This document shows positions 1 to 64,000 of a DNA stretch of 64,000 nt, one piece after another. How positions within the stretch are numbered: the first letter of the stretch is position 1; every line of letters begins with the position of its first letter. The stretch spans positions 66,092,001-66,156,000 of the forward strand of contig OX597818.1 of the NCBI GenBank assembly GCA_951406725.2, read 5' to 3'. A program made the translations under genes and the position numbers. Below the pieces are notes generated by a model. That model ran no database searches. It was not told where the DNA came from and worked only from the letters and a program-made list of their open reading frames with translations. This DNA comes from Octopus vulgaris. Lineage: Eukaryota.

Positions 1-244
1 TTTACAAATAACGCTAACTTTTCGAGCGATAAACAAAAATGAGCTCAAAAGAATATATATATACATATAAAATTATAAAATTCGAGGAAAAAACCTTACA
101 TCGAATCTTTGGTTAAAATACATATTGTCATTAATAAAGGAAATATAATTAATACATGGAAATTGAAATTAAAATGTTAAAATGCATTAAAATATTACAC
201 AACAGTACGTATTCATATTAAACTATACATATATACATCAGCAT

Positions 245-333
<89 letters not shown>

Positions 334-362
334 CATAAACACACACACGTATAAATATATTC

Positions 363-584
363 GTTTATTTCTTTATTTGTTTCATCCACGCGGCTGCGGT
401 CATGCTGGAGCACTACAGTTCTCTTTCTGATTTCCTCAGTCTGGGCATCTCAAGTCAACAGCAATTGACCCATTTGGTGTACAAGGGAGTTTGATTCTGA
501 TGTCCAGGACTGCACCCCATGTCGGGCTGTTGGTTTATCCTGTATTGTAGAGAGGAGGATTTCAAGTTCCTTTGTGAAGACACC

Positions 585-588
<4 letters not shown>
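363..588 (-). mobile_element. CR1-like LINE 3' terminal fragment
   Basis: The minus translation VGVFTKELEILLSTIQDKP...SNSLVHQ resembles the CR1-clade ORF2 C-terminus (FKxxLDxxLxxIPDxP...NSL). It ends in a tail shared with SINE family A and is 5'-truncated at (TA)n. Confidence 0.55.
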
Positions 589-635
<47 letters not shown>

Positions 636-638
<3 letters not shown>

Positions 639-815
639 AGAGTATAGGAAAAAAATCAAAAGACGAAGACAGGCGGTGTACAAAACAAACAGATATATTA
701 GTATAACGCTGAGGAATAGAAAAAGTCTTTTTCTACGCTCTTCTACAGAAAGGGAAACAGAAAAAACAAGGAGAAAAAACAATGTGTGTAGTGGCTAACG
801 ATCTATCATGGCGAT
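636..815 (-). mobile_element. PLE 3' terminal (pLTR) fragment with partly deleted HHR
   Basis: It is homologous to 49722-49900. The minus strand reads CUUU-CUGUAGA-AGAGCGUAG-[deletion]-AAAAAGAC, and the fragment lies between (TA)n tracts. Confidence 0.55.
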
Positions 816-890
816 GACCATATGTATATATATATTTAATAATATCAGGGTAAGAGAAAATTTAGAAATGTTCTACTGGCCTAGCGTGTA

Positions 891-1010
<120 letters not shown>

Positions 1011-1113
1011 TGGTAAAACGGTAAGATAACAAAAGAAAGAAAGAGACCTCAATATTATGAAAATAGAGGAAATTTATCTATACAATTATATGTTACATTA
1101 CTCGATAGTCAAT

Positions 1114-1169
1114 ATAAAACTCTGAGTTTCAGATGCCGAAGTGGGAATCCACGACATCTCTTCGGTTAT
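1114..1169 (-). ncRNA. Hammerhead-like motif (mirror copy in left arm)
   Basis: This is the reverse-complement copy of 1895-1950, with a better stem III (ACU CAG AGU). Confidence 0.5.
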
Positions 1170-1528
1170 CTGGCTATTTGAAAACGCTATGAAAAAATAC
1201 CGTTATACAAAGGGAAATTACTCTGTTATAACTCTGCTTGCCTGCGTACTTATACATCGCTCGCATTTTTCGCCATAAAAATTATATAAAAATACATAAA
1301 AAATATATAAAAATATATAAAATCTTCTTGGGACATAACATAGAAAGCATGTTCTATCTGTTTTCTTTAGGGGACCAAAAACGTAACAGAAATTTAGTCA
1401 CATGTGGGCATGAACCGAAAAGTTCTGTCCTTGTGTTTAGACATGTAGTAGGGTCTAAGCTGCTTTTCCAGATAAGCCATCTCTCCATGTCGCATAGACC
1501 GCACCTTCCGCTGCCGTTGGTATAGGGC

Positions 1529-1711
1529 AGATGTAAGCCCTATACCAACGGCAGCGGAAGGTGCGGTCTATGCGACATGGAGAGATGGCTTATCTGGAAA
1601 AGCAGCTTAGACCCTACTACATGTCTAAACACAAGGACAGAGCTTTTCGGTTCATGCCCACATGTGACTAAATTTCTGTTACGTTTTTGGTCCCCTAAAG
1701 AAAACAGATAG
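1529..1711 (+). pseudogene. C-terminal end of PLE ORF (after the GIY-YIG core)
   Basis: It translates as RCKPYTNGSGRCGLCDMERWLIWKSSLDPTTCLNTRTELFGSCPHVTKFLLRFWSPKENR*. This matches the PLE C-terminal pattern KPYxxxxxRCxLCxxEKxxI...LNxRxELxxxCxHxxKF. It is absent from the supplied ORF track. Confidence 0.7.
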
Positions 1712-1894
1712 AACATGCTTTCTATGTTATGTCCCACGAAGATTTTATATATTTTATATATTTTTTATGCAATTTTATATAATTTTTATGGCGAAAAATG
1801 CGAGCAATATATAAGTACGCAGGCAAGCAGAGTTATAACACAGTAATTTCCCTTTGTATAACGGTATTTTTTCATAGCGTTTTCAAATAGCCAG

Positions 1895-1950
1895 ATAACC
1901 GAAGAGATGTCGTGGATTCCCACTTCGGCATCTGAAACTCAGTGTTTTAT
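1895..1950 (+). ncRNA. Hammerhead-like motif, type I, variant core CCGAAGA
   Basis: The motif reads AUAA-CCGAAGA-GAUGUCG..CGGCAUCU-GAAAC-UCAGU-GUU-UUAU. Stem I is AUAA/UUAU and stem II is GAUGUCG/CGGCAUC. Confidence 0.5.
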
Positions 1951-1977
1951 ATTGACTATCGAGTAATGTAACATATA

Positions 1978-2026
<49 letters not shown>

Positions 2027-2028
<2 letters not shown>

Positions 2029-2239
2029 CAAAATTGAAACACATGTGGATGGTTCACGATTTTCTTCCTCCGTCTACCTTCCTATTGGACTTTCCTCTGT
2101 GTCTGAAGAAGAACGTCTGCTCGAAACGTTAAACCATCTTTCTTTTCTTCCCTGAGCGTCTGCTAATACTTTACATGTACCACGTCCTCGCGTTGTCTAT
2201 TTTTCAGTATTTGTTCTTCTTTTTTGAGATTTCCTATAA

Positions 2240-2240
<1 letters not shown>
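2027..2240 (+). mobile_element. Solo PLE pLTR fragment with degenerate HHR (2098-2134)
   Basis: It is homologous to the 3' end (10028-10240) of the PLE at 10028-12474 and contains CUGAAGA-AGAAC-GUCU-GCUC-GAAAC-GUU-AAAC. Confidence 0.7.
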
Positions 2241-2308
<68 letters not shown>

Positions 2309-3211
2309 CGTATCCTTTTTGGGGATGTTAATTTTCTAATGTGTTTTCTACTAACACAAAGTTGTTATATATTCTGTTTCTTAACTTACGAGAACACTTC
2401 ATAAAAAGAAAATTAAGAATTAAATCTTCGATGGAATTCCAAAACTTTTTCGACTCACATGCTTATATCCTGAATGCATTTCAAAATTAAGGATTCCTGC
2501 TGAGATTAAATTAACTAAAGAATACACTTTGAACTGCAGTGTTTAGGGAAAAGTCACGAGTTCACCTAATTGATACAGTATCCCACGACGACAGAATATT
2601 TCGAGGCTGCTTCAGCTGATAACTTGGATTTTTATCCAATTTAATCAGTATATCTTGCAGGCCATTCTTCGCAGGTAAGATGACAATCTGCATGATGCAT
2701 CACACAGCCTTTTAGCACTATTGAAAGAAAATCATTGCAAGTATCATGTTTAGATATATATTCTAGAAGATCGAAGCTCTTGTCAGGTAAATATAAAAAA
2801 ATAGCTGAAGTTGAAATAAATTTCGCATGAAAAAGAGTTCGTTAACTACAAAAAGGAGAGTTCGTATATTTTCTGAAGAAATAAAAATAATAAAAGTGAA
2901 ACTTCAAATGAGAAAATTTATTTCCAAAATACGAGCAATATAGAATGACCTAGAGGTGTAATTCATGAAATAAACTTAAATACTAACTTTACTTAGTATC
3001 CAAACGTGGTGTGAATACTTACGGTGTATACTCAGAGAAGAAATAAAATAGTGCTTTTGCTAATTTATCATTATGACTCATACATGTAATTTGCAACTAT
3101 ATTACTATGGCAATATAATTATACATTAAACATGTCAAAATGATACCTCATGCCACGATGAAAATCATCGACACATGTGTAACAAGTATGGCAATACTTT
3201 TTATATAATTG

Positions 3212-3360
3212 CAGGCATGGCTGTTTTCTACCAAACCAAATGGTTCCAGCTTCTGTCCCACTACGCGAAATATTAGGCAAATGTCTTATAATACTATATT
3301 CTTGGGTCGGCTGAAGCCTTGCGAGTGGTTTTCGTCGACCGAGACGTAAACAAACCTAAG
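3212..3360 (+). mobile_element. Degenerate SINE family A, 5' part
   Basis: The sequence gcaggcatggctg...ggttccagcttctgtcccactacgcg...ggcaaatgtctt...gccttgcgagtgg matches the head and body of 55978-56375. Confidence 0.55.
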
Positions 3361-3396
3361 TATATATGCATATATATCTTATATTTATTATTTATA

Positions 3397-3443
<47 letters not shown>

Positions 3444-3905
3444 CGTATATTAATGATAGGAGCATCAATATGATATATCTAATAATGTTAAAACCATTTT
3501 AATACACCTCACCCCATATACACATACATACATACATACATCTATATTTTGGTGGACTGTAAGGATAATAATTTTTGTATGACTTAATGGATTAGTCGCT
3601 GTTTAGTTACGTATTTAGAAGTTAGTTGTAATTTACTTCTTGAATTTATTTATCTTTTCAAGCATATAATGTATGAAAGAGGAAGATGTTACTTTTGTAG
3701 TCGTGTTAGTATTAATTCCGATTTAATTTCTGACTTTCACAGTTAATCATTTTTATCGAATATTTTGTAAAGAGGGAATATGTAAATATTCTTTTGTTGT
3801 TGTTTATATGAAGTGTTGACTATTTTCAGTTTATTTACAAATTTAGAATTCTCATAATTCATATTTTTAACTTTCGATTTGATCATTCTAGTTGTTTCTT
3901 TGGTA

Positions 3906-3938
<33 letters not shown>

Positions 3939-4517
3939 TATATATGTATATATATATATGTATATATATGTATATAGGAACTAATATTATTAGCCTACAT
4001 GCTATAATGATGTAACTATTATGAACTGTATATTATTTACAACTCTGGAAGCAGATAAAATGAGATTACCTTCCTATAGTAAGTGACGAATCGTGTGTTC
4101 AATTCGGGATGACAACAGCCTACTTATTGAATTTAGGAAATGAATCTGTATCATGAAAAGTCAGCGGTAATTTGATACAAACAGAACGTTTAAAGAATCA
4201 ATTTGGAGGAACAGACGAAGGGGCGTCTGTAATAGGTTCCTATTCAATATGAAAATGCATGCCCGAACACAACGACAATACCAGACCAATTAAATAGGTA
4301 AATAAAGCAGTATATTGGGCCAGCATCAGTCACACAATTCCATCTGACTCTGTGGCTTGCACCTGTATTCTACAGGCTTATAGAAGTGTATGGAGGGAAA
4401 TTTATTCTACCAGCATTTGTCAGATTTCAAGGACAACCTATATGAGTAATGAATTTACTGCTTTTGCATCGCATTCGGCAGACTGCACATATATACCTAT
4501 ACATGTCATTATATGCA

Positions 4518-4582
<65 letters not shown>

Positions 4583-4671
4583 TGTTAGTTGGAGTGGTTC
4601 ATCTGAAGCGATAAGTTCGCTGATAGGTAAAGTTCCTTCTTTTTAGTGTTTCCAAATCCAAATTAAGAAAT

Positions 4672-4734
4672 TTTGAGCTGACGATAGAAATGCTGATTTT
4701 ATTTGGCTAATCTTGAAACGTTGACGTACTCAAA
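4672..4734 (+). ncRNA. Type I hammerhead ribozyme motif
   Basis: The motif reads UUUGAG-CUGACGA-[UAGAAAUGCUGA..UUGGCUAAUCUU]-GAAACG-UUGA-CGUA-CUCAAA. Stem I is a perfect 6 bp, stem III is 3-4 bp, and the GUA cleavage triplet ends at 4728. The 10.1-11.1 pair is a U-U mismatch. Confidence 0.7.
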
Positions 4735-5068
4735 CGATCTATGTACTTGTGATATTTTTCTGTATTTACCTCCAAACCTTCGTGGGCTGTCTGGAGTAAG
4801 CATTATCTGAGAGAAATTTTCTTTAAGTAGTAGAAATGCTAAGAAAATTCTTTTTGGCTGCTATTTCTACTAAGTTCAGTATGTGGCAAAGTAATTTATT
4901 TTACTAAGCCCTAATTATATAATGTAAAATTTTGAATTCGCCTTAAATGGTCCTTTTACATACTGAACACTTGGTGAAATTGATTAATTAATTAATTTTA
5001 CCCTCAATTGTTGATATATATATATACATATATATTAATATATATATGTATATACATATATACATATA

Positions 5069-5930
5069 TATTTGCTGATGACACTAAGCTCCAGCAAATC
5101 ATCAAAGAAGAAGAAGACCGATCTCAACTCCAGTCTGATCTCTATGCAGTGAGTCAATGGGCAGACAAAAACAAAATGCAACTGAAGAAGGGAAAATTTG
5201 AGCTGATGCATTTTGGAAGAAAGTCTATACTAAAACAGCCATACTGTCTTCCTTCAGTGGGACCGCTCACAGCATCTGACAATATCAGTGACTTTGTTGT
5301 AATTGCTGAGAACTTTCTCAGTTGGAGTGCCCACATCAACAATAAGGTCGATATAGCTCGTAGGATGAACTCCAGGATATTAAGAACCTTCCGGTCTAGA
5401 GAACCAGGTGTCAGAATTCCACTTTTCTACTCCTTTGTACGGCCGCACCTCGAATACTGCTGCCTCTTCTGGTCTCCCCAAGCAAAACAAAACATCTCGA
5501 GGATTGAATCACCCCAGAGGGAACTCACTAAACGAATTGAAGGCATGACTGATCTCGATTACTAGGAACGCCTTAAAGCCTTGAAACTCTACTCTCTCCA
5601 ACGTCGCCGCGGGAGGTACATCATTTGTACGATATGGACAATGTACCGCAAGCATTGCCCAAACGACCTGGACATTAATTTCAAGGTTCATCCAAGGCTG
5701 GGACCACGGACCATACGTCATCTGCCCTATTTAGGATCACAACCTATAGGTACTCTGTGACATAATTTCTTTTCCACAACACTCCCTGACATTGACCCAA
5801 AAGTGGAAAAGGATCCCATCATCTTTAAAGGGAGTCTGGACAGACTTCTTCAAGGAATACCAAATAAACCACCCATACTTGGATACAACTCACTCAAGAA
5901 AAATTCACTACCTAAATGGACCATAATACC
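5069..5930 (+). mobile_element. CR1-clade LINE, 5'-truncated ORF2 (RT C-terminal) remnant
   Basis: It contains the FADDTKL catalytic motif and the segments LQSDL..VSQWA and FVRPHLEYC, has a stop at 5563-5565, and then continues ERLKALKLYSLQRRR. It starts at (TA)n. Confidence 0.9.
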
Positions 5931-6095
5931 ACAAAACGTGACTTATATATGTATTTATGTATCTATATATGCGAATGTGTGTGAGTCAGGGTTTGTTTCT
6001 GCTTAAGTGTATGTATAACCGATATATATGTAAGTATATATATATATTTATGTACATATACATATGTATGTATATATATATATGTATATATTTAT

Positions 6096-6168
<73 letters not shown>

Positions 6169-7629
6169 TATACACCCGTAACTCTCTCTCTCTCCCTCTG
6201 TCTCTCGTTCCCCATTTGTATATACATTCAAAGATCTCCATTTTTTTGCTTGCAACATAAAATTCTTCAGTGAAATTGAATATAATGCTCTCCGGTGACC
6301 GATGTAGGTGACAATAATCAATATATACACATGTGTGTATGTGTGCGTACGTGTGTGTGTGTGCGAGTGAGATTCTGTGCGTGCTTGTGTATGTGTATGT
6401 ATATATGTGTGTGTTTATGTGTACATTATAATGATTTATTGATATATAGGCGACCACTCAACTAAACGGAAAATACAAATACAAATAAGTATATCTCGAC
6501 CTAGTTTATAATTTCAGAATATCGAGAACACTGCAATATATTAATCAATAAATAAGTAAAACAAAAAAAAAAAAAAATAACAAATTATAAAATCTTCTGA
6601 TAGCGAGTTCTAATTTCAATATCTTTGGTATTTCCTGTAATTCATCTTTCTCGTCAACACAATGATCTCTCTAAATCTGAATGATATTATGGCTGCCACA
6701 CTTTCATATTACCTCGACTTTGTATATTATTTACGATCTGCAGAGTCCTTGCTTTGAATTCATATCGAATCCGGCGAAAATATTATTTTTGAATCAATAG
6801 CCAGAAACTGTTTCTGATGTCACTTTAGTTTGATTGAACAAATTTAATATTGGATATCTTTCAGCAATGACTCTCCTGCCATACCATGTATGCATGGAAA
6901 AAGCAATTTTTAAATGATATTTCATAATGTGTCTCGTGATTCAGTGGAAAACTTCCATCTGGCAAAGGTTCCGTGTTTTATTAGGATGCGGTACAACAGG
7001 TTTACAATAATTAAGGCAACGATGTGAGCAATATAGTGTGTTAGCTGTCATTGTTAGTGTTTGCAAACTGAGATCATAAATCATAAATACTAAGTGATTT
7101 CTTTTAGGTTACCTCTATTCACTTTCCATAGAATTTAGAGTTAGCACTTAAACTTAGGATGTTTCGAAAACGCATACGTCCAGGTAATCAATGCGATCGA
7201 AGAAAGAAACTAAGTAATAAGTGTACATTCATATTTCAGATGTTATTGTACTTCTTCAACAAGATATCCCAACGATTAACTATTCACCAACATATTGCTT
7301 AAACATCCACTAATTTTAGCGGAGTAACGCTGTTGGATAAACGGATTTATACATTAATGATTAACATTTAAATTAATTAAGTAATTAAACGCATGCTTGC
7401 AAAATTAATACATTCATGCCAAATGCTGGTGATGCACCGTATTTCATTTTTCCAGTCCTGATATATTCACAAGTGTATGAAAGGTTAAAACGTTAAAACT
7501 GTGTTCTATTTTATTAACGCTGTGTTCTATTCATGCTTAAATTTACCTCCTCAAATTTTCTAAAGATACCTTTGTGGTTTTTTTAAAATTTTGTTCCAAA
7601 TATTTTCCAATTTGGTATATGGACTAAAT

Positions 7630-8030
7630 TGCGCATACCAATTATAAATACGAAATTCATTTTCCTATAAATCCATAATAATAAAAAAAATTCCAAGCCT
7701 TTCAAATTTGCAAAATTTGGGTATTTTAGCCAATCAGAAGCGAGTATTTTACATATCACCATGGCGAAGATTTATATTTCCAACCAAAACAAAGACGCAC
7801 CACTTGTTGCATAGCTGATTGCGAAGAAATGTTTATATAGTAAACAGAGATGCTGCGCATGTGCACAGGGAGGAGAAAGATGATTATTGTAAGAAATCCT
7901 AGTTTAATATTTTCACATGCCTCTCACCCTGATGTTAGAAGATGCACTGAACGTACTGTTTTATGATTGGCTGAAAATTATCAAACTTTGAATACTTGTA
8001 TGAGTTTTGCTAATTCGGATTCAGCATCAA
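7630..8030. repeat. Possible old MITE-like element with internal inverted repeats
   Basis: The segment ttttagccaatcagaa (about 7725-7739) is inverted relative to ttatgattggctgaaaa (about 7961-7978), with weaker flanking complementarity. Confidence 0.3.
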
Positions 8031-8979
8031 AGATTGCATCTCTGTGATACACGAAACGTGTTTTGAAAAGATAACTCTATACAGTGATGAAAACCAGAAA
8101 GATCCTTTCCTAGAGAATTGAAGCAGCCCTGAATCTTACGAAGTTTCGTTCACGAATATTTATATGTATAGCTAAATAATGCAAATCAAAGATAGATTAA
8201 AGATTTAATGGATTGTATGCACTTTTTAGGAGTTATCGCAGCTTCCCCATCATCGTGTAGAAACATGCCTATTTAAAAAAATGCAATCGAAGATTGAAAA
8301 ATAGACAGTGGCCAGTATATTTAGGCTGCGAAACGAAATACGGTGTTCGTACCAACAATCATTATTCAGTGATTATATAAGCAATTAGCTACAATACATT
8401 TGTTTTAGCTTAGATTTAAATATATTCTTATCTATCTTTACGATCTGGAACAAAATATTTAGTTCAACCACTCAATAATAGATGTTTATTATTAAAATAG
8501 TCATATGAATATTTATAAATTTTCTATATTGAATTCATTGTTGCTAATAGAATCATTTAATTTCAACTTGATCTCAAACAGAAATTCAATAAATCTAATT
8601 AAAATGTAAAAACGATATTTATGCTATGAATGAAAATTCAAATTAATTTTGGCCATAAATTTCGATTTTGATATGTGTTTTAAATGAAATTTTTCTTTTT
8701 ACAGTTTTAATAAAACACGCTGTTACTACTGATTTTGTGATCTCAGAGTTTACACACATGGTAAATCTACGATCCTAGGAACATCTCAATACGAGAGTGA
8801 AATATTTAAGTTTAGTGAATGTGGTATTTACTTCGTATTGAGCTGAGCTATATCATTTTATACTTCCTATGTATTATACAAAGCTAGTGTATCAAGAAAT
8901 CATACTACAAGAGTCTACACCTAGCATCGATTTAAGGCGATAATAGCGTTAGCATAAATTTCAATGTAATATGTCTATC

Positions 8980-9290
8980 ATGAACATCCGATACGTCCAG
9001 GTACTCAAAATAATTCAGGAAGATTGTAAGGGGATGAGCGTGTGCAAAATAGGAAATTAACTCCAATTCTCCATGACAATACTTGGTCACAAATATAGTT
9101 AATAAAAAATCAGTCAAACTAAACATCGGGAAAATTGCCCCCAAAACGTCATACTACATGGTCTGGTGTCTAACAACTTCTACTTGTAGCTTTAATGCAG
9201 GAGAGATTTATGGAAAAAAGATTGAATTAAAGAGGAGTCAAAATTAGTTTTGTAGATAAAGGTGTAACTGCAGATAAAATATTTTCTTTC
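8980..9290 (+). mobile_element. Highly decayed mariner transposase remnant
   Basis: The segment ctccatgacaat (LHDN) is followed by a degenerate PSYxxxLxxxxFYL segment resembling YSPDLAPSDFYLF. Confidence 0.35.
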
Positions 9291-9674
9291 TTATTATCGG
9301 CATACCAGCTGGCATGGCTGTGTAGTAAGAACCTTACTTCCTAACCACATGGTTCTGAGTTCAGTCACACTGCGTAGCAGCTTGAGACTGCTTCAATATC
9401 TACGGTGTAATCAAAGTCTGATAATGCATTTGGTAAAAATATGTATATATACATAGATAAACATGCAAAATGCTGACGAAGAACATACGGCCTTGCAATC
9501 GGCTTGAATAATTGTTAAGATTAAGATATTAGGATATCTTTTCTAAACATGAAACCAATGGTAGTCTCACTACAAAAATGAAAAATGTTTCCCCACATGT
9601 GGTGTTGACCACCCATTCTCAACGTGCACCATTTACCTGTACACATATAAACAGAGACACACACACATATAAAG

Positions 9675-9711
<37 letters not shown>

Positions 9712-9784
9712 TATGTAAATATATATATATATATATTTATATGTATGTATATATTATATATATTATATGCTATTTTGTATTATA

Positions 9785-9825
<41 letters not shown>

Positions 9826-9827
<2 letters not shown>

Positions 9828-10000
9828 TTATTTTATAGAAGGAGCTTCTACAGGACTAGTACTGTTTCATTCCTGATGATTTCATTTGAATGAAACAGTA
9901 CTAGTCCTGTAAAGCTCCTTCTATAAAATAAATTAATTTACTCTGCTATGTATTGAGTACCTTATTTACTGTGGTTAACCCCGACTGAACCCGGGACCTA
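9826..10000 (+). mobile_element. Short PLE-type 3' end with inverted 5' copy and HHR core
   Basis: Arms are 9826-9872 and 9888-9933. The centre and right arm read CUGAUGA-UUUCAUUUGAAU-GAAAC-AGUACUA-GUC. It lies between (TA)n tracts. Confidence 0.65.
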
Positions 10001-10127
10001 CATATATATATGTATATATATATATAGTTAATCCAAACATGAAAACACAAAGAGAAAGCACAACAACGCGAGGACGTGGAACAAGTATAATATTATTGGA
10101 CGCTCAGGAAGGAAGCGAAGAAGGAAG

Positions 10128-10162
10128 GTTTTACGTTTCGAGCGGAGCTCTTCGTCAGAAAC
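10128..10162 (-). ncRNA. Minimal type I hammerhead ribozyme in PLE pLTR
   Basis: The motif reads GUUU-CUGACGA-A-GAGC-UCC-GCUC-GAAAC-GUA-AAAC. Stems I and II are intact, there is an extra A after A9, and stem III is a loopless palindromic ACGU of the dimer type. Confidence 0.8.
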
Positions 10163-11137
10163 ATAGGAAAAGGAAAGATCCAGAGAAGGGAAGACGGAGG
10201 AAAAAAATCGCCAACGGTACACACGTGGTTACATTTTGAATGACCGTAAAGACATGGGTGAAGAAAAGTTCTTTCAAAGACAGGAGAGTGCAAGAGGAGG
10301 TATGTGTGTGTAAGTGTGGATATGTGCGTGCGCGAAGGTCTGCGTGTGCGCGTGTGTGTATGTGTGTATATGGCCAATGATAACATGTGTGTGTGTGTGG
10401 TTGTGGCTGTAAATCTATGTGTGTTGTGGGACTTAGTATTGTTTAAGGTCAAGGAAGAAGGAATTAGGAGTGGCTCTTGTGTCTACCCATGGTCAGTAAG
10501 AGGTACTGCTAGTTTGAAGTATGTGTGCGTGCGTGTATGTATATGAATATGTATTGTGTGTGTGTTTTGTTTGTAGTGTGTGTATGTATGTGTGTGTTCG
10601 TGTGTGTATACGTAGAGTTTGTGCTTGTGGTGAATAACTATGCTTTACTTTGTGTATGTGTGCGTGTGTGCTTCTACGTGCGTATGTGTGTCCACATGTA
10701 TGTATAATTGTGTGTGTATTATTGTGTGCTGTGTGTAAGGGATGTATGTGTGGGTTGATTTGTATGTGTATGTATGTATGTGCGTGCGTGCGTGTCGTAT
10801 GTGCGTGTAGTTGTGTGTGTATGTGTGCGTGTGTATGTGTCTGTGTAAGCGTATGTGGGTGTATATACGTGTATCCGTGGGGTTGTGTACATTCGTGTGC
10901 GTGTGCGCGTGCGTATGTGTGCGCATACTTTGTGTGCGTGCGTGTGTGTGTCTGTGTCTATGTGTGTATACGTATGTGTTCGTGTATAAAAACAATAAAA
11001 TTATAAACAATAAAAAAAACAAAAAATTATAAAACAATAAAAAAGACGTTATTGCACATAAGGAAAGAAAATGAACAAAAGAGAAGAGAAGAAAGAAGAA
11101 ATAAAGTTGCTTGTTTCGGGAGGTGTAGAAGTAGTCA

Positions 11138-12472
11138 CTTAGAGGAGGGGGCTGTGTTAAGTCCGTGCGGGATATTAGTCCGTAACTTAAATATAAATCG
11201 TTGTTCCAGGTGAAGCCTGGATTGTGGAGGTCCGTTGTGTGGGGCGAGACCAAACATAGAGATGTCACCTGGGGAATGGTTGGCCAAACGGAAGTGACGG
11301 GTGAGATTTGGAACGTAGCCGAACATCCCTTAGATTTTCGGCGAACCGGTCGGCCAGTCGGCGGCCGGTCTGTCCTACATAAAGCATCCCACAGAGGTTG
11401 CATTTTATGCAGTAAATGAGACCAGACGAAGTGCACATGAAAGAATGTCTAATACGTACAGTTCGCTGGTTGGAGCCGGTGACAGCAGTGATGTTGGTGA
11501 TGAAGGGGCAGGTGTTGCAGCGGGATCTGGAGCACGGCAATGAAACATGTTGGTCTGAGGGGGAAGAGGTGAGGGTGTTACGGACCAGGAGATCGCGTAG
11601 TTTCCGGGATCGTTTGAAGGAGGACAAGGATGGGTTGGGGAAAATGGCACGGGTATTGGGATCGAGCTGGAGACGACGGAAGGCCCGTACTATCCTCTGG
11701 CGAAGAGTTAGGGTGAAGGTGTGGAAAAGAAGGGGAAAGGGGGCGCGGTTAGGGGCTTGGCGAGAGGAAAGAGAAAAGGGCGGTGGTGCGGTTGATTCGA
11801 CGAGCGCGGGCAGGGGCGTTCTGGTCCAGGGTTGGGGGGTATCCTCGATGCCTGAACAAGCGGGCCGGGTACTGGGACTGGGTCTCAAAATCCTGGTCAT
11901 GGCTGCACAATCGTCGGCGGCGGAGGAACTGGGAGTAGGGGATGTCCCGTTTAGTGTGGAAGGAATGGGAAGAGGAGAAATTGAGGTAGAGGTGGGAATC
12001 TGTAGGTTTGAAGAAGGCGGAGATGGTGAGAGAGTGGGAGGGGTGGTCAATGCTAAGAGAGATGTCGAGGAAATTAACAGAGGTATTAGAGATAGTAGAA
12101 GTGAATTGGAGAGAGGTTTGGAAGTTACAGAGGAAAGAGATAAAGTGGCAGAGTTGTTCGCGGGAGGGGGAGGTGGCACCTATGCAGTCGTCTATGTAGC
12201 GACCGTATAGCTCTGGTGTCGGCCCAGAGAATTGGAAGAATGCTTGGGCCTCAATGTAGCCAACAAAGAAATTGGCGAAATTGGGGCCCATTCTCGTTCC
12301 CATCGCGACCCCAGATAATTGTTGGAATGTTTCCCCAGCAAACGTAAAGCAGTTGAGGGTGAGGATGAGCTCTGCCAGGCGGAGAAGGGTGGGGGTGCTG
12401 GGTCAGGGTTCAGGGCGAAGGTCGAGGAAGTATTGGAGGGCTAAGAGTCCGTCGTTGTGGGGAATCACAGTG
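11138..12472 (-). pseudogene. PLE RT plus GIY-YIG endonuclease ORF remnant
   Basis: It is split across ORFs 11749..12303, 11265..12179 and 11135..11326 by frameshifts. Confidence 0.9.
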
Positions 12473-12521
<49 letters not shown>

Positions 12522-13367
12522 CTATACTATACTATACTATACACACACATACAAATAATATATATGTATATTATGAGATAGTATCATACAGATATGTGAA
12601 AGTGCGTATGTGACTGGTGTGCAAGGGTTGTTCATTGAGTGACAATTTATAGACATATGTGCGTGTGTGTGATGAAATATATGTGTGCAAAGGTATATCT
12701 AAAAGAAAAGCAATAAATAAAGAAAGAATGAATGCGAGTGTGTAGAGGGAGACGACGTTTGAGAGAGTGTTTTGTACGTTTGTGTAATGTTTTATCATTG
12801 TATCCATCATAATTTCTCTCTCAACTAACTCTGTCTGTGTTTGTCTGTTGAAATATTAAAATGTCGCCAAATAGATCGTATAAATGATCGAGCTATCGCT
12901 GAGAAGAACATATTTACAACCGTAGGAGGTATTCTACTGATTTTATTTCTATTATTCACATTTATCTTGTCTGATGAGTAGCATATTAAAGAGTTGATAG
13001 GATAGAAATATATATATGCGTTTAATCTTTGCCGACACGTCTATGAAGTGGCGAAAGTTTTTCCTGCTTTGCAGAATGTTCATCAAAATGAAATGTCTGA
13101 AAAAGCAATTGAACGCTGCAGTGTGTATTTTGTTACATTCATTCCTTAGTTGCATAAAGTCTTAACATAATTTTCTCAATTAAAATAATAATCAATCTGT
13201 GATGATTATAGCATGAATATTGGTTATATATGGCACGGATTGTTGAAGTGTTCTTTTATAACTGAACATGTATAAGTAATCTATCGATCGTCAAAACACT
13301 ACGCTGGCCAGGTTCTTGCATGAAGAGCCGATGAGGTTATAGCACGGATTGCACGTACCCCCTCCAC

Positions 13368-13776
13368 TTTTCTCTTTTACTCTTTTACTTGTTTCAGTCA
13401 TTTGACTGCGGCCATGCTGGAGCACCGCCTTTAGTCGTGCAAATCGACCCCGGGACTTATTCTTTGTAAGCCCAGTACTTATTCTATCGGTATCTTTTGC
13501 CGAACCGCTAAGTGACGGGGATGTAAACACACCAGCATCGGTTGTGAAGCAATGCTAGGGGGACAAACACAGACACACAAACATATACACACACAAACAT
13601 ATATATACATATATACGACAAGCTTCTGTCAGTTTCCGTCTACCAAATCCACTCACAAGGCATTAGTCGGCACGGGGCAATAGCAGAAGACACTTGCCCA
13701 AGATTCCACGCAGTGGGACTGAACCCGAAACCATGTGGTTTGTTAGCAAGCTATTTACCTCACAGCCACTCCTTCG

Positions 13777-13780
<4 letters not shown>
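13368..13780 (-). mobile_element. tRNA-derived SINE family A, full length
   Basis: The minus head has an A-box-like TGGCTGTGAGG and a B-box-like GGTTCAGTCCC. The body contains GGGCAAGTGTCTTCT and the tail is (GTAAAAGA)n. It is near-identical to 32190-32608. Confidence 0.85.
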
Positions 13781-13859
<79 letters not shown>

Positions 13860-13866
13860 CCTATAG

Positions 13867-13980
13867 TCTTTTACTTCTTTCAGTTACTTAACTGTCGCTA
13901 TGCTGGTGCACTGCCTCTCGTCGAACAAATCGACTCCAGGACTTATTTATTGCAGGCCTAGGACTTATTCTATCAAACCC
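13867..13980 (-). mobile_element. SINE family A 3' fragment
   Basis: It matches the tail of 13368-13780. Confidence 0.6.
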
Positions 13981-14884
13981 TAGGCCGTGTGGGGCGTAGC
14001 GTACTTTAGCATATCACTTCATCTGACGTTGGTGTATTTTTGTGAATATTTGTAACATCGATCCGTCCTTTATATATCTTGTGTTATCGCATGAACGAAA
14101 AACCCAAAAACATTAAAAACTACTCTATCCAAATCCCTCTAGCATTAAATCTATATCAATGTTTATGTCCAGTGTAACTCTAATAACATCATGATATAAT
14201 TTACAAGCCTTGCTTCAATGAAGTACTGAAGAAAAAAAAACAGCTTGGATTAACATATTTTAGCTATCATGTAATTATTTTAAAAGGCATTTCCAGTTAA
14301 AATTCCTAATATATGCTTTAACTACGAGGAAGTACAACGATTTCCTGTTGTGCTATGGATATCTTTAGTGAAATGCGACATTATACAAAAGTTTGTTCTT
14401 AGTAAAATGCGTGTGCGACTGGTTCCGCATTCCAGAGCTATTATGTAGAAAATGGCAAATAATCATACAGGAACGGCCGTTGAAATTCTTGACTGAATAC
14501 ATTTCACTTACATAGCTAATGCGCTTTAGATATATATATAATAACAACTATTTTCCGTTAAATAATACGTGATCAATTTGATATTTCTACCAAAGTAGGA
14601 ATGTAATATTCCATTTATTGTAGTGAAAACCTCTGTAGAACACGGCGTATCTATCTACATGGAATCTTGGTCACGTCACGAAATTCGTTTAGTTTTTAGT
14701 TACGAATCATTTTCCTCTATTTTCATTTCCAAATTCCATTAACAAGGATGTTGCTACTTCTCCTGTACAACATCTTCGTCGTGTTCTGAAGGAGAGGAAT
14801 TATACATTTGAGTAAAGCATCGCATGGCAACAACTACGAAGACTGCTATGTTATGTAAAACTACGTTGAACTGAACATCCTCAA

Positions 14885-14961
<77 letters not shown>

Positions 14962-15115
14962 CACTACTACTACTACTACTACTGCTGCTGCTGCTACTAC
15001 TACTACTACTACTACTACTACTATTACTACTACTACTACTACCTCCAGCAACGCCACCACCACTGCCTCCACCACCACCAACACCACAACTACTATTACT
15101 ACTACTGCTACTACT
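14885..15115. repeat. (ACT)n/(ACC)n trinucleotide tract
   Basis: Seen by direct inspection. Confidence 0.95.
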
Positions 15116-15179
15116 AGAGGTACTTCTTCGGTGATGATGTTGATGTCGATGCACCTTCTTTTTGTTCTTCGAAGCTTAA

Positions 15180-16070
15180 TGGCGTATGAGAGTTCCCTAT
15201 TTCTGTTCAGAGCTCATTGCATAATAACTGCACCATGCACAGTCTGTTGCGATGCAGGGGTTGGCTAATATCGCACAAACAAGGAAGTTTTTCACAGTAT
15301 TATCTGCACATTCACAGGTAGAACGGCCCGGTCATGTATCCACTTCTGACGATGAAACTTTTGATCATTTCCTTCTCGTTCTCAGCTCGTTGGATCTCTC
15401 CCAAAACTCCCAATGAATCCATGATGTTTTTGAACCAGAAGGGGTGTCTTCAGAAGAAGAGAGTCACATTTGAATTCGACAGAGTCATTCTAAGCTTTTC
15501 CGTCTAGAGCTGTAGCCTGGGTTCCCTCAGATGTTGTGAGATGCCGGATGTATTTGGAAAAGCTTCATCTTGACTTAAGTTAATGGGCCAGAATTTAAAA
15601 TTCATGGAAAAGGTTATATTCATTTCTAGTGGCCATTGTCATCTGGACCCAACTGGTCCCTTCCAGACCGATTGTAGTTTGCACAATGCCAGCAAGGAAA
15701 CGGTACGTGTTTGTGCTAAGGCATTTAAAGATGTCGCTCAACGCTGGCTGAATTCTCGTAGGCTGGGTTGAACATTCTCAGCCAGATGATTCATACTTCA
15801 CAGAGGAATAGAAAAATACTAGAGCAGTCCTGCTCTTACCACAATCCATCATCCAACGCAAATGTACATAGGCAACTCAGTGTCGACCGCAGTTTATTCC
15901 ATTCAAACATTTCAGAAAAAAACAGAGCTATTGTTTTTCTACAAGTATTTTTATATTTCCCAATATACTTGGCTCTTTAAAGGCAAGACATCAGAAGCGA
16001 CTTCTAAGAAGATCCAATATTGCAATGGCAATAGAATTAGATGAAGTTAGAGATGTATATGGATTTTAAA
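15180..16070 (+). mobile_element. Possible very old Tc1-like transposase remnant
   Basis: There are faint matches only: RPGHVSTSDDE resembles RSGRPRxTT, and MEKVIFIS resembles WxxVIFSDE. Many stops and frameshifts are present. Confidence 0.25.
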
Positions 16071-16239
16071 CTATTAAATGCTTCGTTTATTTCAATATTG
16101 TTTTTGCCATTTTTTCAATAAATATATTTTTATATGTTTCTGTCTTTCTTTTTTTATTTGATTCAGTGATCATATTGCAGCAATTGTCAGGCACCAGGCT
16201 CAATATTTTCACTTAATAGAAGGAATCGTAACGAGTTCT

Positions 16240-16495
16240 TGTTATTTAAAGTCTGGTAACTATTTGTCAGTCTCTTTTGCCGAGCCGTTAATCTTACGGG
16301 CACTTACACAAAACAACACTGTTTATGAAGCGGTACTATATACATATTTTCAATTTCCGTCCACCAAATCCACTCGCAAGGCGTTGGTCGGCCCTGGACT
16401 ATGGTAGAAGACATTTGCCGATGGTGACACACAGCTAGACTGAACCAGGAAATACCTGGTTCGGGAGCAAACGTCTTACCATAGAGCCACGTCTG
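16240..16495 (-). mobile_element. Degenerate SINE family A
   Basis: It contains ccaccaaatccactcgcaaggc...agaagacatttgcc...tgaacc. Confidence 0.65.
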
Positions 16496-16589
16496 TTCTT
16501 GTTAACCGATATCTCAATGAAAAAAGAATGCTCTATTCCAGACTTTAAACAACGGGTCATACACGAGTATCTCGATGTATAATAGTCCA

Positions 16590-16765
16590 TTCTTCTATAG
16601 GTCGAATTTTTTTGAAACTGGAATAGTCAGTGACATCGAATGGTACTTATTTTCTCATCTTGGAAAGTATAAGACACAAATTCGACCTCGGCAGAATCAG
16701 AACTCAGAACGTAAAGCGTGACGAAATGCCACAAAGCATTTTTGCCCGGCATGCTAACGATTCTC
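16590..16765 (-). mobile_element. SINE family B (degenerate)
   Basis: The sequence ggtacttatt...tcgacctcggcagaat..gaactcagaacgta...gacgaaatgcc matches 48317-48549. Confidence 0.65.
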
Positions 16766-17039
16766 TCTATATATAATGGTAGATGATATAATTGTTTGTT
16801 GGTTGTTTGAGTTCTGTAGTCACGCCTTACATAAGAGAGCACGAAGGCGATGGTAATAGAGAGATACAAATTTGATATAGCATGTGCAGGACGAGTGTAC
16901 TCAATAGGTGGCAGTAATTCGTCAGCTTAGAATTGTGAAAACAGACTTGATTCCAATACACGGGAAATCATTAAAACACAAATCATTTTCAAGGTAAATA
17001 TCGGTTTCAAATGTTGGCACAAGATCAGGTAATATGCGT

Positions 17040-17212
17040 CTGTGGTAAGTCGATTATATCTATTCTTGTGCTCAACTGGTACTTATTTTATTGACGCTGA
17101 TTAGATGAAAGATAAACTCAATCCCGGCGGTATTTGAAGTCAGCACGTAAGGACGGATGAAATACATCTAAGCACTTTGCTCGTCGGGCTGGCGTTTCTG
17201 CCAACTTGCCAC
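17040..17212 (-). mobile_element. SINE family B (degenerate)
   Basis: It contains agtcgattatatc...aactggtacttatttta...gatgaaaga...ggcggtatttgaa...ttctgccaacttgcc. Confidence 0.65.
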
Positions 17213-19532
17213 GATACTTTGAAAAGGTAAATATAAACAAATGGTGACTAATCGCTTGCTACCGGTGCAGTTCGGGTTTCTGGAACAATAGTGGTTTATT
17301 CACGTTGAAGGTTGTAACTTTTTCCAATATTGAAATTCGAGAAAGTGAAAAAAAAAAAAAAAATTATAGTTTACGGCTAGCAACTGCAGTTGTTATGTAT
17401 ACGATTAAAACTCCAAATTTAGGGAATGGAACAGGTAAAATCGAGACTCTATGATTCGTAGCTACCAGAACCTCAAAAGTAGTAATTACACAATTACTCC
17501 CCTGCCTACTCATCAGACCGAAGATACCTTTGATATATGAAAGTTGCATTGTCGTCAACAGAACCCAGGAGATTCGCAGATTTGTTCAAAAATAAGTGGA
17601 AAGCAGAGATTGAAAGAACAAAAAAGGGAAAAAAAAGATGTGAATGAAGAAAGAATATATGGGAGTTGGCGAATGCCTGATGTTGTTAAGAAAAAGAATA
17701 AGAATAAATAAAAGGAGAGAGGGGAGAGTAGGTGGGAAATTTTCATAATATTTAAGCTGGCTAGAAACGTTTGCGAATATAGGCGGGGGTCATTTACTGT
17801 GTCTTCTCTAAATAAAGAGATAAAAAAATATATTGTCGCAGCCATTTAAACAGAGGTAAAGAAAAAGTAACGGGAAAGAATGTGAGGAGGAAGAGGAGGA
17901 GAGAAAGAGAGGATTTCAGAGTAGTGATAAGTTGCAATTGGTTAGAATGGAGGGAGAAAGAGAGGGAGGTAGGAGATAATGTTTCTGATGAATAGGAAAC
18001 TTGGTAGCTGTAGGTAAGTTGGTAATTCATATGTTTGTGTGTGTGTGTGTGTGCGCGCGCGCGCGAGGGTGTGTGCGTGTGCGTGCGTGTGTGTGTGTGT
18101 GTGTGTATATCATGAGTTATGTAGGTGGCTTCCATTATTTGTGAAACCTAGCTGCTACTATGAACAAGAAAGAAAATGGAGAAATTAAGGCTAGGAAAAA
18201 CTGTTGAGATATTACTGAGCAGGTGCTGCGGATTGAAGTATTGACACTTACATCTCGGTGGCCATTGGTGGAACTTAAATGAGAACAAAGAAATGGATAG
18301 TCAGTACGAAACAGAAGTATGCTTTAAGTATGTCGAGCAACGAAAATTGTAATATTAAACACATCTACCATTCTATATTACAGCGTGTATGGTGACGGTA
18401 GACATTTTTTCTTTAACAGATTCCTTAAATGTAATAGTTTGGGCTTCTATTCAGATATGATTTATCTTCTTTTGAATGATATCGTAATTCCGTTATTCCA
18501 AGACTTGAATATTTAATATTTCTGATGTTGCATCGTTTCGTTAGATTTTACTCACTCCGCGTTCAGCCACGTTATTCAGAGTTCAAATATAAAACGGCCT
18601 TAGCTAAAATGGCTTTTAGCTATATGAACGTTGTTATTGGATTATGAAATACACCGTACTCTTATAAAAGCTGTAACTGCATTTAAGGAGACATCTAAAA
18701 TTGTTAACATACTTAATCGTAAGCTTTGGACTTTGTTCAAAAACACTGTACATAGCTGGGTTTGTTGTTTCAGTAGTCAATACATCTTTAATAGCACGGA
18801 AAACCATTGCAGTTGTAGCAACACTTAGCTCTTCTTTCAAGCAAACTTTAGATATTTCCGGAACGTGAGAGAAAAAAAATGTCAGTTTCATAAGGATACG
18901 ATATCAAAATGAATTACAATAATACAGATCTCGCAAAGTTGAATTCGTGAAAATATCGAGATTAAAAACGATAGATGGTCAACAGCTTCATAAGGATTCT
19001 TTAAAATTGCTCGAATCATAAATCGATTAATTATAGATATATTAATATAAATATCGAAAAATATTCTACAATATAAACTATTTCGATGTTCGCAATTGAA
19101 ACAAAATTAAATAGCCATCAAGCTTAATCTAAACACACCTTTCAAAGGTATGAAGGGCAAAATGCGTCTGATATTAAATACCACCATAGGATTTTCAAGG
19201 AGGTCCATGCATTAAGAGAGGCATTTTAATCTAATTTAATAGTAAATTCAATGGAATGAGTAAAGTAAATTTTCTGTGGTGAGTGGATATTCCAGCGGTT
19301 CTGAGAAACTCCTTCTTCAGAGAAAAGTTTGCAGGAGAGAAATTAATCAAAGACAGCAAAATATCACATTTGAGTTAGAAGAACTGGGTGCAAGAAAGGG
19401 TCCTGATATTTTTGATTTTTCCACTCCCCATCAGACGTGAAGTTTATTGTGTTTATCGATTTTAAACGATAATACAATTATTTCCGATACACACCAACAG
19501 CAGCCTTTTTCAACTCTGATTCAATGTGTGTA

Positions 19533-19604
<72 letters not shown>

Positions 19605-19609
19605 CATAC

Positions 19610-19654
<45 letters not shown>

Positions 19655-19707
19655 CATACATACATACATATATACATACATACATGTATACATACATACA
19701 CACACAC

Positions 19708-19790
<83 letters not shown>

Positions 19791-21622
19791 TAGAAAGAAA
19801 GATAAAAATACAGTGTACATTTAAACACATAAGCGATGACAAATAATAGGACATCTGACTCGCTAGAAAGAGCAGTAAAACTCCAAGCCACTAATATTTG
19901 TAATTCTGAAAGGGCGTGAAAAATAAAAACATTTATCCTATTTTTCCTGGACTATGCATAGTTTCTGCAATCTTATATAAATGAAAATGAGATAATTTTA
20001 ATTTACATTTTAATTAATGATAAAAGGTTACATATATGTATATATAGATAGATAGAAAGATAGATAGATACATACATACATAAATGCATACATACATGCA
20101 TATCACAGTATCGAAGAGAATATTGGATGTTCTTATATGTCTCTTTGCAACGTTTAATGTTTCCAATGATGCAACGCTGCTTTATAGCATTTACCTCATT
20201 GGGGGCCTCTTCCGTCTCAGGTGTACACATTTTCAGCCATGACGACCGGAGCAACAAAGCCTGGAGAGTTTTGTTTAAGCAAACAATGCGTGGTCCGGTA
20301 TGGAAATTGAACCCATGGTGTAAAGATTGTGGGTATAACATCCTAATCACTAGACCACACCTACTCCCACATGCACCCCACACACAGAGGCACAAGCATA
20401 CATACATATATACATACACATAGACACAAACATGCACAACCATAAAGGCACAAACATACATACAGACATACATACATAAACATAGACACAAAGGCACACC
20501 TATACATACACATTTAACCCGCATGCATACGCACACACAAAGATGCAAACATACATACACGCACACACATAAAGGCATAACTTACATACATATACACCAC
20601 ACACATACAAATATACATACAGATACAAAGGCAGAAACATAAACACACGTACACATACAAAGCACAAACATACATACACACACAACACACACATACAAAC
20701 ACATATATTTGACTTGAAATACATTCCATGTATCGAATCCCTTTTCATTCGCCGATACCACCAGCTTCCTTGATAATGTCAAGGCATCCCTTAGAGCGTG
20801 AAATAGATGTTTAGTGGATTTCCATCCTTTGTCACATGCTTCTAAGCCGATATGCTGTAAAGGAGCGCATTACACAACACGTACACACAACCGCATACGC
20901 CTATAAATGCGAGCTTATTTCCACTGTTCCCGACGAGCGCGTTGTCAAAAGTGAATTAATATTTGTGTAGCAATTGCTATCATATTCAATTAGTAAATCT
21001 ATCATAAATCAGATTAACATGATTTGTGATTTATCTGCAGTGTATATAGTTTAATGTCCACAAGGATTGCGTGTTAATTGTTGATTACTCATCGAATTAA
21101 TCTCGCTCTCCGCATAAAATCCCCTTATTTCGAATATCATTGAAATACCTATTAAGCAGGATTGAAATTTGAATACATGGTTCTATACATGGAAGCTGTT
21201 GAACGTTTAGAGATATTTATTTGTAAACGCATGCATGAAAGTCTTGGAAGTCGGACATCAATTAAATGTGTTTTGCTTTGCGTAGATCAAATGACAATTG
21301 TAGTGGGTTCTGAAGAAATACGTTGGATAAAACATAAACCACAATTGATATATTGTTGTAATTCGATAGGTCCCTTATCGGAGAGTTTTCGAACAAAACT
21401 GAATGTAAATATGAGAGATAATAAATGATTCATTATCGTTCATTGATGATTCGATCTATTGGCAACATTTTCGCGGCAAATGAAACAACAGAGAAATGTT
21501 GACACAGCCATAAACTGAAATTCTAGAGAAAGAAAAATACGAGATAAATTGTGCATCAAGTATACGTGTGTGCATTTGGGTGTGTCTGCGTGTGTGTGTA
21601 TGCATGTCTATATGTACATATA

Positions 21623-21673
<51 letters not shown>

Positions 21674-22227
21674 CAGATGTGAATGTGTTTACATACATAT
21701 ATATCGTTTGTGTTTACATATATCTATATATATATATATATGTCGTTTAGTAAAACAGAAGAGTTGTACGCAACATGGAATATGAGCTAGAAAGTTGGTG
21801 GGAGGAGGACATAATTGATAATATAAGCAGCAGCAGCAGTGTTATGGATTGATAATGGAGTCAGCCTGTTTAAGTTAAATTGAATTAACCAACGGTAGCA
21901 ACGTTTAAAAGTACAATTGTGATTTATGCCTAATTAATTAAAATATTTTACTGTTTTCTCAAAATGAAAATCCCCCATGGTAAACGTATGCTTCTCATTC
22001 TCGTGAATTTAATAAAAATAAATGGAGCACTTAACATAAAATAGATTTAATTTTACTGAGAGTATATCAAATATTAAATACATTTGCCTTAGTTCCAGTT
22101 GAAATGAAAGAATTTCCCATTAAAAAACGCACAATTGTTGTAAGAAAATATTCAATAATTAAGTTACAAAATTCACTGAATGAAACATAAATTGAAATAT
22201 AGTTGCATATTTAGATAAAATATCACC

Positions 22228-22231
22228 ATTA

Positions 22232-22318
<87 letters not shown>
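22228..22318. repeat. (ATT)n microsatellite
   Basis: Seen by direct inspection. Confidence 0.95.
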
Positions 22319-24386
22319 GCTCTTCACTGACGAATTAGATATAAACATAAAATTAAAATAAAAACATGTCCTTTTGATTAACACTCAGCAATCGAATTTT
22401 TTCCAAACCATATTGAAAATATGGAACAAACTGGTTGGATATTAAAATTTCATGACACATTGAAAGAAGTCTACCATATTAAATACGACGGCGACAACGA
22501 CGACGATGACGCTGATAATAATAAATCTAATATGATGGTTATAAAGGGGATGTTTTTAGGAGGATAATATGTGTTTTAGTGCTGACTGATGTGTATTCCA
22601 GTGATTGATATGGGGGTAATTACGACATCTGCATGAGAAATGTTCGTAAGTTTTTTCTAGTTAAGCCTCTTATTTATTGTTGTATTTAAAACAATAATTA
22701 AAGATACTGGATATGAAGTATATTATTCATTGACGGGTTGATGGTTTATTTCAATTATTCTATGTTTATTTTAACATTTAATTGAAAGTCATTACGTCAT
22801 TGCGTTGGTTTATACCTGGAAGCAGCACCTCATTCTATATTTCTGTTTCCTTCAAATCCAAACCACATGTAACATATTCTGCATCAACGCCACCCTGGGA
22901 ATAACAAATGCATTACTTTCACGTGATTGGTCACTGAAGTCACTCAAGTTGGCGAATTTCGGTAACATTACATATGTCGGCTTTCTGCATCGCTCTGACC
23001 GAGATCTCCAAGCTTCCATGCAGGAAATAATGGTTTGTTGGTGAAATAAATTTCTTTACAGACGCTGCTACTCTTATCGCTAACCATTCAACCTTGAGCT
23101 GGCAATAGTAACTGTCGTGTTTAGTGAAACGATTTGATGAATCTGGTTGTTGTGCATCAACCGTGATTCAAGCATTGCCGACATTCGAGGCAACGCTACT
23201 TTATTATTACATATTTTGATTATTTAGATTTCCGAACCAACATTGACAATTATTGGATGCCTACACAGATTAGGCATTCTTTATCGATATGATAATATTG
23301 TTTAACGTAGTTATTTATTCATTACTATTTTTACTGTGCATATCCAGACATTATTTCAATATATAATGGAACATTAAGGCGATGCATTGACAAAACGGTT
23401 ACCCGTTTATTTTCCTTAAAATACATTCATTATGAGATCAAATAGCAATGCAATTGTATTTGCCTTTCTCATATCGGGACTCCGAACCAAATGCCAAATG
23501 TGGAGTTGGCAACATTGTAACAGTATCGAAAACAGTGAGCAATCGTTATTGAATCGGGACAAATCTTCAGCGACATGTTTACGAATTTTAAGTTCTGTAT
23601 TCAAATTCTCCCGAGGTCAGCTTATGCTTTTTATATTTCAGGGTCGATGAAATAAATCCAGTCAAATTTTTGAGTGAAAGTTATCGATGCCTAATCCAAG
23701 AATAATATGAGGCCTTGTAGTGTTATTAGAAACCAGTATTGGTGCATGGAACCGGTGGAGGTGTGCGCTATAGGTTTCTTATTGTGCATTCAAACTGGAT
23801 TCTTGTCCATCAATGACAGCGATGTCACAAAGCATTGGAAGTATGACATTCTCGGTTCAGTTTCATCATTTGCAACCACCAATTCCAGGTCTAAGGAAGA
23901 ATTTCATCTGGGGATTTTATTTCGAGAAAAGAAAAGAAAAATTTGTTATTGCTCCACATCTTTTATCTTTTAACTTTTACTCGATTAATAAGTACCATAA
24001 ACAGACTGGGGTCGATGTAATCCACTTAGGCAATAGTAGGGCATTAATGAAAGCCGTTACCTTGTTCCAATATTGGAAAGGGTCATAAATCAAACCTTAC
24101 TATATCTATCTGTCTCTTTATTAATCAATTTATCACTGGTTGCGTGTGTGTTTGCGCGCGCGCACGCGGTGGTGTGTATAGGAACATGCTTGCGCTATGC
24201 TAAGACGATTTCTTCCATCCACATGGTTCCAGGTTCAGTCGCACCGCGTGGTACCTTTTGCATCGACGCCTACACTTGACACTGGCCAACTAGAAACTTT
24301 GAGACCATAGAATGAATATCATAGACGGAAACTGAAAGCATTCCTTTGCACATGCGCTTGTATATATGTATATATATATATATAAA

Positions 24387-24450
<64 letters not shown>

Positions 24451-24542
24451 CAAACATACACACATATGTACACAGATCACATACATATAAATATACACAC
24501 ATATACATGTATGATATATGTAAATATATATATATTATATAT

Positions 24543-24599
<57 letters not shown>

Positions 24600-24603
<4 letters not shown>

Positions 24604-24837
24604 AAAAGCAATTAAGATTCAAGTCAATTCTAATGAATTTACTTGAATACGGTACTTAACTTAGATGCACCAGAAAACTATATGGTGTTAACCATACAGT
24701 AATGTGGGGTGATTATAAACGAGAGAGAAGCAACAAGAATGGATTAGGTTTTAGTACAATTGTTTCATGTACAATTGTTTGTACAATCTTTGTATGAAAC
24801 AATTGTACTAAAAACTAATCCATTCTTGTTGCTTCTT

Positions 24838-24840
<3 letters not shown>
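24600..24840. mobile_element. Fold-back PLE-type terminus with HHR 3' half
   Basis: Arms are about 24726-24768 and 24794-24836. The right arm begins AU-GAAAC-AAUU-GUA, and the spacer contains reiterated gtacaattgttt pieces. It lies between (TA)n tracts. Confidence 0.55.
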
Positions 24841-24906
<66 letters not shown>

Positions 24907-25049
24907 GCTAGAAGGAGCAGTGAAAATCTAAAACAACGGTTAGGAGTAATTTCGAAGGGAATGAAAAGTAAAACCATTTACCATAAGTTGTTATTGGACC
25001 ATGGTTTCAAAATTTTATTAGCAAATAAGATATTTTTCTAGTCGCACAA

Positions 25050-25495
25050 CTCCACTTAACAATGAAGCCTTCGACGCCATCCATCAGAACACTCCTCTAC
25101 TGGAAAGGGACCACAGAATAAATTTGATCCTCTAAACGCACACCATATTAAGGAGCGGAAGGCAACCCAATTCTATGAAGAACCTCCAAACACAAGCCTA
25201 AGCGGACTCGACAACAATTCTGAAGCCGTCATATAAAAAATGCGGAACACCTAACTGTGGTATGTGCATCGACCTAATTGATGGATCTGAGTTCCCTTTC
25301 AAACGGGGTGAACGTTTTACAGTGAAAAACAACTTTATATATGCTTCGAAAAGCTTATTAATATATTAAGTTGCATGGGGCGTCGAGAGAAATACACAGA
25401 CGAAACAAAAAACAGTCTACGGCAATGGATGACTCTACATAGATCGCAGATCAAAATTCGGGAATACAGAAAAATAGCATTCAGATAAAAGATCG

Positions 25496-25526
<31 letters not shown>

Positions 25527-25736
25527 CTTCTTCTTCTTCTTCTTCTTCTTCTTCTTCTTCTTCTTCTTCTTCTTCTTCTTCTTCTTCTTCTTCTTCTTCC
25601 TCGTCTTCCCCTTCGCCGCCTCCTTCCTTGGCTACTGCTGCTTAAACAATCGAATCCAAGACCTCACATCCCTCATATCGAATATTCTTTTAGGACTGCT
25701 ACTACCTTCTACTTACTACCAATCCTTCACAAGAGT

Positions 25737-25775
<39 letters not shown>

Positions 25776-25960
25776 AAGAGAGAGAGAGAGAAAGACATAT
25801 AGGAAAAAGACCATTGTATTTGGAAATATGAATAAAAAAATTCATTATATTTTTCCACAACTTAATTGTTATTCATGCTTTAAACTAAGTTGAAAAGGTC
25901 ACGAAGACTGAAGCCGGTCCTAAAATGTTCTCCATGATAAAAATTTTAGCATTTTTCCCT
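25050..25960 (+). mobile_element. Decayed Neptune-like PLE (GIY-YIG region and 3' end), interrupted by (CTT)n/(GA)n
   Basis: Segments translate as RQPNSMKNL, KKCGTPNCGMC..DGSEFPFKRGERFTVKNNF and CMGRREKYTDETKNSLRQWMTLHRSQI (about 25160-25486). A degenerate HHR, ugaaaa-gguc-acgaa-gacu-gaagc-cg-guc, lies near 25890-25919. Confidence 0.75.
25497..25600. repeat. (CTT)n microsatellite
   Basis: Seen by direct inspection. Confidence 0.95.
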
Positions 25961-26242
25961 TATTTTAATTTACTTATATATATATATATCACCTTCGAAA
26001 CGTAGAGTAGATGAAACCATGGCGACTGAAGAAGTGTTTTTTTCCTTGTGTTATTTGTCCTGTACTCTATTTGTTTGTTGTTGTTTAAGAAAAACGTCCA
26101 GTTCCTTGGGTTTGTGTCTATGTTTTCGTTTCTCACTGTGTTCGACGTTTTTTTGGTGTCCTGTACTCATATATGCGTGTATATATACATGTAGCGGTAG
26201 GTACGTGCATATATGTATATATATATGCATATGTTTTATTTA

Positions 26243-26314
<72 letters not shown>

Positions 26315-27062
26315 CATTATTCTTTGCTTGAGTTTATCTCCCACTACCACTAACCAATCGGTGCTAGTTTGTTTATATCCCCAAAGACTGGGGTTGATCT
26401 GTTCGACGAAACACTACAAGCCGATGCACCAGCATGGCTACAGTTCAATGACTAAAACAATAAAAAAGACTAATGATATTTACATTTAGATAATGTATAG
26501 ATGTAGTAGTAGTACACTTGAATGAATGTATACATATAACTGTTCTTAGACATGTGTCCTCACACAAAGAGAGATTGTTAACCACGTTCACAGAATGACA
26601 AAAGCATTTGTTGTCGTCCCAAGTGCGTCCAAGCAACAATCTTCACAAGGAGAGCTCGTTGGCACTGAACTGGTTTTCGTTACAGTGTCATAACATGAAA
26701 ACAAAATTCAATATCGTATGTTTGCCTCTTGATATGGAGTGTGTTTCTAGATGACAATTCTTTAAAATATACGCTGAATATGGCTCATATATATGCAAAT
26801 GTTTATATCAATAGTGTATGAGTAGAGACCGATGTTCTCTTAGCAGACAATTCTAGTTGATAATTGCGGTGGACACAATGCATGCATACAGAAAGAGCTT
26901 TTTCAATTTTTATCTCCTAATGACATATTCCTTTAGTTTATTTCTTACTTAACTATAGGTCTTTTGAAACAGATTAGAAGACTTAGAGAAACATTTCAGT
27001 TTTAAGCGTGGCTCACGTATAGTTCTATTAGGTTTGAACACTACAAACGGCGCATATAACGA

Positions 27063-27112
<50 letters not shown>

Positions 27113-27237
27113 GTATGTATGCTCATAAGGAGATATTGGAAAAACGAAAACAGATACAGTTAAACAGAAAACATACATACACGCACATACATATGTATGT
27201 GTGTGTATGTATATATATATATGGATGTATATGTATG

Positions 27238-27300
<63 letters not shown>

Positions 27301-28054
27301 GCATAGACACACGAGCACGGATGTAAACACGCATACATCTCTATACATTCCGCGCATGCGAAGCAAATATGTTCGTAGTTATACCTGCATAACAATGCGA
27401 AACTCTTTCACTCACACATGCATAGAAAAAAGTGAACACACAATTTCACACGTATCCACACACGTACACACGCGCCTGCAAAGTTGCAGTCAGTCATACA
27501 TATAAATTACATAAAATCTGTTGTAACAATTGAAGATTGGTGAAGTTGCTGAAAAAAGTATTTTCTTATTGCATAAAAATCGTTATGAAGAATTGAAAGA
27601 TAGTTGTAGCGACAGAGGGGTTAAAAGTTGACAAGGATACAGAGATATAAAATGCTTTATCACATGAACAAATACAAAGCAAAACCACATTGCCTAGAAA
27701 AATTACTTTTTAACTTACACGTAACACATTTAAGCAAACAGAGGATGATACCAATGCGCAATTCAACGATATACAATGCAACGGTGAATACACGTCATTT
27801 TTGCAGGCGAATATGGAAATGTGTGTATGAGTGTGTGAGTGTGTGTTTATGAGTGTGTCTTTGCTTGTATGTGTACGTGTGCTTGTGTGTGTATGCGTGA
27901 GTGTGCGTTTGTGTCTTTGTGCACAAGCGCCTTTCATTAAATTATCATTAGTTGTGCATTTGAATCCAGAACCAACGTTCGCGGAAAGAAGTAGGAAGGA
28001 CACACACTCACACCTACAAAAACACATACACACACCACATACATACATATATAC

Positions 28055-28141
<87 letters not shown>

Positions 28142-29232
28142 TATACATATATATAACCAACTGTTCCAAGATGGAAAGATCAAAAACTGCTCCATGTGAT
28201 GAGAGATAAATATATAATGAACGCAATATATGTTGTTATGTGCTACTATTAGTTTCATGTGATAGAAACATGCCGGGCTGTATGTTTTAGCACGCATGTT
28301 GCCCTCGCGCAATCTTCAAGTACTGCCCACATGGCATTACAATCTAAAAGTTGGACGTTAGGATGAGAGAAGTAAGAAGGAAAGAGGAGAAAGGCGTAGA
28401 TACAATGGCAAAAGTTCCCTTTTTCAAGGGTAGTTCGCATTTTAAACCGCCCACCTTTTATATCTACTTCATTCACGCCTTTTCTCATTTTTTCTCTCAT
28501 CCTATCGTCCTAATATTGCCATTATTACGCTATGCGGGTTGTCCCTGAAGATCGTTCTTAAGCACCAGGCATATAAAAAATACTAACTAGCATGCTTTTA
28601 ACGCATGAAACTCATAGTTGCAGATAAAAACATACTGCGTTTAGGAAATGATATATAAAAAAACTTACATATACATACACTCACACATATACATACGTAT
28701 ACTCATACACATATTTTAATGACTGCTTTTTCGTTGTGTTATAATAAAAGAGTACACTACATTAATATGTGGTTTAATCTATAATGTCGTAGAGTACAAA
28801 TTTATTATTCTTAAAGAAGAAGAATATTAACATTTGCCTTCAATTTTCGGCCATTTATGGCAGTCATCAAATATCGACGATGGCTTAACTGACCGGAAGT
28901 TCCATGTAACTGACAATAAAATAATTGTTCAAGAAGGATAAATTTGTGCGCAATGAAAGGACGAGAATAATTTGTGCTTTACGGAAATATAGAGTAAGCA
29001 TGGTCAAAAGCAACTCTGCGTAATCACATAACTGCAAAATCTCTCATTGTTTATGGCAGATCCAAGTGGTTTCATTGAAGGCTTCCGTATCCATGGTGAG
29101 TGTCGGGTTCCTTATTTTGCACCAGAGAAAATGAGATGATCAATACAGTGAGTGCAGCCACCCTCACCCAGTCCAAATAAGGTGAATGTCGTTTCATATG
29201 ATCAACGTAGTTTATTTCTATGTAATAAATAA

Positions 29233-30302
29233 CACGAGGGTGGGGCGAAACTTTCATAGGCTGAGTACAAAGGAGGGACGCTAGAACATTTAAAACTATG
29301 TTGCATTAATTTGAACTCAACTTGTTAATTACTGCTAACATGTCAGTGCAGGTAAACTGGCATCTCACATTTCAAAGAAAACTTCAAATGGAATCACTAG
29401 TGAATTCTCATCCAAATGGATCACATTGCGAGTAATCACCCTCAAATAATGGATGACAGGCGATTGAATATAAATCAAATAGCCAATGATATCAGCATAT
29501 CCTGTGTCCGAGCTAAGAATATTTTGAGCAATAGATTTGGAATGACGAAGGTTTCTGCTCGCTCTCTGCCAGGTCTTGTAAAATTTGATCAAAAGTTACC
29601 CTACCTAGTCATATTACTGTAAAATCTGATATTGTCTGAGGCAGATCCAGCTAGTTGCATTGAAAGTTTCCTTACTTAGAATGAGCGTCGGGTTTCTCGC
29701 TTGGCATCAGAGTCACAGAGAAAAGCCATAGAGTGAATAGAATCAACCGAACCCGTTCCAAAGAAGGTCAAAATTCGTTTCATTTGCATGGAAAAGGATG
29801 TCCCTAGTTTTTTGTAATGTAAAGGGCAGTGTATTTAGTGACAGTTTTCAAAAGTATCACACCATCAATGGAATGTACCGCTCCAACATGCTGGCGTATT
29901 TACGAAATTAACCAAAGGCATTTTGTATCACGATAACAATATTCCAGTACATAAGGGTTTCGCTCCAATAGAAGCTATGTCTGAGTGTATCCTTGAACTG
30001 CTTGATCACTTTAACTATTCTACTGCTCTAACCCTGTTCCCTTCTCTCATCTGTTCCACTTGTTCCACCAAAATATTGGCTGGGAAGCAGTATCACAGTG
30101 ATAATGAAATCATCTTTCTCGTTTATTAAATATTTTACCAATAGGAGGAACATTTCTTCACCAATGAGATCAAGGCACACTGAAGGCACTGATGGAAAAG
30201 GTGTGTGAACCTCAAGGTGAATTATGTGCAAAAATAAACCTCGTTAGCTCACATTCTATGAAAATATTTTGCTCAGCCCATGAACTTTTCAGCCGACACT
30301 TG
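29233..30302 (+). mobile_element. Mariner element with both TIRs, internally deleted and decayed
   Basis: The left TIR cgagggtggggcgaaactttcataggctgag matches the right reverse complement caagtgtcggctgaaaagttcatgggctgag. The transposase remnant reads MDDRRLNINQIA...GMTKVSAR, LYHDN and ELLDHFNYS (resembling HPPYSPDL). Confidence 0.85.
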
Positions 30303-30364
30303 AATGTATATTTAAGAGCTCTTTTGTGATTGTAGGTGTATGTCGATATGCGTATCTGTATACA

Positions 30365-30464
<100 letters not shown>

Positions 30465-30575
30465 TAATAAATCTTGATCGAACTCTAAAATTGTTATTTT
30501 TCTGCATTTATAATCTGTGCGTGTATGTATGCATGTATGTATGTGTATATATATATATGAATATATATATATGTA

Positions 30576-30607
<32 letters not shown>

Positions 30608-32189
30608 CGCATGCCGGTGTGTGTCCTTGTGCTTTTGTGCATGCATTTAAGATTGAACTTGTGTATGTCCGTGTGTGTGTAAAACGTCCCGAGCAAAACA
30701 AATGTGTCATATCCAGCCGCGCAGCCACGTCATTACAAGATGTTTCGGTGTTTTTCAAAGCGTAACTAAATTATTAAAACTTGCTCCTATATGTGACATC
30801 TACTTAATCAAAAATTATGATATCTGAATTGAGAAATTGTGCTTAAAATTATTTCAGACTGCAGTGATTTGTAACACCGACGCTTCAATAACTTTCGCAA
30901 GTTTTACAAACAATGAACGAAAATTATGAAATAAGTATTTTGTGATTTTTAAAATATCTTTTTGGAAAACACTGTCGACCTGAAATCTTGTGCTGAAAAA
31001 TGATTTGTTGTGTCTCAGTTGGGTTAAAATGTTAATTGTATACACGCGCACTCTTTCTATCTCACTTTAGTTTCATTTTTTCGTCAATTCTTTGATTAAT
31101 TGTTTCGTCAATTAATCCCTCAGATAGGTTTGTCATTATGCATTCATCACCATTCGTGACCTCATCGGTGATATGTCTTCTCTACTACAGACCTGATGTT
31201 TTAAATTTTCCAGATGGATGTTTCATGAGGTTGTACCTTCTTACCACCAACTTGATGTTGATTATGGATAAACTGGAGTCTGTGCATTCTCTTATTAAGC
31301 AAAGCTCTCAGATGGTTCCTATCATTTGACAGCGGAACACACTGACCATCAGAGTTTTTCTAGCTCGACTAGAGTTTAAAATATTTCATTTTGTATATGG
31401 CTTTCAAGGTTCTTCATTTGAACTCGTGTACTGAAACATTTTATCATGGGAGGGTCATTATATAAATAAAAACACATACACCGATTCAATTTCACTTGCT
31501 TTTTATCAGTTGTGTAACGATTTAACCAATGAATGCGTGATTATGAATGTGAATTATGATAGATTGTATTTATGCTTCTCGTCGGGGTAGTGTGTCTAAA
31601 ATTCTGGACGCATCAGGCATCGTATGAAGTGTGGGAAATAACCTCTTGATGTAAATGATTTCGCTCATATTGGTGTTAAGATTGTTGCGTAATATTTGGG
31701 GTGCCTGTGGTTAGATCCACCCTACTGTAATCGTGAAAATCACCTATCTGTACAATTTGATAAGTATCGCTAGAAGTCTGTGATACCCTGAAATATCCCA
31801 TGATTATAACCTTCCTTCATCGGGAAAGACGAAAGAAAAATATTCTTAAATATCTAACGTTTATTGTTCGTCCTCGTGTATAGCTAATAACTATAAATAA
31901 TTCATATTCATAACGACTGACTCGTCTTCAAGATAACTTATGCAATTCCCAGCTATTAGCTTGTGAAACTTATATCTAATATCCGTTTCACTGTTAGTTT
32001 CATGTCAAACAATATTAGATTACAGCTTGCAGCTATGTTAGCTATGAACGAAAGTATCATACGAGATTTTCTCACAGTCACCTTCTTAAAGATATACAGC
32101 ACTATGAACTAACATATGTGGTATCATTGTGTACGGTGAGTGTTATGAAATACTAGTATTACACTATCTCAACATATTGTCCATTCTAT

Positions 32190-32608
32190 ATCTCTTTACT
32201 CTTACTCTTTTACTTGCTTCAGTCATTTTACTGCGGCCATGCTGGAGCACCGCCTTTAGTCGAGCAAATCGACCCCGGGACTTATTCTTTGTAAGCACAA
32301 TACTTATTTTATCGGTCTCTTTTCCCGAACCGCTAAGTGATGGGGACGTAAACACACCAGCATCGGTTGTCAAGCAATGCTAGGGGGACAAACACAGACA
32401 CACAAACATATACACACACACTTATATATATATACATATATACGACAGGCTTCTTTCAGTTTCCGTCTACCAAATACACTCACAAGGCATCGGTCGGCCC
32501 GGGGCTATAGCAAAAGACACTTGCCCAAGATGCCACGCAGTAGGACTGAACTCTGAACCATGTGGTTGGTTAGCAAGCCACTTACCACACAGCCACTCCT
32601 GCGCCTAT
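32190..32608 (-). mobile_element. tRNA-derived SINE family A, full length
   Basis: It is near-identical to 13368-13780. Confidence 0.85.
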
Positions 32609-33212
32609 ATAATCATTTTTTTTTTTCTTTTTTGTACCTCATGATAGTTTTCAAAGAACTTTCGCAATATAAGGATATTCATTTATCCATTCATGTACTT
32701 TTACTTGTTTCAGTCATCTGCGGCCATGCTGGAATTATGCGAAACTTGACTAGCGCTACAACAGTGTCTATGTAACATATAGAAAATTCGTCCCTGGCCA
32801 TGGTACAATACGTATTTTACTGGTTATTCGGAACAAAAAGTATTCTCTGTGAATTTCGTATGCCTGCATCCTATATGTGTGTGCTTCGCAGGTGCACATT
32901 TCCTATAAAAATCCCTTGGATATGCGTCATCTGTATTTGTGCAGCTGGTATGCAAGTGTTTCGAAGGACACATTTTGATGGTAATCCAGTTTCCCCGAAT
33001 TTACCTGAGAATTCTGGAAACCAGAATATTTTCAAGCTAAACATGATTATGTTATCTACCTTCATCTTTGCAAGGAAGACATCTGGAAGGCACAAGCCAT
33101 TTCTTCTCCCTTCGTTTACACCTATCTATCTATCTATCTGTCCAACACTGTTTCCATAAATGTATAAATGAACATACATATATATATACATATATGGGGG
33201 TGTATGTATATT

Positions 33213-33245
<33 letters not shown>

Positions 33246-33288
33246 CATATACATACATATTTATACATACACACACACACACATACAT

Positions 33289-33356
<68 letters not shown>

Positions 33357-33360
<4 letters not shown>

Positions 33361-33576
33361 CAATTGCAGCGTGAAAGGTGTTTATAAGCCATTTAAGAAG
33401 CACACAAAAACCGTTAAATTCACTTCAGCATTTAAATTTAATTTGTCAAAATATTTTCGTCGTTTTGAGACCGCGACCTGACAAAGCTTCGTGCTGCACG
33501 AATGTTGAAGTGAATCTAACGATTTTGTGTGTTTCTTAAATGGCTTATAAACACCTTCCACGCTGCAATTGTTATA
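33357..33576. repeat. Fold-back element in (TA)n with arms of about 75 bp (PLE-type terminus)
   Basis: Arms are 33357-33432 and 33501-33576. The loop on minus has an HHR-like scaffold, UUUGUCA-GGUCG..CGAC-GAAAAUAUUU-UGACAAA, but lacks CUGANGA. Confidence 0.7.
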
Positions 33577-33892
33577 TATATATATACGCATACACACACA
33601 GAAACTGGTATGCGTTTATGTATGAGCAAGGGAACAAACAAATTTTATTTACTACGTGTTGTTAAAGTTTTGTTTTAACGTCACGAACTGTAAATGTCTT
33701 ATGGAGGTTTACATTTAAAATGAAGAGAGGAATCCCTCGATGAACAGTTACAAATATTTCATTCAGTATCTAAACAACGTATAGTGAGTCCCTGTGAGGA
33801 GTCTCACATTTGGCATCGGGGATACCAGGGATGATGCATTTCTGACATTTCTGATTCTGCCTTTTAAGCTACACACACACACGCACACACAT

Positions 33893-33923
<31 letters not shown>

Positions 33924-33924
33924 G

Positions 33925-34290
33925 TGAAACTCCGTCGTTTACGACAACGAAGGATACAGTTGATTCGATCAGCCAAACGGCCTGCTCCTGAAATTGAAGT
34001 GCAAGTGACTGAGCAACCTGCAGACATGTGTACCCTTAACATAGTTCTCGGGGATATTCAGCGTGACAGAGAGGGTGTCAAGGCTGGCCCTCTAAAGTAC
34101 AAGTACAACAGAAACAGGAAGAAAGAGTGAGAGAATATTGTTCTGAAAGACTACAGCCGTGTTCCGCACCACTCCTTGCCGGAGAAACGTGAAGCTTTAG
34201 TTGTTTTCGATCAATAAACACTCACAACGCACCGGTCAGGGTATCGAAAGAGCGATCCTACAACCACTGGGCCATTACGCCTCCACAACC
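33925..34290 (-). mobile_element. SINE family C (tRNA-like head)
   Basis: The minus head reads ggcgtaatggcccagtgg...ttcgataccc. The body is homologous to 47845-48110 and 59260-59335. Confidence 0.6.
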
Positions 34291-34695
34291 ACACACAGAT
34301 CCACACAGGCACTCACAGACACACATACACACAAAGCACACACATATTTGTATGCAAACACCCAATCAAACACACACCAACACATATGTAAGTATATATA
34401 CGCGTGTGTGTATGTGTGTGTTTATGTGTATGTGTGTGTTTGTGTGTGTGTGTGTGCGTCTTTTGTTTGTGTGGATATGCGAGCGAAATTTCAATTTCAT
34501 CAATAATTATTCTGAATTTAGTTTCAAATGACAGCACAAGTTTTTACCCAATTTGAAACATCGACGTTGTCTTAATATTGCTCATCCACAAACTCATGCA
34601 CAAATACACGAACACACAAACACATGCCTCCCCGGTAAGCATACATGCACATATATATTTATAGGTACACGTGTATATGCATAAATATATACTCA

Positions 34696-34734
<39 letters not shown>

Positions 34735-34825
34735 TATAAGTACATTTATATATATATGCATGTATATATATATATAAGTATATATATATGTATATATATA
34801 TAAGTATATATATATATATACACAC

Positions 34826-34859
<34 letters not shown>

Positions 34860-36137
34860 ATGTACAATACAATATTTTGGCTTCTTTGTGACGCTGTGCA
34901 ATCAGACATATATAATTCATTTTGTATGGCATGTTTGTACGTTTATGAATATGTAGTCCATATATATACACACACACACATACATACACACACACACATA
35001 TATATATATGCATACATATATACATATATTTACGTATATATATACACACACATATATATGTATGTATGTATACACATACAAACTAAAAAATATATATCTT
35101 ATTTGTATATGTGTATACGCATGATATATGCGTGTATTGTTTTATGTATTTATATATGTATGTCCATAAATTATTCTGTGCATATGTCCGTCTCTGATCA
35201 TTAGAACAGAATACTGAATGTATTTGTGCGGTTAACAGTGCCTCCATACAGACACATATACACACGCAAATACACACGCATATACACACCTATATATATG
35301 TAGATAGATAGATATGTATGCATGTATATGCATGTATAAATAATCATTTGTACATGCAAACAGGCATACAACTTCAAAAATATTATAGTTGCACATTGCC
35401 TGTAAACCAAACACAGATATAGACACAGAGAAACTTATATACTTCTGAGTCACTGTACATGCACTTTTACGTGTGTGTGTGTGTGTGAGGCGGGTTGACT
35501 ATTTGTCCCCATGTGCGTACATATGATTCATTATACTACCAGAAGCATATTGCCTTCTGCATGTCATGTTTTTATTGTACACCATGTAACGTTGTTTTTT
35601 AGTTTTCAAAATTTTTTTCCATGGCTAGGTACATAAATAATTGCCTATGGGAAATGGAGTATGCATATTGCTGTTTCTACCTACTAAACTATCCTGTCAA
35701 ATTTGTTCTGAAGTTCTATAAAGAAACATTGTTTTTCTAAATCATATAGCACAATGACAAAAATATAACCCATACAATTAAAGTTCTGCTGGAGAAACCA
35801 GTCAACTGCATATTAAGTTATTCAGGCTTACTAAACTGGTGGAGAAAAAAATATTGATGATGTTTATGTACAACCGTCACCCTTACATCCATCTTTCCCT
35901 TCTGCATGATTAGTACATGTATATACTTGTGCCTGTGTATGTGTATATGTGAAGGTCTGTCTGTATGTCTGTGTGTATGTATGTTAATGTGTATGCATGT
36001 TTGTGTTTATCACTGTGTGTATGTGTGTAGATATGCGTAGATATGTGTGTGGGAGCATAAATACATATATCGATATTCACGCGCACAAACACCCCTACAT
36101 ACGCTCACACTTAGAATTGTGTATGAGTGTATACACC

Positions 36138-36168
<31 letters not shown>

Positions 36169-36849
36169 ATTTGTGTGTGTGTGTATGTGTATATATATAT
36201 ATATATATTTATATACTTGTATATACATAAATATGTACATATATGCATGTGTTTATACATGTATGTATGAATATTTATATGCATATATAATAGCGATCCT
36301 GTCCACATATAGAAACACATTCATTGACACGCAGAGGCACTGAACACATAGGAGAGAAAAAGAATTCAACATGTGTTGCATCTGCGACTCACAAATTTCA
36401 TTTGTCGCATTTTTTTTGTACTTTTAGAATACTTTGTCGATATCTAAAACACCATTCTACGTTCTGTGCTCTGGAAAAGTATCGTTGGTAGAACCATACC
36501 CTTGACAGAATGCGTTTGCTATTTCAGGATAATTTTTTTTTTATCTAAGAAAGGCAAAATATTTTAAATAGAATCCGGTACGTATATTCTTACATATTTT
36601 GTGGTATCTTGTGACGGTCATTATGCCAATAATAATAACACAGGAACCGTGTGTGTGTTATTATTCATGGCATAATGACCAAGGCACAAGATTTGTTTCA
36701 ACACACGAATTCAAATAAATAATCTTCCTAAGAAAATAATAAAACGAAGTATTCTTACATACAGTTAAGAGAAAAGCTACTCAATAAAACCGCTCTCAGC
36801 CCTATGAAACGACTAAATGCAATGTTCGATCGACCGTTATCCATTTTGC

Positions 36850-37420
36850 CGGTAACGCAGCTTTTAGGTATGCTTATTTGTGTGCTTCTCTCTATTACGC
36901 TCCAGACGATGTAGTCCTATGGAGGTGAAATCGGGAGAGTTAAGCGTCCAAATGCTGGACATAACACGATCGTGAAACTTTTCGGCCATGCATGCCTGAA
37001 TTCTAGTCTGTGTGAGAGAAAGCAGAAACGTTTTGGAACACGTCCGGCCTTTCGACCCAGAGCTTGAAAACCATCTCTGTTGTTACTGCATTACCTGAAC
37101 ATTACATCTAATGTATTGTGGAACAATATTGAAGAGATACGACAGCGCCTTCGTTACCAAAACAGAGAATGGGAAGATGGAATGGAAAACGGTGGAACAG
37201 TATAAGTAAGGCTGGCTCAGAGCCATTCTTCGGTTCAGTTTGGTCTTCAACAAATTTCTTCTCATCTGAAAAGAAATGGATCATACTGAGCTCCTCCAGT
37301 TACTTGAATTTCATAAGCAACCACTTTCAATGGGTCCCAGCTTTCATGGGCTTAAATCGGACAAGAACCGCATTGTTCGCATGACACAAGATTTGTACCT
37401 GATGTCTTCAAGTCGCACGC
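36850..37420 (-). mobile_element. Decayed Tc1/mariner transposase, maT (DD37D)-like
   Basis: Minus-strand motifs occur in the expected order: LEDIRYKS, FFSDEKKF, RPDVFQ (resembling RPYVFQQD) and DYIVWSVIER. Confidence 0.65.
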
Positions 37421-37974
37421 GTTTAATTCTTGACTGGAGCAAATGGTGATGATTTAAAAAGGCCCCACCGATTCCCGGGATTCACGCATATGGTGCCCTC
37501 GACTTGGTAGCCAAACTCAAAATTTCTAACAAAGTTTGACCACGTTCTTTTTGCTTTTCCTTTGGTCAGGCAAACACATTCTAGCCTCAGACCAGAATAT
37601 TTTCACTGGCAATATTTAAGAAGGTCACCATTTCAGAATCCATGTGCATAGAGACTAGGATTACAAGATCGCAACGCCTGCAGAAACAAATAATCTGATG
37701 CCTGATAGAGAATTGGTAAACATAGCCGCTCAGATCCATGACAGATTTAGAATAAGATTAGAGCAACGAAGTGAATAGCATACTAAGGACGCAAACGGAC
37801 AATGTGAGGAAAAGTGCGTAAAAGAGTTATGCTTGTTCTCATCGCCTGCATTAGCCTAAGACGGAAAAGTATATCGGTAAATATGCAGTATGGAATAGTA
37901 ACCATAGTTTTATGATTAAAAGAAACAGTATTTGTATGAATACGAGCCAAAATTTGTTGAATGTTCATAACAGG

Positions 37975-38290
37975 GTTTTATATATCTCCGATACCATGCC
38001 AATAGAAGAAGGAAATCCAATATGATTATAGTATAGAAATCACAAAACAATGAGCGAATATTGTCATGGCAACCCCCTAAATTAGTGAAAAATCAATGGA
38101 ATTTAAAATAATGGAGGAATATCAAGAACGAAAGAGAAGATTAGAGTGAACATTGCTCCAGTTGTAATTGGTGCGATCGGTTCGATTTCTAAGAATTCTT
38201 CACAGAGGCTGGATGATTTGAGGAGACTGTCGAGCAGTAGAAAAAGTCGTTCTCTATTCTATGAGTGTTCTCATAAAGATTCCAGAGATA
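37975..38290 (+). mobile_element. R4/Dong-like non-LTR retrotransposon C-terminal (RLE) remnant
   Basis: VNIAPVVIGAIGSISKN is preceded by a degenerate RRxDxIIV...EY, as in the PD-(D/E)xK endonuclease tail. Confidence 0.55.
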
Positions 38291-39480
38291 TTACGAGACT
38301 TTCCGTCGCCAAACATCAGGTTAACATCTCTATCAATTTAGAATTAGTCTCCCAAGAATACGTAATAAAATGTTTAGCGACAACGACAAGAGACAGTTTC
38401 ATTTTCTTTTTGTGTATTAGTCTATATAATTCCATAGCTTAACACACTCGTATAATGTATTTTCTGCATCGAAAATTAGGAAGTAAAGTAGCACCATATT
38501 CCTCACCGATATTAGCATTGTACACAAATGGAATCCACTTTATTATCACGGTTCACTTCAGCAATCAAAATCAACACTGGTTTTCATTTGGTGCTTTTAA
38601 GGACGAATATCATTCATAAAGAGTAGATATATCATGCGTTGAATACATGAAATATCGGAATGGATCCGCACAGAGTATGTAGCGATATGAAAACTATCAT
38701 ATGCAACGACTTTACGCCATAACACTTTCAATGAAAGGCACATGATCATTCAATTATAGAGCAACAAAGATATATTATATACCTGAGTTGAAAATAAATC
38801 GTGAAGAAGAAGACAAGAAATGATTAGATGAATGAAGCAAACAGAATATCGGCCAAAATATTGACACACAATATAAGAAGATAATAATAAAAAAGAATGA
38901 GAAAAAACAATAAGTTATATGTTCTAAAATGTTTATGGTTGAGGCGAAACACTGCATTGAATATAACGCGTACGTGTAAATATACACGGTCATGTACATG
39001 CACGCGTGCACATGCGAAAATAAGGAGGCATTTGTGGGTACTTGTTTCTGTGTATATATTTATTGCATATGTGTGTATATACATACATGCATGAATACAC
39101 ATACACACACACAAACATATACATATTTAGGCATACGCTTGCGTATATATGTTTGTGTGTGTATATATAATTATATTTTCATACGTATGTGTGTGCGTAT
39201 GAGCATGTATATGTATATATATATATTATGTTATATATACGACATATACATATGTATGTATATATATGTATATATATATATATATAAATATTTCTATATA
39301 CGCTTGCGTATGTTTGGTATGTGTATAGACACATATTTCCATACATATGTGTGTGTGTATGTGCATGTATATATATGTGTGTGTATACGGTATATACTAT
39401 ATGTTATATATACGGCATATATATATATGTATATATAAATATATATATACATATACATACGTGAGTGTGTGTGTGTGCGT

Positions 39481-39511
<31 letters not shown>

Positions 39512-41057
39512 TTGCGTGTCTGAGAGTTTGTGTTTGTACAGAATGTCTGTGTGTTGAGATCAATAAAGAAAGTTAGCAAGTTTTTAGTTTAATGCACAAT
39601 GAAACTGGCCAGTGATCAACTACCACCATTTTCGGCAATAACAATCAATATATCTTTGGCGGCAATAAAGCTTGTAAGATTAATACCCAATAAAATAGCT
39701 TTTGATTGCAAAGCAATAAAACAACTCATAAAATTCTTCATTTATCTGATAGCTAATAAACGATTTGATGCTTGATAACTAATATATTGCTTGAATGAAG
39801 AATATCCAATAAGAATTACTATAAAAAGGATTTGATAAATTCTTTAGACTCTCTGCTTAATTCTATTGCTTCTTTATATTTTGTTATTCCGGTTTTCGCT
39901 TTATATTTTTGTACTTTAATTCGTCTTTTATCGCGTTTATTATTGTTATTGTTGTACTCGCGTTTAAATTTAGCACGTGATTAATACTCATTAATATATC
40001 TTTTTAATGACAACCGTGAAACAACGAAAATAATGGCAGAGTGATTTTAAAAAGTCATATGAAATATTTCAAAGCTTTTTAGAAATTCCCTTTAAATTAT
40101 TTGATCAAAGCTGTTCTCTTAGTTTTGGGAATAAATCGACGCTCTTGAAGTTTGTTTTCAGAGATGTTTTTTTTTTCTTTTTTTTTTCTTAGACTTTCAC
40201 TATCATTTTCTTTCAAGAAAGAAGTCTCAATTCATCTTTACAAACATCAGTCATTTCTCTGTTAAACAAAATCTATTTTTATCAAGTTAACCGCTTCGTT
40301 TTGACATTAAAAGACAAATCAAAGTCGAATATAAATTAAATATAGAGGGATGTACCTTAATTTAGTCACTCTGCTGTCTTGAATCAACGCACGAATTCTA
40401 TTGTCCCATATTTCAGAAAAAAGAAAGGGTGAGTTATATGAAATATATAAAGGCAGGAAAGGAACCAGTCTTATATAATTTCACTGAAAACCATTTACGT
40501 CCCTTAGCTATATAAGGGTATACAGCACATTTTCTTGTACGATTTCATACTTTTCCCCTAAATTCAACTATTGCCCTAAAACACAGAAACGTCTGTAGAA
40601 ACACGATTTTTGTTCACCGAATAAAGAGTAAGTGTATATATTATTCTTTGGCATGATGTAGAGATAATTTTTAGTTGATATCGGAGGGGGGGAAAATCAT
40701 TTCTGCCCTCGCCATTTGTAGAGTTTTCGTATATCCCAATTAGATCGTTGCCCCTTGAGCTTGAATAAATTTCTGATTCATTATATAATTTGTACATTCA
40801 CGTGCACTCACATATATGTTGTTTTGCATCTGGATGTAGTAAATATTTTTCAGTAGAACATCGGTGGGATAAAATGCAATTTTCTAACTAACTGGTATGT
40901 GTTGAAGTCGGTCTTTTATGAACGAAATGAATTACAGCTCAGCAAGTGATCACCGGTGCCAACTTTAAACAGCGCATAAGAGGGGTACCATAACTTTTTA
41001 TGAAGATAATAGTAATAATAATGAAGTCATTTTAGCGAATGCCGGTTAAATACGTGA

Positions 41058-41114
<57 letters not shown>

Positions 41115-41139
41115 CATATTCATATATATACATACACAG

Positions 41140-41218
<79 letters not shown>

Positions 41219-43199
41219 CGTGATCACCGTGAGCGAGCAGGCTATCAGATGTTGCAACACATCGCCGGTCACAATGCGCTTCGCATTGGTTCAGCCTTCA
41301 AATGACGCTTCAAAAGAGCAAATAAATCTTATCAATTGGAACTCGTAAGCAAGCCATTCACTGTCTTTTGTCATGCAGAAAATGGTTGTAAATACAGCTC
41401 GGCCAGCTCGCAGCGCCACCTATCCAGACTGTGAGATGCATGCATTTCGGAGTGGTTATCTACTCTTCAGTCGCAGACAATAGACGAGGGTGCTACGAGC
41501 TGATAAGTGAGATTACTTCTCATACGTTTTTCCAGTGATATTGCAATGAGATGGAGCGCTAATCGGTGGTTCATCGTAAGAAAATTACGGGATGTAAGCG
41601 CAAAGCAGTGATGTGTATAAATGCAATATTATTACCACATTAAATATGATGGTGGCACACTGGAATTCTTAAGCAATCCATTCACTGTGTTTTGCCAAGA
41701 AGAAACTTTCTTACTGTAGACAAATGGCGTGAATACACCTAAATCAGAACGCAACACCATCTATACGGACTTTGAGATGCAAGCATTTCGGAGTAGTTGC
41801 CTCTTATTCAATCATATGTATATATGTATTTGTTATATTTATGTATCCCTGTGTGTGTGCGCGCGTGTGTGAGAAGATATCTATGTAACTAACGGTACGT
41901 ATCCGTTTTTCTGGTTGTGTATAATTGTTTTTTTTTTCTATTCCAAATTCAGTATATTTTAAAGTGCACGAAGAGAGTGAGTGATTCATTGTTATATAAA
42001 ATATATTATTTTATCTGTTTTAAGTTAATATATTTAATTTTTTAACAATTTTTTTTCTATTGTAGGATAAGCGTGTGAATATAATATCCACAATAGAAAA
42101 TTCCTCGCAGAAACAAAACAAAATACAATATATAATATTTTATGAAATACATACTAAATGAGACAAAATGACAGTCTGTCGGTGTTTATTTTTCCTTCGA
42201 TGAAGGTAAATAAACAAAACATTTTTTTTCTCATATTTAAATGTAAAAAATAAAGTACCCAATATTATTATATAAAGTTGCATGAACTTTTGGGAAGTGG
42301 AGAATTTTTACTATGCCCCCCGAAAAAATAAAACTACTTCGCTTCACAAAGCTAATGCGGCAGATATTTTTAGAAACACAACGAAATACATTTCTTAACT
42401 GTGAGCGAATTGAAGATAATTAGTTGGTTTTCCAGCTGTGTCAACACAATGCAGCAATAGTTTTAAAACAAGAACTTTTCATTATGAATTTTATAGCGTT
42501 GAGAATAACTTGACAGTTTACTTCCATTTAAGCATTTTATTTTTTTACCTGTGAACTTTTTTTTTGTTACTCCCTTCCTATTAAAACCAATAGCAAGGAA
42601 GTCTTGTGCGGTTCATAGTATTATTGCTCTACGTGATTTGATAGGATTGTAACGCTAAGACAATGTGCATAATCCTGATAAACTTACATAAAATTAAATA
42701 AATATTCGAAATAGAATTGTCTCACGCTGTGTCAGAATTTATAATATCACCCGAAAGAAACTCCTAAGTACTGTTGTACCATCAAAGCACTTTCAATTTG
42801 GGAGTTGTTGTTGACTGAGATATATCAATTTATAGGCCACTTCTCTGTCATATTTTGAAGAAAGTTATACAGACATCACTTGAAGGTGACGGGATATTTT
42901 CATTCTTTCGTTTGTTTCGCAATAACGGAAAATAGAGTAAGGCCTCTTAATGAAACTAAATATGTTGCGCTGCATTTATGATTAAAGAGCTGGAATTGTG
43001 TAAGGAGCGTATGACTCGTTGCTTCAGTCATGATTATTAAACTCAAAGCTATACAAATCTCTTCTAGTATGGCTCTGGCTCATGAATTTCTTAATTCAAA
43101 AGCCGTCACGAGCTACTTGGTCATTAATCACTCGACGTTTGATTAATGTAAAATATTAGACGAGCATTTTTGTTGGTTTAATATGCTAACATTCTATTA

Positions 43200-43420
43200 A
43201 GGCAATGAGAGCTAGCAGAGTAGATAGCACGATGGTCAAAATGTTTAGCGGTATATCGTCTATTTTCGCGTTCTGAGATCAATCTCCACCGAGATCGGAT
43301 TGCCTTTCAATCTTTGGAGTCGATAAAATACGCACAGGAGAAAAATGGCGTCAATGTAAGCGATTGAAATTTCTCCTGAAATTTCAGACATTTTACCAAA
43401 TTTGAAATCAATTTGCTAAC
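43200..43420 (+). mobile_element. SINE family B (degenerate)
   Basis: It contains gagctagcaga...ttagcggtatatcgtc...ttctgagatcaatctccaccgag...gcctttcaatctttggagtcgataaaa. Confidence 0.65.
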
Positions 43421-44641
43421 AGCCTTGCATTAATTCCCACTTTGTAATATTATTGGACGCATTAATATTTATGTGAGGTATCGCAAGAAAATTGCTGGTA
43501 ATCGAACAGGTCTATAATACTTATAAAATGATACTGTACGAACCACACCGAACAAGAGTTTCTGCAAAAAGTATACCGAACATATAAGTACATATTCCAG
43601 AGCATTCCTCTTTTTTTTTCCTGTCTCTACTTGCCTATGTTTCCGTGATTGACGGTGACAACTTTAAATGAGATATTAAGAAAAGAATAATTACACAGAG
43701 ACCGAATATATTTTCCGCTTATTTTCTGTTTGTTTCCATAAGACTAACAATGGACACCGTGTGCATATTCAAAACGTGTTGCATAGATATGCGCAGGCAT
43801 AGCTGTGTGGAGAGAATACTCTCTTTGCAACCACTTGGTTGTGGGTTTCGATACATTGTAAGGCATCACAGTCTCATATCTTTTACTACATTTGTGAGTA
43901 AATTTGGTAGGTGGAAACTGCACGTGTCTCTGTGCCTGTATATGGGTCCAACTCACCTCTCGAGAGCTAGTGGTTCGGAAAAGGGATTGATACAGTACAT
44001 TCCAGAATATGTCGATTTCTTTTGAAACTCGTCATAGCCGCAGTTGAATGAATAAAACGACAAAGAGATACAAAGCATAAGGTACACGACGCTATTTCGC
44101 AGGACTGTGATTCGGATAAAACTGATTGCGGACAGATTAAAACAACACGACACAACTCTGGAAATGGAAAGGAAAAATCAATCGAAGCTAATATGGAGTT
44201 AAGACACAAAGAGAAGATAATTAAATTAGCATAGTTTTACTAATAATAATGAGTAAGTAAAGTAGTCTACGTAATTTGCGGAAACTAACTTATAGTTTCA
44301 GGAATTATATATTTCTTGAAAATTTCTTTAAAGGGAAATAAATGATAGCCATAAATGTTATCATAGCAACATTTATGCCAATAAGAGGCGACAGAATATT
44401 TCAAATGGAAAGACATCCATTGTCAAACATTATTGGATTAATGTGAAAGTTCTGCTTCAAATATCTCAGAATATTCCATATTTATGTCAAAGATGATAAT
44501 GTTATGCATTAAATTAAATTAAATGGAAACGTTATAAACCCGAGTAGACTACAGGGTTCGGCATTAAAACATTTGAATGTATTTATTAGAACCCTGGTGG
44601 AACTGATCCACGCACACAGATATGCATATATCTATGTATCA

Positions 44642-44825
44642 ACATGTGGACGGGTGAAGATTTTTACATTTTCTTTCGGAATTTCCTCTGCGTCCTGTTG
44701 CTGAAGAAGAGCTCTGCTCGAAACGTAAAACACCCTTTCATTCCTTATCTGAGCGTCTTATCAATATCTTGCATGTACCAAATCCTCGTCTTCAGCTTTT
44801 TTCCTATCTATTTTCATCAACTTTT
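44642..44825 (+). mobile_element. Solo PLE pLTR fragment with HHR (44696-44732)
   Basis: The motif reads UGUUG-CUGAAGA-A-GAGC-UCU-GCUC-GAAAC-GUA-AAACA. The flanks are homologous to 2027-2240 and 10028-10240. Confidence 0.75.
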
Positions 44826-44830
44826 AAATT

Positions 44831-44890
<60 letters not shown>

Positions 44891-44944
44891 ACACACACAT
44901 ATTTACACACACACACATACACACATACATATAGATACAAATCT

Positions 44945-45720
44945 CTCGGTCTGCATCATCCGAAAATAATGGCCGATTTCAGAAAGATAATTTTATTCTG
45001 GCAGAATTAACAAAAAATTGTTTTTATTAGTCAAAATATGTACACCTATGCATCTCATCCATCGAGCAACGTGATTATTTATACCTCGTTGATAAGAAAT
45101 TTATTGGCTTTGATGCTAAAAAATCTTTGAAAGCTGATTTCGCATCTGGTTTGAACATGAAAGCTTTCTCACTTAAAACGTGTTTAAACACTTACAAAAA
45201 TGGTAGTCAGTGGGTGAAACATCAGGAGAATATGGAGGATGGGCTAAATTCTCGTATTCCAAGTATGTGAGTTTCTGCAGCTTCATTCTTGCAACATGTG
45301 GTTTTGCATTATCGGAGAGCAGAATTGAACCACGCCGATTCACCAATGCAGGTCTCATTTCTTGCAAGTGAAAATGCGTTTCAGTGAGTTGATTGCAGTA
45401 AACCTCTTCAGTAATGCTCTGAGTGGTTTCCAGAAAACTGTAGCAGACAACACTAGTTGCAAATAACCAGACATCTTCGGCTTTGGGAAAATATTTGGGG
45501 CACTCATCACGATCAAGACATTGACGTGATCGTTTATGGTTATCAGAAAGAATCCAATTTTCGTCACAAGTGACTATTTGTTAAGGGAAAAGATCATTGG
45601 TGTTTCGCAGAAAGTGCATCGAGCACACTTCGAAACTTTTCGGAACTTGCTAATAGTTTGATAAATGGAAACACACGAAAATCTCGTTCCTTGTATCACT
45701 CAGTTGTTTCTGCTAAACAT
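44945..45720 (-). mobile_element. Mariner transposase remnant
   Basis: ORF 45173..45367 encodes ILLSDNAKPHVAR...LAHPPYSPDVSPTDYHF. An IVTCDENW segment lies upstream at about 45555-45580. Confidence 0.88.
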
Positions 45721-46244
45721 TAATAAAACTATAAAAATACTTATGTTTTCAGTTCTATATTTCCTGTCTGCATTACGAAACACGCACACAAACACAAGAA
45801 CACAGAAACACACACACAAACACAACCTCAAATATATATATATACACACACACAAACCCCACATCCAAACACAATCCCATATATAAGGTGTGAGTGTATA
45901 TTCGCGCATCGTGAGGTGTTAACATTATTCTGTTATTATGTTATGCTTTCCAATATTTGAAGAGAAAGGGAAAATATATCCATAAATGCTTCCATCGAAT
46001 ACATGAAACCACGTTGGCGAGTATTTATTGACTATGTTTTATTTCTTTTTGTGTATTCTGCAAAAAGACATATATTCTGTTCCTCAATTGTCCATCTAAC
46101 AGAAATAATTCACACCATTCTTAGGGATTTTCACTGTGAAATAAAGTCTGTTTTCATTTGAAGGTTAAACATAATAGAATTTGGATATACAGTGCTAGGA
46201 ATATTCTCGAAAAAAATACAAAATAATACTATATATATATAAAC

Positions 46245-46324
<80 letters not shown>

Positions 46325-46499
46325 GTACATACTATGGATATGTTTACTGAAAGTTTTATTACATATATAACACGGTGTGATTTAATAGCTGAGGAGTTGT
46401 GTTTAAGTAAATGTTAGATGAATCAATGCAAATATTGCCACAATCATCTACTGATGTAACTGAAGTTTTTTTTATAGTTCTCTAAATAAACAAAGGAAA

Positions 46500-47000
46500 A
46501 TATACAGGTCGGTGTATGCCATGTACTGCTAGATTAATTACAGGCCATAGGAATTGAGCCTAAATCGTCTGAAACACAACCCCAGCCGGTAGAAAATTGT
46601 GGTGTTCCATCACCAACGGAACCTATAAATGCGAACCCTTCAGAAGAGAAAAAGAGGAAATCATATCTTAGGAGAGAAAGTCATGACATATTCGATCGCA
46701 TGCTACAACCAAGAGTGCCATATTGTCTATTCCATCAAGTCTTCTATCCCAGGAATGGTTTTCAATGTCATCAACGGCATTACCATAAAGGAAGCGTTCA
46801 GTAAAGAAGGTAATAAATAATCGGAGACGAGATGAAGCCAAACACAACGACGACGAATTCTGAACTCTAATTCCGATATAACAGGGCTGAGTAAGCAACC
46901 AGTATAAGTTCCTTCTGCGTGTTGCTCCTCTGAAACATCTGGAAGCTGATTTGCTTTGTTATAAGAGAGGAATAGGAACAACATTTGAAGAAGGGAAGTA
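46500..47000 (-). mobile_element. hAT (Charlie/Buster-like) transposase remnant
   Basis: Degenerate motifs occur in order: LDGIDNMALLVV..DFL (resembling LDESTDxxxxAxLxV..EDFL), DGTP (resembling TDGAP) and VHGIHR (resembling HCxIHR). Confidence 0.45.
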
Positions 47001-47084
47001 AAAGCTGGACGATTGACTTAATTGGATTGTAAATTCTCATTTACGGACAAATCGAAAATATTTGTATCTGTTATCTTTCATCTT

Positions 47085-47560
47085 TTATCTTTCTTAGTAA
47101 TTAGATTACGTCCATGCTGGGGCACTGCCTCGGAGAATTTCCTTTAGTCAAACAAATCGATACCACTAATTATTTTTTAAAGCCTTGAACTATTGCTATT
47201 GTTCTTTTTCAATGGAAAGCTAAGTTACAGGTATGTAAACGCACCAGCCTCAATTGCCAAGCCGTGCTGCGGAGCAGAGGACCAACGACACACACAATCA
47301 TACACGCAATCCCCCACCTTCACACGTACCACACAATCGCACACAAACTCGCGCAGTCATACATATACACGCAACACACACGCACACCTACGCACATAGA
47401 TATATGCGGCAAGCGTCTTTCAGTTTTCTACCACATCCGTCCGCAAGACATTATTTGGCATGAGGCTTTACAAGAAGATACCGAATGTGTGACGTAATGA
47501 AACTGAACCGGGATACCATTCGATTGGGAAGCAAGCTACTTACGTTAGAGCCACGCCATT
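47085..47560 (-). mobile_element. Degenerate SINE family A
   Basis: It contains ccatgctggggcactgcc...aaacaaatcga...aaactgaaccggga...gcaagctactt...gccacgcc. Confidence 0.6.
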
Positions 47561-48127
47561 TCCGGTTAGACAAACGTCTTCACCAGGAAGCAGTTGCACT
47601 GGTTGCATTTAAGTGTAGCTGAGACAACGTATTCTTCCAGTAATGCTGCCATTTCAACCCGCAAAACAATATCGAGTTGCTGGTGACAAATATTCATGTT
47701 TGGATAATAAAGGCGGGGATCATTTCAAGCCAAAGAAAATTGAAGCGAAAAGTACTTGGGATCCTTACAAATATGCTGCGTAGAATGTTTTGGTGAAGAT
47801 GCCAGATTTCTGAGAAACTGTAGAATTATTTTGAAATAACTACAGCTATGACGATGAGAGTTCCAGTTTATGAGATCCAAGGAGAAGCCTGCATGTGAGA
47901 TTTACGTGCAACTGGCTGGACATTTTACAGAGACGTGTACACTTCATGTTGTTCTCAGGGAGATTCAACATAACACAAACTGTGACAAAGCTGGTCCATT
48001 GAATTACAGGTAGAGTTCATCTTTACCAGCGGCATTTACTGGAGTGACGTGAAATAGATTGTATTTCTAAAGGGGACAGTGCACTACTGTCAATTAAAGT
48101 GACGACGTTATAATCAGGAACCGAGCA

Positions 48128-48549
48128 GCATATATTTCTTTACTACCCACAAGGGGCTAAACACAGAGAGGACAAACACGGACAGACAGACGGATTAAAT
48201 CGATTATATCGACCCCAGTGCGTAACTGGTACTTATGTAATCGAACCCGAAAGGATGAAAGGCAAAGTCGACCTCGGTGGAATTTGAACTCAGATCGTAG
48301 CGGCAGACGAAATGCCTATTTCTTTACTACCCACAAGGGGCTAAACACAGAGAGGGCAAACACGGACAGACAAACGGATTAAATCGATTATATCGACCCC
48401 AGTGCGTAACTGGTACTTATGTAATCGAATCCGAAAGGATGAAAGGCAAAGTCGACTTCGGTGGAATTTGAACTCAGAACGTAGCGGCAGACGAAATACG
48501 GCTACGCATTTCACCCGGCGTGCTAACGATTCTGCCAGCTCACCGCCTT
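48128..48549 (-). mobile_element. SINE family B with tandemly duplicated 3' part and 12-bp TSD
   Basis: Units are about 48133-48315 and 48317-48549. The TSD AGGAACCGAGCA lies at 48116-48127 and 48550-48561. The central GCCTTTCATCCTTTCGGxTTCGAT resembles the Meta/MESC-type SINE core, from recollection only. Confidence 0.85.
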
Positions 48550-49202
48550 AGGAACCGAGCAATATAGCCATTAAACTATGACTCTTCATGAAATAACTAA
48601 GAGTAGTGAAATAGAGTACTTATCAAATAGCTCCCACATTCTATTTTCGCCAAATTTCGGGATCATTAATGCGCAGTCGAAGAACAGGAAAATCTTGTCC
48701 AAGTTGTGCCAAAGGATCGAAACCTCTGCCACACAGTTCCCAAGAATACATCTATAGAAGACAGTTATACTGGCACCGATATTTTTTCTCTACGTCACAT
48801 AGACTAGATTTAATAGTAATATACTTATCATTACTATTTCTATAGAATTACAGTTATCATGATATCTAAAAGAATGTCAGAAGATAATGGTAATGATAAT
48901 TATGATGCTGATAATAATAATGTCTGGTGACAGTAATGAACAAGATAACCAGGAGTAAGCAGGCTTCATTATATTACTTTATCACTGATATTGTTTACTT
49001 AATTCACTGAAATAATCCGGCAGCTTATCAAAACCAGATAATTCCATCCAATTTTGTCTCTCCATTTTATTCTCATTAACTTTGCGTATTCTTGCTTCTT
49101 ATGTCTGTGAAATGTTTCATCCCGCTGTCTGTCAAGCAGCCTGATTTTACTAACTTTTCATAGAAATTCTCATTTAAATCTTCAATTTCTCCTACTCCTG
49201 CC

Positions 49203-49208
49203 TATCTG

Positions 49209-49282
<74 letters not shown>

Positions 49283-49300
49283 AATCTGACTACTTATCTA
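49203..49300. repeat. (TATC)n microsatellite
   Basis: Seen by direct inspection. Confidence 0.95.
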
Positions 49301-49365
49301 TCAAATCTACGAATAATTATGAGTGTACACACGCGCATATACACTCACACACACGCATATATACA

Positions 49366-49403
<38 letters not shown>

Positions 49404-49439
49404 TTTATATATATAAATATATACATATATACATATAAT

Positions 49440-49700
49440 ATAGGACCACCAGTTAGTTATCTTAATAATACTCAGAATTAAAACATAAACGCTATCAACA
49501 AAATTCCTCGTAACAACATAGTGTTTTTGTTTTAATAACTGATGAGGATGTCTTTTAGCCCCGACATTTGAAACTCTGAGTATTATTATGACAACTAACT
49601 GATTGTCCTATATTTTATCTTTATAGTTAATTTCTTCTCTTTACATAATATCGAGGTCTCATTCATTCTTTTGTTGTCATATTATTACTATCGTTAATAT
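49440..49700 (+). mobile_element. PLE 3' end with short inverted copy, related to the 1011-1985 element
   Basis: 49440-49479 is the reverse complement of about 49571-49612. 49620-49695 is homologous to the reverse complement of 1011-1080. Confidence 0.7.
49533..49588 (+). ncRNA. Complete type I hammerhead ribozyme motif
   Basis: The motif reads UAAUAA-CUGAUGA-GGAUGUC-UUUUAGCCCC-GACAUUU-GAAACU-CUG-AGUA-UUAUUA. Stem I is 6 bp, stem II is 7 bp with two G-U pairs, stem III is 3 bp, and cleavage is predicted after A49582. Confidence 0.8.
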
Positions 49701-49721
49701 ATATTTATATATGTTTCAAAT

Positions 49722-49900
49722 TTACAGAAAAAGAAAGACGATGACAGGTGAAGGAACAACAATCAGGTGTAGTAGATTAACGCTCGGGAAGAATGTATTA
49801 GTTTTTGACATTTCGAGCCTACGCTCTTCGACAGAAACGAGTGAGAGGAAAGAAAATTGAGATACGACGAAAAAACCCCTGAATCGATAAATAACAGGAC
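49722..49900 (-). mobile_element. PLE pLTR fragment with variant HHR (49801-49838)
   Basis: The motif reads GUUU-CUGUCGA-A-GAGC-GUAG-GCUC-GAAAU-GUC-AAAAAC. It is the same family as 636-815. Confidence 0.65.
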
Positions 49901-50514
49901 GCAATATCAATTGTAGAAGGGTGTGCGTATTTGTGTGTAATCCTCAAAAGATTTAACATATTTGCTCCAAAAAGACTAATATAATATTTATTTGGAAGCT
50001 GAAGGAAATCTGTAGATGCACCTCGACTCACTGCATTAAGGTTCAATCTGGTGTCTGAAGGCATATGATCAAATTGACGTATTGAATTAATTCAATAGAT
50101 ATCAAGATACAAGTAATGTGCAATAAATATAGAAAAGATAGTATGTTACGGTGTTAGAAATAAGAGAAAATAAAGGTTTAACAAAATTAATGAACAATGC
50201 CACAAAGAATATATTGTATTTATGGAGATGTAATTTCATAGTAAATGTTTTGATCTGAGATCAAGTGTCGAAACGAAATCGAAAGCAGCATGCCGGATAT
50301 GTTGACTGGCAAAATATTTTGAAGCATTTTATTGTATATTTACAAAAATTCTCTTGCACATTCTGATCTACATATTACAAATAATACTTCTATAGGTAAT
50401 TGTTATCATTCTTATCTGAAAATATAAGTGTAGCACGTGAAAACAAATTCGTGTGTGTGCGTGTGCCTGTGTGTAATATATTATATTTATGAATTTATAT
50501 TTATGATATATATA

Positions 50515-51090
50515 CAGAGTGCGATGGGTAAATTGTCACCATTTTATATTTTTTATATTTCGGCTATGCGAATGTTTGTTCATGGTTTTTTTGACTTCAC
50601 AGAATGGTAGGCTCAGCTGGGCACCATTTATGAGAAGAAACAGTAACATGAAGTAATGTATTCTACCAGAAATTTGGAAACGACATGTTGTACTGTTTGG
50701 TATTCGCGCCGGAATCTCCTATGCGAACATTTCAGAGTGTTTGGTCGTCAACCTAAGGACAATGCAATGCGAGGACGTGTGCAGAATGATAAAAAATGAA
50801 ACATCCAGTCAAAACATGGTGTTTGTAGTGACCACTAGTGATCACGACATTATGCGTCCATTCATCTTCCCACAAGGCCTCAGAATCAAGAGGCCAACAT
50901 CAAGTGGCTGGAGGAGATAGTGCTGCTGGAAGACCCTATGTTTGGCAAAAGGACTCTGCACCTTCCCTCATAAACACGAGAACACAGTCATGGCAGACAA
51001 TTTCTGCCACCATATCACGCTTAGCAACTGGCCACGTCACTCTCCAGACTGCAATTCCCTTGTTTAATAAGTGTGGGGCGCTGATTAAGC
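50515..51090 (+). mobile_element. maT (DD37D)-like Tc1/mariner remnant with left terminus
   Basis: It starts at TA-CAGAGTGCG and contains AGRPYVWQKDSAP and NWPRHSPDCN motifs. Confidence 0.75.
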
Positions 51091-52571
51091 TTATAAGTTT
51101 TCGGCGTATGACGAACTATATACAAATTCGACCAAAAACCGTGGGATTTAGAACGCATGAAATTGCATTTACCAAATTTCCATTCGCCTTCTTTCTTTAA
51201 CACAGGCATATATGTCTGCTTATTTTCATCGATGTGAAATATTTCCATTTCCTGATGCCTTCCAATCTATCATCTTCTACGAATGGTATAAAGAGATAGA
51301 AATATAATATTCTCTCCCCTTTGTCTTTTCACTACTCACTCATAACATTTCGTTTTATTCTTAAGGCACGTGCCCCAAAATGAGTATCATATCCATTACC
51401 AAGAATCATTCTCACTGCACATGCGTAATCAATAATTTTTCTGATCAGTTCTTTTAATTGCTCGGCAAGTTGATGCTGTAACTTACTGTTATATATATAT
51501 ATTTATGGGTTCTGAAATAAACAAAACATATCCTATTTATTTACTAAGACTCACCTTCTATTATCAAATGAACAAGTCAACAATTCCCGCTTATTAGATC
51601 TTCGTTAATTGAACCCCCGTTATTTAAACATCCGATGCATATCACAATAGTATATTTTGTGGCAAGCTACCAAAAACTGCGTGTAAGATATAAGATATAT
51701 CTCTACTTATTCTACGTAGGATCTGAATGTTCCACTGCCTTTTGAATAGAAAAACACTGACGTCTTTGGAAAATCCAGGCAATTCCTGTCAGATATTCAA
51801 ATATGATTTATAAACTTTAGAAACACTACCTGTTTTAACATTCTCTCACACAATCCCAACACTCCTTTATATTTCATTCCAATTACCCATTAAAATTGAT
51901 TTGTTAAACATTCGGAAAATATAAGCATGATATCTGAAGGAATCTGGTTATTCATATATTATTGATATACGATAAGCGCTTTGAATTGTATTATTTACCA
52001 TTAATTGGACGAATCGATTTTCATTTATACAATTGACTTCGCCGATCCTTGAAAGATACATTTGCGTTTGAATGTTCAACGGCGGTGCAACAGCATGGCC
52101 GCAACTCTGAGCTGAAACTAGAAAAAAAACCCCCCAAAAAAACCTCTGACTTCGGTCTTGTTTCACTCGACTAAATATTGGGAATTTGTGGTCTACATGA
52201 CAAACTACACGAAAATGCAACGCGTCTAATCCATTTCTATCAGTTCATTAACAATAATGCCACTTTTAATCGTATTTTATTCGAAGGCCATTCTTGTGGA
52301 CATTGTCCACCGAGTAGAATCTTCTGTTGTTCTAGTTACGTAGGGGTGCATAGACCCAATATCCGACTTCTATTGCTTTTTCTTTTCCTTTTTCAACCGA
52401 GGAAGGACAAAATGAACTCGAACTGGATGTGAACTGGGAATAAATCTTCCTACAAGCATTATTAGTTAACTCCAACCGAATCTGCTAAAGTGAAACGATC
52501 TCTTCGAAAAGCATGGACTCATTTAATATAAGAACTGATTCCAAATAAGGAACATTTATGCATTTCTTTAC

Positions 52572-53030
52572 ACTTTTATTCTTTACTTGTTTCAGACATT
52601 ATACAGAGACCATGCTGGAGCAATGTCTTCAAGAAATTTTATCGAATGATTGAACCCCAGTACTTATATTTGAGCCCTTTTTGTGTCAATCTCTCTTACG
52701 GAAGCTCTAAGATACGTGGACTTACACACAGCAACATCGTTAGTCATTCGAGGGTTGCTGATGCACACACACGCGCGAGCGCATGCACACACATGCATAC
52801 ACACACCTATGTACGCACAAATGCACATGCTCGCGCAGAAGCACACAGACACACAGACACACACACACACTAGATACATATGCATACGACCGTCTTTTCT
52901 TTCTTTCTGACAAGGTTTGGTCGACCGAACTCATAGTAGCAGACATTGCTGAAGGTGTCTCGCAGTGGGACTGAACCCAGAATCAGATTGTTGGAATGCA
53001 AACGCCTTACCGCAAATCCACTCCGTGTTC
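52572..53030 (-). mobile_element. Degenerate SINE family A
   Basis: It contains ttttacttgtttcag...ccatgctggagca...cgcagtgggactgaaccc. Confidence 0.65.
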
Positions 53031-54459
53031 TTAGGATCATTCTTTTATCGATTCCAGAAAGGTATACACATACGTTTACCTGAGCAGGATTTGAAATCAG
53101 AACGTCAGATGACGAAACTAAGCACTACAAGCTAATTAATCTATCCTTCCTTAGTATAAGTCACAATCACATTACGGAGACTCGTTACCCTTCGTTTCAA
53201 GGCGAAGTCAAATAAACCAATATTACATTTATACTATGACTTATAATGTCGAAGACAACATCTTCATCGACTGTCATTGAAAAGGTTATCTTGCTACAGA
53301 ATATAATATAACCCTGTATAACCTCTAATAAGACAATCTAATCTTCTATCATGAATAGATTTATAAGAGGAAAAGCTCAGGAGAAATAAGGTTAATTTAT
53401 ATTTTACTCCTCTCCAACGATCATTGAATAAGTTAGCTGTAAACATACTCCTGTGTTAGTAATAGCATTGGAGAAAAAGTGAACTGCGTTCAGAGGCGGA
53501 ACAAAATAACAAAATATGATGTTTTTTTTACGGCAGAATAAGTCAAATAAGATTATCATATAAATATACGTAAATAATATTACACACACACACACACACA
53601 CAGGCGCACAAACAGACAGACACACAGACACACACACAGAGACACACACACACATACCAAAGTTATATAGGAACGAACAAATACAATAATAACAGACAAA
53701 ATAAGGAAAAAATAAAAAAAATAACCTACAACGTCAACTATGTATTGCAACATTGAAGGTTTATAAATAAAGAAAAATTCCTCGCAAAAATCTCAAAGAA
53801 GCATCAAAGAATTGATTATAGAATCTTCCTTAGATGTTTCACTCAAATTTCTTAAACATCGGATTGATTCTTTGTTTTTCAGAATCTAAGAATATTTTTT
53901 TTCGTAAAACTTCTCTTCCTAAGAATTATTCCAGCTCGATTTTATTTTTTAAATCTTATGTGGAAGAAATAATTTTCTACACCAAAGAGTCACGTGTTCC
54001 TTTTATCCTACTTTACATCTTTCAATGCTTTTACTGCTCTCATGTATGTTTGGTATATTTGAAATTGCAAAACAATTCTTCTTAAAAAAAATATGTTCAT
54101 ATGTCATAATAAATACTACCTCATAGTTTTCATAGTCACTGGACGTAACCGGAGATAGATATTTGTTTCGTGAGACCGATCTGCTCACATGAACTTTAAA
54201 TATTAAAAGGTGTTAACAGAAAGGAACAAAGTAATGCTTGCATATTCACATGATGCTTCGTCTTCAGCAAAGCACTAAACCGTTTCTGAATTTAGCATAC
54301 GTCATTTTTTTAAAACTTTGTGTAGACAATTATACTTGGTATTTACGGGGAGAATTCTACACGAATTCTTTGAAGCCACTACTCAAATCTTAAATATTTT
54401 ATCTACACCTAAAAGATGGATGCAAACTCCTCCTCGGCGGCACTTGAACAACATTTTTA

Positions 54460-54538
54460 TACATTATTTACTTTATTTACATTTCACGGATATTTGTCCA
54501 CATCATGTTTGTTGATTACACAACGTTTCGGCTGATAC

Positions 54539-54588
<50 letters not shown>

Positions 54589-54905
54589 ATTATTATTATT
54601 GTTGTTGTTGCTGTTGTTGTTCAGGTCACTGCCTGGAATCGAACTCGGATATCTTGGGTTAGTAACCCGCGCCCTTAGTCACTATTCCATATAGCCTTCC
54701 TTAAAAAAAAGATTTATAAGCCCTAAAAGTCATTCCGTAATTCCCCAGGGGCATATAGCGTAGTGGTAAAGAGCGCAGGCTACTAACCCCAAGATTCCGA
54801 GTTCGATTCCAGGTAGTAATAATGAAGGCTGGAGGGTATATCAGCCGAAACGTAATATTAAGAACAAACAGGAAGAGGACATATATCCGTCAAATGTTAA
54901 TATTA
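54460..54905. mobile_element. Inverted pair of composite units: tRNA-like head, (AAT)n, HHR/PLE-like tail
   Basis: The plus unit 54748-54905 has A box TAGCGTAGTGG, B box GTTCGATTCC, then AUGA-A-GGCUG..CAGCC-GAAAC-GUA. The minus unit 54460-54696 has the same head, an (AAT)n tract and the tail AUCAGCCGAAACGUUGUG...GGACAAAUAUCCGU. Confidence 0.7.
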
Positions 54906-55624
54906 TAAATAATTATTCGTCTCTTATATATACAACGCTAACATATTTATAATAAACACCACCTGTTGTTACTACTACAATACTGCTACAATACACATGT
55001 ATTGTTACTACTACAATACACATGCCGTGAGTAAAGGTGCAGATTTCTGTTGCTGAGTGAAGAAACTAAAATCAACAGACATATCACCGAGATAGAGCGA
55101 GTAACAACAAAACGCTAAAAGCATAGTAGTGTAGGAGGGTAAGTATTTCGGGATTAACATAGAGCGATTTTGAACAGCAATTCTCTTACGATGGGAAAAT
55201 AGCAAAAATTACGTTAAAAGGGAAATTTAAAATCAACCTCAAAAATTACAATTTGAAATATACTACATAAATGTTCTCTGGATTTCTATTCATGTGTAGC
55301 CATTTTGTGAAATGTTACCTACTTTTTTATCTGAAGCGTTTCGCTAAAGCAAAGTAACATTTAATGCGTATGATTTAATGAGGTGTAGAGCATTTTACCC
55401 ATTGTGTAAGGATGAATTTTACTCATCCATGGAACTAAAGAGCACAATTAAGAAGGAAGTAGGTGAAATGAGCACATGACCAATTAGAATTCCGGATATT
55501 TATTGTAGACAAGCATGAAAATACATTGACATAGGTTGGTTGGAAAGAAAAAGAATTCCTCAATAGATGGGTGGGTGAGTCATTGGAATATGAAGGCACA
55601 TTGCGATTTATATTTATATAGTAA

Positions 55625-55830
55625 ACATTGCGGTAAGGTAGCAGAATTGTCAGCACACCGCACGAAGTGATTAGCGGCGCTTTCTCCGTCATTACTGAGT
55701 TGAAATTCCGCCGACTTTAAGTTTTCCTTTCATCATTTTAGGGTCGACAGAATAAGTAGCATTTCAGCACTGGATTCATCTAACTCCTCTACAGAAATTG
55801 CTTGCCTTAATCCAAAGTTTGATACCATTT
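55625..55830 (+). mobile_element. SINE family B (degenerate)
   Basis: It contains gcggtaaggtagcagaattgtcagcacaccg...tgagttgaaattccgccga...cctttcatcattttagggtcga. Confidence 0.65.
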
Positions 55831-55977
55831 TTCTATGATAAATAACTAATTTAAACTAAACATCTGCATAATTTTGTCTTACATACGACCAGCTGCAAAT
55901 TAAAACGTAGAAAAATATTTTTAAATATCCACTCAAATATTTGTAGACATCATTCAGAAAACATTTACTAATGGTTA

Positions 55978-56375
55978 TAGGCGTAGGGAGTGGCTGTGTG
56001 GTTAGTAGCTTGCTTAAGAACCACATTGTTCCATTGTGGCATCGGGAGTAAGTGTCTTCTGCTATAGCCACGGGCCGACCAAAGCTTTGAGGGTGGATTT
56101 GGTGACGGAAGCTGAAAGAAACCCGTAGTATCTATATATATATATACATGTGTGTGCGAATATATTTGTGTGTCTGTGTTTGTCACCCCAACATCACTTC
56201 ACAATTGATGCTTGTGTGTTTATATCCCCTAACTTAGCGGTTCGGCGAAAGAGCCCGATAGAATAAGTTCTAGGTTTACAAACAATAAGTCCTGGCGTCG
56301 ATTTGTTCGACAAAAGGCGGTGCTCCAGCATGGTCGCCCTCTAATGACTGAAACGAATAAAAGAAAAGAATAAAA
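55978..56375 (+). mobile_element. tRNA-derived SINE family A
   Basis: The head is aggcgtagggagtggctgtgtgg and the tail is ggcggtgctccagcatgg...gactgaaac..taaaaga. Confidence 0.8.
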
Positions 56376-57272
56376 TAATTATAAAGATTATACAAATGTT
56401 GGGTAAATTATTATACACTGTTGCTCATAATCTCTTCTCCTTTCCATGAAACTGGATTGTAATAAATTAACTCTAATTGGAGACACATAACATTCGTTAG
56501 AGAGGGTAGAAGTCTGACCGAATGAAAGGGGGAGAAATTAGGATTTTAAAGAAAAGTTTTAAGACGCCTGATGTATGCTAAATCTGTAGACATGAATTAT
56601 TTCTGTATCATCTTCTTACGTATTTTCTTTCTTTCTTTTCTTATTAACCTTATTTCCTTGTCTGTATTATTTGTTCGTCCGCGTAATCCTTAAGGTAGAA
56701 GTTTATAGCCAAAGGAATCACTTTAGGAATATTTGTATTATTATTTATGCTTTTCGTTTTGATTTCATATCCCTATATTTGATCTGTGTATCGTTCCATT
56801 TGGCCAACCCGCAGTTATTGTTGAAATCAAACATTTGCCCAAGGTGCTGCGGAGTGTGACTGAACCCAGAACTATGTATTTCGGAAACAAATTTCTTACA
56901 ACCCAGGAACGCCTGCGCCAAGGCAGCAATAATTACGATTCATAAATATATAAGAACCTATAAGATATAGGCAGCCATATAATACAGGTCATTGATATTC
57001 ATCGCACGTATGTTCTACGAAAGAAAGGACTTGGAATTTTCCATTTCTATCGGAATTATCACAGAGATTTAAATATGGTTTCCTAATTTCAGGAGGATAA
57101 TAAATGAGATACTACACTGAAATCCTTTTGCTGTGCAACGTTTGAGAATGAAACTTTCTCGTTTGCAAGCTGATGCGCGTAAAATCACACACATATATTA
57201 TCATATAAATGTATGCATATGCAAGAAAGATACATTTATATACATGTGTATACATACAACTTTGTATGCATA

Positions 57273-57335
<63 letters not shown>

Positions 57336-57366
57336 GTATATATATATATTTATGTATATATATATA

Positions 57367-57416
<50 letters not shown>

Positions 57417-58197
57417 CACACACACGTGTACATACAAGTGATACCTATGTATGGTGATGTAGCTGCTCATTTGAGCGTCTTTATGTAAATGAGAGCATCC
57501 TTCATAACGACATTCTACATCAACACTTCCTTTCATTACTACATAGTTTAAAATTTTTATTCTTTTCCTTCGGCCATATAGAACTTCTTGGAGTTAATTG
57601 CAAGATATTTTCTTTGATACTCAATTCGCCATCAAAGGCCGAATATGCTCTGAATTAGGTTTCGAATTTCTAGTCCCTCAAATTATAAATATAACATATT
57701 CATATCGAAACATTAAAATCAACAAATAAGCATAGCAAATGAAAGGTACCCATGTCTTATAGACACTAGTTGAATCGGGTTGCGCAATTTCTTCATAAAA
57801 ACAATGGTTATTTGCGATGCGTATATTCAGTCGACGACCAACTTAAAAGAAACAAAAAATGTATTGGCATTTATTCAAGTGTCACGTGAGAACTCTTCAA
57901 GTACTGTCATGGATGAAATGAAGATTGAAAATGACGGCAGATAATAAAACGAGTCTTTGGTTTCAATCAGTAAATCAGATGAAACACTATTTCAAGATGT
58001 AATGTTCAAAGTGACCTGGAATATGTGAAGATGTCTTTCATATTTTCTCATATCTTTCCCTCTTATCAATTAGGGAGGAAATTCTTTTGAAGGGGAACAT
58101 TGTAAATATTAAAATGAAGTATTTTCTCGCAGCATTACAGATTTCGTTTGAACACAAACTGATAAATAAACTTGCATGAAATTCATTTGCAGATACA

Positions 58198-58199
58198 TC

Positions 58200-58286
<87 letters not shown>

Positions 58287-58315
58287 CATCCATCCATCCA
58301 TCCATCCATCCATCC

Positions 58316-58351
<36 letters not shown>

Positions 58352-58431
58352 CTATTTATCTATCTATCTATTAATGTATCAATCTATCTATCTTTCTATT
58401 TATCTATCCATCCATCTATCTATCTCTCTAT

Positions 58432-58480
<49 letters not shown>

Positions 58481-58620
58481 CATCTATCCATCTATCTATA
58501 TGTATTTCTATTTATCTGTCTATCAGTCTATATGTCTGTCTTTCTACCTGACTAAATGTATTTCTGTCTGTCTAATTACCTACCACTCTATCAATCAATC
58601 AATCTATCTACCTAGCTAGC
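58198..58620. repeat. (TATC)n/(CATC)n tract
   Basis: Seen by direct inspection. Confidence 0.95.
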
Positions 58621-58919
58621 TAACAATCTGTGTGTGAGCGTTCGCGTTGATATTTCTCTCTGTATAAATAACCTCATATGCAACACTCATATACAACAAC
58701 GGTTCTTATTATTCCGGTAGACGCAAGTTAATATATTGTTTCATAACTGCAAGGTAGTACCTGAACAAACGAAAGTCATCTACAGAAGTGGACAGATGCA
58801 CACGGAAACAAATATACACATGCCCTTACGCGTTTACATACATACAAAACACTCTAATTTACTCTCATTCAATACATATACTGAAGCATATATGTAGGGA
58901 ACGGAACATTTTAGAGTGC

Positions 58920-59100
58920 ACAACATGAAAACACCACTAAAATTATGAGAACTGAATGCATGGAGAATGGCACAAACTAAATTGTAATATTTATATGAGA
59001 AGAATTCAGAATAATCATATTCATCGACCTCAACAAACTTTTCATCCAGCCACAATCGGCCTTCCGAGTGACTACTATAGATGGCTACCCCACCATACGC
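58920..59100 (+). mobile_element. Faint mariner remnant
   Basis: RMAQTKL...HPATIGLPSDYY weakly resembles ARMxxQKL...HPPYSPDLAPSDY. Confidence 0.3.
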
Positions 59101-60122
59101 CTCCATAGAGAAGAGTTGCTTACTTTTTACTCTCCAGAGCTATAACATTTTTTCTGTGGCAACTCACCACCGCATATTTTCTAATAATATTCCCCTTTCT
59201 ATCCACCCATACCTTAGCTTTAAATGTTATCCTCTGTATCTCATTTACTACTCTTGAAATAGTTCTCCGGGACATTCAGTATTTCAGTGTGACACATCGA
59301 ATGTGAAAATGCTGGACCTTTGAATTATTGGTAGAACACGTAGCAGGACCACCGTCCCACTACATCTACACATCCAAATCACTTTGTCGTTGGCCTTTCT
59401 GCAACAGCACCACTGTTAAACTCAGTGACTACTATTAAATCCAGGCCATGGCAGACGGAGACGATGTTCTTGAAGCCGAGGAGTTCGAACTTACGGAGAC
59501 AATATTTAAAAATCACCTGAGGAAACACAACTAGATCTGATAATGCAGGGAAAGAGTTACATATTCAAGTACCTGGAAACATGGAGAACTTCATTGCGTG
59601 GAATCAATTGTAGAGATTAAGAATAAATGTCCAACCGTGCCCATTCTTGTTGACTCAACAAATTATGCCGAGAAGATAGTTACAAAATAATGAAAATGAA
59701 CAGTTTTATTGTAAATTCGAGAGATGAAAAAGTTGTTTTCTCGTAGACATGTCAAAATCTCTGTTTATTAATCTTAAATAATGTTTCCACTCATGCTTAA
59801 ATACTTCTTATTACTTCGCTTTATAATTCAGAGTTTTGTATACTAACTCTCTCTACATTATTACTACATTTATATACGATTTCTGTTCTATAATATTCTC
59901 TATTTTAATTATCTTATACTACTTGTTTATTCATATGTTATTCTACCATCTCCCCATATATTGTATAAACCTCATTTTATTAATATAAAACCTATGCCAA
60001 ATATTCATATACCTTCGCCTCTTTCTCAATATATATTTTTTCATATTTTTTAGATCACAAATTATTATAGACTCGAGAACACTGACACACACACACACGC
60101 ACACTCACACACAGAGAGACAG

Positions 60123-60231
<109 letters not shown>

Positions 60232-60232
60232 C

Positions 60233-60432
60233 TGGCGGCGAGCTGGCAGAAACGTTAGCATGCCGTTACTTTCTGAATTCAAATTCCGCCGAGGTCCACT
60301 TTGCCTTTCATCCTTTCGGGGTCGATAAATTAAGTACCAGTTACGCATTGGGGTCGATGTAATCAACTTAATCCCTTTGTCTGTCCTTGTTTGTCCCCTC
60401 TGTGTTTAGCCCCTTGTGGGTAGTAAAGAAAT
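60233..60432 (+). mobile_element. SINE family B, young copy with internal deletion
   Basis: It reads ggcggcgagctggcagaaacgttagc...gcctttcatcctttcggggtcgataaattaagtaccag...gccccttgtgggtagtaaagaaat and matches the reverse complement of 48317-48549. Confidence 0.85.
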
Positions 60433-61230
60433 ATATATATAAACATTAATTGTACGTAATCTATTATTTCATAATATGTTCTTAGACGCACATTTGTCAC
60501 CTATTCTAAACATTATTGCTTCTGCTTTTACCATCATTATCAACTATTGCCAATCTAGATAAGACATCTTATTCTTTATCATTGATAAACGCAAACACAC
60601 TTTAATTTATGTGGTGACTATTTTTGCCCTTATATATACAATTTAATATTTTCCTCATTCTTTTCTATTTTCTTATACGCAATCTCTTCCAGCTATATAA
60701 TATGTATTTAGTTTTTATAACAACTACCTCTTTTAGATATCCCAGTTTAAATTTCTTTTATGTTACAAATCTAACTATATTAACCAAAATCTTACAGATG
60801 ATATACGCTTATACTAAGATAAATTCTAAGTGCAGAACAATCACTTACGCAAATTACACAGGCTCCCATACCTATAGTATATTTATCTTTTATGTGATTA
60901 ATATAAATAGATTTATAATATTTCTACATTCTTTTCTCTTTATTAGTATTAATGTTATCTTTTATTTCTATGTCATAATAATTATTATTAAAACTTCTAA
61001 CGTCTTTTCAATATTATATTAACACCGTTGAACAAAACTAATAGATTATGCACTATATTCCATATGTCAATTATAACTTATATATTTTATACATACACGT
61101 ATGTCATTACTTTTCATATTATCAAACAATTTTACATGAAAGTATATATATGTATACACCTACATATATACAAATGCGTGTTTGCATATGTATGTGTATA
61201 TATGTGTGCGTATATATATATATGTGTCTA

Positions 61231-61286
<56 letters not shown>

Positions 61287-62963
61287 TATTTGTATATGCA
61301 TATATACACATATTCTTTTATCTTCTGTGGTAGTTTTCTATTTCTTTTAAATGCAGCAGTATACATAAAATGTACATACATATTTTTAAATGATATTCTT
61401 CTCTTATATTGGAGTTTTAAACATTTGAATAAATTCTCGTATCGTTATTGTCCTTTTTTTCGCACCTATCACTCAATAATAGAGACGCTTTTTTATCACA
61501 TCCACTTCCACCATTACGTTATATAAGTTAGAAAATTATTTCATATATATATATATGCATATGACTGTAATCACACACACACACACACACATACACACAT
61601 ACACACACACATATATATATGACTAGAGTCTTATATCTTTTTTATCCATATCTAGATTCTCAATTCATATCGTAAATTTTTAATATATATCTAACATAGT
61701 TAACATTAAAATACAATAACGTGGATTTCTTCGAAACACCTTTTCTAGGAAGACACCTTATTCATTCCTCTCTTCATTCCTACCTTTTTCAACCTCTCAA
61801 ATTAACACTTTTATCACCGTACTTTTTTTTGAGACCAACTATTGTCTCTATCAATTCTGAAATATCAACAACTATTCTTCCCTCTTTTTAGACCATCCTC
61901 TTAGACTCATTTGACACAAACGAATATAATGCTCTTAACTAATGATAAATATTTCTGCCCCATTATATTAGCCTAATAATTACACCCTCACAACCCGAAA
62001 ATCTTTTTGTCATTCCAATTTCAAGTAACTTATATAAAATCATACTAACTACTTATATTTCTATTTCTGGAAATTTTTCTAAAAACAATTTCATTTTAAT
62101 ATACATCATACTTTATTTTCATATTTTGCATTGTATAGCACTCATATCAGTCAACTCATATAACAATTTATATATAGCTCTGCTGTCCCATTGGACGTTT
62201 ATTTATTTATATGTATACACAATCGTGCATACATATGCACATATATATGTATGTATATGTATGTGTGTATGTGTGTATGTATATGTATATATATACCAAT
62301 ATATTGTAATTTACTTCTTATGATAACTGCTTTATATCGAATATATATCACTATATTACATAACTTCACACAGAGAGCATATTTCTTAAGACTTTTTCAC
62401 TTATATTTCAAAGTATCCGTTAGCCGCATCATTTATAGTTCATACACAACTAGAATCAACACTACCGAAGCATCTTCTTATATTTCACCTTTCATAATCA
62501 TTTTATGAATATCCGAATATGTTATATGACACTAACACTATCTAGATCTATGTAACAGTATATTATTCTTCTGATACTTCCTTTGCGATTTATTCTTCTT
62601 TTGCAAAGAAGAGAACTGCAATATGTAATTAATTTAATTATAATTATAATTAAATTAATTTTTAATTTTCCATCTTTCTTACATGTTAATATTACCATCC
62701 GAAACGATCGTATGTAAGGATTAAAAATTAATATCTCTTATCCATCTTTAATTCCTTGTTGAATTTATAGAGGATAAGTGTTCTATAATTGCTCGCAACA
62801 CACCTTATACTTGAAATATTTTCATAATTTTCATATCTAAAAAAAACACTTACAAATGTAAGCTACCAATTTAATATGAAGAATCTATATTTGAAATCTA
62901 ATTTCGGAACTCTCAAAGTTAAAGATGAAATAGAAATGACTCTTTTCTCATATACATATATAC

Positions 62964-63057
<94 letters not shown>

Positions 63058-63232
63058 ATTTTATTTTATTACGTTCAGTTTGTAATTGCCAAGCAATGAA
63101 AAAGCACTTCTGTATTAATAATTGGGTATTCTACCAGCAGTATATTGGATAGATATTATCCCTTTTTTGGTTGGATTCACAACCTCTAAATCTATTGGAA
63201 TTATATATATATACATACATACATACATACAC

Positions 63233-63322
<90 letters not shown>

Positions 63323-63344
63323 AATGCAACATATTTTCCTTTGA

Positions 63345-63844
63345 GCCTCTTCTCCTTATCTCCTCAAAGACATACAGCATCACGAAAGAGTCCAGAAGCT
63401 GGCTACCCGCATGGTTCATGGTCTCAAAAATTTGTCCTACGAAGAAAGGCTGAGGACGCTCGACCTTTATTCTCTTGAAAAATGCCGCCGCCGTGGTGAT
63501 CTCATTCTCGCCCACAACATCATAAGCGGAAAGTGTAACCTCTCGAAAGAGCTGTTCTTCACTCCTGCTCCAGAGCGTCGGCTGCGGGGTCATTCCGAAA
63601 AGCTCTACCTGCGACGATTTCATCTCAATCGAAGGAGAGGAGCTTTCTCCGTCAGGTTGCGGATCCGTGGAACAAGCTGCCAGACGAGATGGTGAAGATG
63701 CCGACGACCGCTTTGTTCAAATCCTCCCTTGACCTCAAGTGGCCTGAACTCTTTACATGAACACCACCCTGTACTTAAATCCATGTCCCCCTACATGGCC
63801 TTGCTATTTGCTTTTGAGCCAAATTAACTAACTAACTAACTAAC
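63345..63844 (+). mobile_element. CR1-clade LINE 3' end with (ACTA)n tail
   Basis: It translates as MVHGLKNLSYEERLRTLDLYSLEKCRRRGDLI...LRGHSEKL...FSVR..WNKLP..FKSSLD. The tail ttaactaactaactaac lies at about 63824-63844. Confidence 0.9.
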
Positions 63845-64000
63845 ATATGTATGTATGTATATACGTGTGTGTGTGTATATGTATTCCTCATTTAAATTCC
63901 GCTATTATTTCTCCTTTGATAATTTTTTTTTCCTCTGTTTATATTTTATCTAATAGGGATAATATAATGCATCAACTACTACTACTACTACTACTACTAC

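Follow-up and report, generated by a model that had tools for sequence, protein, structure and literature searches.

Transcription of known Penelope-like elements (PLEs) starts within the pLTR, and both PLE promoters that have been studied experimentally are, according to the accessible parts of the reports, internal promoters of a LINE-like or intron-overlapping type (PMC2377424; PMC8557442). Poseidon_Ac from the green anole, a member of the Penelope/Poseidon clade, is described in the available portion of its report as having a single ORF with reverse transcriptase (RT) and C-terminal GIY-YIG domain, pLTRs in partial tandem, a hammerhead that overlaps the ORF start and two 3' ends about 30 nt apart, which represent the tail (PMC11167929), and its insertions can be two-armed and inverted (PMC11167929; PMC8557442). 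Reverse transcription of Poseidon_Ac starts inside the RNA at the pLTR 3' end, and extension from both strands was shown in vitro (PMC11167929). The mobile DNA known to carry Pol III promoters consists of non-coding passengers, namely SINEs, Sm-alpha and TRIMp3. In the excerpts available, Schistosoma's Sm-alpha and Sj-alpha elements carry a tRNA-related Pol III promoter followed by a hammerhead and reach high copy numbers (PMC6765202; PMC2770079), and the TRIMp3 elements Cassandra, Helenus, and Ajax have a Pol III promoter of small-RNA origin within their terminal repeat, which was proposed to make the template RNA and to have arisen when a SINE inserted into the repeat (PMC10886601). The locus described here combines traits of these systems and is best explained as a decayed two-armed pLTR insertion of an autonomous PLE, in which the tRNA-like start of the pLTR is probably an internal Pol III promoter for the whole element.

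Results

The window, which is the whole stretch of 64,000 nucleotides that was analysed, contains two units in head-to-head arrangement: 54692-54463 is the minus arm and 54710-54937 the plus arm. The initial annotation had reported two divergently oriented, related units at this place, and these exist: head compared with head is 82% identical and tail with tail 80%, and chance is not an explanation, as a 33-nt word from the head has 1,394 matches in the genome and a 40-nt intact hammerhead core has 1,165 exact matches, with 0 matches for the reversed controls. The plus arm is longer than had been reported, as it begins inside the end of a PLE ORF. Its first segment (54710-54742) consists of the final ORF codons, with the stop codon TAA at 54717-54719, and a 3' spacer, and is 88% identical to locus L004, in which a GIY-YIG-like coding end lies directly upstream of the head. 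The tRNA-like head follows (54743-54817, pLTR positions 1-75, with a predicted Pol III start near 54743), and it contains an A box (TAGCGTAGTGG, 54756-54766) and a B box (GTTCGATTCC, 54801-54810). Where an AAT tract had been proposed for both arms, the plus arm has no real tract and only a deletion junction, with family positions 76-167 gone. This deletion accounts for the hammerhead remnant (54822-54858, AUGA-A-GGCUG..CAGCC-GAAAC-GUA), which, as had been noted, lacks the first CUG (C3-U4-G5) and the 5' strand of stem I; the 3' strand of stem I is mutated and the ribozyme cannot form. The remainder (54859-54937) is the pLTR tail up to family position 283, the long-tail end, which in full copies codes for the 5' part of the ORF; over positions 168-283 the arm agrees with the family consensus at 99 of 116 sites.

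On the minus strand, the tRNA-like head (54692-54620, family positions 11-83) retains an intact B box (54644-54635) and has a damaged A box (TGGAATAGTGA), so that the claim of both boxes in each unit holds in full for the plus arm only. The proposed repeat tract is present in this arm, as an expanded (AAC/AAT)n stretch (54619-54538), and family positions ~111-184, comprising the ATG, stem I, CUGAUGA, and the 5' strand of stem II, are deleted. The arm closes with the 3' half of the hammerhead and the pLTR tail (54537-54463, family positions 185-259, 68 of 75 sites identical to the family consensus); its ribozyme is incomplete and it ends at the short-tail site. Between the arms lies a junction (54693-54709), of which 54705-54693 agrees with the ORF end on the minus strand at 11 of 13 sites, a match short enough to be due to chance.

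Both arms are about 85-92% identical to the consensus, their internal deletions differ, and they also differ in their 3' sites (283 versus ~259) and 5' sites (-32 versus +11), so that two independent cDNAs, primed from two nicked strands, fit better than one fold-back. The word spanning the deletion junction of the plus arm has 3 matches in the genome and adjoins a head only in the window; as this junction is private to the locus, the loss of CUG and stem I is decay and not design. The composite is not a subfamily, both ribozymes were broken by private deletions, and the locus is a dead copy. On the evidence of these alignments it is one old, decayed, two-armed insertion of the 283-nt pLTR of a PLE. 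The flanks share just AT-rich words of 5-6 nt and no clear target-site duplication. Assembled contigs of four runs contained the family for organisms A, C, D, and E, and for all of these except E also the flanks, and there was no empty-site joint among those listed for the locus. Rfam at gathering score and ARAGORN called nothing in the window. Elsewhere in the window, positions 48133-48497 hold a head-to-tail pair of a 184-nt unit, 97% identical to each other, which is an abundant interspersed repeat with further copies at ~17100, 55700, and 60300.

When the plus arm was used to search the genome (227 contigs, 2.8 Gb), 2,704 first-look candidates came up and 40 of these were scored. The number of arms was estimated at 22,000 to 100,000 after scaling by per-site identity. 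The median identity of 61 long matches to the consensus is 91%, which makes this an old family, and no intact copy was seen among them. Other copies are longer in the middle of the unit, in the order head, (AAT)n, a segment of ~55 nt, then hammerhead and tail. A script-built consensus gave a unit of 2,631 nt, made up of a 283-nt pLTR and a body, and the pLTR has the layout head, (AAT)n, ATG at position 131, minimal type I hammerhead at 160-205, and tail. One of nine stretches, L353, is a full-length pLTR-ORF-pLTR copy with heads at both ends and a body 91% identical to the consensus; L354 and L355 are partial tandems of the pLTR, and in L103, L107, L109, and L118 the series head-AAT-hammerhead-tail runs straight into the 5' end of the ORF. 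Of 30 loci anchored on the ORF end, 27 have a head match immediately 3' of it, with the PLE ORF directly upstream of the head. When 30 loci were anchored on the head, a set which still includes one duplicate pair and about four loci common to the tail set, head and hammerhead/tail were linked in 28 and one of the other two was linked to the ORF. Copies anchored on the hammerhead were two-armed in 56 of 90 cases. Their 3' ends fall into two clusters ~30 nt apart, at 245-264 (35/90) and 280-299 (48/90), with ends at about 253-259 or 283, which is the tail signature of PLEs. A search for a sister family without the head returned this family alone in 20 of 20 loci.

The consensus ORF of 825 amino acids is open, starts at pLTR position 131, has a minimum coverage of 14 and reads through the hammerhead into an RT and a GIY-YIG-like domain. 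The RT matches Pfam RVT_1 over the cut-off (E 6e-8). The C-terminus aligns with the Pfam GIY-YIG region of the protein P0066 (E 2e-13), and the ORF itself gave no direct Pfam GIY-YIG match. The PLE proteins P0019 (56% identical over 811 amino acids), P0076, and P0107, which belong to other organisms, have N-termini with the same hammerhead-encoded peptide TPD(D/E)G..PKR, and more distant PLE proteins start after this peptide; the closest outside homologues, compared as proteins, are 65-74% identical. The family shows the organization of an EN+ PLE, with a single ORF, flanking pLTRs in partial tandem, a hammerhead in the pLTR, an inverted arm, and an optional tail of 30-40 nt. Judged from its consensus, the element is a Penelope-like retrotransposon of the autonomous kind, whose pLTR comprises the head, the AAT tract, the hammerhead, and the tail. 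Between RT and EN there is no Cys/His finger, a feature that marks Neptune elements, and in this the ORF is unlike a second PLE of the window.

This second, unrelated PLE lies on the minus strand (12500-10050) and has degraded RT and GIY-YIG-like frames joined by a Cys-rich linker; we take it to be Neptune-like. It has a long simple-repeat 3' region and, at ~10158, a minimal hammerhead that looks intact; T runs are frequent on the sense strand of the element, and no tRNA head was seen. Its hammerhead family also occurs in L027, L058, and L199.

Although neither arm of the window has all parts of a minimal type I hammerhead (CUGANGA, GAAA, NUH, helices I and II, and a palindromic helix III), the family consensus has them, in the form ACAC-CUGAUGA-A-GGCUGG..UCAGCC-GAAAC-GUU-GUGU, so that CUGAUGA and stem I are restored. 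Inside the core the only frequent variant not attributable to CpG is at N7 (T in 38 and A in 23 of 62 copies). The predicted cut site is located 70 nt after the start codon in the consensus, and no read ends were piled up there in raw RNA reads of a related organism, which came from fragmented libraries. Minimal type I hammerheads of metazoan PLEs are, in the accessible part of their description, similar in having a helix I of 4-5 bp, an unpaired base before helix II, a G10.1-C11.1 pair, a palindromic ACGU replacing helix III, and many solo and opposite-strand pairs, whereas the schistosome motifs differ in that their helix II has 7-8 bp and not 6 bp as here, the triplet here being GUU (PMC4209133).

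In the consensus head, A box and B box are intact and at tRNA spacing, and every intact solo pLTR has both. The best tRNA match of the head is Arg(TCG), with a score of 21 and 70% identity (shuffles had a mean of 9.4 and 0 of 200 reached this score), the donor isotype being provisional as the comparison set held 35 distinct genomic sequences of few isotypes from 30 loci. The head of a SINE in L185 is closer (75%) than tRNA-Arg (70%). Among the copies the A and B boxes are not better conserved than the rest (0.91 and 0.95 versus 0.93-0.96). ARAGORN at cut-offs of 80 and above did not call the head a tRNA, and it no longer folds as one, the cloverleaf being lost; Rfam by E-value on eight family loci and one 301-nt copy gave repeat noise only and no tRNA or hammerhead match. 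None of 18 distant PLE 3' regions contained A plus B boxes, and 80 metagenome PLE loci gave no match to the head. Within the middle segment, a further tRNA-like piece was dropped as weak, since 8 of 200 shuffles reached its score. The SINE just mentioned (L185:2396-2333 and 1673-1736) is a different, common one, its head being 74-75% identical to that of the family, and is a candidate promoter donor; in addition, four tRNA-Arg(TCG)-like genes are clustered within 3 kb in L195:178-3013. The spacer after the ORF stop (54729-54766 in the window; family -13 to +24) repeats the first bases of the head in inverted and imperfect form, and from this arrangement it looks as if the head joined the PLE via a fold-back event.

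The 5' ends of the copies were analysed in the 90 hammerhead-anchored insertions, including in the totals 25 that start at the AAT tract and have no assignable 5' end. Forty-four reach position 15 or further, and with alignment positions fuzzy by ~5 nt, 34 of these stop between -12 and +15 and 10 continue into the ORF. The stop rate is 0.053 per nt at the head start versus 0.0022 per nt in the ORF, a difference of ~20-24-fold. Considering only arms that are not joined head to head, and after dropping five loci duplicating others, 35 of 53 end in -12..15, with rates of 0.055 versus 0.003. We read this main cluster as the probable 5' end of an RNA; as an RNA start inside the pLTR is usual for PLEs, the cluster alone does not name the polymerase.

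Pol III terminators include runs of four T (T4) and the degenerate patterns T3VT2 and T2VT3. The sense strand of the 2,631-nt unit contains none of the three, and the other strand has 29 T4 runs. By synonymous-codon permutation, T4 occurs 0 times in the ORF versus 2.9 expected (P 0.027), and the wider terminator set, to which the degenerate patterns (concept in the available text of PMC3141230) were added after the first T4 result, occurs 0 times versus 3.7 expected (P 0.010); runs of A, C, and G were unremarkable. Of 80 distant PLE loci, 20 have a frame of at least 400 amino acids; in these control ORFs the wider set gave 146 occurrences versus 145.6 expected, and 0 of 20 were terminator-free. 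The unit lacks G4 as well (P 0.033, base shuffle). T4 alone is absent in 4 of 40 distant PLE ORF spans of 1.2-2.0 kb, including L237 and L289; L259 appears T4-free in one comparison only by virtue of a short span, another comparison showing 5 runs. L237 and L289 represent a distant PLE family with a T4-free coding span of 2 kb, a very T-rich pLTR and no A/B boxes, and they are a partial counter-example to the T-run argument. The T-run evidence is modest and not strong, suggestive of Pol III, and independent of the 5'-end result.

Raw reads of three RNA runs from the related organism B were placed on L103. Repeat reads were equal on both strands, and depth was highest over tail and head and near zero over the 5' part of the ORF. 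Neither start nor end peaks were found in these reads on L103, and no intron-type joint was among the joints listed. This pattern fits passive read-through of old copies and is uninformative about the promoter.

Discussion

The initial annotation had offered two readings, a SINE mobilised by a PLE or a PLE whose pLTR acquired a Pol III promoter, and at the level of sequence the second is supported. From the structure observed in the copies we infer Pol III use, translation of the ORF, and ribozyme activity, and the following course may be envisaged. Pol III would start near pLTR +1 and, meeting no terminator, would be able to read through pLTR, ORF, and second pLTR. The PLE protein would begin reverse transcription inside this RNA, at the pLTR 3' end, and continue as far as the RNA 5' end; internal priming would yield mostly solo pLTR copies resembling SINEs, and priming from both nicked strands would yield two arms or inverted pairs. 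The hammerhead would cleave only as a dimer or with the help of protein, and cleavage would remove the start codon. In its most far-reaching form, this is an autonomous protein-coding PLE transcribed end to end by Pol III, which took a tRNA or SINE promoter into its pLTR, had terminators purged from its 2.6 kb coding strand and uses one RNA as message and template, giving tens of thousands of SINE-like solo repeats; we propose this tentatively, as a serious candidate that stops short of being probable. Pol III RNA without a cap makes a poor mRNA, and if an autonomous element does use Pol III, it must either have its 825-aa protein translated from a long Pol III RNA or keep message and template separate. 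Also counted against Pol III is the hairpin at the junction of ORF end and head, which is strong and could itself end or join cDNAs.

This hairpin is central to the explanation that comes next, according to which an ordinary PLE once captured a tRNA-derived SINE head in its 3' UTR and carries it as a passenger, with Pol II or read-through transcription, a pile-up of 5' ends caused by the hairpin or by a Pol II start, and a lack of T runs by chance. In stability the hairpin (-13.4 kcal/mol) ranks within the top 14 of 1,296 windows, a start of transcription inside the pLTR is also seen in known PLEs (PMC2377424; PMC8557442, in the parts available), the closer identity of the SINE head makes capture from a SINE plausible, and T4-free spans exist in distant PLEs. 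However, an RNA hairpin that stalls reverse transcription should stop the cDNA at its 3' base (~+24) and not at the apex near +1, where most ends are found; a smaller group does end near +24, as 14 of the 53 non-palindromic arms stop at 16-45, near the hairpin base. The pile-up is also seen in arms with unique flanks, 14 of 21 of which end in -12..15. Among the first 100 of 1,175 junction matches, counted by hand, 72 are perfect palindromes centred on the head start (8 of them second-strand matches of the same site), 27 are ORF-linked and 1 is mixed, and only 1 of 73 fold-back junctions keeps the ORF-side arm of the hairpin. With no control ORF free of the wider terminator set added to this, we consider the passenger explanation doubtful.

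A division of labour, in which the ORF is expressed from a Pol II RNA and the head drives short Pol III transcripts of solo pLTRs that the PLE protein mobilises in trans, would make the solo copies a true PLE-dependent SINE. It would agree with the excess of short head-started copies over ORF-linked ones (34 versus 10), with the boxes present in every intact solo pLTR and with the existence of non-autonomous PLE derivatives such as MRC1 (PMC8557442, as far as the accessible text goes). Yet nothing in the sequence of the short copies is peculiar to them, the ORF is flanked by the same pLTR, internal deletions vary from copy to copy, the window junction is private, and no distinct non-autonomous subfamily was found in the family; of the hallmarks of a tRNA-derived SINE there is a tRNA-related head with A and B boxes, and not a distinct non-autonomous element with subfamilies. 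Priming inside a full RNA, at its first pLTR, would account for solo copies without any SINE, the Poseidon_Ac template must according to the portion available include 172 nt of the ORF (PMC11167929), the corresponding point here lying ~20 nt beyond the end of a solo pLTR, and a T-run-free ORF would be left unexplained. Divided labour is therefore unlikely, and the separate SINE of the initial annotation gives way to the pLTR of an autonomous element. That an unrelated tRNA-SINE and a hammerhead repeat became nested by chance and were then locally inverted has a negligible probability, being refuted by the linkage of head with hammerhead and tail, by their fixed order between ORF end and ORF start, and by the high share of two-armed insertions.

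Under the reading of the head as a Pol III promoter of the PLE itself, SINE-like elements that join promoter and hammerhead, Sm-alpha being one, could originate as freed pLTRs. Some 10^4-10^5 SINE-like repeats of the genome are Penelope ends and should be annotated accordingly. In the literature searched, which lies outside Repbase, Dfam, subscription journals, and supplements, where such an element may be catalogued, no autonomous PLE with a tRNA-type promoter was found described. The view that the composite belongs to no described class stands to this extent and has to be modified insofar as the SINE-like Sm-alpha elements already join a Pol III promoter to a hammerhead (PMC6765202, from the available part of the text).

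The comparison with known systems, made on the accessible sections of the respective reports, places the element as follows. It shares with Poseidon_Ac the ORF, pLTR, hammerhead, tail, and inverted-arm features listed at the outset, and is unlike it in that the pLTR opens with a tRNA-like A/B-box segment and (AAT)n, the unit is without T4, the ATG precedes the entire hammerhead, and the cut site follows the start codon by 70 nt and not by 26 nt; in the accessible sections no promoter of this type is described for Poseidon_Ac (PMC11167929). Penelope of Drosophila virilis is similar in having an internal promoter and start site in the pLTR, with an upstream partial copy driving the downstream one, and its promoter is TATA-less and LINE-like with a 75-bp intron (PMC2377424), whereas here no intron-type joint was among those listed. 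Sm-alpha and Sj-alpha resemble the pLTR in promoter, hammerhead, and abundance; however, Sm-alpha is non-coding and tandem with a canonical hammerhead, whereas the unit described here is the terminal repeat of a protein-coding element (PMC6765202; PMC2770079), and in place of the traits of an Sm-alpha-type hammerhead SINE or non-LTR retrozyme we found coding linkage, a minimal hammerhead, and mostly solo copies or inverted pairs. TRIMp3 elements are alike in the position of the promoter inside a terminal repeat, but are short LTR elements that are non-autonomous and carry PBS, PPT, and TSDs, whereas this is an autonomous PLE with a 2.5-kb ORF (PMC10886601). In all but its promoter the element is a standard PLE, and the tRNA-type promoter motif on an autonomous PLE is its unusual part.
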